In this document: piece by piece, positions 1 through 64,000 of the stretch
How positions within the stretch are numbered: the stretch's first letter is position 1
Layout of the letters: every line of letters starts with the position of its first letter
NCBI GenBank assembly: GCA_964016885.1
Contig: OZ024741.1
Coordinates: forward strand, 165,912,001-165,976,000
Direction of reading: 5' to 3'
Length of the DNA: 64,000 nt
From: Eledone cirrhosa
Taxonomy: Eukaryota
Program-made: the position numbers and the translations under genes
Notes under the pieces: model-generated
Databases searched by the model: none
What the model was told of the DNA's origin: nothing
What the model saw: only the letters and a program-made list of their open reading frames with translations

Positions 1-189
1 CTGATTACAATCAGGGGTCGCTGCTTCTCCTGAAGGTCAATAGTTCTCTTCTAACTAGAGAGGGAGCGCCTTTCCATTATCAATTTGCATTGATCATCTG
101 CAAAGACGCAATGTTCCCAGAACCACTACACCAGTCTTTCGAAGTGTGCAGCTGAAACTACTGCCACCCATTAATTTGGCAGCATTTTT

Positions 190-395
190 TTCCCCCTTTT
201 TTTTTTAGATGGCCGTTGACTCTTGTGAGTTCTTCCGCCCTTTGTCAGGTTTTGTTTTTTTTCACGCAGGGTATCCAAAATCACCCTCCTCACCAAATAA
301 ACTTGGTGGGGTTGCCGGTTTAGTCGCCGACGACCCGACCATGCGACAGGTTGTACCCGGTTACATGCTACCAGTAGCACTCAAGAGTGACCTGA
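190..395 (-). mobile_element. 5' part of an RTE-associated non-autonomous element (same family as 40188-40792 and 53775-54240), with HDV-like fold at 315-392
   Basis: Reverse complement GGTCACTCTTGAGTGCTACTGGTAGCATGTAACCGGGTACAACCTGTCGCATGGTCGGGTCGTCGGCGACTAAACCGG aligns with 40188-40265 and 53775-53838. Confidence 0.6.
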
Positions 396-1126
396 GCTAT
401 TCGAAATCGCCCTAATTGGGGGAAGAGCAACCCCAGTACTTGACTGGTACTTTATCTAGCCGGGGCGAATGAAAGGTCAAGTTGACCTCGGCGGGATGGA
501 AAGAAATATTGATTACAAACTATTAAAAGCTCACATTGCTGCTGTAAATGCTGGAAATAGAGATAGTGAAGATACTCATGGGAAAGTATGTAACACAATG
601 AATGCTCAGAATTTGAACAATCTGCTCTAAAGACAAGTTGATCAGTTTTTTTTTTCTTTTGTTCTGCATTATTATTGAGCTTAGAATCACAGCCCATACT
701 CTGATCATTTTAGAATACTATAGCTTCAAAAGAAAAATATTATTAACATTGAAATTGGACTACATTCATGCGCTACTGCTACAGAGATAATTAACTACAT
801 AGTCATGAATATGTAAATGAACATTTGCCAATATATCAAGCAGATAAATGGCAACATTTATGTTTTCATTCATTAACCTAGTATGTTCAAAATATGAAAA
901 TCAGGAGAAATGTGGTCCCCATTTTATATTTTTAGGCCTAATTGTATGATGAGAAAACCGCAAGCTTGCGAAGTAACTAATGAACGGTTTTATCAACAAT
1001 AGTTTTGATGAGATTTACTTCAAACCTAACTTTGGGGCAGTTGCTAGTGATAAAGGCTGAATGTAATGCTCTATTCCTGCTGAAAAGTCTACTTTGCTTT
1101 TCATCATTTGTTTTGATAAAAATAAT

Positions 1127-1315
1127 TATAATTGTTTCTACTTTTGGCACAAGGCCAGCAATTATCCCAGTGCATTACTGGTACTTTATTTTATCGACCC
1201 CGTAAGGATGAAAGGCAAAGTTAACCTCGGCGGGATTTCAACTCAAACCGTAAAGAGACATAACTATGCTGCGAAGCATGGCGTCCGACCCTCTACCGAT
1301 AATGCCAATCCACCG
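1127..1315 (-). mobile_element. tRNA-derived SINE (dominant family in the window)
   Basis: A-box-like TGGCA(G/T)TATCGG, B-box-like GAGTT(C/G)AAATCCC, core CTTTGCCTTTCATCCTTACGGGGTCGATAAAATAAAGTACCAG; more than 15 copies in the window. Confidence 0.85.
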
Positions 1316-1607
1316 CCCAATGCCAGCAGTATGCTAGTTGATAAGGAAGAATCCATCACATACACGAGTGTGAGTCCGTGAAACATATACATATACACCA
1401 GGTCCGAACACAAAAGAACCAAAGTCCTATTGTCACTGCCTCCGTCTCTCCCGCTCTCCCCATCTATCACTATTATGAGCAAATGGCAGCTCACGCGCTG
1501 GCCGCCCTTCGGCCCTGTGTGCAACAAATGATTTCTCAAAACTGCCCGCTTATGGGCTCCATCAGTTCGACCGCCATCTGTTAGATTGGTAGTTTCTTAT
1601 CAGATAC

Positions 1608-1650
<43 letters not shown>

Positions 1651-1694
1651 CTCTCTATCTCCCCCCTCTCTCTCTCTCTCCCTCTCTCTCTCTA

Positions 1695-1738
<44 letters not shown>

Positions 1739-1744
1739 TCTCTC

Positions 1745-2700
1745 CTACACACTATCAATTCTGGTGTGCCCAGAGTTCGTTTTTGTCCCCCACGCCCTTA
1801 CTTCTCTTCCTGCCATCATGTACAACAAAGCCCACTCTTACGTAGATGATATCACCCTTTATCATCCATAATCTCCTCAACCATGTAACATCCACGCGTA
1901 ATCTTAAACTTCACACCAAGCCTGCACTGATTCCATGATTAGACCTGGAAAACATCCTCTAAATGGCCATGCCAACCTCCATTCTTTCTACACAAAAAAA
2001 AACCCGTTAAAAACAGTAATAAAGACAGTAAGAAAACATCATTGCAGCCTATTCTTCCTTAATCACGAATAACAATAACATACGACGTGAGCTGCCGTGG
2101 TCACTTCATATACTAAGTCGCACAATGACCCAGGATCTCTCATGAAGAACGCATCCTCAACATGGCTAGGCCCGCACCCCAACAATTGGTCCTTTTTAAG
2201 GACCAGAACATATTTCATCCCTCAACAATTAATGATCCTTTACAAAGCTCAGGTGAAACTCCCAAAGGAGTACTGGTTCCACATCAGGGGTGGAGCTGCT
2301 ATTGCTTGCACAGACATCCTAGACTGCACCTAAAAACAACACAATCGACTAATCAGTATAAAGTCACTCTCTGACATTCTCCAGCATCTGACCCACAGAT
2401 ATAGTGTCTCCTCCTTCTGCCGTTTACACTGTTACTACAATAGTCTCTGCTCCTCAGAGCTTCCTGAATTCATGTCACCTTTACTCAGACACTTCCAATT
2501 CAGTGGTTCTTTCTCCCACCATCCTACTTTTGCGATCATCCTCCAGACACTGCACTAACTACTATACCCAATCCTTCCTGTCCAGAACTCGAACCCAGTG
2601 GAACGCCCTCCTCCTGCTCACATATTTCCCAAAGGAGTGAACCTGCACAATTTAAAGAAAACATCAACAAAATCAATCTCTCGTACGCTATGTGAATATC
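1745..2700 (+). mobile_element. Degenerate LINE reverse-transcriptase fragments (CR1/Jockey-group-like)
   Basis: Remnant peptides INSGVP (motif B-like), QQLMILYKAQV..EY..HI.GG, SFLSRT..WNAL..FP, interrupted by stops and frameshifts. Confidence 0.6.
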
Positions 2701-3163
2701 ATGGGCACTGCTGTTTTTTTTATTTTATTAAAGTTGTCTCCCTTTGTTTCATGCGGGACAGGAAGTTAAGAGTTAAGAAAGTTATACTGAAGCAAATCGG
2801 AAGGGGGGGGGGGGGCTCTAAACTGTAGTGATGCCACAATGAGATTATGTGGAAGAACCAGGAAGCCATTTAGAAAATTCACAGATATATAAATCTAGGG
2901 TAAAGTGTGTGGAGGAAATAATTCAATATTTTCACTAATGAGGAGATAAGGAGGGGAAGTTAAGCGTTAAGGGAACAAGAGAGGGCGTAACAGGAAAGTA
3001 TAACGGAGAGAGAAAGTGTGAAATTAGATAAGAGAGGGTGAGAGTTAGAAAAAAGAAATAGAGAGAGCGGGAAAGAATGAGAATAACGGAGAAGTGTACG
3101 GTGGAATAAAGGCATGAGGTAGGAATAGATGAATAAATAAATACATATATAAATAAAATAAAT

Positions 3164-3200
<37 letters not shown>

Positions 3201-3202
<2 letters not shown>

Positions 3203-3277
3203 CAGTGTGTCCACAATAATGTATACACGCTTCAACAGCATTCTAATAATAACGTGTATACGTTTTTTTGGAACACC

Positions 3278-3282
<5 letters not shown>
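3201..3282. mobile_element. ~80-bp Tc1/mariner-type MITE within (TA)n; second copy ~19875-19982
   Basis: Imperfect TIRs TACAGTGTGTCCACAATAATGTATACAC / GTGTATACGTTTTTTTGGAACACCCTGTA with TA ends. Confidence 0.55.
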
Positions 3283-3339
<57 letters not shown>

Positions 3340-3410
3340 TATCCAAACGGAACCTGAACTGATAAGGTCTGGTTTCTGGGGTATGTCACTATTTATAAAA
3401 CATATTTTGT

Positions 3411-3470
3411 ATTTTATCTGATGAGAGCGTACCAAAGTTTTTGGTACCCTTGAAATATATATAATAAAAT
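3411..3470 (+). ncRNA. Type I hammerhead ribozyme (family A)
   Basis: ATTTTAT-CTGATGA-stem II (GTACCA/TGGTAC)-GAAA-TATATA-TA-ATAAAAT; palindromic minimal stem III. Confidence 0.75.
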
Positions 3471-3521
3471 AAATATGGTTTTATAAATATAGTTTCTATT
3501 TATTAATATCATTGATATATA

Positions 3522-3581
<60 letters not shown>

Positions 3582-3801
3582 GTAAAAGAGAGAGAGGGAA
3601 AGAAAGAATGAGAGTGAGAGAGGGGGGGAGAATGTTGGTAGGAGAACACTGTGTCTAAAATATTCCAATAAAATTTCAAAATATACTACATCATGTAGTA
3701 TAGTGATTGGAATTGCACAATGACGTGATGATAAACTGTTTCAAGTGTTACATTGCTTCATACACACAATACACACACACACACATATATATATGCATAT
3801 A

Positions 3802-3868
<67 letters not shown>

Positions 3869-3914
3869 ATATATATGCGTGTGTGTGTGTATATATATAT
3901 ATATATATGCGTGC

Positions 3915-3955
<41 letters not shown>

Positions 3956-3969
3956 AATATGTGTGTATG

Positions 3970-4000
<31 letters not shown>

Positions 4001-4039
4001 GTGTGTGTGTCTGTGTGTGGGGGGGGGGGGTGCGTGTGA

Positions 4040-4099
<60 letters not shown>

Positions 4100-4492
4100 G
4101 TGTGTGTGTGTGTGTGTTAAGGAAATGTTTAAATATCTAAAATTGTAATATTTCAGGTTGTCTACAACAGATGTAATTGCTGCACATTTATAAGATTGTT
4201 GACAGTCTTATAATGTACTCACACACTTATGCACATACTAACTTAGTTCCCGTAAAAAATGACAGGGCTTATAGTAAGAAAATATAAGCTTAATAATTCC
4301 TTGCTTACAACATTCTATGTAAAAATACTTGATTCTGCGATTATCCTTGAGCTTCGCCCTCTTGTCATTCTGGCCATTGACGTATTTTATTTTATATTCA
4401 TTTAAATCAATTAAAATAATTTTCATAGCTATTTTCTTTAATCACTATCAAAATAAATTACGATGATTTTGTTTGATCTATCTATCTATCTA

Positions 4493-4962
4493 AAACGAAA
4501 GCGAGGCTATGGTGAAAGAAGTTATATGGTGGACGAGGTTGAGAGGACTGAGGACAGATGCCTTTCTCTCCGGACAACAATTGATTCCCTTCTTTAAGTA
4601 TCACTTTAGAAGGAGAATCAGGGTGGAGAGAGAGGCACTGACCCCAGTAAATTTACTGAAAGGTGGGTGAATGAAGCGAAAATGGCCCGAGTGATTGGGC
4701 CTTTTCTGTTTATAAGCCTGTAGGTTGAGGAAGAGAGCAAAAGGAAGAAAGGAGCACTTGCACAACACGCTCCTCGAGTTGAGGGTTGTTCTATCGACGG
4801 GGTTTTAAACAACCCATTTGTGGCGCCTCCCCCCCCCCCCTATTGGGGATTTCGATTGTTGTAATTGTTTGTTTTTATATTTTTTACACGACTGTATGTA
4901 AAATCCCCGGCATGTCTTTGTATTGTCCCCTTTTCTTGTGCGCCCTTGTGGCTAATAAAGAA

Positions 4963-5004
<42 letters not shown>

Positions 5005-5005
5005 A
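4493..5005 (+). mobile_element. 5'-truncated Tx1/L1-like LINE 3' end with AATAAA and (TCTA)n tail
   Basis: Paralog of 5388-5880; flanked on both sides by (TCTA)n. Confidence 0.7.
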
Positions 5006-5009
5006 TATA

Positions 5010-5885
5010 CGACGTTCTCGGGGAAACTCTAGGCACCGAGGAAGACGAACTGACCAGTCTGTTCGGGAGGACTTTTCGTCCAGGGCCTATGGATAACTTC
5101 CAGAGGTCTCTGGCCTGGGAGTGCTACCGAGGAGCTCTACCAATTCGAGACAAAATCTACAGGCACGGATGCCCTAGCAGAGATCCTGCCAAAAGGGCCT
5201 GTCCAAGATGCGAGCAGGACATCGAAACCGTTCTGCACGCAATTGTTCAGTGCCCAGGGGTGACCGACCTGTGGAATTATGTCGAACAGCTACTGTCACG
5301 TGTAGGACGCATCCAGTTGTCAGCCGAGTCCACCGTGAGGATCACCTCGCCGCCTTCATTTAAGAATGAAGGAGAGGCGGTCTTCCTCTGTCTGGTGGCT
5401 ATGGCGAAAGAGGTAATATGGTGGACGAGGTTAAAAGGACTGAGGGCAAGCACCCTTCTCTCCGGACAAAAACTTATCCCCTTCTTTAAGTACGACTTCT
5501 GAAGGAAGGTGAGAGTGGAGAGAGAGGTGCTACACCCCAGTAAATTCGCTGAACGGTGGGTGAATGTGGCGAAAATGGCCCGAGTGAATGGGCCTTCTCT
5601 GTATATAAACCTGTAGGTTGAGGAAGATAAACAGAGGGAAGACGGGAACACCTCAAAACATGTTCCTGGTATCGAGGGTTGTTCTATCCACTGTGTGTAA
5701 AACAACCACGCAGTGGCGTTACCCCCCCCCCCCCATGGGGATTTCAACTGTTTTATTTTTATATAGTTTATTGTTATTTATCATTGTTAATGATTTTATG
5801 TAAATCCCCCGCCGTCACGTCTTGTAATGTCCCATTTTTGTACGCCCCTGTGGCAAATAAAGAAAGATATCTATCTATCTATCTA
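5010..5885 (+). mobile_element. 5'-truncated Tx1/L1-like LINE (C-terminal zinc-finger region of ORF2)
   Basis: ORF 4786-5502 contains CPRCEQDIETVLHAIVQCP..LW (zf-RVT-like) and KEVIWWTR; ends AATAAA plus (TCTA)n. Confidence 0.75.
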
Positions 5886-6038
5886 TCTGTCTATCTGTCT
5901 GTCTGTCTGTCTTCGGGCTTCCAGTGAGATTCCTGCGTTGTTGTTGTTATTATTATTGTTGTTCTTGTCCGAAGATAGACACATTGGTAAATATACATAA
6001 ATAGATAAGTAAGTAGGTAGGTAGATATATATATATAT

Positions 6039-6079
<41 letters not shown>

Positions 6080-6361
6080 GAATTGGTAGATAGAGATAGG
6101 CAGATAGAGATAGATTAAGAGACAGTTAGACAAACAGACCGACAGACAAATTGTCCGACGATAGATAGATACATAAGGACAGAGCTGTTAGCCACTGCAA
6201 CTCTGTGTGTATACACATATATATACACACACATATGGGCAGATATCTTTAGATAGTTGTTATACCACTGTTCAGAAGGGGAATATCACAACACATGCAT
6301 TTTCAAATCCCCCCCCCCCCCCCAATATATCATTAAGTGGTTATCACATGGCCTTGCGTTT

Positions 6362-6552
6362 TGGTGGTTTGGCAGTATCGGTAGAGAGTCGGACGCCATG
6401 CTTTGCAGCATAGAGTTACGCCCCTTTACGGTCTGAGTTCAAATCTCGCCGAGGTTAACTTTGCCTTTCATCCTTACGGGGTTGATAAAATAAAGTACCA
6501 GTAATGCACTGGGATAATTGCTGGCCTTGTGCCAGAAGTAGAAACAATTATT
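6362..6552 (+). mobile_element. tRNA-derived SINE
   Basis: Full copy with A/B boxes and the family core. Confidence 0.85.
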
Positions 6553-6553
6553 A

Positions 6554-6653
<100 letters not shown>

Positions 6654-6654
6654 T

Positions 6655-7666
6655 ATATACAATGATATTAAATAAATGGAAACTATATTTATAAAACCAT
6701 ATTTATTCTATTATATATATTTCAAGGGTACCAAAAACTTTGGTACGCTTTCATCAGATAAAATACAAAGTGTGTTTTATAAATTTTGACATAGCCAAGG
6801 AACATGCCCTAACGGTTGAAGTTTTCCTTGCATAGTGGAGTTAAAGATATTTCAAAATTGTTAAAATGAGTATGCAAATGAATATGTAAATGAGGTTGAG
6901 GTATAGGTTTGAAAAAAAAACGTTATTTTAGACGCTATGGGGAATTTAGATATGTGTTTGTATTAGTAGGAAGGAAAGAAAAAAGAAAGAAAAGAAAAAA
7001 GAAAAGAAGACCTTGTATTTACGTTAATTTTTGGGGAAAAATTTTAATATTTACCTATATTATGTATATACTTATATGGAGAATTATGTTTGTAAGTATT
7101 TATCTTATTACAATATTTTAGTAGGTTATATGTATAAATATCTGTATATATTAATAATTGCATATGTATTAAAGAGATATAGATAATTTACAATTATTAG
7201 TTGTTTATATTTCTAATATGAGTTCCGAGGGTTATTGATTTTGTGTTTTATGTAAATAAATAGGTGGTTCAAGTTGTGAGAGGAGAACAATTTATAGATT
7301 TGAATATTTTGTTCAGCATTGAAAATGTTTTCATAATATTGTTAATTTAGCGAAGTTACGTATATAAGTTTACACGATTGAGAAAGGAAAGATAACTCCA
7401 ATTTTGTTTGTTAATCGATAAATATGAAGAGTGATTTAGGAAATTATATATTATTTAGTGTGAGATTAATTATTTTAGTCGAAAGATGTGTGAATGTTTG
7501 AAAATCAAAAAAGAGAGGAGATACGTAATGTGCTTATCTAAGAAACTATCGTGAAGAGGATACATTTACTAATGTCAGTTAATGATTATCAGTCTACATC
7601 TAAAAAATATATCATTAGAGGGTGCATTAGAAAAATAATATAAGAATTAAAAATTAAAAATTAAAA

Positions 7667-7702
<36 letters not shown>

Positions 7703-7906
7703 TTAATTTTTAATTTTTAATTCTTATATTATTTTTCTAATGCACCCTCTAATGATATATTTTTTAGATGTAGACTGATATATATATACAAATATAAATT
7801 AGCGAGAATCGTATTTCGGCTTTGGAATTAGCGAAAAACAACTTCCGAGATGTGTGGCAAGCGCTCAATAATTCTGACGAACCAGAGCTACAACATACGT
7901 TAAAGG

Positions 7907-7941
<35 letters not shown>

Positions 7942-8830
7942 GAATTTTTGCTGAAAGGTAAACGTATTTTAAATATTAGATATTCACATTTAGAAATATC
8001 AAAATATTAAAAATTTTAAATTGTTAAAGAGGATAGGATCATTTTGAAGGTTTATAGGAATATTATAAATTAAACATAGTTCTGAACATGGAATTTTGGC
8101 GATGTCTGCAAGAAGAAAATAATTCTGTTCTGAGATTAATAGAGTTTTGACAGTTAATTATATAAAAAATTTCTTCGAAACACAATTTTCAGAATCTTGA
8201 TAAGTACGCAGGTGCTTCTGAAATCGTTTTCCAAGATATTGAATAGTCTATATTATTGCCTTTTAAGTTCCATATAAGATGTGAAAGTGAAGTAGAAGAT
8301 TTTTTTATCAGATCTTTTAAATGTATGATTATGGTTATTCGAGCGTTCTTTAAATTTTGTAGAAGTGGCACCAACATAGTTAAATATTTTATCTCTAGTT
8401 TTAACTGTGCATTTATAAACTACGTTTTTATCTAAACAATTATTTTGTAAAGGGGAGTTTGATTTGATTCTACAGTTACATTTTATGGAGTTGTTGCTCG
8501 GAACGGTACTATTATACTGAATATTGCTAGAAATATTATTATTGCTACTTTGGTTATTTTGGTTAGGGTTTAAATTTAAGTTTCTATTATTAATTCTATT
8601 TATATTTTGTGCTATGTTCATAGTAGTAGAGTAGGATAGTTTTATCGTATGTCTGTTAAAAATAGAGTGGTATCTGTGGGCTTTAGGAAAACATTTATCT
8701 AGTGCTTTAAAGAATAGCTTTGCTAAAGGTGTTTTAACGCTTAATGAGAATGGGGGGGGGGGGGGTACCAAATAATATTTCTAGTTCTAGTTTTTTTGTT
8801 TGGTTTAGTGTTTAAGTTAAATTGTTTATT
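6655..8830 (-). mobile_element. Fragmented Penelope-like element: GIY-YIG remnant (8189-8771) and 3' pLTR carrying a hammerhead
   Basis: Peptide CNCRIKSNSPLQNNCLDKNVVYKC..YVGATSTKFKER..NH..TF, LS.LIW.LK; downstream hammerhead on the same strand at 6705-6764; linkage of the pieces is inferred. Confidence 0.65.
6705..6764 (-). ncRNA. Type I hammerhead ribozyme (family A)
   Basis: RC: ATTTTAT-CTGATGA-AAGCGTACCAAAGTTTTTGGTACCCTT-GAAA-TATATA-TA-ATAGAAT. Confidence 0.7.
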
Positions 8831-9089
8831 ATTATTATAATTAATACTAGGATGATTTGCCATCCAGAAAACTTGTCGAGTGCTCTGAATCAGTTATAAA
8901 CATTTATATTTGTTGAATTACCAACAAATTGAATATCCCGTCTGCTTATATATATAATATATATATATATATATATTATTAAATAAGCTAATGGAACGGG
9001 CATTCGATTTATGAACATCGCTGTTTCTCGGTTCCTTTGTCACTCCAATTTTGGATTACCTCCTTGCTTGAAACTTTATTATGTAAGAC

Positions 9090-9165
9090 GCTGTCTGAAG
9101 AGAGCATGGCAGTAGCTTCTACGCTGAATTGCGTAGACAATGTCGTCCTCGAAATCTTCTAAACT
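9090..9165 (+). ncRNA. Degenerate long-stem-II hammerhead (relative of 48979-49066)
   Basis: GCTGT-CTGAAGA-GAG..ATGGCA..TCTACGC/GCGTAGA..TGTCGT..CTC-GAAA; 3' side of stems III and I decayed. Confidence 0.4.
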
Positions 9166-9704
9166 TTGTATTTCCTTATTCTGTAAATACTCCGTCACTC
9201 CTGTGTGGAAAATGCACGTTGAATTCCCACTTTTCCTGTGCGGGGTGTCATGGCAGAGTCCTAAGACACTCCTTCCAGAAAGTCCTATCAGTCTCCAATT
9301 GAGACTAATGGAGCTGATTGATGTTATTCAACTATCTTGCTCGTGGTCTACCACTGGGTCACCCACCGGTTGGCTTTGCTCGTAAAATCGTATATGTTCC
9401 TTTGTAAAAACAAATATAAGTACGCATATCCGATGAGATGTCGAAAAAGAATCGAGCTCCGCCACCTTGATTGTACATTAAATTGATCGATATCGAAACC
9501 ATTGTAATATGCAAATAAACTTTGTCCATATGCTATAACATATGGCTACGACTATTTTAATTCTACACACACACACATACACGCAGTATCAAATTAACAT
9601 CATCAAGTTTATTCCGGTGTGACGCGCGTTTCGCTATTGATCAGCTCAAGGTTCCATATTTCTAATTATATGTTTGTGCGTGTGAGTGTATGTGTGGGTG
9701 CGTA

Positions 9705-9748
<44 letters not shown>

Positions 9749-9764
9749 CACACAAGCACTACTA

Positions 9765-10125
9765 CATGCATACATGAATACATACATATATATATGCATG
9801 CATACATACATATATACATACATACATACAGACATACATACATACATACATACATACATACATACATACATGCATGCATGCATGCATGCATACATACATA
9901 CATACATACATACATACATACATACATACATACATACATACATACATGCATGCATGCATGCATACATACATACATACATGCATGCATGCATGCATACATA
10001 CATACATACATACATACATACATACATACATACATACATACATACATACATACACACATACATACATACATGCATGCATACATACATACATACATACATG
10101 CATACATACATACATACATATGTGT
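9765..10125. repeat. (CATA)n/(CATG)n microsatellite
   Basis: Direct inspection. Confidence 0.95.
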
Positions 10126-10144
10126 GTATAGAGTGTGCAAGGGC

Positions 10145-10688
<544 letters not shown>

Positions 10689-10741
10689 TATGTATGCATG
10701 TGTATATATATATATATATAAATATATATATGTACATATCT

Positions 10742-10783
<42 letters not shown>

Positions 10784-10931
10784 GGTGTAGATATATATAT
10801 ATATGCATACACATGCAATCTCTGTAATTAGCAACATTATTGATTTCAGACGACAATAAACATGGTTGACAATTTCTCAATGCGTGACTTGATTTTTACA
10901 TTGAGTTTCATAAATTAGAAAGAGAGAGAGG

Positions 10932-10986
<55 letters not shown>

Positions 10987-10989
10987 GAG

Positions 10990-11027
<38 letters not shown>

Positions 11028-11714
11028 ATGTAAAAAGTCCTCTGAAAATTGCGTAGCTTAACATTCCAATGGACACACAGAGTTATTGAGATTATATTTC
11101 TGTATTTCTATATTTTTATATGTAGAGATTGAGGTGAAGAATGGTGGTGTGTAAGAAGTAAGTCGTAATATTGAAATAATAACCACTTTCCAGCAAAAGA
11201 CAAGCTGCTGTGATTTATCTTGTTGACATTTATGAACATTGCAGGAGCTGGTTAACAGAAACGAACAGATAAAAATGGTAATTTTAGCTTTCTTTACGGA
11301 ATATTGATGAGATTTAAGGTGAGAAAATATACTCATGAAAGTCCCAATAATTTCACAGTAAATCTTATACATTAGTACTTAGATGTGTGGAATAAAGGGA
11401 ACTAAATGGAAACTCTTCACATAGACAATAGAAAAATAGGGAGAGCGACAGAGAGAAATAGAGATTGTATATGGTTCCTTGACTTATTAGCAACAACAGC
11501 CTAGTCTTCCTCAATTACATCATGCCATCTTAAAGATAGATAAACATATTGGTTAGATAGTCTAGGATACACCATATCTGACTTTAAAAAAAGAAAGATG
11601 AAATGACTTTAATCATAGGGGGACTGTTTGGTTTCTGATATACAAAAATGATGGTATTATCACAGTGGAAACCACTTTGGTCATAGGTCAGTGCCGAGGG
11701 ACCGTCCAGAATCA

Positions 11715-11754
<40 letters not shown>

Positions 11755-12244
11755 AACAACAAATTTTAATATAAATTTAATTATAAAGAGAAGAAACCAG
11801 AACAGTTTTCTCTGTGTTCCTTATACTTTGAAGAAGGGAATTTTAAGTGATAAAACATCAGGACAAAAGAAACAACTGCAACAAAAACAAAGATTACCAG
11901 CTAACTAAAATTTTCATTATATTCATCTTATCGTCCATTTTGCATCGTTTAGCCTTCTATCGCTTTCCACATTATATAATAACAACAGAATTAAGAAAAG
12001 GGATATATTATTAGTTGTCAGTAGATGGTTAGGGTGGAGAAAATGAAGTTGGGGCTGGGTGGATTAGGATAAGGAAAGTCGTTCATTGATACCCGTGGAT
12101 GAGGAAGTGCCTAGAATAAAGATTACCGTACTTCCCGGTGTCGAAGACGCTACTTTTTTCTTAAAATAAGTCTCAAAAATCTACCATGTGTCCTGGATGC
12201 TGAAGGCTGTTTATTATTTTTTTTCAAATTTTTGGTTGTCAAAA

Positions 12245-12480
12245 TTAGGTTGCGTCCTCGAGGACGAAGCGTCTTCGGCGCCGGGAAATACGGTAAGTTT
12301 CCCTTTCATTGTGACAAGTGAAGGTTGAAGTTTGATGTAAAATGATCCCACAAACGAAGAAATGATTGAAGGAATGGCCTGGTGAACTAAAATGATTTGC
12401 TACAGATTTAGAGATTGATTCACTGTACTTATGAACACTGGCAGAAAAACCACCCTTCGGGTGGTTTTCTGCTAGCATGT
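12245..12480 (-). mobile_element. Penelope-like GIY-YIG C-terminal remnant
   Basis: Peptide SVANHFSSPGHSFNHFFVCGI..ERE resembles the GIY-YIG C-terminal half of PLEs. Confidence 0.45.
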
Positions 12481-13417
12481 GTAGTGTGTATATTGATATT
12501 ATACACAAATATATATGCATGTAAATAAAATCGTAATTGACTATATACACAGAAATTGAACGAAGATTGTGTTACACTGTCTTCTGTAATCAGTAACTTA
12601 ATCCATGATACATTTAAAAAAAGACGACGTTATATATAAACTGCATTAGGAGAAAATTAACGAACGGAAATATATCCGATTATAAGTGTTATAATATAAC
12701 GACCGCTAACCGGAAGTGTTGACATTTGACAATTTTAAAGAAGTGAATCTTTAAATAAGCTATAAAATATATTTAATCAACAGCCACAAAATTTAGTACA
12801 TAAATTATGTAGTATTCATTCATTATTTATTCAAAATAATCCAACTTATTTTACAAACGGGGTAAAAAGATATATTCTGGATGCACTCCCGCACTCCTTT
12901 CTTTATTATAGTTAAGATGATGACGGCGCTCGTATAAACAGTCACCACTTCAGCTGTGGAGATGGCTGTTTTGAAAGCGTAGTAGCCAGAGTAAAAAATA
13001 GAGTGCAAAACGTTAAGGGAGTTATTACTGCTGCTGGCACCCACAGGAATCTCTGTGACAAGAGCATATGGTACAATGCTGTGTACGAAGTGCCTTATTG
13101 CATGGGAACGGTCCATTGGCATTGAATGTAAAGGAAAGAAATTAGGCTAGCATGTTTCACCGGATGTATAATGTTAGTGTGCATGAACGACGAGAAAGGA
13201 AAATGGCGTATGGAGGATGAGAGTTTGGTAAAGAAATGCCAAGCAATTCAAATGAAAAGAACCGGTGGAATAGGAAGATAGAGGAAGTCATGGCCAGAAG
13301 TAGTAAAGGGGCTGATCTTAGAATGTAGAACTTTACGAAGGAGGTGATGTGTTGGAAAAGACACATCTAATGTAAGCAAGCATAGAAAAACGAATGACAA
13401 TGTTGTTGACGAAGTCA

Positions 13418-14400
13418 TGATAGTGGTGATGGTGGTGGTGGTGGTGGTGGTGGTAATGATGGTGGTGGTGGTGGCAGTGGTGGGGTAATGGGAGTAGGAT
13501 TAGTGGTGGTGGGGGTAGGAGTAGTGGTGGTGGTGTTGTTGGCGGTAGTGATGGTGGTGGCGGAGGCAACGACGCGATCGTGGTAGTGGTAATGGTAGTG
13601 GGGATGATGGTGGTGGTGGTAGTGGTGGCAGTGGCAGTGGTGGTGGTGGTGGCAGTGGTGGTGTTGATAGTGGTGGTGGTGGTGGTGGTTGTGGTGGCAG
13701 TGGTGATGCGGTGATGGTTGTGGTGGTGGCAGTGGCAGTGGTGGTGTTGATAGTGGTGGTGGTATGGTTGTGGTGGCAGTGGTGGTGATGGTGATGGTGG
13801 TGCGGTGATGGTTGTGGTGGTAGCAGTGGCAGTGGTGGTGGTGGCAGTGGTGGTGTTGATAGTGGTGGTGGTATGGTTGTGGTGGCAGTGGTGGTGATGG
13901 TGATGGTGGTGCGGTGATGGTTGTGGTGGTAGCAGTGGCAGTGGTGGTGGTGGCAGTGGTGGTGTTGATAGTGGTGGTGGTATGGTTGTGGTGGCAGTGG
14001 TGGTGATGGTGATGGTGGTGCGGTGATGGTTGTGGTGGTAGCAGTGGCAGTGGTGGTGGCAGTGGTGGTGTTGATAGTGGTGGTGGTGGTGGTTGTGGTG
14101 GCAGTGGTGGTGATGGTGATGGTGGTGCGGTGATGGTTGTGGCAATAGCAGTGGCAGTGGTGGTGGTGGCAGTGGTGGTGGTGGTGGTGGTTGTGGTAGC
14201 AGTGGTGGTGATGGTGATGGTGGTGCGGTGATGGTTGTGGCAGTGGCAGTGTTGATGGTGGCAGTGGTGGTGTTGATGGTGGTGGTGGTGGTGGTTGTGG
14301 TAACGGGGGTGGTGGTGGTAGTGGTGATGGTGGTAGCGGAGGCGCTGGCGTGGTGGTGGTGTAATGATCGTGATAGTGGTAATGGTAGTGGGGCTGATGA
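13418..14400. repeat. (GTG)-rich cryptic trinucleotide minisatellite with recurring sub-blocks
   Basis: Recurring blocks GGTGTTGATAGTGG, GTGCGGTGATGGTTGTGG, GCAGTGGCAGTGG. Confidence 0.9.
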
Positions 14401-14583
14401 TAATGTATGTTTATATGGGAATTTCGTGTGTTTGGGCATGCGATGGTGATGATTGATGATGATTGATAATGAACCAGACAGATATGTATATGTTTATGTT
14501 AGTCTTCGATAATATGTAAGAAGAAAATAAAGCAAGAAGCAAACAAAAGAAATAAAAAATATCGTGAAAGGAGAAAGAGAGAG

Positions 14584-14659
<76 letters not shown>

Positions 14660-14682
14660 TGAGCGTGACGCAGATAGATAAT

Positions 14683-14793
<111 letters not shown>

Positions 14794-15188
14794 AGAGCGT
14801 GAAATTAATAAACATTTGTTGTACTGCCTCTCAGTTTTGTTCCCGTTCAATTTTTCATTATATATATATATATATATATAGTAGAATAATCGAGTATCGA
14901 AAAATCGGCGCACGAGTTCACGATAAACAAAATTCGAGATGAGCGGCAGAGGGCTCTATAATTCAAATAAATTAGAGCTATAACTATCGTTAAATACCGT
15001 CACACGTAGAATATGTCTACAATCAACCAAATAACCGATAAGTTCGATATGGAAGATTCGGGACACTCAGATAAATTATCAATAAATCAATAAATGAAAT
15101 GAATGTAAAATGCATACCCGGACCCACTAGAGAGATGGAATATCTAGCTTCTTGGGTTTCTGTAAATCCTTAAACCGTCATCTATCAG

Positions 15189-15324
<136 letters not shown>

Positions 15325-15352
15325 TATATCCACCTATCTCACAATATATCAA

Positions 15353-15857
15353 CCTCACAAACCAAGGCTCCGATTCAAGGATTGTGTAAAGGATTCATTG
15401 AAAAGAACTGGTTTGATGATGGCTGACTGGGAGATAGAAGCTCTTGAAAGAGAAACTTGGCGTGGAATGGTGAATGATGGGGTCCATAATTTTGAGGACA
15501 GACGCATAGAGCACGAGAAGATCAAACGGGATGTGCGTAAGCAATGCCCTGATTTATCTCTCGAAACGATAGGTGTCTCCATTGAATTGAAGTGCCCTGG
15601 AAGAATTTTCTTGAGCAAATCTGGTCTCAGGAGCCACAGTCACAGCCATGTCCAAAGAGAACCAGTGAACTATGATCTCCACGGTGCTGTGAGGGTTCAC
15701 GGGCAACCTGGTGCGGGCGGGACCTCAAGCCAGGGAGATCCATAGTTGTCGTCAGTGTGTGAAGCAGTGCAAGTCTCTAGCAGGCTTGGAAAGCCATATC
15801 CGAGCATCACACATCTGAATCTGACAAGCGATTGCAATACTCTTGGCAGAGTTTGCA

Positions 15858-15864
<7 letters not shown>
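15353..15864 (+). mobile_element. RTE-clade LINE 3' end
   Basis: [24 protein letters not shown] and C2H2-like [15 protein letters not shown]; ends GCAGCCATCA before (TA)n. Confidence 0.75.
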
Positions 15865-15919
<55 letters not shown>

Positions 15920-15944
15920 GTAGATTAATATATTGAGAGCAACG

Positions 15945-16107
15945 CAGAGAGCTAGAGAGATAGGTGGGTAGATAGATAGAGAGGGGGGGGGGGTGAGAAT
16001 GAGATAGGTAGATGGATAGATAGATAGAGAGAGAGAGAGAGAGCGGTAAGTAGGTAGGTAAAGAGAGAGAGAGAGAGAGGGGGAGGGAGAATGAGATAGG
16101 TAGGTGG

Positions 16108-16151
<44 letters not shown>

Positions 16152-16224
16152 CGGTAAGTAGGTAGGTAAAGAGAGAGAGAGAGAAAGAGAGAGAGAGGGG
16201 GAGGGAGAATGAAATAGGTAGGTG

Positions 16225-16255
<31 letters not shown>

Positions 16256-16328
16256 CGGTAAGTAGGTAGGTAAAGAGAGTGAGAGAGAAAGAGAGAGAGA
16301 GGAGGAGGGAGAATGAAATAGGTAGGTG

Positions 16329-16363
<35 letters not shown>

Positions 16364-16761
16364 CGGTAAGTAGGTAGGTAAAGAGAGAGAGAGAGAGAAA
16401 GAGAGAGAGAGGGGGAGGGAGAATGAAATAGGTAGGTGGATAGATAGATAGATAGATAGATAGAGAGAGAGAGCGATAAGTAGGTAGGTAAAGAGAGAGA
16501 GAGAGAAAGAGAGAGAGAGGGAGAGGGAGAATGAAATAGGTAGGTGGATAGATAGATAGAGAGAGAGAGAGAGAGATAGAGCGGTAAGTAGGTAGGTAAA
16601 GAGAGTGAGAGAGAAAGAGAGAGAGAGGGGGAGGGAGAATGAAATAGGTAGGTGGATAGATAGATAGATAGAGAGAGAGAGCGGTAAGTAGGTAGGTAAA
16701 GAGAGAGAGAGAGAGAAAGAGAGAGAGAGGGGGAGGGAGAATGAAATAGGTAGGTGGATAG

Positions 16762-16795
<34 letters not shown>

Positions 16796-16970
16796 AGCGA
16801 TAAGTAGGTAGGTAAAGAGAGAGAGAGAGAAAGAGAGAGAGAGGGGGAGGGAGAATGAAATAGGTAGGTGGATAGATAGATAGATAGAGAGAGAGAGCGG
16901 TAAGTAGGTAGGTAAAGAGAGAGAGAGAGAGAAAGAGAGAGAGGGGGAGGGAGAATGAAATAGGTAGGTG

Positions 16971-17001
<31 letters not shown>

Positions 17002-17052
17002 AGCGGTAAGTAGGTAGGTAAAGAGAGAGAGAGAGAAAGAGAGAGGGGAGGG
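15945..17052. repeat. Compound minisatellite (~110-125-bp unit) built from GA/GATA/GTAG microsatellites
   Basis: Anchors GCGGTAAGTAGGTAGGTAAA and GGGAGAATGAAATAGGTAGGTGG repeated about 9 times. Confidence 0.9.
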
Positions 17053-17215
17053 GAGCAAAAGTTCACTGAGTATGACCGACAAGGGGTCAATAAAGCAGAC
17101 CAAAGTACAAGCAGACATAAACAACAATAGGTTTGAAGTTTTGCCATATTAATTTAAGTCTCTGCATTACACAAGTTATATATACACACACACACATATA
17201 TATGTGTGCGTGCGC

Positions 17216-17269
<54 letters not shown>

Positions 17270-17768
17270 GCGCACACACACATATATATGAGAATTAGCC
17301 GTCGAAACGGCTTGAGCTCAGCTGTCGGGGTCTTACTGGTTCCTATTACCCACTCTACTACCTCAAGTATTGAGTACTTTGGTGCGTTATGGTCCACCTG
17401 GTTCCTTACCACATTTCCTTCGTTATATATATATATATATGTGTGTGTATATAGATTATATATATATATATAGCTGTGTATATATATATATATATATGTA
17501 TGTGTGTATGTATATATATGTGTGTGTGTGTGAATGTATGTATATATATGTATGTATATATATGTATGAATATATATGTATGTATATATGTATATATATA
17601 TATATATTATGTATGCTGCCTTCATCAGAAAAAATACAATATATAACAGTTTTACAAATAGTTTTGACGTACCCTTTTAAAATACAACCATTACTTTTGG
17701 AGGCTGTCTGAATATTATGTATATATATATATATATGTGTATATATATATATATTTATATATAATATG

Positions 17769-17807
<39 letters not shown>

Positions 17808-17852
17808 CTTATATATATATACATATATATATTACAATACATATATATATGT

Positions 17853-18450
17853 AAACAAACAAACAGCCCGAATTACGCCGTACAGTGTTTAGGCAACCAC
17901 GTCACCTTTTTCTTCAACACTGACACAGGAACGATGTACTAGTTTCAAGCTTATTAGCTATCGTCAGCATCGTATACCTTCCTGCCAGATGGTTGAACGT
18001 CTGAAAGTATATACTTTCCTTATGCATATTAACGGCTGAGCAGCCTAATTTGCATATCGAGTGAGTTCAGTCGGTTGGGCGCACCGAAAACGATAAATGG
18101 AATAGAATGAAACGAAATTTCATTTCTCACTCTTAAGACGGCACTTACTTAAATGTAAGTATGTATGTATGTATACATGCATACATATATGTATACAGAC
18201 GTACAGTAGTATGTATATATATACATACATGCACACATATATATATGCACGTATCGGTTTAGCGAACATTTATTATAATGCTCGGTTTCTTTGTTTGTAA
18301 ACAAACAGCCCGGATTACGCCGTACAGTGTTTAGGCAACCACGTCACCTTTTTGTTCAACACTGACACAGGAACGATGTACTAGTTTCAAGCTTAGTAAG
18401 TGCCGTACTAAGAGTGAGAAATGAAATTTTGTTTTATTCTTATCCAACCG
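17853..18450 (-). mobile_element. Non-coding hammerhead-bearing retrozyme-like element (family B), ~442-nt period, with a short inverted segment
   Basis: 17861-17953 repeats at 18303-18395; 18396-18441 is the inverse of ~18104-18149; hammerhead at 17927-17983. Confidence 0.75.
17927..17983 (-). ncRNA. Type I minimal hammerhead ribozyme (family B)
   Basis: RC: AGGA..ACGATG-CTGACGA-T-AGCT-AATA-AGCT-T-GAAA-CTAG-TA-CATCGT-TCCT; palindromic stem III ACTAGT, GUA triplet. Confidence 0.8.
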
Positions 18451-18552
18451 GAAATTTATAAATTCCTAAATTTATAAATTTCTTATAATAAATTGAAGTG
18501 AAAGCAACTGGTGCGTGTTTTTCTTATTGGCAACATGACCCTCCCAAAGTAT

Positions 18553-18594
<42 letters not shown>

Positions 18595-18844
18595 CATATA
18601 CTTATCCAGTACACACATGCATGTCACACACACACACACACACAGTACCATATGTTATACATATATTGACTATAGTGCAAACAGCCACAACCGTCTGGTT
18701 TTTTTCAATCTTTAATAACACAAGATACTATTAGATAGGATTAAAAAAACAAACAAAGAACGAAAATAAAAATTAAATAAAAAAAATCTATATATAAAAA
18801 AAAGCACTAACATTTGTTGTCAAATATATTTTCGTTTAATATAG

Positions 18845-19063
18845 TGTATGTGTGCGTGTGTGAGTATATAAATTTCTCTCTCTCTCTCTCGCCCTCTCCC
18901 CCCTCTCTCTCTCTACATATATGTGCGCGTGTGAGTATATAAATTTCTCTCTCTCTCTCTCTTTCTCTCTCTCTTCCCCCCTCTCTCTCTCTCTACATAT
19001 ATGTGCGTGTGTGAGTATATAAATTTCTCTCTCTCTCTCTAAATATGTGCGTGTGTGAGTATA

Positions 19064-19108
<45 letters not shown>

Positions 19109-19259
19109 ATATATATGTGCGTGTGTGAGTATATAAATCTCTCTCTCCATATATGTGCGTGTGTGAGTATATAAATCTCTCTCTCTCTCTCTCTACATAT
19201 ATGTGCGTGTGTGAGTATATAAATCTCTCTCTCTCCATATATGTGCGTGTGTGAGTATA

Positions 19260-19298
<39 letters not shown>

Positions 19299-19431
19299 AT
19301 ATATGTGCGTGTGTGAGTATATAAATCTCTCTCTCTCTCTCTCCATATATGTGCGTGTGTGAGTATATAAATCTCTCTCTCTCTCGCTTCCCCCCTCTCT
19401 CTCTCTACATATATGTGCGTGTGTGAGTATA

Positions 19432-19495
<64 letters not shown>

Positions 19496-19655
19496 AACAT
19501 ATATGTGTGTGTGTGAGTATATAAATTTCTCTCTCTCTCTCTGTCTCTCTACATATGTGCGTGTGTGAGTATATAAAATTCTCTCTCTCTCTCTCTACAT
19601 ATATGTGCGTGTGTGAGTATATACATTTCTCTCTCCCTCTCTCCCTCTCTCTATA
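18845..19655. repeat. Minisatellite: CATATATGTGCGTGTGTGAGTATATAAAT plus variable (CT)n, about 14 units
   Basis: Direct inspection. Confidence 0.9.
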
Positions 19656-19806
19656 TATATTTAGAGACAAACATTCATACGCCTACAAGGAAACATACGC
19701 ACACACACATATGTATATATATATATACATTAAATTTTGCTCTGATACTTACATAGAGCACTCTTCACTTCTATGACCTTTTCTGTTTTCAACGGAAATT
19801 TCAATA

Positions 19807-19874
<68 letters not shown>

Positions 19875-20059
19875 CATGGTCCCCCCCCCAAAAAAAATGT
19901 ATACACATTTCAACAGTATTCTAATGAATATTTCCTGTACAGGTAATCAAAGTGTGTATACATTTCATGGTACACCCTCTATATACATATATACATATGT
20001 ATGCATATCTATGTGCATATATAGAAAAATATTCTTTTTCTTCTTTGCCCACTTATTCC

Positions 20060-20870
20060 TGTGAGGGTCGTGAGGACAGAGACCTCAAGCACGCCTTTCC
20101 ATGAGTCTTGCCAGAAACAACTGTCTGCAATTGATTCGGCTGGATCCCCAAGTGAGACAAGCCGAGCTCATGGATGTTGTCCAACCATCTTGCTCAGAGA
20201 CTACCCCCCCCCCCCCCCCGGTTGGCTTTGCCCGTAAAAAAACTGTCCAACGGTTCTTTCCTTAGACATTATAAACATATGTTCATAGTGTCGGAGCTGT
20301 GATATCTCAATTCGGAGAAGTAGCGGTTCTACCTTGAGCGACTCCCTCATCTCCGAGCTACGCACTCTATTAGATTCATGACCCTAGGTAAGAGTTGACA
20401 CAAATACAGAATTGAAGATACCGAGTTTGGTTTTTACACCTAACTCCCTTCTTCTGATGACCGAATGAGGAAACTGGCGCATTGCTGCACCAAATCTTGC
20501 AATTCTTGCATTTAATTCCGTCTCCCGTCTACCACTACTCATAAATACGCCCCCGAAATACTTGAACTTCACCTGCTTCAGAAGAACTCCACTCACATAT
20601 TAAGTGACTGTGCAGGCTTTATTGAGAGGATAAGTATCTCAGTTTTAGCAGCACTGACTTTCGTTCCTGCTGTGCTACACTCAGCATCAAACCTGTCAAG
20701 TATTATCAGAGCTCACCTTCTAACGAGTTAAGTAATACCATGTCGTATACACGCCAGTCGTGATACCACTTTCAACTCAACTGCGCATGTCAATCCTGTT
20801 CATGAAGATTATGAGCAGGAGAGTTGACAGTACGCACAATTGGCAAAGGCCGATTCCCACATTGAATGGG
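20060..20870 (-). mobile_element. Degenerate RTE LINE RT fragment
   Basis: LKQV.KFKYFG.VF.S.GR.E.E.NARIA..KLGIFNSVFVSTLT.G, typical of the RTE RT C-terminus. Confidence 0.7.
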
Positions 20871-23800
20871 GGGGGGGGGGCTTAACAAGAAGATCCGCTG
20901 TAATTAGAACTAGGTAGAGGGGCATGTTCGCAATATATATATATTACTCTTTTACCTGTTGCAGCCATCCGGCTGAGGCCATGCTGGGGCACCGCCCTTG
21001 ACACACACATATATATATACTGATAAAATATTGTCAGAAGAAGTAATAAAACACTGTTTATCACTTGAATAAAAAAAAAAACATAAGACATTATTTATAA
21101 CTTGAATCTAACGCTTTTGTCAATCTAAGGGACTTAGCAAAATATATATTTATTTATTGCTAAATGTGTAGTCAAACTGGATATTCTCTACGTGGAAGTT
21201 TTCTTAATTCTTTCTGTTCTTAAAGCTTTTTGCTAAAGAATATGCGTCTTACCCATAGTCACCTCCAAACCATAAACAGTTTTAGGTGTGTGGATTATAA
21301 AACAATGGCGATTGTACTGAGCATTTGGACTGATATCCTATATATTTTAGAACAAATTGTTAGCAGAGACTAGTAAGTGAGGGAAATATAACTAAAATGG
21401 AGTCCATAAAGATATCTGGAAGGTAGGGATTGAAAGGAATAATATTATTTGCGTGTTTAATGTAATATGTTGGATAGACTGAGTTGTGAATGAAGGTATC
21501 AGATGTTATTGTAAGAGAGAAAGCTGAATCATGGAGACAGACATATGGTAATATGAGAATGGATTAGGTGGACTGTTTAAATAAATATTATTTGTAGGGG
21601 TAGAAGGCGTTAGTTGGTAATATCATCCTTTCTCACCGTAGCATAAGGTGATAAGGAGCCTGAAAACAAGTTAGTGAGTGGGAGGAGGTTGTAGAAGTTA
21701 GGTTGAAGACAAAAGACTAACAGTTTAACAAGAGCCTTGTTGCAGGAAATAAACTTTCAATAGCTGTGAATGTTTTCTAGATAAATTTTATCATCCTTAT
21801 TGTATGTTATTAGTGAGGTGGAAATATTTAGGTCTCCGTGTGATTGAGACAACCCACTGTACTGCTTAATTAAGGTTGGGGAGAGAAAGAAGAAAGACGC
21901 AACAACCTCTGTACCACGAACCCTCTGGTATTTTTAGATTAATTAACTAGTCGTAACTTTGCTAGTTCTACGCCAGCTATCATTTACAGTAAACTCGTTC
22001 GCATTTGACCCGTCTGATACAACAGCTAAGTGGGTGACCATCCTTCTCGATATGTCTGAACTCTCATATCTCTCACAAACTACAAAAGTCCACGTCTCCA
22101 AAATTTACAAAAGGGTTATTCAAAGATGTTCTACAGCTTTACGGGTGAATAACGTTACCCAGAATTCTTCCTATCGCTGACAATTAGGAGTCGTTTTACT
22201 TACTCCTTTTACCACCCCACTTTGTCTACATTCTAGAAAGCAGCAGATACTTTCAAGAAATGTATGGCCTTTAAGCTCTTCCCCTGCCAAACTTGTATCA
22301 GGGTCTCAGAGGATCTCATCAAAAGGGTCTTTACTAACTTTATCTAATCTCCCACTTCCTTATATGCAGAAGCTTCTTTTAAACTGCATATAAATCTCGT
22401 CACGAAACATCTCGCAAACTCTCATTCTTGACTCTATCAGTTTTATAATAAATCCAGTCCTTAAATACATTCTTCCATCATTCCAACTTTTTAATTACTT
22501 TCTTGAGCAACAAATTCTCACCAAACATTTCACTCTATTTCTATGAACCGATATCTCAAAAATATCTTTCAATGGCAACATAACAATCTCTTTTCATTGA
22601 ACAATATCAAGCCACAAATGTTCCACACATTAAGGAAACTGTTCTACTATATTTTCCATACATTTGGACAATGTGTAACTAAATCAGTCAGTGTTACAAC
22701 AAATACTGGGCACTGATTACCCCCTTATGACTTTTGACGGTGACATCAGTTGTTTTGCTGGAAGGGGTGGGATGTAGTTTTGATTTTTATTCTTGTGCGA
22801 TCAGTGGATTGAGTTTGTTTAAATTCATGGTTAGCATTTGTTTGATGTAGATTTGTTTACGTTCCATTTAAAGCAATTGACGGCTTAAGTTACATATATA
22901 TTTTCAAAATTGTATCTTCGAGAATATTTCAGCCCTGATCAGCTACTGTCAGTACTGCTGACATATATGGGGCACTGCGACTACTGCTACTCACACAAAC
23001 ATCCTAGCCTGCACACAAAAGAAGGGAATTTCACATAAATTAACTTACCAAAATACAATGAAATGGACATCCGTGGGTTTCAACGTTGTGTTCCAGATTT
23101 TCAATCAGTGGAACAGCCTGCTTGTGAAATTAACATGCACGTGATTGAGCATTCCACAGGCACGTGTATCTTTGAGGTAAATCCCAGGGAGATTCAGCGT
23201 GACACTCGCTTCAAATGCTAGTGAGATCGAACTCGGGACCTGATGATGGTAAAGCGAACTCTTTAATCAGTCGACCATGCATGCATTTTTGTGTGTTTGC
23301 TTCGCAATCATTAGGTTCCATGTTCGATCTCACTTCGTGACACCTTGGATAAATATCCTTTACCATAACATCGGGTCGACCTATGGATTGTGAGTGAAAT
23401 TGGGTCAAGTCTAGTCTGGGGATAACTTCCACCTACCAGTCTCAGGGGCGGAGGGGTGGTGGTATGCTGAAATACGTAATGGTCTCTCATTTCCTCTGCT
23501 GAACAAGTCAAACATATTTAAAGTCAAGAAACTTGATTGAGGAAAAGGACAATTTCATGTCAATTATTTATTAACGAGTAATGGTTCAATTCATACCGCC
23601 ATACCTCCATCATACTCCCAGCATCTCAGATATCCACAACTGGCTACTAAATAGCATTAATTCGTAGCTTCCCAGGAAATGGTAAATAATGAAGAAGAAG
23701 AAGAAGAAGAAGAAGAAGAAGAAGAAGGGAAAACGAAAAGAAAGAAAGAACGAAGTGAAACTAGTAGAGGGGTAGAATAAAAATTATGGGGAGAATGATA

Positions 23801-24229
23801 TTTAACAAACACACAAACACCACAGCCAGATGAATGTCCATCGTAAACTCATGCACAGCAACTATACACAGTAATTATAGAGCTATTAACATTTTCGTTA
23901 GAGTAAATTACTGATTCAGTGATCTATTTAAAGGTGGATTTTGAAATAAATGCTTTAATTACTAGAAAATTTTAAAGGTCTTTTTTTTTTCTATCATTAA
24001 AATATAATCATTGGAATCTAGCTTAGAGAAGCTATTTTTTACGTAGTTTGATACACTCTTTTTCTCTTTTAACAGTTTCAGTTATTCGACCACGACCGTA
24101 CTGGGACACTGTCTTGAAGGGATTTAATCGGTCATATCGACCTCAGCAATTATCTATATTTTAAAGTCTTGAACTTATTTTATCGATCTCTATTTATGGA
24201 ACTAAGTTATTGGATATAAATAAACGCGC

Positions 24230-24269
<40 letters not shown>

Positions 24270-24488
24270 ACGTTTACCATTTATTAGTTTCATTTATATG
24301 ATCGAGTAATGGACACCTTTGAAACTGCTGGCCTATCTGCTGATATGCAAATCTGGCTGATCAGTGGATCTTCTAATATGCAGATATGACTGATCAGCCA
24401 GTCTGCTAATATGCAAATCAGGTCGAACAGTCACTGTATATTTTAGAAAATATCGTATATTTTCACTAACTCTGACAGTTGGCAGGTG

Positions 24489-24549
24489 AACAGAAAACTG
24501 CACTGATGAAGGGTAATCACCCAGAAACATTAGTGTCTGCAGTTCTGTT
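24489..24549 (+). ncRNA. Intact type I hammerhead ribozyme (family C)
   Basis: AACAG-AA-AACTGCA-CTGATGA-A-GGGT-AATC-ACCC-A-GAAA-CATTAGTG-TC-TGCAGTT-CTGTT; GUC triplet. Confidence 0.85.
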
Positions 24550-24828
24550 TGCATACTAACACAAGAGCAAGACTGAGAAGCTCCTTCTACTGACATGGCT
24601 TCAAAGAGGCCGTTTGCATAATTGCAAACAAATCGAATATCATTATTAATATTCGAAAATCCCGTCGAGGTTAACTTTGCCTTTCATCCTTACCGGGTCG
24701 ATAAAATAAAGTACCAGTAATGAAGTGGGTAATTGTTGGCCTTGTGCCAAAAGTAGAAACAATTATTAACATTCGAAAAACTCAGTTTACATTTATTGTA
24801 TTCAGCCATGTAGAGTTGTGACGTTTTG

Positions 24829-24886
<58 letters not shown>

Positions 24887-25318
24887 TAGCGAGAATCGTA
24901 TTTCGGCTTAGGAATTAACGAAAAACAACTTCCGAGATGTGTGGCAAGCGGTCAATGATTCAGATGAACCAGAGCTACAACATACGTTAAAGGCCAAACA
25001 CACTGAGACTATGGTTAAAACAATCATCCGCATAGCCATAAAAACGACCAAGTAATTCGGGTCAAACAAATAAAAATATATGTGATTGAAAAAATTTACC
25101 CGGACCCTGGATGGTTGGTAAAATCCAGCATTTGGGTTTCTGCGACTCCTAAATCAAGTACTGTCCGCTTACACAAATAATGTTAGGCTTCTGGCAAGAT
25201 GATTGAACAAGGAAGCCACTTTTTCAACAGGTTTTAGTTCGAGTGCTAATTTAAATGACAGTTACTGACCCTACGTGGGGCTCGGCAAGGGAGGCAACCC
25301 TTATTTTAGGCGGATATA

Positions 25319-25397
<79 letters not shown>

Positions 25398-25579
25398 TCT
25401 GGCTGATTCTACGGCTGCAGGTTCCTTCGGACACATGCAATTCTTTCGGAGCAAATTTTCTCACTGGGGTGTTATCATAAAAAAACACCTTAAAAAAACA
25501 TCTTCCACTCTTGTCATGCCATTGGCTGTTGTTTTTCTACGTCATCATAAATTCTGGTCATTATTTACTGCTACACACG

Positions 25580-25770
25580 GGCGGTGGATTGGCAGTATCG
25601 GTAGAGGGTCGGACGCCATACTTTGACGCATAGAATTACGGCCCTTGCCATTCTGAGTTCAAATCCCGCCGAGGTTAACTTTGCCTTTCATCCTTACGGG
25701 GTCGATAAAATAAAGTACCAGTAATGCACTGGTTAATTGCTGGCCTTGTGCCTAAAGTAGAAACAATTAT
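25580..25770 (+). mobile_element. tRNA-derived SINE
   Basis: Full copy of the family; partial copy also at 24660-24768. Confidence 0.85.
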
Positions 25771-26936
25771 TTACTGCTACACTGGTCATCAGCCATTTTC
25801 CGTCCGACACACTTCAATGGAGCCATGCTGGGTTTGGTATCTCACACGTCTGTTCACACTCCCGAGTATGTACCCACATATACACACACACATATACACA
25901 CACAGGCACACACACATGCATGCATACACATATGTACGCACACATGTGTAGATACACATACCCCCATGCACATATATACACACACACACACTCTCCTTCT
26001 CTTACACATACCCAAGCACACCCACACCCAGATACAGACCACCACATGTCTATTGGCGCCTGCCTATACAGCCCCTTACATCCGGTCTCACACGCACGCA
26101 CACGCGCACACACGTGCAGACACACACGTACACGCATCGGCGTTCGGGCACATCTGCACATATATACACAAACACTCTCAGACACATACATAGACACACA
26201 CACGCATATCCTTATGGATAGGCATCAAGGACAGACACACTTCCAAATACATAAGCACACATACACGCACAGATACAGACCTGTACACATATCTACACAC
26301 AAGTACATGTACCCGCTTATAAACATATAGTCAAACCCTCCTATGTAGGTGTACGTACGCACCCCCCCCCCCACAGAGACAGATACACACGCCATGGATA
26401 TATATATGTGTGTGTACATAGTCACACACACATACACACGCATACAGACACACACACATACACATATACATATATGTATGCATATACATATATATACATA
26501 TATATACAAACATACACATACAAGCTTATACACACACATGTCAATATGTGTACACACATACAAACACATAGACACACATACGCACACACATATACCTACG
26601 AATATCCATATATACATATATATATACATACACAGACATAGATATATATATACACATACATACACATAAATACATACACACACACATATTTATAACTCTA
26701 CATGCATACATATACCCACATATATATATATTTACATATATATATATACATATACACATATATATACACATACGCACACGGACACCCACATGCACGTATG
26801 CATATGTGCTTACACACACATGCTTACACATATACATATATAAACAAAACCGTAAAATAAATATACAATATACAATAAAAATACAATAGACAATAAAATA
26901 ACAATATAGCATACAATATAATATATATATATATAT

Positions 26937-27582
<646 letters not shown>

Positions 27583-27642
27583 ATACTTGGGGAGGGTCTT
27601 ATTTGTGTAATAATATTGCCAGAATTAATAACAGTACACACT

Positions 27643-27682
27643 CAAAGTTCTTTCGTTGAACATCTGCAACATCGTCAGTGGT
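27643..27682 (-). ncRNA. Hammerhead in the 3' pLTR, 3' arm truncated
   Basis: RC: CA-CTGACGA-T-GTTG..CAAC-GAAA-GAAC-TT-TG. Confidence 0.55.
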
Positions 27683-27992
27683 GCTATTATGTTTCCTTCC
27701 GTTGTATTGTATGCCTACGCCATCTATATTGAGTCTATTTATTTATTTATTTATTTTTTTTTTTTTTTTTTTTTGTCTTCTCTGCGCATGTGTTTGCGTG
27801 TGTGTATAGTGTTTTGTTTGATGTGTGTTCGTGTTTGGGTGACTGTGTATTGGTTATTGTATTCTATCTTAGTTTACTAGTGTGTGTTTATATGCGTTTT
27901 TTGTTATTGTGCTTGTGTATTTATTTATTTATTTATTTATTTATACTTCTCTTAGGTCAGTGTTGTTTGTTTGGGTGTTGTTGTTATTCCAT

Positions 27993-30900
27993 TCATTTTT
28001 TTCTGTTTAGCCTTGGCCTTCTAAGTTCTATTTCGCTGGCCTCTCTGATTTGCCTATCTGCTGGGTCATTTCTATGTTTAGATATTCTAATTTCTATGTT
28101 GTCTATGTTACCGTCGTGTTGTTGTCTGGCATGTTCGTATAGTACTGAACCGTTTTTTCGTCCTTTTAGTTCCCCCCAGTGTTGGTCTATCCTTTCACCT
28201 ATGCTGCGAGCTGTCTCGCCTATGTATGTTGTTGTCATGTTTCTGCAAGTACCCTCTGTACATCTTATGCTATAGACTACGTTTCTAGTTTTACAGTTTA
28301 TCCGGGGGTTTACTTTACATATAATACATTTCCTATTAGTACAGTGGGTTTTCTTAAAAGGGTAGGTTTTGCTGATCAGAGATTTTATGGTGGTTCCTGG
28401 CTTCTCTACCACCTTAATCTTTAAGTGGGTCTTTTTCAGGGCCTTTCTACACTGGTTAGCTAATTTCTCTCCAGGGGTAGCGTCCACAAACATGACACTC
28501 TGGTATCTCTGGTTGTCGTACCATGAGGTGGCTTTCCCTATCTTATGTCTAGTCCTTACTAAGCTACTCCATGATTTGCTCCTGTATAATGGGCAAATTC
28601 CTTTCATGTCCAGTTCTATGAGGGTCTTATACTTCTCCGCGGCTCCTTCGTATACTCTGATTCTGTCTCTTTGGTTGTAGCCAGAGAACTGCGTGCGGTT
28701 GATGAAGTGTTGGATGTGTCTTTCCATTTCTGTTGGGTCGCACATGCGGGACACGTTCTTCATCACTCGTACCAAGTCTGCGATCAGAATATTAAACTTA
28801 GCACTACTGGCCATTGCTGAGACTTTGAGTATCAGGTATTTGGAGGCCATGGGTTTAGCATAGTGTGAGTGGAGAATTTGGGCTCTCTCGTCTATAGTGT
28901 TAATCCAGAGTACCGGGTCTAATACAGGTAGTCTATTGTTAGGGTGTTTGGAAGGGTAGTCGATAGTTACAGTTATACTCTGGTGTATGGAATTAGCTAT
29001 CTGCTGGATGCTTTCCATTGTGCTACGTTCTAAATCGAACTTGTTAGTACTCTCTTGTGGGGATGTCCTTATTACTATATTGATGTCGTCTGCGTAACGA
29101 GAGTACATGATGATGTCTATGGAGCTCTCATCAAGGAGATCTTTGAGTCTCCTTTCCCACCATACCATAAAAAGGTTGGCAAACGTCACCAGCTATGCTG
29201 ACGCCAATGGCTGCTCCCTCATTTTGGGTGTAGATTTTCTCGTTGAATTTGAATATGTGGCCCTTGAGGGTAGTTTTGATACTAGCCCCTATTGCATGTG
29301 CGACCATTTTTATTACCTGATCATTGTTTTGGGGGATCCGTATAGCTTTAGTCCACCCAATCCACCTTCCCATGGGAGTCTTTTTTGCCATTGAGGTTAT
29401 GGTGGGGGGGTCTACCTCTTATGGGTCTACTGGGGCAGAAACGTCTAAGGTCATGGCTGTCTAGGTAGTCAGTGTCATAGGTATGTCTAAGTAGGAGACC
29501 CAGTTCGTCTGTGTCGACGTCGCAGAACTCCACCTTACTCTCAATGATCATCTCCACACATTTTTCCACAGCAAAATCAATGTTAATGGATGGGTACAGT
29601 GATACCACATTCATACTGCCTATTATGCAGTTGGATAGGTTCCTGTTTTTGTTGCACTCACTGATTCTGCTGAGGAGGACCTCTGTACTGTCACATACAT
29701 CTGGGACATCTTATTATGGGGCGTATAACCATTGAGAGGAAGTAGGAGATCCTGTAGTTGCTAGCTATATTTGCTCCGCATACAGGTCTTGTTGGTGGTC
29801 CTGTTGTCGGGTCGTCGACTGTCTTGTGGTCTTTGCGGAGCCCATACAAGGGTGGTATGCCATTGTTAGACGCCTGGAAGTTGTTGGCAGTGCGTCTGCT
29901 TGGCTTTAGGATGTCGGTCCACATCATCATGTGAGTGTTGAGGATTTTCTCTCTCCCATCATGTATTTGCTGTGCAATTTCGCTCGTGTTGGTGATGTAG
30001 GGTTGCATAGCCTTGATGTAGTTCGGCATGCTGTCTATTGACATACTACCAGACTTATCCGTGGGTAGACACACTACCTCACCATCCCTTGTGCGTTGCT
30101 TGAGGCTAACCAAGCCTTCTACAGGTTTCCTCCTAAGTTGTTGGGCCTCTGGTCTGCTCTGTCTCTTAGTATATCGGTCTACTATTTGTCTAATCTTATT
30201 TCTAGCTATGGTGAACTGTGCCTCTGTCTCGTCATCTATTTGTTGTGGTATGCAAACCCTTTTATTAAAGGGTAACCTCGTAGGATAGATATTACCCATC
30301 TTATATGTTTTGTCAGCTGGGTTGAAGAATAGTTTCTCTAAGGGGATGTCATTATATCTATCGTCATAGTTGTGAGTGTTGCTATTATTGTTATTATGGT
30401 GGTTGTTGTTGTTCCTATCATTAGCACTATTATTATTGTTATGGTTGCTAGATGTATTGTTGCTGTGATTGTTAGATGTATTGTTGTTGTTTTCTCCACC
30501 GTTATTGTTGTTGTTACTGTTATTTCTACCATTGTGGTTGTTACTTTTATTATGTTTCTTGTTATGTTATTATGTTGCTACATATATTATTTCTATTATT
30601 ACCACTGTGGTTGTTGTTGTTACTCGTATTGTTATCATTATTATTACTGTGGTCGCTGCTGCTGTGTCTATCGTTAATGTTTCTATTATTATTATTATTA
30701 TTGTGGTTGTTGTTGTTGTTGTTGTTCTGTCTATCGTTAATATTATTACCATTATTATTATTACAATTTCTCACTCTCCTGTTATTGTTATGACTATTAC
30801 TATTATAGCTATTATTTCTATACTCAGAGTTATTGTTTATATTACTACTATCGTTATTATTGTTGTTGCTGTCCGTATAGTTGTTGTTGTTGTTTACTTT

Positions 30901-31609
30901 TGCATTCCAACGTATTCTTGTGAAACACTTTTCCAGCTCTTTTTGTAGATAGCAAATTTTGGTGGTAGCTGCAGGATTTGTTGTTCTTGTTCACTGATTA
31001 AAGTGTTCCTATAAATATTTACTGTGTGGTCATTGGTAAATTCTTCCGGTAGTTCTACATCAGTCATCGGATATTGTTGATGTTATCTGGGTATTTTTGT
31101 GAATATTCTATTTTTCTTTTTTCTAGTTTTTCTTATTCATCCATTCTAATTTCTTATTGAAATGCCTATTGCATTCGTGTTTTGGCGTATTTCGTTTCAC
31201 GTCGGATGACGCTCATGAAGTCATCCCTTTCGTTTGGTGTGGTGAGATTTCGGACTTCCTTACCGTTAATGCGTTTCTGTCTGTAAAGTTCGTTAACTTT
31301 TGTGTATGTTGTTCTTTTCATATTAACTGTTATTGTGTGTTTTAGTCGTTCAGCTTGTGTTTTGTTCAATAATAAATTATTTGCTTGTTTTGATATGTTT
31401 GTTGTGTATGTTTTGGAGGAAACACAGTGTTTTAAGAAGCGGATTTGTTCTGTTGTTATTGTAGTTCTTATATAACAGAAAACAGTGTCTTTCAATACCC
31501 TTTCAGCTTGGCACAAGCTAATGCCATAACAGCGATGAATTAGTTTTGCGAGGTTTTTGATATGAAATCGTGTGTCGAAACAAATATTGTTATACTTGGG
31601 GAGGGTCAT
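27993..31609 (-). pseudogene. Frameshifted Penelope polyprotein: N-terminal domain, Asn-rich linker, RT, C-terminal GIY-YIG endonuclease
   Basis: Fragments: PTDKSG, PPLYGLRKDHK..PPTRPV, MNVVSLYPSI, QNEGAAIG, YSRYADDI, NVVYSIRC..YIGETARSIGERIDQH; several frameshifts. Confidence 0.9.
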
Positions 31610-31762
31610 ATTTGTGTAATAATATTGCCAGAATTAACACACTCACTGTTTGGTTGGTTTTCGCTTCTGTGTCGGTTAATTTAATTTATTCGGTCCTCAA
31701 TGTTATCATTGACTGACCAACGGTCTAAAATACAGATACAATATAGACACAAACACATATAT

Positions 31763-31816
31763 ATAGTCTAACAAAGTTCTTTCGTTGCACATCTGCAACA
31801 TCGTCAGTGGTGCTAT
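31763..31816 (-). ncRNA. Minimal hammerhead in the 5' pLTR
   Basis: RC: ATAG-CAC-CA-CTGACGA-T-GTTGCA-GATG-TGCAAC-GAAA-GAAC-TT-TG..CTAT; perfect 6-bp stem II, weak stems I and III. Confidence 0.65.
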
Positions 31817-32634
31817 TATGTTTCCTCCCGTTGTATTGTATGCCTACGCCATCTTTATTTAGTCTGTTTATTTATTTATTTATTTTTTTTTTTGTCTTCT
31901 CTGCGCATGCGTTTGCGTGTGTGTATAGTGTTTTGTTTGATGTGTGTTCGTGTTTGGGTGACTGTGTATTGGTTATTGTATTCTATCTTAGTTTACTAGT
32001 GTGTGTTTATATGTGTTTGTTGTTATTGTGCTTGTGTATTTATTTATTTATTTATTTATACTTCCCTTAGGTCAGTGTTGTTTGTTTGGGTGTTTTTGTT
32101 ATTCCATTCATTTTTTTTTCTGTTTAGCCTTGGCCTTCTAAGTTCTATTTCGCTGGCCTCTCTGATTTGCCTATCTGCTGGGTCATTTCTATGTTTAGAT
32201 ATTCTAATTTCTATGTTGTCTATGTTACCGTCGTGTTGTTGTCTGGCATGTTCGTATAGTACTGAACCGTTTTTTCGTCCTTTTAGTTCCCCCCAGTGTT
32301 GGTCTATCCTTTCACCTATGTTGCGAGCTGTCTCGCCTATGTATGTTGTTGTCATGTTTCTGCAAGTACCCCTGTACATCTTATGCTATAGACTACGTTT
32401 CTAGTTTTACAGTTTATCCGGGCGTTTACTTTACATATAATACATTTCCTATTAGTACAGTGGGTTTTCTTAAAAGGGTAGGTTTTGCTGATCAGAGATT
32501 TTATGGTGGTTTCTGGCTTTTCTACCACCTTAATTTTTAAGTGGGTCTTTCTCAGGGCCTTTCTACACTGGTTAGCTAATTTCCCTCCAGGAGTAGCGTC
32601 CACAATATATATATATATATATATATATGTTGGC

Positions 32635-32678
<44 letters not shown>

Positions 32679-32991
32679 TATAATAGATATATGATAAAAT
32701 AATATATATATATAATTATTATATATATAATAATATATATATAAAATTTGCTCCGAAAGAATTGCATGTGTCCGAAGGAACCTGTAGCCGTAGAATCAGC
32801 CGGATCCATACAGTCATCATGTCTCGAGCTACCTACCGGCGAAACAATTGTAACACGCAATAAACTGAGTCGAGATGCATCACTGATTTTTCGTTTTTTT
32901 ATACTATTCACACTCTGCTCTGTAAGAATATTGAGTGCTAATTTTGGCATACCGCCTATGGAAGCACCATAGCTACCATTATACACACGTA

Positions 32992-33046
<55 letters not shown>

Positions 33047-33050
<4 letters not shown>

Positions 33051-33920
33051 CCGTCCTAACCACCATCCTAAACCTTGTTTTTAATAATCACACAGTTCCT
33101 TTCGTTTCATAACTTTTTGTATTTACCGCTGTGATTCTACCTGCTTTGGTCCATCTGTATTCCCTCCACACTTTCGCATCGACCCTCGCTTCTCTCTTCC
33201 CTTCTTCTCCTGACTCGTTTTTTTCTTCTCTCCCTCTCACTCTCTATCCATCCGTTCGGTTTTGATTGTTGACATGTTTACACGTGCCGTGGTGGCCTCT
33301 CTGTTCGCAATCTTTGCGGCACGTTTTTACCACCGTCGTAAAAAAAACCCTTCTGGATTATCTCTCTTTCCATTCTCCTCACTTCTGGTTGCCCGTGTCT
33401 CTCTCACTTTCTCCTTTCTATGTGAGAGGCAGCACGATTATACCAGCTCTGAGTCGTAGCTGACCACCAGGCTAAAGTCTCCCAGGTTGGCCATAACTTA
33501 CTTTCCCGATTTTTCCACGGTTACTTTTTTGCATGTTTCTTTCACCTGTGACTTCCCACGATGGGATCTGTATACTTTTTTCTCCTATTCCTTTCCTATT
33601 TTTTCCCCTTTTCCCTTCGCCCTTTCTTCCTCTCTCCTCATCTCCACCCCTGTTCTTCCTCCTTTCCTTCTCTTTCCTTTTCTCCCCTTTTTTTCTCATT
33701 TTCTCTCTCCTTTTCCACCTGGCCTTTTGATTAATAAAAGGCCTCGGGCGTACCCGAACTACACCGATGTCCTGTAATTCAGCGCCGAAACATCGGTTCG
33801 GGAAACATTTACAGCTGACGATGGAAACTCCTATCTTCCTTTCTCCTCTTATTCCGTCCTAACCACCATCCTAAACCTTGTTTTTAGTAACCACACAGCT
33901 CCTTTCGTTTCATAACTCTT

Positions 33921-33922
<2 letters not shown>
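33047..33922 (+). mobile_element. Non-coding ~803-nt-period element with ~70-bp terminal direct repeat, inserted in (TA)n; carries the reordered hammerhead-like motif
   Basis: 33049-33119 repeats at 33852-33922; 5'-truncated second copy at 48131-48695. Confidence 0.8.
33711..33827 (+). ncRNA. Non-canonically ordered (NUH, GAAA, CUGACGA) hammerhead-like RNA
   Basis: ACCGATGT-C-CTGTAA..GCGCC-GAA-ACATCGGT..TTACAG-CTGACGA-TGGAAA; see findings. Confidence 0.65.
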
Positions 33923-33977
<55 letters not shown>

Positions 33978-34069
33978 AGTCGTACGGTATTGTTCAACTC
34001 GAGACAATTGTAGAATATCTGGGCAGTATTCAACGCATATCTAGGTGGTGTGTGGTAGGATAATAGTAC

Positions 34070-34242
34070 AATAATTGTTTCTAGTTTTTGGCACAAGGCC
34101 AGCAATTATCCCAGTGTATTACTGCTACTTTATTTTATCGACCCCGTAAGGATGAAAGGCAAAGTTAACCTCGGCGGGATTTGAAATCAGAATGGAAAGG
34201 GCCGTAACTCTATGCTGCAAAGCATGGTATCAGACCCTCTAA
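34070..34242 (-). mobile_element. tRNA-derived SINE
   Basis: Family core and B box. Confidence 0.85.
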
Positions 34243-34259
34243 CTATACAACAATAATGG

Positions 34260-34305
<46 letters not shown>

Positions 34306-34447
34306 GTATGTATATAGTGTATATATATATGTATGTATATTTAGGGTAGCTATAGATGAGATGGTGAATAGACTGTTTGGAGCAATAACGGTCTTATTTA
34401 CATATATATATGTGTGTGTGTGTGTGTGTGTCTGTGTTTGTGTGTCT

Positions 34448-34496
<49 letters not shown>

Positions 34497-34841
34497 AAGA
34501 AAAATATAAATTTCGAGAAAAGTATTTTTTCATAACGAAAAAAACCGAAACATTTTTTCTTTATTTCCTCTATGAATATATCATAGAGTTGTCAGTATAT
34601 TCTGAGAATATCAGGCAACGCTGTTTCAAGAACACACTGGCATGAAATAAACAATAGTCTATATAGAATTTTGCGTGATATTCACTTGCTGAAATTGTTC
34701 ATTTGCATAAAGCAAATAGAGAACATCAGCTGGGAATGATCATTTACATACAGTGCAAGCTCCGCTCGGTATATTTAATTGACGGTATGACAGCTTTTAA
34801 GCATAATAAAAGTGTAGAGGTATATATGAAGACATAAATAA

Positions 34842-34924
<83 letters not shown>

Positions 34925-35010
34925 CCACCCCACCCCACCCACCCCACACACACATATATATATATATATATAGCCACTCTACATCTCCCCATGTATCGAG
35001 TACTCAGCAC

Positions 35011-35129
<119 letters not shown>

Positions 35130-35807
35130 TATATAAATATATATATATATGCATATATATATATACATGTATGTATGTGAATGTGTATGTATGTATGTAT
35201 GTATGTATGTATGTATATGTGTTTGTGTTGGTGTGTGAGTATATGTGTGTGTATGTGTGTCTAAACAATTACACATTGATATCAGGTACACATGGAGTTT
35301 TGTGTGATGACTAGGAGAAGGTAATCTGCTTTTTTATAGAAACGATAATCTCGTGAGACTGAAATGAAGAGGTAAAATATAGAAAGAGAAAAGGAAAAAA
35401 AAGCAAGGAGAAGAAAGTAAGATATGTCAAAAATGTAATCCATTGAAATTATTGTGGGGAGAAAAATGAACATGTTCGTCACAGTTTAATAATAATATGC
35501 TTAGGATAATTAACAAAGAGAAGACAACCAACGGAAACATGTTTTTAAAGAGGAAAATCTTTAAAAAAATTTTGTTTGGAAACAAAAAGACAAACGAAAG
35601 ACATAGAACTTCAAGGTCTTCAGCCGTTGAGATGAATGTTAGCAGTTTCGAACCCTACGAAAGGTATTGCTGGTCCAGCCAGGCTCACAGTGTCTGACAA
35701 ACAAGCCAAATACATTTCAAAGACTTCTATACTGATTTCTAGCGTTGCCACAAATTTATAGGGAGAGCTGCGAAAAAGAGAAAGAGAAAAGAGAGAGAGA
35801 GAGAGAG

Positions 35808-35899
<92 letters not shown>

Positions 35900-36211
35900 G
35901 AGTGAGAGAGAGAGATGAAAGAGGGGAAAGAGAAAGAGTGGTGTGGTTGATGTAATGACTGGTACGTATTTTATTCATCCAATAATGATGAAGTCAGACG
36001 ACAGGGACATAACTAAACAACGGTAGGAACTCTACTACTTCTACTTTCCATTATACTCGAGGACTTCCATATTAATTAATTCTGGGAGCGAGGAAGGTAT
36101 CTTCAAACTGGAGATCTGGAAATTAAGTCTACCACCAAAAGGTGGGATTATCATTCAGAACGTAAAGACCTGGAACAAATACCACAAGGCATCTCGTCCG
36201 ATGCTCTGAAT

Positions 36212-36522
36212 CAGTCATGGGCAACAAGCGACCCGCGAAGCTTTCTGAATGGCTCGCCTAAGTCGCCTAAGTCACCTAACTGAAATGTTTTGGGTAAAAA
36301 GTGATCTTTTTACCCAAACATTTCAGTCGTAATTTATCTTTCTATCATTTTTACGATCGAAGAAAACAACGTGTTCGAATTCTGAAGAAACAAATCAAAA
36401 CAACCTGAGTTACCGCCCTTTTTTTTTAATGTGGGCACGAATGTAAATTAGCGCTTGCGGCCCGCCTGATGATGAGCCATATCTCATGCGGCCCGCTTTT
36501 CGAAAAAGGTTGCTATGCCTGC
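36212..36522. mobile_element. hAT-type MITE; second copy ~38387-38675
   Basis: TIR-like CAGTCATGGGCAAC / GTTGCTATGCCTG, subterminal GCGGCCCGC; the two copies are closely similar. Confidence 0.7.
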
Positions 36523-36858
36523 TCTAAATACTCACAATGCATCACACTTGATTATTACCTTATTTTATTGCCCACGAAAGGATGAAAGGCAAAGAAAACC
36601 TCGGCATGATTTGAACTTACTGCGCAGAGAGCTGGAACATCTTGCTTGCCCTCCTCTCCGCCGCCTCTTTATTTTGTGAAATTATTAATAAGCACAGAAG
36701 GGGGGCGAGTAAAGACAATGGAGGAAAACTAGATGTCAGGACTGTCAGGTCAAATGTAACATTAGTTATGTAATGTTCACGGCAGTGTAACAACCAGACA
36801 TAAAGTAGGTGAGTGTGCGATTGTGTGCATATTTCCAGACAGTATAACAACCAGACAT

Positions 36859-36934
<76 letters not shown>

Positions 36935-37236
36935 TGCGTATGTGTGTGCGTGCGTATGTGTGTGTGCGTGTATGTGTGTGTGCGTGTGTGAGCGCGTGTG
37001 TGTATGTGTGTGTGTGGCTATTTCAGTCATTTGTTACTCACCGTAGTCAACTTAAATGAAATCTATGTAACCTGTAATTTAATAAATTGCCTTGCTAATT
37101 AAGTTATAATAATGCATAATGTAATTAATGTAAATAATTAAATGTTAAACTATGTATGAGAGTTTCATCTTATTTGTCACATTCGTTCGCTGTAATCAAA
37201 TCTAGAAATCTTCTTCAATATCGTTGGTCACATCGT

Positions 37237-37555
37237 TAAGTCACGTGATATGTATCTCTCCAATCACCATCGCACATTTATGTCAGTCAACCAAACATTT
37301 GCAGCTAATCATTAAGTCACGTGACATAAATCTCTCCAATCACCATCGCACATTTATGTCAGTCAACCAAACATTTGCAGCTAATCATTAAGTCACGTGA
37401 CATAAATCTCTCCAATCACCATCGCACATTTATGTCAGTCAACCAAACATTTGCAGCTAATCATTAAGTCACGTGACATAAATCTATCCAATCACCATCG
37501 CACATTTATGACAGTCAACCAAACGTCACATGACATAATCTCTCCAATCACAATT
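37237..37555. repeat. 76-bp tandem repeat, about 4 copies
   Basis: TCACGTGA starts at 37241, 37317, 37393, 37469. Confidence 0.95.
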
Positions 37556-37606
37556 TTTCATTTATAGAACCAAATATATTATATTTATCAGCGAACAGAA
37601 GTATAT

Positions 37607-37963
37607 AATAATTGTTTCTACTTTTGGCACAAGGCCAGCAATTATCCCAGTACATTACTGGTACTTTATTTTATCGACCTCATAAGGATGAAAGGCAAAG
37701 TTGACCTCGTAAGGATTTGAACTCAGACTGTACAGGGCTGTAACTCTATGCTGCAATGCATGGCGTCCGGCCCTCTACTGATATTGCCAATGATATCGGA
37801 TTTAGGTACAAGGCCAACAATTTGGGGGGAGGGGAAAGTCGATGAAATCGATCCCAGTGCATTACTGGTACTTTATTTTATCGACACCATAAGGATGGGA
37901 GGCAAAGCTAACTTTGGCGGGATTTGAACTCAGAACATAAAGGGTCGTCACTCTATGCCGCAG
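37607..37963 (-). mobile_element. Two adjacent tRNA-derived SINEs
   Basis: Two family cores in tandem. Confidence 0.8.
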
Positions 37964-39232
37964 AAAATAGGATTAAAATAGGATTAAATTACTTACAGGA
38001 AGGGAGAAAAAGGATAAGCAAAAGGGAGAAAAGAACAATTAAATAATGAAAAAATGGAGGACGAGAGGGAAGAAATGGGAGAAGGCAAACTCTACATTCA
38101 CGTCTGTATTCTTCGGACAAGATGGCGTGAGCATTACCGCGGAGCATTGCCAGTGGCAATCGCAGGACCTACCATTCCATTCACGGTGAATCTATCTGAG
38201 GCGGGATGCACTCTACTCGATTTTGCGGAGAATGACCGGAAGCGGTTGGTAAAGTCTCGGTTTAGACGATGGATGTTTCATTTGTTCAGTCAACGAAACG
38301 GTCAACTCATTAAATTAACCGTGTAAGTGATTAAATGTTCTATAGACACGTGATAGACACGTGTATACTTAGCATGATTTACAACAATCATGGGAAACCT
38401 GCGGCTCGCGAGCCTTTCTGAATGGCTCGCCTAAGTCAACCTAAGTGAAATCTTTCTGATTTTTTTACCCCAATTGTCAGTCGTAATTTATCTTTCTATC
38501 ATTTTTACTATCGAGGAAAACAACGTGTACGAATTCTGAAGAAACAAATCAAAACAACCTGAGTTTCCACCCATTTTTTTTAATGTGGGCACGAATGTAA
38601 ATTAATCCTTGCGGCCCGCCTGATGATGAGCAATATCTCATGCAGTCCGCTTCTCGAAAAAAGTTGCCCATGCCTAAGTTACAATGTTCATTTGAATTAC
38701 AGGTACAACCCATCTGATGGGTTTCCATACTCTTTCCGTCTTCTTCACTTATAAGGCTTGGATTGACCCAAAGCTATTGTAAAAACACTTTCCCAAGATA
38801 CCTATTCAGTAGGATTGAAAACAGAACGTCATGATTGCGGTGCGAATTTCTTAACCATTGAAATATGCCAGCGTCTATGTAGACTTTAACTAATCAAGAT
38901 TCTACCTGTATTGACGAGAGCCAAATACTGGATCGATACTCAAGACATACAGGAGAAACAACTTTCAAACAATTGAAATGAGTTGATTACACAGCAATAC
39001 CAGTTATGATTAACGATGGGTGGTAGTTTCAATTTTCAGATCGGGTGACGCATTGTGTTCTTGATAATGTCACTTCATTTACTGTTCACTCACCTCAATT
39101 TGACTATCAGCTGAAGTTGGGGGCTAACTTTGTTACGAATTGATGTCCCGTCCAGGGAAAAATCTTGTATTCTCAGTCACTTAAAACCCATGAAACATAA
39201 ACTCTGAGCTTTGTTCAACCCGTGCAGACCTG

Positions 39233-39264
<32 letters not shown>

Positions 39265-39424
39265 TGACTAACTCATCAAGACATCTTTTTTTATGAAGTT
39301 GAAATCTGAAATCTCTCCTCAGCGCTACGCCATTGAGAAATTACTGGAACTAAAATCCCCGCGATATTTATTTGCACCCTTTTGTTACTATATTTCTAAT
39401 GAAAGACACTGCTTACTGTTTTCA

Positions 39425-39610
39425 TTGATTGCAGTATCGGTAGAGGGTCGGACGCCATGCTTCGACGCATAGAGTTACGGCCTTTCCATTCTGAGTTCAA
39501 ATCCTGCCATGGTTAACTTTGCCTTTTATCCTTACGGGGTCGATAAAATAAAATACCAGTAATGTACTGGGTAATTTCTGACCTTGTGCCACAAGTAGAA
39601 GCAATTATTT
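39425..39610 (+). mobile_element. tRNA-derived SINE
   Basis: Family core. Confidence 0.85.
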
Positions 39611-40187
39611 TGAAAACCAAGAAACCAACTTTCTCATTATTAAGACGGTATTTGGAATATAACTTAAAGGTTCTTACATAAAATTATGATGGAAGGGTTT
39701 TTACATAAATATAAACACTTTAAAACAGTTTTTCAGACCTGTCAACACTCCCCGTCCGATGGGTCTTTAGAGGTTGGCAGGTCTGGTTTTCTACAGCAGA
39801 AGAATAAGGAGCGGTTTCTGGCGGTTTAAAAATAATTTTAATCTGTGCCATAAAATGCTTCTAATTAAAATATCCACCTTTACTTCTCCACCAACAACAA
39901 CCAGTTTTTGATAATTTTGAATTAATGAAAGTATCAAGAAGCACATCATTAATTAATTGTGATGTGATTTTTAATGAAGACATGTATTTTTTTTAATGAA
40001 GACATATATTCTATTTTAAGTACCAATTCTTCATTTCAACAAGTCTCACACACTTGATAAAAGAATTATTAAGAATAGTGGAAATGGACTTCTTTAGAAT
40101 CATTCCTGCTTGTATGTATGTATGTATGTATGTATGTATGTATGTATGTATGTATGTATGTATGTATGTATGTATGTATGTATGTCA

Positions 40188-40792
40188 GGTCACCAGTTGG
40201 TGCTACTGGTAACATGTATCCCAGTACAACCTGTCTCATGGTCGAGTCGTTGGCGACTAAACTGGCAACCCCACTAAGGTTTCTTGGTGAGGAGGGTGAC
40301 TTTGGACATCCTGCAGGACTAAAAACAAAACCTGTCAAAGGGCAAAGGAGCTCTTAAGAGTTAATGGCCATCCAAAATCACCGGGAGAGATGACCCCTTA
40401 GCCTTTGTCAATGCAGAATTCTAGGAGAAGGAAAACTCTGATATAACACCTGCAACCCTGATGGTATCCAATGATGTTGACTTGTTCTTCTTTTTGGTAA
40501 ATATCATATTGGTTAAGAGAGTGGGACTGGGTTTGTGCAGTGCTTTTGCTCACTATAAAAGCTTCACGGCACAAGCATTGCTTTATATCTGGAGATCTCT
40601 CTGCACTTGTCGTCACATGGTACCATGGGCCCAGCACTATGTGTCAATAATTGTCACAGGTGTAGTGTTTGTACCAGAGTTTTCAAGTCGCTGGCTGGAC
40701 TAAAAAGTCACACTCGTTCAGCACATCGGAAGGGGTTCTCCTACATGGATATAAAGTAGTGGCCGTACTCGAAAACGAGTTGACAGCCATCA
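40188..40792 (+). mobile_element. RTE-associated non-autonomous element between (TATG)n tracts
   Basis: 5' end shared with 190-395 and 53775; ends CAGCCATCA-(TGTA)n. Confidence 0.65.
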
Positions 40793-41938
40793 TGTATGTA
40801 TGTATGTATGTATGTATGTATGTATGTATGTATGTATGTATGTATGTATGTATGTATGTATGTATGTATGTATGTATGTATGTTACCGATGATGTTGATC
40901 TTTTCTTCTTTTCGGGTTATAGCTACTGTCGCTCAGAGAGTGGGATTGGTTCAGTGCACAGTCTTTCCTCACTTTAAAAAATGTCTTCATGCACAGGCAT
41001 TGCACGATAGATTTAATTAATAATTATTAATAATGGTATATCATGCAATGGCCATACTCGATAACGAGGGGGCAGCCATCATCATCATGTATGTATGTAT
41101 GTATGTATGTATGTATGTATGTATGTATGTATGTATGTATGTGTGCATATATGTGTGCATGTATGTATGTATGTGTATATGCATGTACGTATGTATGCAT
41201 GTATGTGTGTGTGTATGCATGTATGTATGTGTGTATGCATGTATGTATGTGTGTATGCATGTATGCATGTATGTATCCATTATGTATTATGTATGTATGC
41301 ATGTATGTATGTATGCATGTATATATGTATTTATGCATGTATATATCTATGTATGAATGTATGCATATATCTCTATGTCGGTATGTATGTGCGTAAGCAC
41401 GTACGTGCGTATGTATGTATATATGTAGGTATGTATATATGTAGGTATGTATATATGTAGGTATGTATATATGTAGGTATGTATATATGTAGGTATGTAT
41501 ACATGTAGGTATGTATATGTAAGTATGAAAGAACGTTTGCATATATATATATATTCTTAAGTTTATCAATACTAATGTGATGTACGTGTTATCTCGCCAC
41601 CTATATTTCAATGGCTCACTTTATTTCATTTTTAACACGATATTTAACTTTCTTCTTGCTTCTTGTTTTATCTATGTCTCTCATGCTAAAGAAGCACCAC
41701 ACGTTTTCCCTAACGTCACAGAAGTCTCTATGTATCTGTTGTAGCTTAATTGCTATATATTAATGTTTTGTCCCACGTCTCTTGCCCCTATTTTCTCAAA
41801 AATTATATTTGGGTATATATATATGTATTCATTAAAATAACAGATTAAAGTTTAAGCAAAGAACCGCTGCTTTCACCCTTAACGGGATCTTCTGAGCCCA
41901 CTTTGGATTTAGTCTTCACATTTATTATATATATATAT

Positions 41939-42163
41939 GGATTGAGGAAGGCGAGGCTGTGTGGTTACTGATAACGAGTGTTAGAAGGTAAGGCGACACC
42001 AACTTTTATCTATCAACATGGCTTGTTGATAGATAAAAGGCTATGGGCGCGCTATGGATAGATGTTCTGTTTATAATGCGCCGAAACATCCATGATCCGT
42101 AGTAAACAGCTGACGAAGGGAAACTTCCATCTCGTGTTTGTGCCGCCTTACCTTCTAACACCC
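41939..42163 (+). mobile_element. Short (TA)n-flanked element with inverted 5' segment, carrying the reordered hammerhead-like motif (42046-42123)
   Basis: 41978-41998 is inverse to 42141-42161; 16-bp hairpin 42003-42039; GATGT-T-CTGTTTA..GCGCC-GAA-ACATC..TAAACAG-CTGACGA. Confidence 0.7.
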
Positions 42164-42216
<53 letters not shown>

Positions 42217-42223
<7 letters not shown>

Positions 42224-42521
42224 GAGAAGAATGAATACTGCGTGGTTGCACATGGGTTACATATGAAAAAAATAGTCCTTCATCAGTGATTTTCCAACCT
42301 TCATTGGTATTTCATCGCTTTAAAAATCATATACCTCCAGTTGGTGCGAGCAATAGCTAAATAAAGCTATTGGGACAAGTAAATCGCGTAAAGCGAGCGA
42401 GACAAGTAAACAAACATAGAAGGATAGCAACGCAAAGATAGGAAAAAACAAGCCCACGGGAGTCCGATCAGCTTAAGCTGTGTGGATTTCATGAGCGAGA
42501 GACAACAGACCGTGCGACGCA
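42217..42521 (-). mobile_element. (TA)n-flanked element carrying the reordered hammerhead-like motif (42275-42376); truncated copy at 56308-56393
   Basis: RC: GTCC-hairpin-TCGC-A-CCAACT-GGA-GGTAT-A-TGATTTT..GCGA-T-GAA-ATACC..GGTTGG-AAAATCA-CTGATGA-A-GGAC. Confidence 0.7.
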
Positions 42522-42776
42522 TATATATATATATATATAAGCTAGGGTGTGGTAAAAAAACGGATGGACCATAACCCACCAGAGTACTGAATACTTGGGG
42601 TATTAGAGGGGGTAATATGAAAAGATTCAGGAAGGACCCCGACGGCTGAGCTCCGACCATTTCGAAAGTTAGATCAGAACTAAAGCGCTAGATTCCCGCC
42701 TTCGAATACTGGCGCCTTATTTCGGAACTAGCTGTCGAAACGCCCGGATCTCAGCCGTCGGGGTCCTGAATCTTTT

Positions 42777-42811
<35 letters not shown>

Positions 42812-42965
42812 ATAAATTAACGGAGGCATAGGCCCTCGCTATTCCCTGTAAATAGTGAGCTCAAAGGGGAAGAGATCCTGAGCTCTTTAAAATACAATAT
42901 GTTGAAAAGGTATTTATTGATAACGCACTGTAATATCTCTCTCTGGTGTCTTACCTTTTCAACAT

Positions 42966-43027
<62 letters not shown>

Positions 43028-43258
43028 TTTAAAAGAATCGAAGTCATTGTTGCAGCATATGTAAAAACTTTATTTGAATATTACAGTTATTTCGGTATCG
43101 ATCAACTCAAGGTGCTTCAAAAAATTCGATATCAATGACCTGTTTCGAAGGTTGTCACATTAAAATATATATTATGAATTCGTGTTATAATGTTGACAAA
43201 TTTTGAGGAATACATCTTCTGTTGCTCAACATTAAGCTTTCTCAGTCTTGTCCTAGAC

Positions 43259-43565
43259 CAGGGGTGTGCAACATATTCCATTGGCGGACCACTTTTGAAC
43301 ATTGGAACAACTATTAAGGCCATTAATATTTATTAAGCACTATTCCATAGATTCACCACAACTTCTTTCCGTAACATGGAATTAGGAAATTATAACAAAC
43401 ATAACCCTATCAGTGAAGCACTTTAGTATAGATCAACTGAGAGAAAATTGTTAGCAAAAAAATTCTAGGTCTACTAGGTAAAAATTATAAACGGTCATCG
43501 CGGGCCACCTTGACTGGTCTGGCGGGCCGGATTTTGGCCCGCGGGCCGCCTGTTGCACACCCCTG
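43259..43565. mobile_element. hAT/Charlie-like MITE
   Basis: Perfect 14-bp TIR CAGGGGTGTGCAAC / GTTGCACACCCCTG; subterminal GGCCCGCGGGCCG. Confidence 0.8.
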
Positions 43566-43934
43566 GTTTAGAATTTTTAGTTTCTGGGATATTTACGTCT
43601 TAAATGACATCAAATTTTTTGAAACACCCTGTATAACAACAGAAAATGTACAATGTCACGCATTAAGGTGGTACTGCACTTGTAATGATGTCAGCTTGTG
43701 CAACAGATCTGAGTTCGCCATTTTGGTGTGATGCATACAAGACGATAACTAAACAAAGGATAAGCAGGAAAAATTTACGGGTATCTTTCAAACCAAAAAG
43801 GATACTTACGTAAAAATGTACAACTAGAATTAAATAGAAAACAGACTGTGTATCTAAATATGGAACACAAGACGCCAGAAGTAGGAAAAAAATTGACTTT
43901 CGTCGTTGAAATGCGAGATTATGTTCGTTACATA

Positions 43935-43992
<58 letters not shown>

Positions 43993-44417
43993 TACGCCCC
44001 CCCCCCCACACACACACATGCATATATATGTATATATATATATAGAGAGAGAGAGAGTGAGAAACATCCATATATATATATGATTTATATATACTCACAC
44101 CATATATATACACATAGACATATACAACACACACACACGCACACATAGACACACATATATAAGTAGTGTAGTTAATTTTGTAAGGAATATTCTAAGTTGG
44201 GGTAGAACTGAATCCGTGGAATGAGTTGTAACACAGATATCTATTATACTAATTATGCTGCTATTTATGTACAAATGTTTCTTCGGTCTGCCTCTTTCAA
44301 ATTTCTCTCAAATTCTCAGTTTATATAGTTAGTGTAATATATATATATATATTTGTGTGTGTGTGTGTATGTATATATATATACATACATACACACAAAT
44401 ATATATATATAGAGTAA

Positions 44418-44572
44418 TAATAATTGTTTCTACTTTTGGCACAAGGCCAGCAAAAACCCAGTGTATTACTGGTACTTTATTTTATCGACCCCGTAAGGAT
44501 GAAAGGCAAAGTTAACCTCGGCGGGATTTGAACTCAGAATGGCAAGGGCCGTTACTCTATGCGTCAAAGCAT
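44418..44572 (-). mobile_element. tRNA-derived SINE whose head is cut at the Penelope-like insertion
   Basis: Family core; sequence switches to inverted pLTR at ~44573. Confidence 0.75.
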
Positions 44573-44809
44573 GTGAAGACTAAAATCCAAAGAGGGCTTC
44601 ATAAGGATAAATATATATCAAATATATAAGAACCCTAGAGCAAATATTTATTAAAATACAGTTTCAGAAGATCCCGTTAAGATTGAAAGCAGCGATTCTT
44701 TGCTTAAACTTTAATCTGTTATTTTAATATATATATATATATATATATTTATTAAAATAACAGATTAAAGTTTAAGCAAAGAATCGCTGCTTTCACCCTT
44801 AACGGGATC

Positions 44810-44847
<38 letters not shown>

Positions 44848-45212
44848 TAACAGATTAAAGTTTAAGCAAAGAATCGCTGCTTTCACCCTTAACGGGATCT
44901 TCTGAAACTAACAAAGTCAATCTGTAAACGCAGAACTGGATATTTCAAAAAACGTTGCAACCGGAGGAGGACAGGAAGACGATACTTTGGTTCGTGGAAA
45001 CGTTCGCTGGCGAAGAACGGGAAAAAACGAATAATACGTCATTAATAGGAGTGGTGAAAAACATTTACGCGCAAAGACAGAACCACGTTTATGGTATAAA
45101 AGAGGTCGTAGACTAATGTTCTATTAGGTGGTGCATAGAGACGTTCTCTGGCAATGAACGAAAAAACGAAGATAATACGTCATATGTGGAGCGTGGAGAA
45201 CAATAGCACACT

Positions 45213-45657
45213 AACTGTAATTGTAGGAATCGGGCTGATTGCCCCCTATCCGGGAAATGCCTCTCTAGTAACATTGTCTACAAATGTAAGGTTGTAACAT
45301 CCACGTCCCGAAGGGCCTACATAGGGTTAACCGCCAATAGTTTCAAGCAGCGTCTTTACATGCATACCCATTCTTTTCGTTACCCTCTAAGAAGGAATTT
45401 GACGTCACTTTCAGCTTATATCTGGAGTCTAAAAGACAACCACACCTAATATAAGTTACACTGGGAGATCCTAGCTAGGGCTAGATCGTATAACGGAAAT
45501 AAAAGACCATGTGACCTCTGCGCCGCTGAGGCCCTGGAAATACTCTACGCCGCAGACCACATCTTAAACAAAAAATCTGAGGCAATTTCGGCTTGTAAAC
45601 ATAAATTGCACAAAACTTTCCTGTATTACAGCCCCACGTTATACCCTAACGGATAGT
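45213..45657 (+). pseudogene. Penelope GIY-YIG endonuclease remnant (absent from the ORF track)
   Basis: Manual translation NCNCRNRADCPLSGKCLSSNIVYKCKV..AYIGLTANSFKQRLYMH..SF..TSLSAYIWSLKD(stop)..WEILARA..CDLCAAE..LNKKSE..SACKH. Confidence 0.85.
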
Positions 45658-46564
45658 ACGATCTATACGTGGATATTTTACGTCTTGATGTGGGAGCTAA
45701 GTATATGTTTTGTTTATTCCTTTACTTATTTGCATAGGTAAGTATATACTACCCGTATGTTTTGTGAAGGTACGTATACCTTCTCGTACGTATATTTGAT
45801 TGCTATGGCGTATAATTTTATATATTCTGGTACATAGGGTTTGGCTATGTGTATACGGGAGTTTTTGCGTCTGTGTGATTATGTAGGTTCGTACGTATGG
45901 TGGGTGTGTGTATATGTGTACTTCTTGTTTTAGTTGACTTACGTCTCCGAACATTCGTGTATTTATATGTACATATGTGTGTGCGCTTGTTATATACGTA
46001 TTTATTTGTTTATATACGTTTATATAATTATTTATTTATTTGTATACACGCATACACACACACACATATTTATATGTGCGTGGTTTTGTATACCTATGGT
46101 AAAGTTTTGCGTATGCTTGTGTATGTACGTTTTTATTTGCGTGTATGTATTTATTTATTACTTCTGTATTGTATTTATTTACTTTGTTCTTAACTCTGTA
46201 GCGGAGATTCATTCGGTCTCCTAGTTAGAATTTTAGTCTACGACTTCTGCTATACCATTTACGTGGTTTTGTCTTTGCGTGCTATTGTTCTCCACGCTCC
46301 ACATATGACGTATTATCTTCGTTTTTTCGTTCATTGCCAGAGAACGTCTCTATGCACCACCTAAGAGAACATTAGTCTACGACCTCTTTTATACCATAAA
46401 CGTGGTTCTGTCTTTGCGCGTAATTGTTTTTCACCGCTCCTATTAATGACGTATTATATTCGTTTTTTCCCGTTCTTTGCCCGCGAACGTCACCATGAAC
46501 CAAAGTATCGTCTTCCTGTCTTCCTCCGGTTGCAACGTTTTTTGAAATATCCAGTTCAGCGTTT

Positions 46565-46640
46565 ACAGATTGACTTTGTTAGTTTCAGAAGATCCCGTTA
46601 AGGGTGAAAGCAGCGATTCTTTGCTTAAACTTTAATCTGT
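46565..46640 (+). ncRNA. Type I hammerhead with CAGAAGA (U4A) core in the pLTR
   Basis: ACAGATTGA..AGTTT-CAGAAGA-T-CCC-GTTAA-GGG-T-GAAA-GCA..TGC-TT-AAACT-TTAATCTGT. Confidence 0.7.
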
Positions 46641-46738
46641 TATTTTAATAAATATTTGCTCTACGGTTCTTATATATTTGATATATATTTATCCTTATCG
46701 AGCCCTCTTTGGATTTTAGTCTTCAAATTTATTATTAT

Positions 46739-46799
<61 letters not shown>

Positions 46800-46927
46800 A
46801 GAAGTTATATTTAATTTGTTGGGATACAACAATTTGTTGGGGTACAACTATCCGGGAGCTTCCAACCGACATGGTTGCATTCTTTAAGGGTATGTCAATA
46901 TTTGTTTATAAAACTGATCTATATTAT

Positions 46928-46990
46928 ATTTTATCTGATGAAAGCGCACCATAATTTGCTTTGGTGTCCTTGAAATATGTATAATGAAAT
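46928..46990 (+). ncRNA. Type I hammerhead (family A, diverged)
   Basis: ATTTTAT-CTGATGA-AAGCGCACCA..TGGTGTCCTT-GAAA-TATGTA-TA-ATGAAAT. Confidence 0.65.
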
Positions 46991-47025
46991 ATATATGGTT
47001 TTATAAATATAGTTTCCATTTGTTA

Positions 47026-47093
<68 letters not shown>

Positions 47094-47272
47094 TTGGGAG
47101 AAAAATAAATATATGTGTGTGTATATATATATATATATATATACACACACATATATTTATTTTTCTCCCAAATTGCTGACTGAAAGTACACGTGCTTTTT
47201 CTAAAAAATATGTTTCTGTTCCTTCCTCTTCTCATTTCTATCTTTCTATTATATCTTTTATTTCTCATTCTA

Positions 47273-47310
47273 TCTTCTGATGAAGGATTTGTGTCCGAAG
47301 CGCAAAAATT
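47273..47310 (+). ncRNA. Decayed minimal hammerhead
   Basis: CTGATGA-A-GGA-TTTGTG-TCC-GAAG; GAAA and cleavage site mutated. Confidence 0.35.
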
Positions 47311-47598
47311 CTATATCAAGCGTTAAATTAATATATTCCTTCATTGTACTGTGTTGTTTAGATTTACCATTTGTATACACACGCGCGCGCGCGCATACAT
47401 TTATGTTTTACATACTAAACATTCACCAAATGTGAGTCTCATATACTGTTTATAGAGTCAAAATAATACACTGGTATTAATTGTGACTTTTCTTTCGAAG
47501 TTTCGCTCGACACACATCTTCATGCGTTAGATACGGGAGTACTGAGTACAACTGACACTAATTTGTAATTATAGTAATAAATTGACACAAAGATATGT

Positions 47599-47650
<52 letters not shown>

Positions 47651-47800
47651 GAATATATATATATATGAATATATATATATATATAAGGGTTAAAATATTG
47701 GAGCGTGTTGGAGTTAAACACCCTCTTCGTATTATAGAAATGACAGTAAAAGGTATAGCTCAATGTAGTTAAACAGAGCCGAATATATTTATATATATAA

Positions 47801-47885
<85 letters not shown>

Positions 47886-47923
47886 TATATATATATATAT
47901 ATATATGAATATATATATATACA

Positions 47924-47965
<42 letters not shown>

Positions 47966-48130
47966 TCCTGATAAACATTGATGGTCGAATAAATTAACTA
48001 TGGTGATATAAAAGATGCAGAAGCTAAAACCAACCAAACAGTGAGTGTGTTCTGTTATTATTTCTGGCAATATTATTACAACAATATCATCCTCCCCAAG
48101 TATAACAAAATGTATATATATATATATATA

Positions 48131-48690
48131 ACCCTTCTGGATTATCTCCCTTTCCCTTCCCCCCACTTCTGGTTGCCCGTGTCTCTCTCTCACTTTCTCC
48201 TGTCTATGTGAGAGGCAGCACGATTATACCAGCTCTGAGTCGTAGCTGACCACCAGGCTAAAGTCTCCCAGGTTGGCCACAACTTACTTTCCCGATTTTT
48301 CCACGGTTACTTGTTTGCGTGTTTCTTTCACCTGTGTCTTCCCACGATGGGATCTGCACACTTTTTTCTTCTATTGCTTTCCTATTTTTCCCCCTTCTTC
48401 CTCTCTCCTCATCCTTTTCCCCCCTGTTCTTCCTCCTTTCCCTCTCTTTCCTTTTCTCTCTCCCTTTGTTCTCTCTTTCCCTCTCCTTTTCCACCTGGCC
48501 CTTTGATTAATAAAAGGCCTCGGACGCACCCGCACTACACCGATGTCCTGTAATTCAGCGCCGAAACATCGGTTCGGGAAACATTTACAGCTGACGATGG
48601 AAACTCCTTTCTTCCTTTCTCCTCCTGTTTTGTCCTAACCACCATACTAAACCTTGTTTTTAGTAACCACACAGCTCCTTTCGTTTCATA

Positions 48691-48695
<5 letters not shown>
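48131..48695 (+). mobile_element. 5'-truncated copy of the 33047-33922 element; motif at 48488-48603
   Basis: High similarity to 33348-33915; (TA)n on both flanks. Confidence 0.85.
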
Positions 48696-48739
<44 letters not shown>

Positions 48740-48978
48740 CCGGCCTGGGTGGGGCTGATTGATTTGTTTTTGGTGGAGGGCTGGGGGACCTTGCTTAGAC
48801 TAGTTTCGTTGTTTTGTGGTAGTAGTTAGATGGTCAACTTCCTTCACATTTGCGCCTGCGCAAAGCTGTGGAGGTGGATTGGGGTTCACAAGGGAACGGG
48901 CGAAGGCTTCAAGAACATCATATTTGTCCGTTCCCTAGTCGTTTCAATTTGGATTGCCTCGAGAACCTCACTTATTAT

Positions 48979-49066
48979 GTAAGAAGCTGTCTGATGAGAT
49001 CATGGCACTGGGTACGCGGTTTCGCGTGGCCACTGTCGTCATTGAAATATGTATCACAGCCTTATC
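48979..49066 (+). ncRNA. Type I hammerhead with long stem II (family D)
   Basis: GCTGT-CTGATGA-GAT..ATGGCA..TACGCG-GTTT-CGCGTG..TGTCGT..ATT-GAAA-TATGTA-TC-ACAGC. Confidence 0.75.
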
Positions 49067-49460
49067 AATAAAGGACTTTAACATCTAAAACTATGATATC
49101 CTTCGAATGAAACAGTTCTAGTCCTGTAGAAGCCATTTCTATATTAAATTTGTTGTATACACTCTACTAATGTATTGAGTACCTTACTGTGGTTACTCCC
49201 CATTGAACCCGGGACTCACAAACACATATATATATATATGTGTGTGTGTGTGTATGTGTGTGTGTATCTATATATCTATAAATGTATATATGTATATATG
49301 TATATATGTGTATCTATATATCTATATATCTAGATATCTAGATATCATGTAAATACATGATATTTAGTTTGTAATTAACATACCATCTCTACTAGATGTA
49401 TTGAGTACCTTACTTTTTATTGTGGTTCTTTTTATTCCTAATAGAATCATTTACGTTATT

Positions 49461-49538
<78 letters not shown>

Positions 49539-49808
49539 TATAAATGTATAAATGTATATATGTATATATGTATATATGTATATATGTATATATGTATATA
49601 TGTGTATATATATATCTATATATCTTTATATGTATGTACAAGTATGTATGTACAAGTGTGTGTGTGTGTGTGTGTGAGTGTGTGTATATCTATAAATGTA
49701 TATATGTATATATGTATATATGTATATATGTGTATCTATATATCTATATATCTTTATATATATGTACAAGTATGTATGTACAAGTATGTATGTACAAGTA
49801 TGTAAGTA

Positions 49809-49890
<82 letters not shown>

Positions 49891-50719
49891 TGCTACCTGT
49901 TTATCTTTACTATGTATCTATCTTTCCCTCTATATATCCCTTTCATTACTACCTAGCCACCCACCTCTCACATTACCAGTCTGTCTGTCTATCGTACTAC
50001 CGTTTTATATATCTGCCTATTAATCACCCACCAACCTATTTATCTATCTTCTCATGTAATGAGTATAATTATGGAGAGCAGCATCATAGAACATGTAACA
50101 TAGATGCGGCGGTAATTATAGGTGTAGCTAGTAAAGGATGTCAGATAATGGGTGTTAGTCCAGCCCAGTACTGATGAACATCTTACAATAAACGTACAGT
50201 TATTTCGTGTTATTAGAACCTTCATCAATGGGGTGTAAACTAGTTTCGTGTAGTGAGTAGTTAATCTTCTAACAACTGTCTGTGTCATGTTTAAATAACC
50301 AACAGAAATACATGAACACTTTACTTATGGCTTGTTCACAACATGAACCTTAACATTTCAGGGACTCCATGATTGATGGGACGGAAAGAGGAAGGAAATG
50401 GCCACTGTGACTGCTGGAGGTAGGAATGAAAGGAAAGAGGTTCTTGAGCATTATCAGGACCTCTGATGGGCTTCCACATAGTTTCTGTCTAACAAATTGC
50501 ACTATCAGGGCTTGATATAAACATTAAACCAAAGATGCTGTTCAGTGAGAATGAATCTGAAGCTAGAGAGTTACGCAACGAATTTCTTAACCCTACGGGA
50601 ATGCTTTTACGATCTTGTCCGTGGGGAGCAGCCCCGACACCGCCGCGCTCTAGGCCTAGACTCCATAAATACGTTCAACTTAGTTGCCGTGATTATCGAT
50701 GGTAATACTAAAAATATTT

Positions 50720-51360
50720 AAAATAAAGTACCAGTAGTTTATTTAATCGACTTTCTCCCCACCCCAAACTGTTGGCCTTGTGCCTAAATTAGAAACCATT
50801 ATTGATGGCACTGATCCGCAAGTATATAATGGTTTGTAACATAGGCACAAGGCCAGAAACTTTGGAGGATGGTGAAGTTGATTGCATTGATCCAGTACTT
50901 CACTAGTACTTTATTTTATCAACCCCGGAGATATGAAGGGTGAAGTTGACTTTAGTGGGATTTGAACTCAGAACCAAGAGTGTCGTAACAAGATACCGCA
51001 GAGCATTTTACCCGACGCTCTACCGATACTGTTATACGCATCAAGAACAGCTAGAATGACTTTAATGCTAACTCTATGTCACTCTTGCTAAACAACATAT
51101 AATTGTTTCTACTTTAGGTACAAGGCCAGCAATTACCCAGAGCATTATAATGGTTTCTTACATAAGCACAATGCCAGCGATTCTGGGGAAGGGGAAAGTC
51201 GATTAAATCGACCCCAGTGCGTGACTGGTACTTTATTTTATCGACCCCGTAAGGATGAAAGGCAAAGTTAACCTCAGCGGGATTTGAACTCAGATCATAA
51301 AGGGCCGTAACTCTATGCTGCGAAGTATGGCGTCCGACGCTCTAACGATACTGCTATACG
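50720..51360. mobile_element. Cluster of tRNA-SINE copies and fragments
   Basis: Family cores at ~50720, ~50900 and ~51230. Confidence 0.75.
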
Positions 51361-51659
51361 CACCAAGAACAGCTAGAATGCCTGTATAATTCCAACTCTA
51401 TGTCACTCTTGCTAAACAACATATAATAAATACGATACCATATACTTTTCTTTCTTCCTGTATACTTTCACTTTCTTGATGTTTTTACTTTTAGATTTCC
51501 CCCCCCAATTTGTTATACATAACATTCTGTTGGACTTCCGTCAGTTCTCATGATGACTGTTCCAGTTATTTGAATAATATTGGGTCATCAAGTATGAAAT
51601 TTGTAGATATTTGTAGAAAAAGAACAAATTTCTACAAATTTCATACTTGACGACCCAAT

Positions 51660-52120
51660 AGTACAGCCTGCTTGTGAAATAACTGAGCATGCAAATAACT
51701 GAACATCTCATACGCATGTATCCTTGATATCATTCTCAGAGAAACTCAACGTTACACAATGTGTGATAAAATTGTATCGGACTCAAACACGTGAAATAAA
51801 GGGTCTTGCACAAAGACACAACGAGCCGCTGGGAATTGAACGCACAAAGGTACAGTCGTGGGCCGTTCGTCTGCACACTAAATACGGATATAGACTGGCA
51901 CTCCGTCGGTTACGACGACGAGTGTTCCAATTGATCCGATCAACGGAACAACCTGCTCATGAAATTAAGGTGCAAGTGACTGAGCATTCCACAGACACAT
52001 GTACCCTTAACGTATTTCTCAGGGAGATTCAGCGTGACACCAAACACGACAAGGCTCTGGCCCTTCAAATTACAGGTACAACTCATTTTTGCCAGCTGAG
52101 TGGACTGGAACAACGTGATA
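51660..52120 (-). mobile_element. Second SINE family, two copies; fragments also at 23065-23280, 38290-38380, 58165-58260
   Basis: Shared CCTGCT(C/T)(A/G)TGAAATTAA..GAGCATTCCACAG..AGGGAGATTCAGCGTGACAC. Confidence 0.65.
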
Positions 52121-52374
52121 TTTTACTTTCTTCTTGATTTTTTTTATTCCTTTCTTCTTTTTTCTTCCTTTTTTCCCTTTGTTTTACCTAAGACTCTCGT
52201 GTTAAAAGAAGCACCACACTTTTTCCCTAATGTCACCAGAAATTTCTATGAGTATTTGTTGTAGCTTAATTCCTATAAATGTTTGTCCCTCGTCTCTTAT
52301 TCCCATTTTGTCAAAAATTATATTTTGGTATATATATATATATATATATATATATCCAAATATAATTTTTGACA

Positions 52375-52468
<94 letters not shown>

Positions 52469-52598
52469 GGCAATTCCAAAGGAAAAGCAAAGGAAATAAG
52501 AGTGCTCTATGTATAGAATAGAGCTATTTAATTAGAAATTGAACAACACAAAATATAACTACTTCATTACCAAAGGTTACCTTTGGTTGTTCACTTTG

Positions 52599-52654
<56 letters not shown>

Positions 52655-53774
52655 GGTGGATTCTCAATGGCAGTGACTAAAGTTAAAAAAGGAACCCAAT
52701 ACGTTAGTAGATTATAGGTATTTTTATTTTTTTCACAGAAATTACTTCTACATATACAAATGACTTCTCTTTCTATATGTATATAAATAATAAATGTCTT
52801 ACTCAAGGACACAACGCACCGCCGGGAACCGAACTCACGACAGTAAGCCGAATACCTTAACCAGGCGTTTTCACAAATACGGATATTACAATTTTACAAA
52901 TGTCATATATATTTAGTTTTACAGATATATATTTTTTTTTGAAATCATTTTACTTTGATCAATTCCTAAATTCTTTGCCGCAATCGTGACGACGAATGAG
53001 AAACTAATCTGAGTCTAGTGAGAACATGTGATGTTTATCGACTTTCCTAGACAAAATTATATTCCACAGACACAATCTGATGGGAGTAAGTGTGCAGAAA
53101 GCGTGTACGTTGGATATTTGTTTTGTTATATTTGTATTTTAAGTTGTCGGCCATTGTTCTATTCTTTGATCTGCAATCATGTGATAAATTAGATATATCA
53201 CACATATAATGTTATACTAACTTAATAACACGCAGAAACTATCACAGCCGATATAAAATATAAATGAAGCCGTGTACTTTCATGTTGCTGATATCAAAAG
53301 TTGTTTAACGTTTCCTCCATAAACATATATATATATATATATGACTGATTGTGCTTAGCATTTCATATTTGTTCTGGATCTCAGCGTTCTGAGTTCAAAT
53401 ACCGCCGCAACCCACTTTGCCGTTTATCCTTTCAGGGTCGATAAAGAAAGTACCAACCCTCTGCTGGTGCGGCTCTCTTTCAATCCAGCTGTCACAACCT
53501 GGATATTCTGCTTAATCAAAGGAGAGAGGATCGAGGAGATATCTGTGTATGTTCTCGACAGTATGGGGATCTAAAACCCTCAGCAAAATTGGACAATTCA
53601 TAATCCTCCACAGAAAATCCTTCGAAAGGAACTTTTCGGTAGAACCTAAGGCCAGTCATGATCAAAAGAGGTGGGTTTTACACTCATACCCGCCCACTCA
53701 TATACATATACTCTATGTATGTATGTATGTATGTATGTATGTATGTATGTATGTATGTATGTATGTACACACGC

Positions 53775-54240
53775 TCTCGAGTGCTACTGGTAACATGTAA
53801 CCCAGTACAACCTGTCTCATGGTCGGCGACTAAACCGGCAACCCCACCAAGCTTGCTTGGTGAGGAGGGTGATATTTGGACACCGTGTGGGATGACATAC
53901 AAAACCCAGCAAAGCGCGGAGTAACTCAGCAGAGTCAACGGCTATCTAAATAGTACTTTTTTTTCTAGCTGGGAGTGAAATGCCCCCCGGTTGTTGTCAC
54001 AACACCTTTCTGAGGGAGGGAAACACTGGAAAAAAAGAAAAGAAAAACCCGGTGGCTTCGGAAACATCCGATGATGTTGACCAGTTCTCCTTTTCGGGTA
54101 GTGTTTTCGATGCTCAGAGAGTGGGTTTGGTCGAGTGAAGGGCCCCCTCCACTTAAAAAACCTTCAAAGCAAAGGCATTGCTTGTTCAGGACCTGTTACA
54201 AGCGATTGCAATACTCTTAGCAGAGTTTGCAGCCATCATG
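53775..54240 (+). mobile_element. RTE-associated non-autonomous element between (TATG)n tracts
   Basis: 3' ACAAGCGATTGCAATACTCTTAGCAGAGTTTGCAGCCATCAT matches the RTE end at 15823-15864. Confidence 0.7.
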
Positions 54241-54787
54241 TATGTATGTATGTGTGTATGTATGTATGTATGAATGTATGTATGTATGTATGAATGAATG
54301 TATGTGTGTGTGTGAGGGAGAGAGAGAGGAAGAGAGAAAGAGAGAAAGGGGGATAGTTTTGTTCTTTGGTAGAGACATAAACAATAAGATTTCCGTTTAT
54401 CCGTTAACCAATATCTTCCCTAACTACCTTGGTCTAGCTGTTTGAAGATAACACACGCGGTTTATTATTAAATTAGTTTTTCATTTTTGTTTTCGAAACT
54501 TTGGTTTATACCACTCGTGGTTTTTTTTTTGGGGGGGGGGGGGATTAAAAAAAACCCCCAAAACACCAACAACACTACCAACAGCAAGAACAACAACAAC
54601 AGCAACAACACAAACAATAACGGCAATAACAACTCCAATATCAACAACAACATCATTATCACCACTATTACTAACAATCAGTACACCACTACCACCCCCG
54701 AGAGCAATAACAACTATGACAACAACAATAACATCAACAACAACAACAGCAACACCAACATTAACAACAGCACCATCACCATTATTA

Positions 54788-55345
54788 CTGGCAGTTTCGG
54801 TTAAGCGCCGGACAACATGCTTTGTAGCAGAGAGTTACAGCCCTTTACGTTCTGCGTTCAAAACCCGCCGAGGTTAGCTTTGCCTTTCATCCTTACGGGG
54901 TCGATAAAATAAAGTACCAGTAACACACGGGGGTCGATTTAATCGACTTTCCCTTCCCTCCAAATTTGCTGGCCTTGTGCCTAAATCAGAAACCATTATT
55001 GGATTGGCAGTATCGGTAGAGGTTTGGAAGCTATGCTTTGCAGTATAGAGTTACTCCCCTTTACGATCTGAGTTCAAATCCCGCCGAGGTTGACTTTGCC
55101 TTTCATCCTTACGGGGTTGATAAAATAAAGTACCAGTAATGCACTGGGTAATTGCTGGCCTTGTGCCAAAAGTAGAAACCATTATTACAACCACCACTAA
55201 TAGTGGTTTCTTATATAGGCACAAGGCCAGCAATTTTTGGGGAGGGGAAAGTCGATTAAATCGACTCCAGTGCGTGACTGGTACTTTATTTTATCGACCT
55301 GGTAAGGATGTCAGGCAAAGTTAACCTCAACGGCATTTGAACTCA
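54788..55345. mobile_element. Three tRNA-SINEs (two plus-strand in tandem, one minus-strand)
   Basis: Family cores. Confidence 0.8.
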
Positions 55346-55349
55346 CAAC

Positions 55350-55900
55350 CACCACTAATAGTAACAACAATAACACAAGAGTCACTACAATGGCACCACC
55401 ACTACCAACAAAAACAACAAAAACAACACTAGCACCGGTACCACCGCCACCATAACCACTACCACCACAAAAACCACCAACATCACCAACAATAACAAAT
55501 ATAACACTAGCACCGGCTTCATCACAACCACCACCAGCACTACCACCAGAACCTCTACCAACACCAACACCAGAACCTCTACCAGCACCAACACCAGAAC
55601 CTCTACAACAATACTAGCACCACCAATGCTGATGCCGCCGCCGCCGCCACCACCACCACCACCACCACCTAGACCACTACCAAAAAACAACAACAATAGT
55701 ACTGCTAACACAACCATCACCATCAGCACCACTACCACTACCACCAACAACAACACTAGCACCGCCATGACCACCACTACTACCACCACTACCACCACCA
55801 CTACCACCACTACCAACAACACTAGCACCGCCAAGACCATCACTACTACCACCACCACCACTACCACCACTACCACCACCACCACCATCACCAACAACAT
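55350..55900. repeat. (ACC/ACT/AAC) trinucleotide low-complexity tract; similar tract at 57045-57450
   Basis: Direct inspection. Confidence 0.9.
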
Positions 55901-56185
55901 ATCTAAATCCCTCTGTGAATGGTGTAGGTCTACCGGAAGTGAGATGTTACTAATTACAAGACCTAACAATAGTTCTATTGTAAGTGTATTTTTGCTATTC
56001 TCCAAACAATTTTCCCTTCAGAGTTAGATTTGACAAACATTGTTTGAACTATTGGCGTTTCTAGTCAGCTTTTGTTGATCATTTCAGATTAGTAACTTGG
56101 AATTACTACCTCTACACCTTACCCTATTCTTTCTCCCTCCTGACGCCTCTCCTATCTCTCTCTCTTTCTCTCTCTCTCTCTTTTT

Positions 56186-56280
<95 letters not shown>

Positions 56281-56389
56281 TACTGTATATACATATATAT
56301 ATATATATAAAAAACATGAGAAGAAAGGTTACATATGATAAAAATAGTCCTTCATCAGTGATTTTCCAACCTTCATTGGTATTACATCG

Positions 56390-56460
<71 letters not shown>

Positions 56461-56504
56461 CAAACATATATATATATATACATATATACGTATGCACACG
56501 CACG

Positions 56505-56547
<43 letters not shown>

Positions 56548-56562
56548 TATATAGATATATAT

Positions 56563-56698
<136 letters not shown>

Positions 56699-57137
56699 CA
56701 AACATATATATATACACATATATACGTATGCACACACACACACACACACATATATATAAATATGTGTGTATATATATATATATTATATATATATATATTG
56801 TTGCTGTTGTCGTTTTTGTCGTGATATTTATTGCTTCTACTAGAAAAAAGACATTACATTAATACTATATCTAGTTTATTAAAACATCACCAAAACCATA
56901 CCGTCTTTCAAGATATAAAGATGTTATTGTTTCCTGTAGACGATCTATGGTTATCAAAGTTAGAAAATTAATATAATCGATAAATATCCATTCTTATAAC
57001 CATTTTTATAACAACCAATCCAATATCGGCAGGGACCCTTATATCATGATCACCACCATCATTACTACTGCTACTGCTACTACTACTACTACTACTACCA
57101 CCATCACCACTACCACCACTACAACAAAACCACCACC

Positions 57138-57208
<71 letters not shown>

Positions 57209-57362
57209 CCCTCCACACCACCCACACCAGTAGCTACTGCTACTACTACTACTACCACCACCACCACCACCACCACCACCACTACTACCACCCCCACAAC
57301 CCCCCACTCACCCCTACACCACCCCACACCTCCACACCCCAATCACCACCACCACCACCACC

Positions 57363-57397
<35 letters not shown>

Positions 57398-57484
57398 CAC
57401 CCTCACCCCGCCACCACCACCACCACTACTACTACTTCTACTACTACTCTTGTTCTTCAACTCTTCTATTGTGATTTTAATGTA

Positions 57485-58165
57485 TTGACTGTATCGTTAG
57501 AATATCGGATTAAGGCGTACCAGCATTTGTGCTGCCTCTTTACATTCTGAGTTCAAACCATAACGAGGTTAGCTTTGCCTTTCATCTTTACGGGGTCGAT
57601 GAAATAAAGTACCAGTAACGCACTAAGGTCGATTTAAAGAACCCCCCCCCCCCGCCTCTCCCTAAAAATTATGACCTTATGCCTAAATCAGAAACACTTA
57701 TCATTTGTTTTATCTGTGGAGATGTGCTTCAGCTCGTTCCATAAACGAGAACCTATTTTGTTGTGTAAACAACTGAGATAGATAGTCAGACATAAGTGTT
57801 TACAGCACTTCGGTGGCAATATTTGCGTTTTTAAATAACAAATCATGGTGTCACAATTCTTTTTTGAGAATTGAGCGGAGAATAACAAATAATTGTTTCT
57901 ACTTTAGGCACAAGGCCAGCAATTACCCAGTGCATTACTGGTACTTTATTTTATCGACCCCCGTAAGGATGAAAGGCAAAGTCAACCTCGGCGGGATTTG
58001 AACTCAGATCGTAAAGGGACGTAACTATGCTGAACAAATAATGGTTTCTTATATAGACACAAGGCCAACATATTTTGGAGGAGGGGGAAGTCGATTAAAT
58101 CGACTCCAGTACGTTACTGGTGCTTTATTTTATCGACCCTGTAAGGATGAAAGGCAAAGTTAATT
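57485..58165. mobile_element. tRNA-SINE cluster
   Basis: Plus copy 57485-57695; minus copies 57888-58165. Confidence 0.75.
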
Positions 58166-58282
58166 TCACAGACACGTGTATCCTTAATGTAATTCTTAGG
58201 GAGATTCAGTGTATGACAAAGCTGGCCATTTGAATTACAGGTAGAGTTCATCTGATGGGCTTCCAAACAGTTTCCGTCTACC

Positions 58283-58574
58283 CAGAGGCGTAACTAGGGT
58301 ATGACAAGCATGGCACGTGCCATGGAGGGTCACATGAAGGGGGCGCCACTTAGACTATGTTCTATTAAAGTCAAATAAGCCTCGTCAGACTGAGAAAAGA
58401 AACACCTTCAGATATATGATCTGTCTCTGATTATCATGGATGAGAACACTTTGGTGACTGGATCATTAAACTATTTATATAGATTATTAGGCCCATAGGT
58501 AAAAATACAGTGCTTAGCCAGGGGCGCAGTTTCACTGCTTGCCATGGGCACTATTTTCCCTAGTTTTGCCTCTG
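58283..58574. mobile_element. hAT-like MITE nested in a SINE-like repeat
   Basis: TIR CAGAGGCGTAACTAGGG / CCCTAGTTTTGCCTCTG interrupts GTTTCCGTCTACC..AATTTCACCCACAAGG. Confidence 0.65.
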
Positions 58575-58920
58575 CCCCTGGCACAATTTCACCCACAAGG
58601 GATGGATCGATCCGAGTCTACGATAAATGACACTTGCCAAAAATACCACGCAGTGGGGTTGTAGCGAACTCCTTAATCATTCAACCATGCAGCGTCCGTA
58701 CGAGATAAATAAACCAACAACAATAAGAACAAATACACAATTGTTATTCATTCATTCATTAATTCAATCATTCATTCATTCACAAACAACATTAACTTGT
58801 AGTAAAAACAGCAGCAGCGTCAGCAGTGACAGAGATCAAAGCTGAAACAGCAGTAGTAGTAATATAAACACCAATTAAGAAGACAACAGCAGCAGTAACA
58901 GTGGCAAGAGCTGACACAGC

Positions 58921-58954
<34 letters not shown>

Positions 58955-59084
58955 TAAACACCATTAACAACAACAACAGCAACTAGTAGAAAAAAAAACG
59001 GTAAGGGCGGCAGCAGCAACTAGTAATAAAGACTAACAGCAGCAACAGAAACACAAATAACAACAGCAGCATCAATCATTAGTG

Positions 59085-59570
59085 AAGACAGTAACAGCAG
59101 CAGCAGCAGCAGTAGCAGCAGCAGCAACAAGATCTGCAACAGCAACAAGATGAGCAACAACAGCAGTAGCAGCAACAACAGCAGTAGCAGCAACAACAGC
59201 AGTAGCAGCAACAACAGCAGTAGCAGCAACAAATGCAGTAGCAGCAACAACAGCAGTAGCAGCAACAGCAGTAGCAGCAACAACAGCAGTAGCAGCAGCA
59301 ACAGCAGTAGCAGCAGCAACAGCAGTAGCAGCAACAACAACAGTAGCAACAACAGCAGTAGCAACAACAACAGCAACAGCAGCAACAACAACAACAGTAG
59401 CAACAACAACAACAACAGTAGCAACAACAGCAGTAGCAACAACAACAGCAACAGCAGCAACAACAACGAGAGTAGCAGCAACAACAGCAGCAGCAGCAAC
59501 AACAACGACAGTAGCAGCAATGCAAATGCCAACAACAACACCACCAACAACAACAACAGCAGCAGCAGAA
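59085..59570. repeat. (CAG/CAA/TAG) trinucleotide repeat
   Basis: Direct inspection. Confidence 0.9.
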
Positions 59571-59984
59571 ATCAGAGATTTCCGATCGGAAAGAGAGAGA
59601 TTTCAACTTGAACCTTACATCCGTAAAGTTGGGAAGAGGGAGCAGGGGTGAGGAGGAGGAGGGGATGAGGAGGAGGGGGGAGGTGGAGGAGGAGGTGGAG
59701 GAAATAATTGAGGGGTGACAGGAAGAGGAGAGTGAAGGAGCTGGAGGCTGGTAACCATTTATCCCCCCCTCCCCCCTAAAAAGAACTTCCGGCTAAAGTG
59801 GGAATTAAGTGTGACTTTTAGAGAGATATAATGAAGTGGATGTCCCGAGGAAAGATCTGGCGATGGGAACCCAGAAAACTATATTGTCGTATAGCTGTAT
59901 CTAGGGCTGGTATAGGTGATGTAGTTTAGGGTCAGAGAATGGTAAGGCGTGGAGAAGGAAGGGGGGGGGGCATTTTGTTATAGT

Positions 59985-62900
59985 AGAGACAGTGTGGTTG
60001 GGGTGGTAGTAGTGGTAGTGTAGTTGAGGTGGTAGTAGAGATAGTGTGGTTTGGGTGGTAGTAGTGGTAGTGTAGTTGATGTGGTAGTGAAGACAGTGTG
60101 GTTGGGGTGGTAGTAGTGGTAGTGTAGTTGATGTGGTAGTGAAGACAGTGTGGTTGGGGTGGTAGTAGTGGTAGTGTAGTTGATGTGGTAGTGAAGACAG
60201 TGTGGTTGGGGTGGTAGTAGTGGTAGTGTAGTTGATGTGGTAGTGAAGACAGTGTGGTTGGGGTGGTAGTAGTGGTAGTGTAGTTGATGTGGTAATGAAG
60301 ACAGTGTGGTTGGGGTGGTAGTAGTGGTAGTGTAGTTGATGTGGTAGTGAAGACAGTGTGGTTGGGGTGGTAGTAGTGGTAGTGTAGTTGATGTGGTAAT
60401 AGAGATAGTGTAGTTGAGGTGGTAGTAGAGATAGTGTAGTTGGGGTGGTAGTACTGGCAGCGTAGTTGGGGTGGTAGTAGTGGTAGTGTAGTTGATGTGG
60501 TAGTGAAGACAGTGTGGTTGGGGTGGTAGTAGTGGTAGTGTAGTTGATGTGGTAGTGAAGACAGTGTGGTTGGGGTGGTAGTAGTGGTAGTGTAGTTGAT
60601 GTGGTAGTGAAGACAGTGTGGTTGGGGTGGTAGTAGTGGTAGTGTAGTTGATGTGGTAGTGAAGACAGTGTGGGTGAGGTGGTAGTAGTGGTAGTGTAGT
60701 TGATGTGGTAGTGAAGACAGTGCGGTTGGGGTGGTAGTAGTGGTAGTGTAGTTGATGTGATAGTGAAGACAGTGTGGTTGGGGTGGTAGTAGTGGTAGTG
60801 TAGTTGATGTGGTAGTGAAGACAGTGTGGTTGAGGTGGTAGTAGTGGTACTGTAGTTGATGTGGTAGTGAAGATAGTGTGGTTGTGGTGGTAGTAGTGTT
60901 AGTGTAGTTGATGTGGTAGTGAAGACAGTGTGGTTGGGGTGGTAGTAGTGGTAGTGTAGTTGATGTGGTAGTGAAGACAGTGTGGTTGGGGTGGTAGTAG
61001 TGGTAGTGTAGTTGATGTGGTAGTGAAGACAGTGTGGTTGGGGTGGTAGTGTAGTTGATGTGGTAGTGAAGACAGTGTGGGTGAGGTGGTAGTAGTGGTA
61101 GTGTAGTTGATGTGGTAGTGAAGACAGTGTGGTTGGGGTGGTAGTAGTGGTAGTGTAGTTGATGTGATAGTGAAGACAGTGTGGTTGGGGTGGTAGTAGT
61201 GGTAGTGTAGTTGATGTGGTAGTGAAGACAGTGTGGTTGAGGTGGTAGTAGTGGTAGTGTAGTTGATGTGGCAGTGAAGATAGTGTGGTTGTGGTGGTAG
61301 TAGTGTTAGTGTAGTTGATGTAGTAGTGAAGACAGTGTGATTGAGGTGGTAGTAGTGGTAGTGTAGTTGATGTGGTAGTGAAGACAGTGTGATTGAGGTG
61401 GTAGTAGTGGTAGTGTAGTTGATGTGGTAGTGAAGACAGTGTGATTGAGGTGGTAGTAGTGGTAGTGTAGTTGATGTGGTAGTGAAGACAGTGTGGTTGA
61501 GGTGGTAGTAGTGGTAGTGTAGTTGATGTGGTAGTGAAGACAGTGTGGTTGGGGTGGTAGTAGTGGTAGTGTAGTTGATGTGGTAGTGAAGACAGTGTGG
61601 TTGGGGTGGTAGTAGTGGTAGTGTAGTTGATCTGGTAGTGAAGACAGTGTGGTTGGGGTGGTAGTAGTGGTAGTGTAGTTGATGTGGTAGTGAAGACAGT
61701 GTGGTTGGGGTGGTAGTAGTGGTAGTGTAGTTGATGTGGTAATAGAGATAGTGTAGTTGAGGTGGTAGTAGAGATAGTGTAGTTGGGGTGGTAGTACTGG
61801 CAGCGTAGTTGGGGTGGTAGTAGTGGTAGTGTAGTTGATGTGGTAGTGAAGACAGTGTGGTTGGGGTGGTAGTAGTGGTAGTGTAGTTGATGTGGTAGTG
61901 AAGACAGTGTGGTTGGGGTGGTAGTAGTGGTAGTGTAGTTGATGTGGTAGTGAAGACAGTGTGGTTGGGGTGGTAGTAGTGGTAGTGTAGTTGATGTGGT
62001 AGTGAAGACAGTGTGGGTGAGGTGGTAGTAGTGGTAGTGTAGTTGATGTGGTAGTGAAGACAGTGCGGTTGGAGTGGTAGTAGTGGTAGTGTAGTTGATG
62101 TGATAGTGAAGACAGTGTGGTTGGGGTGGTAGTAGTGGTAGTGTAGTTGATGTGGTAGTGAAGACAGTGTGGTTGAGGTGGTAGTAGTGGTACTGTAGTT
62201 GATGTGGTAGTGAAGATAGTGTGGTTGTGGTGGTAGTAGTGTTAGTGTAGTTGATGTGGTTGTGAAGACAGTGTGGTTGGGGTGGTAGTAGTGGTAGTGT
62301 AGTTGATGTGGTAGTGAAGACAGTGTGGTTGGGGTGGTAGTAGTGGTAGTGTAGTTGATGTGGTAGTGAAGACAGTGTGGTTGGGGTGGTAGTGTAGTTG
62401 ATGTGGTAGTGAAGACAGTGTGGGTGAGGTGGTAGTAGTGGTAGTGTAGTTGATGTGGTAGTGAAGACAGTGTGGTTGGGGTGGTAGTAGTGGTAGTGTA
62501 GTTGATGTGATAGTGAAGACAGTGTGGTTGGGGTGGTAGTAGTGGTAGTGTAGTTGATGTGGTAGTGAAGACAGTGTGGTTGAGGTGGTAGTAGTGGTAG
62601 TGTAGTTGATGTGGCAGTGAAGATAGTGTGGTTGTGGTGGTAGTAGTGTTAGTGTAGTTGATGTGGTAGTGAAGACAGTGTGGTTGGGGTGGTAGTAGTG
62701 GTAGTGTAGTTGATGTGGTAGTGAAGACAGTGTGGTTGGGGTGGTAGTAGTGGTAGTGTAGTTGATGTGGTAGTGAAGACAGTGTGGTTGGGGTGGTAGT
62801 AGTGGTAGTGTAGTTGATGTGGTAGTGAAGACAGTGTGGTTGGGGTGGTAGTAGTGGTAGTGTAGTTGATGTGGTAATGAAGACAGTGTGGTTGGGGTGG

Positions 62901-64000
62901 TAGTAGTGGTAGTGTAGTTGATGTGGTAGTGAAGACAGTGTGGTTGGGGTGGTAGTAGTGGTAGTGTAGTTGATGTGGTAATAGAGATAGTGTAGTTGAG
63001 GTGGTAGTAGAGATAGTGTAGTTGGGGTGGTAGTACTGGCAGCGTAGTTGGGGTGGTAGTAGTGGTAGTGTAGTTGATGTGGTAGTGAAGACAGTGTGGT
63101 TGGGGTGGTAGTAGTGGTAGTGTAGTTGATGTGGTAGTGAAGACAGTGTGGTTGGGGTGGTAGTAGTGGTAGTGTAGTTGATGTGGTAGTGAAGACAGTG
63201 TGGTTGGGGTGGTAGTAGTGGTAGTGTAGTTGATGTGGTAGTGAAGACAGTGTGGGTGAGGTGGTAGTAGTGGTAGTGTAGTTGATGTGGTAGTGAAGAC
63301 AGTGCGGTTGGGGTGGTAGTAGTGGTAGTGTAGTTGATGTGATAGTGAAGACAGTGTGGTTGGGGTGGTAGTAGTGGTAGTGTAGTTGATGTGGTAGTGA
63401 AGACAGTGTGGTTGAGGTGGTAGTAGTGGTACTGTAGTTGATGTGGTAGTGAAGATAGTGTGGTTGTGGTGGTAGTAGTGTTAGTGTAGTTGATGTGGTA
63501 GTGAAGACAGTGTGGTTGGGGTGGTAGTAGTGGTAGTGTAGTTGATGTGGTAGTGAAGACAGTGTGGTTGGGGTGGTAGTAGTGGTAGTGTAGTTGATGT
63601 GGTAGTGAAGACAGTGTGGTTGGGGTGGTAGTGTAGTTGATGTGGTAGTGAAGACAGTGTGGGTGAGGTGGTAGTAGTGGTAGTGTAGTTGATGTGGTAG
63701 TGAAGACAGTGTGGTTGGGGTGGTAGTAGTGGTAGTGTAGTTGATGTGATAGTGAAGACAGTGTGGTTGGGGTGGTAGTAGTGGTAGTGTAGTTGATGTG
63801 GTAGTGAAGACAGTGTGGTTGAGGTGGTAGTAGTGGTAGTGTAGTTGATGTGGCAGTGAAGATAGTGTGGTTGTGGTGGTAGTAGTGTTAGTGTAGTTGA
63901 TGTAGTAGTGAAGACAGTGTGATTGAGGTGGTAGTAGTGGTAGTGTAGTTGATGTGGTAGTGAAGACAGTGTGATTGAGGTGGTAGTAGTGGTAGTGTAG
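59985..64000. repeat. 52-bp G/T-rich satellite, >4 kb, runs off the window end
   Basis: Unit GTGGTAGTGAAGACAGTGTGGTTGGGGTGGTAGTAGTGGTAGTGTAGTTGAT (60081 to 60133). Confidence 0.97.

What the first reader, a model, noticed from the sequence alone, without database searches (positions are those of the whole stretch)
33047..33922. Hypothesis: the reordered hammerhead works only in trans between tandem copies of a retrozyme-like element
Seen: an ORF-less ~803-nt unit with ~70-bp terminal redundancy, inserted in (TA)n like the Penelope elements here. In all three families c+e form a long hairpin whose loop holds the NUH, d, b' and GAA strands, while b and d'-CUGANGA emerge from the hairpin base with 0-6-nt linkers. 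Inference: a loop reaching its own base looks sterically difficult, whereas the loop of one copy could dock into the base junction of another. That would give cleavage only in multimeric or two-pLTR transcripts. Established analogue: minimal type I hammerheads of PLEs and retrozymes dimerise through a palindromic stem III; this would be a different solution to the same problem.
Basis: inference. Interest (0 to 1): 0.75.

Follow-up and report, generated by a model that had tools for sequence, protein, structure and literature searches.

The report
Split-core permuted hammerhead in Naiad retroelements
An 803-base non-coding insertion carries all parts of a hammerhead self-cutting RNA in scrambled order, with extra helices predicted inside its core, a layout that also appears in published Naiad retrotransposon sequences said to lack such RNAs; it likely cuts itself as one folded molecule, though a two-copy mode is not excluded.

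Summary
Observation confirmed: an ORF-less 803-nt unit with 74-77-nt terminal redundancy sits in (TA)n and holds hammerhead blocks in order S-G-C. Four window loci (three families) fit, against 0.04 per shuffled window. New here: stem II's 5' strand comes from upstream, and an open stem V plus hairpin VI sit between A9 and 10.1, a break that paper assumed impossible. By eye, 9 of 54 published Naiad consensi carry this form and 7 carry type CSG, although Naiads are reported to lack hammerheads (PMC8557442); 2 of 139 fetched loci also carry it. The hairpin joint is a kink-turn consensus in two window families and a 5-nt bulge in this one. A crude helix model finds cis strain (26-29 Å, relieved by opening 3-4 pairs), equal strain in active SGC-1, and none in a swapped dimer. 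No tandem copy lies in the window. Verdict: likely a cis-cleaving new hammerhead variant (0.55); trans-only unsupported but open (0.15). No cleavage was tested.

The parts
32990..33046 (.). (TA)n target, left flank
33047..33922 (+). Non-coding element, 803-nt unit plus terminal redundancy (partial-tandem, pLTR-like)
33049..33119 (+). 5' copy of the terminal redundancy
   Evidence: 93% identical to the 3' copy
33712..33717 (+). Stem V 5' strand (pairs 33822-33827, 6 of 6 Watson-Crick)
   Evidence: (mean pair probability 0.83)
33721..33743 (+). Hairpin VI, 8 bp
   Evidence: (pair probability 0.99)
33747..33751 (+). Strand b = stem II 5' strand (pairs 33782-33786, 5 of 5)
33753..33759 (+). Helix IV 5' strand (5-7 bp with 33796-33802; equals the 'I' helix of type SGC), then a 5-nt bulge
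33763..33771 (+). Block S: stem III strand and GUC; predicted cut after 33771
33772..33777 (+). Stem I strand d (pairs 33809-33814, 6 of 6)
33782..33802 (+). Block G: b', GAAA (33787-33790), stem III and helix IV 3' strands
33809..33827 (+). d', CUGACGA (33815-33821) and stem V 3' strand
33852..33922 (+). 3' copy of the terminal redundancy; element end 151 nt after the predicted cut
33923..33975 (.). (TA)n target, right flank
48130..48696 (+). Second, 5'-truncated copy; ribozyme 48488-48603 with one mismatch each in II, IV and VI
42003..42128 (+). Family 2 ribozyme: VI 15 bp, II 6, IV 8, III 5, I 7; Kt-23-like joint; post-core strand forms a local hairpin instead of a clear stem V
42275..42376 (-). 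Family 3 ribozyme: V 4, VI 7, II 4 of 5, IV 6, III 5, I 7; consensus kink-turn joint
56327..56404 (-). Truncated family 3 copy lacking block S

Best explanation
The 803-nt insertion carries every conserved hammerhead nucleotide in the non-circular order S-G-C, and it is likely a non-autonomous Naiad-type Penelope element whose ribozyme likely folds and cuts after position 33771 as a single molecule. Predicted fold: stems I, II and helix IV meet in an upper three-way junction as in type SGC; helix IV folds back on stem III at a bulge (this family) or a kink-turn (families 2 and 3), with a few pairs at that joint opening; the strand from A9 to 10.1 is interrupted by open stem V and hairpin VI, so the RNA ends leave through the core. 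Shown: sequence, pairing potential, excess over chance, recurrence with changed sequences. Inferred: fold, cleavage, molecularity, Naiad as driver. Likely role: cutting partial-tandem transcripts to set the template's 5' end or to make unit-length circles.
For: 4 loci against 0.04 by chance. Stems I-IV and VI pair in all three families with different sequences; V pairs in families 1 and 3. The post-core strand gives stem II only 2, 2, 2 and 1 pairs in the four loci, strand b gives 5, 6, 3 and 6. Full architecture in 2 of 139 fetched loci (L004, L028) against 1 of 1390 shuffles. By eye, 9 of 54 Naiad consensi have this form and 7 have type CSG. Type SGC and CSG RNAs cleave at the predicted site from single-copy templates at 0.004-0.19 per min (PMC10085705). 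The joint matches the kink-turn consensus in family 3 and Naiad_Ovul and the Kt-23 exception in family 2. Cis closure follows opening 3-4 pairs or melting IV, 6.3 kcal/mol; 3 of 4 CSG Naiads close with at most 4 Å strain. The insertion holds one ribozyme; no tandem copy in the window.
Against: No cleavage, probing or read-end data. With all helices intact the cis model is overstretched 26-29 Å for this family and 8-40 Å for most split-core cases, and prefers about 25 degrees at the joint rather than a kink-turn's 50, while a two-fold dimer is strain-free in 4 of 4. This family has no kink-turn. One Naiad (supplement part 19) has only a 1-nt bulge. The nested minimum-energy fold does not form stem II and the 116-nt stretch is no more stable than shuffles (z -1.2). 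No natural break between A9 and 10.1 has been shown active in what I read. The link to Naiad rests on architecture and (TA)n targeting, not on an alignment; the intact Penelope ORF remnant in the window is of the C-terminal endonuclease kind. No such motif was seen in bivalve Naiad passages.
Confidence: 0.55

Rival explanations
1. Both modes: the monomer cuts weakly because it must melt the III/IV joint, and a second copy (domain swap) or a protein (element ORF, or an L7Ae-family kink-turn binder) raises the rate.
For: Cis costs 6-10 kcal/mol of melted pairs while a dimer keeps all helices. The Anolis Poseidon hammerhead was reported as protein-assisted (PMC11167929 passages). Kink-turn consensus in related families.
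Against: No direct data; family 1 lacks a kink-turn; SGC RNAs cleave protein-free.
Confidence: 0.22
2. One reading: the ribozyme is active only in trans, the hairpin loop of one copy docking into the base multiloop of another, so only tandem or two-pLTR transcripts are cut.
For: Systematic cis strain and a strain-free dimer in the rigid model. Helix IV complementarity is kept in every family, yet the cheapest cis route in family 1 melts it. Other Penelope hammerheads need dimers (PMC4209133 passages). The SGC paper shows no concentration test.
Against: Equal strain in SGC-1, which cleaves almost completely from a single-copy template with one-phase fits. Bend modules and recurring lengths (III about 5, IV about 8-9) are needless for simple linear docking. 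No tandem copy in the window; the redundancy excludes the ribozyme; Naiad_Ovul is listed as without pLTR. The model is crude.
Confidence: 0.15
3. Plain type SGC with a 1-2 bp stem II from the post-core strand (b, V and VI peripheral or inhibitory), or an inactive relic.
For: Post-core W-G-G can pair 2 bp with b' in families 1 and 2; an extra base after A9 is common in Penelope hammerheads. The second copy has mismatches.
Against: Post-core pairing falls to 1 bp in family 3, and in families 1 and 3, L004 and L028 the post-core strand has its own partner (stem V, 4-10 bp) while b pairs b' over 4-6 bp. All core nucleotides are intact in 4 of 4 loci.
Confidence: 0.08

Closest known systems
Type-SGC and type-CSG non-circularly permuted hammerheads (Eckert et al. 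2023, PMC10085705)
   Same: Block order S then G then C; short link from stem I to stem II; a helix bracing the distal ends of stems I and II; the same unexplained closeness of that helix to stem III.
   Different: [quoted passage not shown]
Naiad clade of Penelope-like elements (Craig et al. 2021, PMC8557442)
   Same: (TA)n targeting, partial-tandem ends, motif 100-150 nt from the 3' end; the same architecture is readable in 9 published consensi, among them Naiad_Ovul.
   Different: No ORF here; that paper reports no canonical hammerhead in Naiads and only flags 'core' or 'half core' cases.
MRC1-type non-autonomous Chlamys elements (PMC8557442)
   Same: Non-coding, with pLTR-like redundancy, presumed to use an N-terminal-endonuclease Penelope ORF.
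   Different: Algal, no hammerhead reported, often head-to-tail multicopy.
Minimal type I Penelope hammerheads and non-LTR retrozymes (PMC4209133; bioRxiv 10.64898/2026.07.22.740005)
   Same: Non-coding Penelope-derived unit with a hammerhead near the end.
   Different: Those are type I, dimerise through a palindromic stem III and lie in tandem arrays; here stem III is long, not palindromic, and no tandem copy is seen.

Membership tests
Hammerhead ribozyme | Core CUGANGA, GAAA, NUH with A15.1-U16.1 | tested here: met
   33815-33821, 33787-33790, GUC 33769-33771; intact in 4 of 4 loci
Hammerhead ribozyme | Stems I, II, III flank the core | tested here: met
   6, 5 and 6-8 bp
Hammerhead ribozyme | Match to an Rfam hammerhead model or a type I/II/III order | tested here: not met
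   No hammerhead model among 4 hits up to E 10; no canonical descriptor hit at this locus
Hammerhead ribozyme | Site-specific self-cleavage | not testable with these tools
   No read or bench data
Type-SGC hammerhead | Block order S-G-C | tested here: met
   against definition
Type-SGC hammerhead | About 3-nt link from stem I to stem II, and a helix bracing stems I and II | tested here: met
   Links of 4, 3, 4 nt; helix IV 5-8 bp
Type-SGC hammerhead | Block C unbroken: stem II follows CUGANGA within 1-2 nt | tested here: not met
   Post-core strand gives 1-2 bp only; b gives stem II; V and VI intervene
Non-LTR retrozyme | Tandem units each with a type I hammerhead | tested here: not met
   Window only: two copies 14.8 kb apart, not type I; genome not held
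Non-LTR retrozyme | Circular RNA | not testable with these tools
   No RNA data obtained
Non-autonomous Naiad-type PLE | Insertion in (TA)n with partial-tandem ends, no ORF | tested here: met
Non-autonomous Naiad-type PLE | 3'-end homology to an autonomous Naiad | tested here: inconclusive
   Same architecture and similar position by eye; no alignment run, no Naiad ORF found next to any copy
Kink-turn | 3-nt bulge followed by tandem G-A, A-G pairs | tested here: not met
   Family 1 has a 5-nt bulge. Met in family 3; family 2 has A-U at the second pair as in Kt-23

The most novel reading that the evidence does not exclude
Naiad retroelements across animals carry a hammerhead topology outside the six permutations thought possible, and this split-core form cuts only as a domain-swapped dimer, so it counts element copies in a transcript; published SGC ribozymes taken to act in cis would then be dimers too.
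Probability: 0.15. Interest if true: 0.9.

Novelty: new variant of a known kind. Interest (0 to 1): 0.75.

Why it matters
If active, this is a hammerhead whose ends leave through the catalytic core, with one or two helices inserted where published alignments allow only 1-2 nt, and with a kink-turn in some families. It would explain why Naiad elements, which dominate many invertebrate genomes, seemed to lack ribozymes: 16 of 54 published consensi show permuted forms by eye. It gives the first genomic home and a likely job for non-circular permutations, supplies many natural type-CSG examples where only two were known, and makes the cis-or-dimer question testable with a 130-nt RNA. Ten library searches showed no paper reporting it; Weinberg et al. 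2015, cited for hammerheads with additional helices, was not held and could bear on novelty.

Tried and rejected
Sequencing runs: no RNA holder listed; no reads were laid, so expression, cut ends and circles are untested. Rfam over the window gave only repeat-driven microRNA hits among the 150 of 361 rows shown. Pfam found nothing in two reading frames of the element. A family 1/2 pattern found 0 viral stretches; a coral-type pattern gave 19 viral loci, none with the architecture. The metagenome pattern was too loose: 120 loci from 1 of 64 parts, 2 with the architecture. The strict finder misses the decayed copy at 48547 (3 of 4 window loci). MAFFT did not align L028 to the window families, so no covariance model or pair count was made. 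One search used off-by-one helix coordinates for families 2 and 3 (corrected); the 7/7 parse counted one base twice (corrected: 26 Å instead of 29 Å). One search stopped before its energy part (redone). Short SGC-1 still has about 6 bp in stem III, so its faster rate says nothing on strain. Naiad passages from parts 8 and 17 were left out of the count as tentative. Rejected: chance match; tandem retrozyme; plain type I/II/III fold; the window's C-terminal-endonuclease Penelope as evident partner. Supplements of the two bioRxiv preprints were closed and figures were not seen for any paper.

Full report
Observation. The unit is 803 nt with a terminal redundancy matching at 72 of 77 positions and no ATG ORF over 75 aa. 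It sits between (TA)n runs. A 5'-truncated second copy lies at 48130-48696. A descriptor for the order cleavage block, GAAA block, CUGANGA block finds 4 loci on the two strands, in three sequence families, against 0.04 per window in 200 shuffles. Rfam has no model for it. The host is not given; the likeness of these motifs to the Octopus Naiad ends suggests a cephalopod, which is inference.

Known order. I read parts 1-6 of 8 of Eckert et al. 2023, part 1 of its supplement and keyword passages. Its type SGC has this block order, a link of about 3 nt from stem I to stem II and a helix bracing the two. SGC and CSG RNAs cleave at the predicted site during transcription of single-copy templates, at 0.004-0.19 per min. 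The authors note that in some SGC RNAs the bracing helix joins stem III with no linker although the two are far apart in the crystal structure. The words dimer and trans do not occur as whole words in the main text, and I saw no concentration test.

What differs. The strand after CUGANGA offers stem II only 2, 2, 2 and 1 pairs in the four loci; upstream strand b offers 5, 6, 3 and 6 (the favoured parse of family 3 is 4 of 5). The post-core strand instead pairs with a strand 5' of a hairpin that abuts b: stem V is 6 bp in family 1 and 4 bp in family 3, hairpin VI is 8, 15 and 7 bp (pair probabilities 0.83 and 0.99 in family 1). Family 2 has a local hairpin there and no clear stem V. So V and VI are inserted between A9 and 10.1. 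Eckert et al. assumed that block cannot be interrupted. By inference V and VI would stack and cross the II/III stack as a four-way junction.

Relatives. A loose pattern fetched 120 metagenome loci from 1 of 64 parts and a second pattern 19 viral loci. The full architecture occurs in 2 of these 139 (L004, L028) and in 1 of 1390 shuffles that keep the searched words. L004 lacks VI. Craig et al. 2021 (passages; supplement parts 1 and 24 and keyword passages) report that Naiad elements target (TA)n and lack canonical hammerheads, and flag 10 'core' and 8 'half core' rows (one core row is not a Naiad). Reading passages around the four CUGANGA spellings by eye (60 of 62, 23 of 23, 25 of 25, and places 6-35 of 43; hits split by line ends are missed), 9 of 54 Naiad consensi show the split-core form (three Acropora, two Octopus, four unnamed in parts 9, 12, 12, 19) and 7 show type CSG (four named nematode entries, three unnamed). 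Names other than Naiad_Ovul rest on file order. None was seen in bivalve entries or Naiad_Omin. These parses were not computed. L028 differs from the Acropora entries by paired changes in stems I and V (by eye).

The joint. Between III and IV, family 3 has a 3-nt bulge followed by tandem G-A pairs, the kink-turn consensus; Naiad_Ovul does too; family 2 has A-U at the second pair as in Kt-23 (abstracts). In these, III is 5 bp and the other arm 8-9 pairs. Family 1 has 13 bp with a 5-nt bulge, like one part-12 Naiad. One part-19 Naiad has a 1-nt bulge only.

Cis or trans. I built a crude rigid A-form model (constants recalled; groove widths checked; II, core and III taken as one straight helix). 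With all helices intact, cis closure is overstretched by 26-29 Å in family 1, 16-18 Å in family 2, 2-8 Å in family 3, 25 Å in L004, 40 Å in part 19, and 31 and 9 Å in the active SGC-1 and SGC-2. It closes after opening 3-4 pairs of III or melting IV, which costs 6.3 kcal/mol and leaves 11-nt linkers for a 48 Å span. Three of 4 CSG Naiads close within 4 Å; four further split-core Naiads stay at 11-26 Å. A two-fold swapped dimer is strain-free in 4 of 4. I favour cis because an equally strained SGC RNA cleaves from one copy, because a bend and recurring arm lengths are needless for linear docking, and because this insertion carries one ribozyme and has no tandem neighbour. Against that, helix IV is kept everywhere and strain is the rule in the split-core set.

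Role. The predicted cut lies 151, 149, 99 and 113 nt before the element ends. The 876-nt insertion spans an intact site and exceeds one unit, so its template was a partial tandem, multimer or circle (inference). A Poseidon element primes internally and its hammerhead was protein-assisted and not needed for insertion in vitro (PMC11167929 passages). Other Penelope hammerheads work as dimers with low activity (PMC4209133 passages). The 2026 retrozyme preprint (parts 1-3 of 5) treats type I tandem units only. The Penelope remnant at 27579-32605 has its GIY-YIG motif after the RT, so it is not a Naiad and probably not the driver.

Novelty. Ten searches showed no report of permuted hammerheads in Naiads or of helices between A9 and 10.1; 'type-SGC' occurs in one paper. 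Passages of PMC3088659, PMC10162972, PMC6765202, PMC13725137 and bioRxiv 10.64898/2026.09.16.752053 showed none. Weinberg 2015 was not held and Lünse 2017 was seen only as a citation. Verdict: new variant of a known kind; cis 0.55, mixed 0.22, trans-only 0.15, plain SGC or dead 0.08; interest 0.75.

Noticed in passing
window 27579-32605 (-): [quoted passage not shown]
   Followed up: partly
window 27273 and 17967 (-): Minimal type I hammerheads with a palindromic 2-bp stem III, the known dimer kind.
   Followed up: partly
window 3418 (+), 6757 (-), 46935 (+), 24503 (+): Further type I hammerhead candidates with stems I of 7-10 bp.
   Followed up: no
window 9095 and 48991 (+): Related pair (71% identical) that reads by eye as a type II hammerhead; my type II descriptor did not recover it.
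   Followed up: no
window 41978-41995 and 42144-42161: 18-bp inverted arms enclose the family 2 ribozyme in a 230-nt insertion between TA runs.
   Followed up: partly
window 44843-46647: Element with 369-bp terminal inverted repeats, 97% alike.
   Followed up: no
window 59825-64000: Satellite with 26/52-nt period running to the window end.
   Followed up: no
L004 200-370 (+): Split-core ribozyme without hairpin VI, with a 10-bp stem V and a long insertion on the c side of the III/IV joint, next to an (ACAT)n run.
   Followed up: partly
L028 285-425 (-): Split-core ribozyme close to the Acropora Naiad form; its e strand holds two registers for the same c strand (long III or long IV).
   Followed up: partly
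PMC8557442 supplement, parts 13-16: Seven Naiad consensi carry clean type-CSG hammerheads; only two natural CSG sequences were reported in PMC10085705.
   Followed up: partly

Follow-up and report, generated by a model that had tools for sequence, protein, structure and literature searches.

A non-circularly permuted hammerhead-like motif with an interrupted block C in ORF-less Penelope-like repeats of Eledone cirrhosa

Hammerhead ribozymes of types I to III share a nested three-way junction with the core segments in circular order. Outside this definition fall the RNAs of types SGC and CSG, which cleave in vitro (Eckert et al. 2023, PMC10085705). Type SGC, comprising HRIMA-1 and its variants, came from RefSeq, metagenome and metatranscriptome searches and has the order cleavage site, GAAA, CUGAnGA, the full core, a linker of about 3 nt between stems I and II, a fourth helix tying these two stems together, and crossing pseudoknots. 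Type CSG, a circular permutation of the same pseudoknotted topology, is reported from two sequences in that paper. Block C, that is, CUGAnGA plus the strand of stem II, is intact in both, directly continuous in type SGC and placed first in type CSG, and the same source assumes it to be uninterruptible. The core insertions listed in the available part of Perreault 2011 (PMC3088659) measure 1-2 nt and include no helix between A9 and G10.1, and the literature searched held no natural or tested hammerhead with helices at that place.

Hammerheads are also carried by non-LTR retrozymes and by canonical Penelope-like elements (PLEs), where they are of type I; these are non-autonomous tandem units with one hammerhead each, coming from PLE pLTRs (bioRxiv 10.64898/2026.07.22.740005; PMC11167929). 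Naiads are PLEs that target (TA)n and show partial tandems, 5' inversions and an optional tail (Craig et al. 2021, PMC8557442). That description names no canonical hammerhead for them, only 'core' or 'half core' marks.

What we describe here is a motif found at 42.0 kb in the window, by which we mean the whole 64-kb stretch of DNA analysed. We read this element as a copy, truncated at its 5' end, of a hammerhead motif with non-circular permutation that ends an ORF-less Penelope-like repeat, likely mobilised by Naiads, whose intact copies likely cut their own RNA after an NUH triplet, and we put the probability of this reading at about 0.78. The parts of the 42.0-kb copy, which belongs to family A, are as follows:

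41939 to 42002, minus strand: inverted copy of the element's 3' tail, including an extension missing from the direct arm, by comparison with the family tail
42003 to 42018, minus strand: 16-nt fold-back of 42024-42039, the 5' inversion junction and the site where strand a was lost
42017 to 42045, plus strand: hairpin f, 29 nt, with one T>G change relative to the family, immediately 5' of b
42046 to 42051, plus strand: b, GGCGCG, the 5' strand of stem II and predicted supplier of G10.1
42052 to 42059, plus strand: e, CTATGGAT, the 5' strand of the helix tying the distal ends of stems I and II
42061 to 42066, plus strand: c, GATGT (42061-65), a strand of stem III, and H=T (42066), giving a GUU triplet
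between 42066 and 42067, plus strand: predicted cut, placed by analogy, with support from a relative
42067 to 42073, plus strand: d, CTGTTTA, the stem I strand past the cut site
42077 to 42090, plus strand: block G, made of b' TGCGCC (42077-82), GAAA (42083-86) and c' ACATC (42086-90)
42091 to 42095, plus strand: 3-nt loop and GA between stem III and helix e, kink-turn-like
42095 to 42109, plus strand: e', ATCCGTAG (42095-102), and d', TAAACAG (42103-09), the partners of e and d
42110 to 42116, plus strand: CTGACGA (CUGACGA), the catalytic core strand
42117 to 42123, plus strand: a', AGGGAAA, whose partner a is absent from this copy
42124 to 42163, plus strand: 3' end of the element, shortened and bordering on (TA)n

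Other copies in the window are these:

33711 to 33828, plus strand: family B ribozyme copy with every strand present
48487 to 48604, plus strand: second family B copy, b and e mutated
42275 to 42377, minus strand: family E copy with every strand present, about 110 bp past the end of the 42.0-kb element
56346 to 56395 (approximate), minus strand: 5'-truncated family E copy, 3' half only

Every block that the original prediction had assigned to 42046-42123 lies where it was placed, and its reading of a reordered hammerhead is supported, all core bases standing at the claimed places in the order site, GAAA, CUGAnGA. The 16-bp fold-back (42003-18/42024-39) is an exact match and, as had been proposed, strand a disappeared at this 5' inversion, the segment 42003-42018 now occupying its place. 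The copy begins at the first base of f, with the inverted copy of the 3' tail lying beyond the fold-back; since it retains the entire 29-nt hairpin (42017-45), only strand a was lost, and a copy lacking this strand is probably impaired. The stems ascribed to the copy at 33.7 kb, CTGTAA/TTACAG and CCCGA/TCGGG, are likewise present. As for the compensatory change claimed between these two copies, pairing is indeed retained, but the helix e pairs of families A and B are not strictly homologous, because their flanking spacers differ. Two copies had gone unmentioned, namely that of family B at 48.5 kb and one of a third family, encoded by the minus strand (42275-42377).

A descriptor combining stem I, stem III, the upstream partner of stem II and both core motifs, written after the motif had been seen, finds three matches in the window (33815+, 42110+ and 42286-), and the same-order descriptor gives a single match in total over 300 dinucleotide shuffles. 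No Rfam model of a hammerhead is present among the 150 of 274 window matches listed, nor among the 19 that 41930-42420 gives at E<=10. The split form is missed by standard descriptors and, among the matches listed, by Rfam, unlike the nested hammerheads of retrozymes and canonical type I PLEs, which standard descriptors find. It is undescribed in the literature searched, which covered few subscription journals and the main texts of bioRxiv papers, and the terms octopus, Acropora and coral are absent from the text of the supplement of Eckert et al. (PMC10085705).

Intact copies follow the order a, hairpin f, b, e, c, H, d, linker, b', GAAA, c', e', d', CUGAnGA, a', in which the core is arranged non-circularly as site, GAAA, CUGAnGA. 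The upstream partner predicted for AGGGAA is present, the pairing strands a and a' being TTTCCCT and AGGGAAA in family A1, TCTCCCT and AGGGAGA in A3, and TTTTCCA and TGGAAA in B. In the fold that we propose, CUGAnGA would continue into a', which would pair with the upstream strand a; this strand would in turn stack on hairpin f, and f would continue into b. As a' pairs with a, and f lies directly between a and b, the first base of b would come to position 10.1, so that a four-way junction, rather than a direct bond, would bring G10.1 next to A9. For families C, D and E, the predicted position of this junction is 1-2 bp deeper in stem II. Stem III and helix e would be able to meet if the RNA bends there like a kink-turn. 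The 3-nt loop and GA between them are kept in A, C, D and E, and the canonical kink-turn pattern (3-nt loop, tandem G.A) is seen in 33/33 and 32/33 copies of D and 24/24 of E, with a 2n=U variant in A and C; family B, which has different spacers, was left out of this scoring. Spacing from U16.1 is also fixed in A, C, D and E, b lying at -19 and GAAA at +18. Folding restricted to nested pairs, which is unable to represent the crossing structure, favours for family A an alternative hairpin that blocks stems I and III.

The motif is abundant in the 3.0-Gb genome, where first-look candidates number 836 for A, 1011 for B, 869 for A3, 1046 for C, 2604 for D and 2275 for E. Family E is very young, its best copies being 99-100% identical, and a 27-nt motif of this family has 1388 exact matches in the genome. 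The carrier units are ORF-less, pyrimidine-rich and about 520-860 nt long, often tandem or beside an inverted 5'-truncated neighbour, and inserted in (TA)n. The attribution to a Penelope-type carrier holds, the repeats being tandem and ORF-less, with 5' inversions and tails and with (TA)n as target. Additional diverged forms of the ribozyme lie in the flanks of eight loci (L023 and L024, both on the minus strand, L040, L075, L116, L068, L162 and L181), and the superfamily is larger than the seven subfamilies scored below. At positions 1560-2105 of another locus (L122), a 95-nt tandem array consists of the ribozyme 3' half plus tail, with units starting 4-6 nt past the predicted cut.

The helices were scored on 208 copies of seven subfamilies, obtained from 252 anchored copies after dropping 7 with an out-of-register 3' half and 37 with the 5' part missing; the A1 set includes the window copy that lacks a. 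GAAA is kept in 203/208 copies, each of the seven subfamilies has CUGAnGA as its majority core sequence, and the NUH triplets are GUU, GUA, GUC, AUA and AUC across families whose helices are rewritten. Strands paired within their own family are Watson-Crick matched more often than strands combined across families: 41/42 versus 114/216 for stem I, 35/35 versus 132/180 for stem III, 28/28 versus 56/144 for a/a', 48/56 versus 156/288 for hairpin f, 34/35 versus 72/180 for helix e, and 31/42 versus 137/216 for stem II. Core-anchored offsets and separate alignments served for the comparison of family B and of the a/f arm, which MAFFT misaligned across families. In a gapless alignment of 18 copies from A, D and E, 95.1% of cells are paired, against 77.0% after shuffling (a control that overstates significance, since the subfamilies are related) and 33-48% in slid controls; both sides have changed in 16/24 pairs, including 7/7 in stem I. 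A 10-copy alignment of D and E that includes a and f is 91.1% paired, with changes on both sides in 11/37 pairs.

The original prediction of compensatory change between families is thereby borne out, the seven subfamilies keeping six helices over the 208 copies. It had also held that the proposal would fall if substitutions broke helices as often as they preserved them, and inside the families this is indeed the case: of 351 variant pair types, 248 disrupt pairing and 103 preserve it. We read this within-family breakage as neutral, unselected decay after insertion; between subfamilies the changes are compensatory.

A relative of the Amil type occurs in metagenome contigs, where an 18-nt motif has at least 121 matches, most of them from two assemblies and presumably in host DNA. 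Fourteen in-register copies are 95.3% paired over the same six helices, both sides have changed in a/a', e and stem I, and no base is left unpaired at the four-way junction. In one contig (L256), an RT C-terminus ends about 350 nt upstream of the motif on the same strand, with no endonuclease downstream; another (L271) holds an RT3/4 piece close to the Naiad-Amil row of Fig. S1 in PMC8557442, for which Pfam gives only a weak RVT_1 match (E=0.079).

Stems I and III adjoin the core and are supported by covariation. The motif shares with type SGC the order, the full core, the short linker between stems I and II, the fourth helix that ties these stems and the crossing pseudoknots, but where stem II of the published SGC forms directly follows CUGAnGA, here its 5' strand lies upstream, with a/a' and hairpin f inserted; the unbroken block C and missing a/f arm of type CSG set that type apart as well. 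One could nevertheless suppose that this is simply type SGC, the bases after CUGAnGA and those that precede GAAA forming a stem II of 1-2 bp (in A and B with one base bulging out), and b/b', a/a' and f being accessory or an off-state. The base after CUGAnGA does pair with 11.1 in 29/29 copies of C (G-C), 24/24 of E (A-U), 29/33 of D (U-A) and 6/7 of A2, and one bulged base gives A and B two G-C pairs. Stem II is moreover the weakest helix, b being unpaired at 10.1-11.1 in C (0/29) and E (0/24). Pairing immediately after CUGAnGA is, however, found in only 2/25 copies of A1, 0/27 of A3 and 3/63 of B, and reaches no more than 1-2 bp in C, D and E, while a/a' and f covary in every family. The sequence of the metagenome family, with ACAG after the core and a b' that ends in GCC, does not permit such a stem, and by eye neither do those of Amil, EuTe, Chem-3, Plae and Movir-2; it is in the metagenome family, with pair 1 of a/a' U-A in 14/14 copies and the G-C pair of b in 11/14, that the signal at the cut site is clearest. 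We consider this explanation unlikely. The motif is, as far as its sequence allows it to be classed, hammerhead-like and of type-SGC order, yet lacks an intact block C, which makes it new with respect to the published SGC forms; these came from sequence surveys, whereas the split form sits in animal retroelements. In A, B, D and the metagenome family it is b that provides the 10.1-11.1 pair beside G12; in C and E it is the base after CUGAnGA, which in E, with its CUGAUGA core, is the sole possible source. Since that base pairs in C and E where b fails, the junction would slide in these two families. We find it rather probable that the core is active although its backbone is interrupted between A9 and G10.1, the two sides being joined again by a Holliday-like four-way junction that can slide by 1-2 bp, a topology outside the six permutations considered possible, and that Naiads of ctenophores, cnidarians, acanthocephalans, crustaceans and molluscs use this fold (nematodes the related CSG) to make RNA 5' ends in vivo.

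Whether the structure cuts can be approached through the 5' ends of copies. For the metagenome family, 100 of the 121 matches listed were scorable; 24 of them extend past -45, indel or edge cases account for 7, and the 5' end of 69 lies in the motif. Among these 69 ends, 13 fall exactly on the first base after the predicted cut (one of them doubtful by eye), and by range 19 fall at -2 to +1, 45 at +2 to +9, where some matches at +8/+9 may be due to chance, and 5 at -3 to -44. As the search motif starts at +9, it gives no bias for 0 over upstream positions. A cliff of this kind is what one would expect of an RT that copies RNAs owing their 5' end to the ribozyme. In family A, all 48 exact matches together yield 22 ends, of which 15 lie on or beyond the site and 7 upstream of it, and setting aside 8 tandem or (TA)n-abutting ends leaves 7 versus 7 (p=0.014), a signal that is only suggestive. 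No cliff appears in family E, where the first 100 matches give 16 ends, 2 at -2 to +1 and 12 upstream, nor among copies chosen by BLAST, a sample biased to long copies, in which 1/90 5' ends lies at the site. A conserved RNA structure that goes back to a hammerhead but has lost the ability to cut, or needs protein for it, and that acts as the RT recognition or priming element of these repeats would agree with the missing cliff in the young family E, with the many tandem copies that read through an uncut motif, and with the Anolis PLE hammerhead, which reportedly depends on protein and whose cleavage is not required for insertion in vitro (PMC11167929), so that activity may differ by family. 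It fits poorly with the conservation of all catalytic core positions and the NUH while the helices are rewritten, and with the sharp cliff at the predicted bond in the metagenome family, and we hold it to be distinctly improbable. PLE hammerheads that cleave as dimers have been described, and the arrangement of these elements in tandem and inverted arrays would suit a pairing of the blocks between two RNAs or neighbouring tandem units in place of one compact pseudoknot. The fixed spacing from b to GAAA, the long and non-palindromic stems of most families, and the cleavage of monomeric SGC RNAs of the same order (PMC10085705) make this very improbable indeed. Returning to self-cleavage within one RNA, intact copies are likely to cut themselves; the cut of a tandem read-through transcript would create the 5' end of the next unit's RNA, which the Naiad RT/endonuclease would then copy into (TA)n.

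The carriers share with Naiads (TA)n targets, pLTR tandems, 5' inversions and a tail, and the ribozyme fold stands at 10 or more consensus ends; they differ in having no ORF, a full Naiad having an ORF with N-terminal GIY-YIG and C-terminal RT. They are likely non-autonomous and Naiad-dependent. File S5 has 54 consensus sequences, of which 53 were read by eye over their final ~420 letters, and longer 3' regions could hide more. The split form is seen at 10/53 ends, namely Bfor (with a weak stem I), Chem-3, Amil, Aacu, Anas, Movir-2, Plae, EuTe, Obim and Ovul, and Esco probably carries a decayed one. By eye, the published octopus Naiads have the same architecture as the repeats of this genome, and Obim and Ovul have the f-loop sequence and the kink-turn-like bend in common with family D. 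All 8/8 nematode ends (Ppac, Parc, Nbra-1/2/3, Hcon, Hpol and Asuum) are plain type CSG by eye. In Ptep, Smim and Dst-1/2/4, hammerhead core pieces are otherwise arranged, with the site before CUGAnGA in the two spider entries; apart from these spider and ostracod entries, no such fold was seen by eye in the part covered of the remaining ends. Movir-1, Chem-4, Mgal, Bpla, Mphi, Scon and Mmer carry at their 3' ends a motif that we take to resemble the twister ribozyme, and its presence at these seven ends suggests that Naiads may swap ribozyme classes. Another conserved 3' motif, common to hydrozoan, bivalve and hemichordate Naiads (Chem-1, Chem-2, CGi, Sglo, Olur, Tgra, Pmar, Skow-1/2 and Pfla-1/2), is a candidate for a further ribozyme or structured RNA.

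Motif searches of the Eledone cirrhosa genome for an autonomous partner gave one 5'-truncated match in one case and 0 in a second. No linked ORF was found by a protein-motif scan of 211 loci, nor by tblastn of six upstream open-frame pieces from the two metagenome contigs (L256/L271) against the window and 388 genome loci. A GIY-YIG fragment beside L101-L106/L110 was rejected as the partner, belonging to an adjacent opposite-strand PLE with its own canonical hammerhead. For a stretch of family B, no RNA source was listed among the sequencing runs; the four listed were contigs of unspecified kind.

If the motif cleaves, the stated rule that CUGAnGA and stem II are inseparable would be broken, and non-circularly permuted ribozymes would move from rare metatranscriptome RNAs to thousands of copies in animal genomes. 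Cleavage would also explain the apparent absence of hammerheads in Naiads, which are among the most abundant Penelope-like elements, as these would have seemed to lack one because search descriptors are blind to the split form. The 5'-end cliff, for its part, constitutes genomic evidence on whether PLE hammerheads cut in vivo. The predicted ribozyme RNA, at about 115 nt, is small enough for easy testing.

The window holds other repeats as well. CUGAnGA motifs resembling the canonical minimal type I hammerheads of other PLE families occur at 3418+, 6757-, 17628-, 46935+, 47277+, 27678- and 31807-. Decayed PLE ORFs with an RT end and C-terminal GIY-YIG-like motifs, recognised by eye, lie at 27993-29192 and 8253-8780, both on the minus strand; they gave no passing match in Pfam and are unrelated to the reordered ribozyme. 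At about 44835-46655 there is an inverted repeat of ~380 nt, 96-97% complementary, with arms 1.06 kb apart and a MITE- or PLE-like character, and about 59850-64000 is occupied by a long satellite with a strong G skew and a 26/52-nt period.

Follow-up and report, generated by a model that had tools for sequence, protein, structure and literature searches.

Nucleotides 42376–42275 on the minus strand of the 64,000-nt stretch of Eledone cirrhosa DNA analyzed here (the window) are predicted to fold as a hammerhead-type RNA whose conserved blocks start with the cut site, continue with GAAA and end with CUGAUGA, and which has a four-way junction next to its core. To judge from the sequence, this 102-nt RNA, embedded in a non-coding Penelope-like repeat, is likely a self-cleaving ribozyme of the Naiad lineage, with the cut predicted after A42330. 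Its designation as a non-circularly permuted hammerhead-type RNA (42275–42376, minus strand) draws on the sequence, on a descriptor that allows all block orders, and on covariation. Read 5′ to 3′ on the minus strand, its elements are the 5′ strand of helix a, a hairpin, the 5′ strands of helices b and e, stem III, the cut site, stem I, a linker, the 3′ strand of helix b, GAAA, the 3′ strands of stem III, helix e and stem I, CUGAUGA and the 3′ strand of helix a; every segment listed in an earlier note on this DNA was found at its minus-strand place in a coordinate check. Both hammerhead core strings, CUGAnGA and GAAA, are present, the catalytic CUGAUGA (C3–A9) at 42280–42286 and the catalytic GAAA (G12–A15.1) at 42310–42313, positions confirmed by the same check. 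The AUA triplet at 42329–42332 supplies the NUH triplet between stems III and I together with the A15.1–U16.1 pair, and the predicted cut (42330/42329) is placed by analogy with hammerheads; relatives carry AUC, GUC, GUU or GUA. The strand 5′ of GAAA pairs, as helix b, with an upstream strand and not with the strand 3′ of CUGAUGA, which pairs with the 5′ end of the RNA (helix a). A single 10.1–11.1 pair, A42279–U42314 (42279–42314), is all that joins the CUGAUGA strand to the GAAA strand in this family, which we call F3; among 49 distinct F3-like ribozyme sequences this position is pairable in 41, as A-U, G-U, U-A or G-C. The linker from stem I to the helix b strand is 4 nt long.

Twenty-four variants, hand-picked for diversity, were aligned with the six helices named, and all six covary. 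Two-sided change is seen in 7/7 pairs of stem I (42287–42329; 42329–42323 with 42293–42287), 3/5 pairs of stem III (42306–42335; 42335–42331 with 42310–42306; 92–94% of cells paired), 5/6 pairs of helix e (42294–42344; 42344–42339 with 42299–42294), 5/7 pairs of the hairpin (42372–42351), 3/4 pairs of helix a, which closes the fold (42275–42376; 42376–42373 with 42278–42275), and 1/4 pairs of helix b (42315–42349; 42349–42346 with 42318–42315; 93.8% of cells paired), the least variable helix in this genome. Stems I and III, both covarying, stand in hammerhead register with the core. Taken together, 86.7% of 791 cells are paired and 24 of 33 pairs show two-sided change, values that none of 500 shuffles reached, although relatedness among the sequences may be enough to outdo shuffles of this kind and part of two alignment rows is misaligned; sliding the partners against each other leaves 28–44% of cells paired. 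Further pair types, one of five covariation measures, were not exceptional (62/500 shuffles), and the invariance of CUGA.GA in 24/24 rows is to be read with the fact that the variants were picked for it. Minimum-energy folding recovers helices a and e, the hairpin and stem III; helices b and I are absent from it because they cross the others as pseudoknots, as expected. Folding the whole F3 unit as a circle was uninformative. That the fold is real and conserved we regard as practically certain.

The descriptor accepts any order of three blocks, S (cut site), G (GAAA) and C (CUGAnGA), and returned four S-G-C cores in the 64-kb window, at 33770 (plus), 42065 (plus), 48546 (plus) and 42331 (minus), with the outer helices complete in three of them. 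In 100 dinucleotide shuffles of 500-nt blocks the mean was 0.03 cores and 0.02 full matches, with a maximum of 1; this comparison, 4 cores against 0.03 per shuffle, bears out the earlier note's judgment that chance is unlikely. Matches in other block orders comprise two at a tandem near 27.2 kb and one at 6.7 kb. Family F1 occupies 33047–33922 (plus) as a partial tandem of an 800-bp unit, its candidate ribozyme lying at 33712–33828 with a GUC triplet, and has a second copy at 48130–48695 (plus) with the candidate ribozyme at about 48488–48604. Family F2 forms an inverted pair at 41936–42165 (listed on the plus strand), made up of a long-tailed minus copy (41936–42003) and a plus copy (42017–42165, core 42065–42116) that lacks the 5′ strand of helix a; the 16-bp palindrome at 42005–42041 is the junction of this pair and not the normal F2 hairpin. 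The plus-strand F2 and minus-strand F3 copies were also considered as one two-strand element, which was rejected, the two being separate insertions split by (TA)n. A truncated F3 copy lies at 56311–56404 (minus), with GTAA for GAAA, no cut-site block and a tail deletion; the earlier note had recognized the truncation and the GTAA, to which 5′ truncation within the linker and the loss of about 23 nt of tail have now been added. Two further repeats lie nearby: a short inverted-arrangement repeat between (TA)n runs at 42541–42780, which adjoins the F3 copy, has a relative in locus L180 and shows no hammerhead core, and a 76-bp tandem repeat at 37232–37524 (3.9 copies, 97% matches).

The three window families are 45–63% alike over the aligned fold and have non-catalytic letters and a 3′ motif in common. 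The description of the F3 sequence as having almost no identity to the others was thus overstated: 42376–42275 agrees with the 33.7-kb family in 45% (50/110) and with a member of the 42.06-kb family in 50% (57/113) of aligned columns. On this alignment the three families are homologous, sharing an ancestor, and do not represent three independent origins; their agreement is therefore evidence of covariation rather than of independent origins. In the 3.0-Gb genome, first-look candidates number 2,827 for F3, the best 40 of which are 98–100% alike, and 992 and 887 for the other two window families. The core is intact in 28 of the best 30 F3 loci, and 17 of the other 29 are identical to the 42376–42275 copy over its 102 nt. 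A loose pattern, GCGNNGAAAN{18,34}CTGAYGA, finds 20,843 places in the genome, and its reversed control finds 126; 11 of 100 listed matches fall outside the ribozyme family, 10 of these in a Penelope-like family with a classical hammerhead, and, after off-family matches, the true copies of the fold are estimated at roughly 18,000. The reading as a reordered-strand hammerhead with six helices common to the families, already proposed in the earlier note, is thus supported by covariation in all six helices, by the genome-wide excess over control and by the same layout, in unrelated letters, at nine Naiad loci described below. That short motifs came together by chance in A/T-rich repeat DNA, a reading for which the shortness of the single strings and those 11 off-family matches might speak, has negligible probability, contradicted as it is by the shuffle, reversed-pattern, antisense and slid-pair controls.

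The closest described RNAs are the type-SGC hammerheads of Eckert et al. 2023 (PMC10085705), for which cleavage in the S-G-C order was demonstrated, at rates of 0.007–0.19 per minute for the relatives. In the covered parts of that paper these RNAs (HRIMA-1 and variants) come from metatranscriptomes and none from the genome of a known organism, whereas the present fold sits in an animal genome in thousands of copies. The order of cut site, GAAA and CUGAnGA is the same, as are all catalytic letters, and 42376–42275 also has the short stem I linker and a helix that bridges the sides of stems I and II; the published pattern allows a linker of 0–8 nt between stems I and II and includes a stem I–II interaction helix (PMC10085705), of which helix e is, by analogy, the probable counterpart. 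The difference is in stem II. The published pattern places the stem II strand, pairing next to CGAAA, directly after CUGAUGA[U]G, its authors having assumed CUGAnGA and this strand to be inseparable (PMC10085705), and the tested RNAs have a normal, contiguous stem II; the F3 fold lacks one, and its RNA ends within helix a. According to the published CUGAUGAUG pattern, some natural hammerheads tolerate one extra base at the A9/10.1 step (PMC10085705). In F1 and F2 the base after the core cannot pair with 11.1, and a G of the upstream strand faces C11.1, the F2 register being ambiguous in 13 rows of this assessment; closure of stem II by this upstream-strand G-C pair would be the geometry in F1, F2 and the Naiads. 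We describe the fold as type SGC enlarged by a domain of two helices, which enters at the A9/10.1 step or one pair past it; this would mean that a whole inserted domain is tolerated at this step and that a four-way junction sits beside the catalytic core.

The strand order, short linker and interaction helix would also suit a standard type-SGC hammerhead whose stem II is contiguous and in which helices a, b and the hairpin are incidental, a reading we hold to be very improbable: in the 20 core variants listed the strand after CUGAnGA and that before GAAA share at most 1–3 pairing bases, the contiguous stem II amounts to 0–1 bases in the nine Naiad loci, and helices a and b and the hairpin are conserved or covarying. 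The published core with its stem II requirement, re-coded, fits 0/3 window families, and the fold is therefore classed as SGC-like in its working, not as a member. A type I hammerhead was rejected for F3, the order being S-G-C. The Rfam matches contain no hammerhead family, neither among the 150 of 274 listed for the window nor among the four for 42225–42520, where the best, snR66, was rejected (26.6 bits against a gathering score of 65). In the literature on animals and Naiads that was searched, which took in few subscription papers, figures and supplements, we found no description of this form or of a Naiad ribozyme; the term type-SGC occurred in one paper only, and the covered parts of PMC10162972 and PMC13725137 describe no such form. 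The earlier note had the architecture right and missed the type-SGC class, the non-contiguous stem II, the carrier element and the Naiad link.

The carrier is a 520-bp non-coding Penelope-like unit, of which the window holds a 304-bp, 5′-truncated copy between (TA)n runs (42217–42520, minus). F3 copies have a fixed 3′ end about 110 nt past the cut, run into (TA)n and are truncated at variable points on the 5′ side; partial tandems with a period near 520 occur in 10/30 F3 loci. The F1 and F2 units are about 800 bp and 715–780 bp long, a related family forms a five-unit tandem (locus L134), and inverted head-to-head pairs are common among units. Two unit 3′ ends lie 40 nt apart, and the 3′ tail between the short and long insertion ends (42217–42262, minus) contains, at 42247–42238, the AC-rich motif AACCACGCAG; this motif, conserved between both 3′ ends, is able to base-pair with the beginning of the unit that follows. 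The unit has no reverse transcriptase or endonuclease frame in the part of the open-frame output that was covered. Partial tandems, inverted 5′ copies and a 30–40 bp tail are described as signatures of Penelope-like elements, Naiads included (10.1101/2021.04.23.441226), and all of these, with 5′ truncation, are found here; because its tandems, inverted pairs and two 3′ ends correspond to the described signatures, we read the unit as Penelope-like. For Anolis Poseidon the tail was explained in vitro as the gap between two internal reverse transcription starts in an AC-rich stem-loop (PMC11167929). Poseidon of Anolis (Frangieh et al. 2024, PMC11167929) resembles the unit in its two 3′ start sites, AC-rich sequence and A/T-rich targets, but is autonomous and has a classical hammerhead, and the match is one of anatomy only. 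Animal non-LTR retrozymes, proposed to derive from Penelope-like elements (bioRxiv 10.64898/2026.07.22.740005; PMC7229834), are like F3 short non-coding monomers or tandems with one hammerhead per unit; they are defined and found by type I hammerheads and linked to circular RNA, whereas the F3 unit has the branched, non-circular S-G-C form.

Within the Penelope-like elements the layout points to Naiads. As described by Craig et al. 2021 (bioRxiv 10.1101/2021.04.23.441226, covered in part), these prefer (TA)n and have no detectable hammerhead, although the supplement metadata label 16 of the 54 Naiads HHR_core or HHR_half_core (PMC8557442). A sequence motif led to one decayed genomic fragment, and this to further genome matches (80) and to a protein library whose matches include full-length proteins with an N-terminal GIY-YIG and DKA. 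An alignment of 20 such proteins fetched 80 metagenome loci, 64 of which had at least 250 nt of 3′ flank. Behind 9 of these 64 Naiad-type reverse transcriptase genes the full layout is found in sense within 1,200 nt, in none of them in classical order; antisense flanks gave 0/64 and shuffles 0/320. All nine have DKA, with the N-terminal endonuclease in view in four, and in each C11.1 faces an upstream G while helix b has 5–6 bp of different letters. By eye the layout is also seen further downstream in four more Naiad loci (L224, L229, L230, L257). A covariance model built from this genome alone matches two of the nine loci weakly (E 0.0009 and 0.25); its match in L239 is false, lying in a coding frame without the core. 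The same six helices are seen by eye in the published consensus tails of Naiad_Obim, Naiad_Ovul and three Acropora Naiads, the two octopus tails having the hairpin loop of F3. In the supplement, of which 23/23 CTGACGA and 43/62 CTGATGA places were covered (PMC8557442), several nematode Naiads have tails in which the order is C-S-G and stem II is normal. This is the other non-circular type that Eckert et al. describe, previously known from two metagenome sequences only (PMC10085705). Naiads thus share with the unit, so far as their description was covered, the partial tandems, inverted 5′ copies, 30–40 bp tail, (TA)n targets and tail RNA layout; unlike the F3 unit, they encode an endonuclease/reverse transcriptase. 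On these sequence comparisons the fold very probably shares its origin with the Naiad tail RNA.

The remaining 55 of 64 Naiad flanks gave no match within 1,200 nt, from short flanks or true absence, and none of the Naiad tails examined showed the 3′ motif that is conserved in the units. The Naiad-type fragments found in this genome are all decayed, and no intact ribozyme lies behind them; among 30 loci picked up by a ribozyme pattern of Naiad style, none had a Naiad frame within 1.5 kb. Two strict patterns and one 82-residue query gave no young Naiad, and no intact autonomous partner sharing the 3′ end of the unit was found. One run of a protein search with the decayed fragment found nothing, viral contigs gave no relative, and a YDKRDDF pattern was rejected (2 matches against 3 for its control, both unrelated). 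Protein searches with the classical-hammerhead family returned only C-terminal-endonuclease elements, and a reverse transcriptase from this genome shares 63% identity with a protein of Octopus vulgaris, which fits an octopus-like host. Families that have diverged further but keep the G...C spacing occur in L187, L191, L198, L202, L203, L205, L212 and L214 (at about 1410–1550); the one in L212 has the greatest apparent resemblance to the octopus Naiad tail as published and is decayed, with no open frame within 1.5 kb. In the Naiad loci L224, L229, L230, L231 and L241 the putative ribozyme lies 1.1–1.2 kb past the reverse transcriptase frame, and a further coding stretch, unrelated to the first, may lie in between.

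Self-cleavage at the predicted bond we consider probable for the lineage and somewhat less so for the one-pair family F3, again on sequence grounds. Were the 5′ ends of insertions determined by cleaved RNA, an accumulation of copies beginning at the cut would be expected. F1 allows a comparison free of confounding TA matches: there, 0 copies with an A/T-only flank begin exactly at the cut, and several begin at TA matches nearby. In the AUA families 128 copies start at the predicted cut; among about 24 distinct sites listed, 5 start at the cut and 12 at other TA matches, and we therefore attribute the 128 starts to TATA microhomology. Two F3 partial tandems (L008, L009) extend 5′ past the predicted cut, a read-through that fits circles or an uncut precursor equally. 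The lack of an excess of 5′ ends at the cut and this read-through would also be expected of a fold that descends from a hammerhead and is kept as a binding or folding signal for reverse transcriptase, F3, with one pair for stem II and no G10.1–C11.1, cutting very slowly or not at all. In the same direction point the 8/49 F3-like variants unable to form the adjacent 10.1–11.1 pair and the many Naiad flanks without such a core, by which the clade can spread without it. Against this, the catalytic letters and a non-G cut nucleotide have been kept across families 45–63% alike and across nine Naiad loci; both core strings were search terms, but the NUH triplet and stems I and III at exact register, unneeded by a mere binding site, came along with them. 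A mere signal is thus improbable, and we retain the self-cleaving reading.

In the hammerhead active site G12 acts as the base and G8 as the acid. The present fold would rebuild this active site, with G12 and G8 in the same roles, the short linker from stem I to helix b and helix e holding stems I and II together in the type-SGC fashion and helix a with the hairpin forming a domain inserted at the A9/10.1 step. In the Naiads, F1 and F2 a G of the upstream strand would pair with C11.1; in F3 one adjacent 10.1–11.1 pair would precede the junction. A partial-tandem transcript would then be cut into 520-nt monomers, possibly ligated into circles, and a Penelope-type endonuclease/reverse transcriptase acting in trans would nick (TA)n DNA and begin reverse transcription at either of two internal sites separated by about 40 nt; this would account for the constant 3′ ends and the tail of the units as well as for their varying 5′ ends. 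That tandem transcripts are processed to monomers or circles and copied in trans is, on balance, our expectation.

The Naiad protein is moderately favored as the mover of the units in this genome. Alternatively, the ribozyme is real and the units are moved by another Penelope-like clade, either the abundant C-terminal-endonuclease family with its classical type I hammerhead or a Poseidon-like one; this alternative touches only the question of the mover and leaves the ribozyme reading intact. The best 40 F3 copies are 98–100% alike while the Naiad-type fragments are decayed, young C-terminal-endonuclease families ending in (TA)n are common in this genome, and for one unit a head-to-head junction with a Poseidon-like fragment is seen (L150). 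We find another mover possible and rather unlikely, since the layout lies behind Naiad genes and is contiguous with no other open frame in the loci examined, the published octopus Naiads, in the parts covered, carry the layout and prefer (TA)n, and the search for a young Naiad was as narrow as the two patterns and one query given above. The open frames upstream of loose-pattern matches in L107, L141, L145, L148 and L149 were rejected, belonging to a family whose classical hammerhead fits the loose pattern by accident, as was the L150 open frame as an F3 carrier, which ends in a tail of its own, the F3 copy being a separate insertion. In L150 a unit (5875–5997) stands head-to-head, without (TA)n, with a 5′-truncated Poseidon-like endonuclease fragment (5997–6590), a single case that could be co-integration or chance. 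[quoted passage not shown] The window itself contains Penelope-like fragments with a reverse transcriptase followed by a C-terminal GIY-YIG (27996–29192, 28074–28352 and 32058–32385, minus), and this family ends in a classical hammerhead in L107, L141 and L145. At 27170–27272 (minus) lies a two-unit, 50-bp tandem of a minimal classical-order hammerhead (CUGACGA, short stem II, GAAAC, GUA), a separate Penelope-like tail whose second unit has U for C3.

With slightly better than even confidence, then, we propose a hammerhead architecture outside the six published permutations, its core split at A9/10.1 and rejoined via a four-way junction by a fourth strand, and active; it would be a long-missed Naiad ribozyme across several animal phyla, with the second non-circular order in nematode Naiads, and would drive the spread, by way of circular RNA, of non-coding elements that number tens of thousands in this genome. 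The form escapes standard descriptors and Rfam, and counts of invertebrate ribozymes are therefore probably too low. If true, it would run counter to the published premise that CUGAnGA is inseparable from its stem II strand, and the branch beside the active site would be a natural insertion point of interest to ribozyme engineering. Non-circularly permuted ribozymes would move from anonymous environmental RNA to animal genomes, there in very high copy number. The view of Naiads as elements without hammerheads would be overturned, self-cleaving RNA would be near-universal in endonuclease-bearing Penelope-like elements, and its role in these elements would become directly testable.
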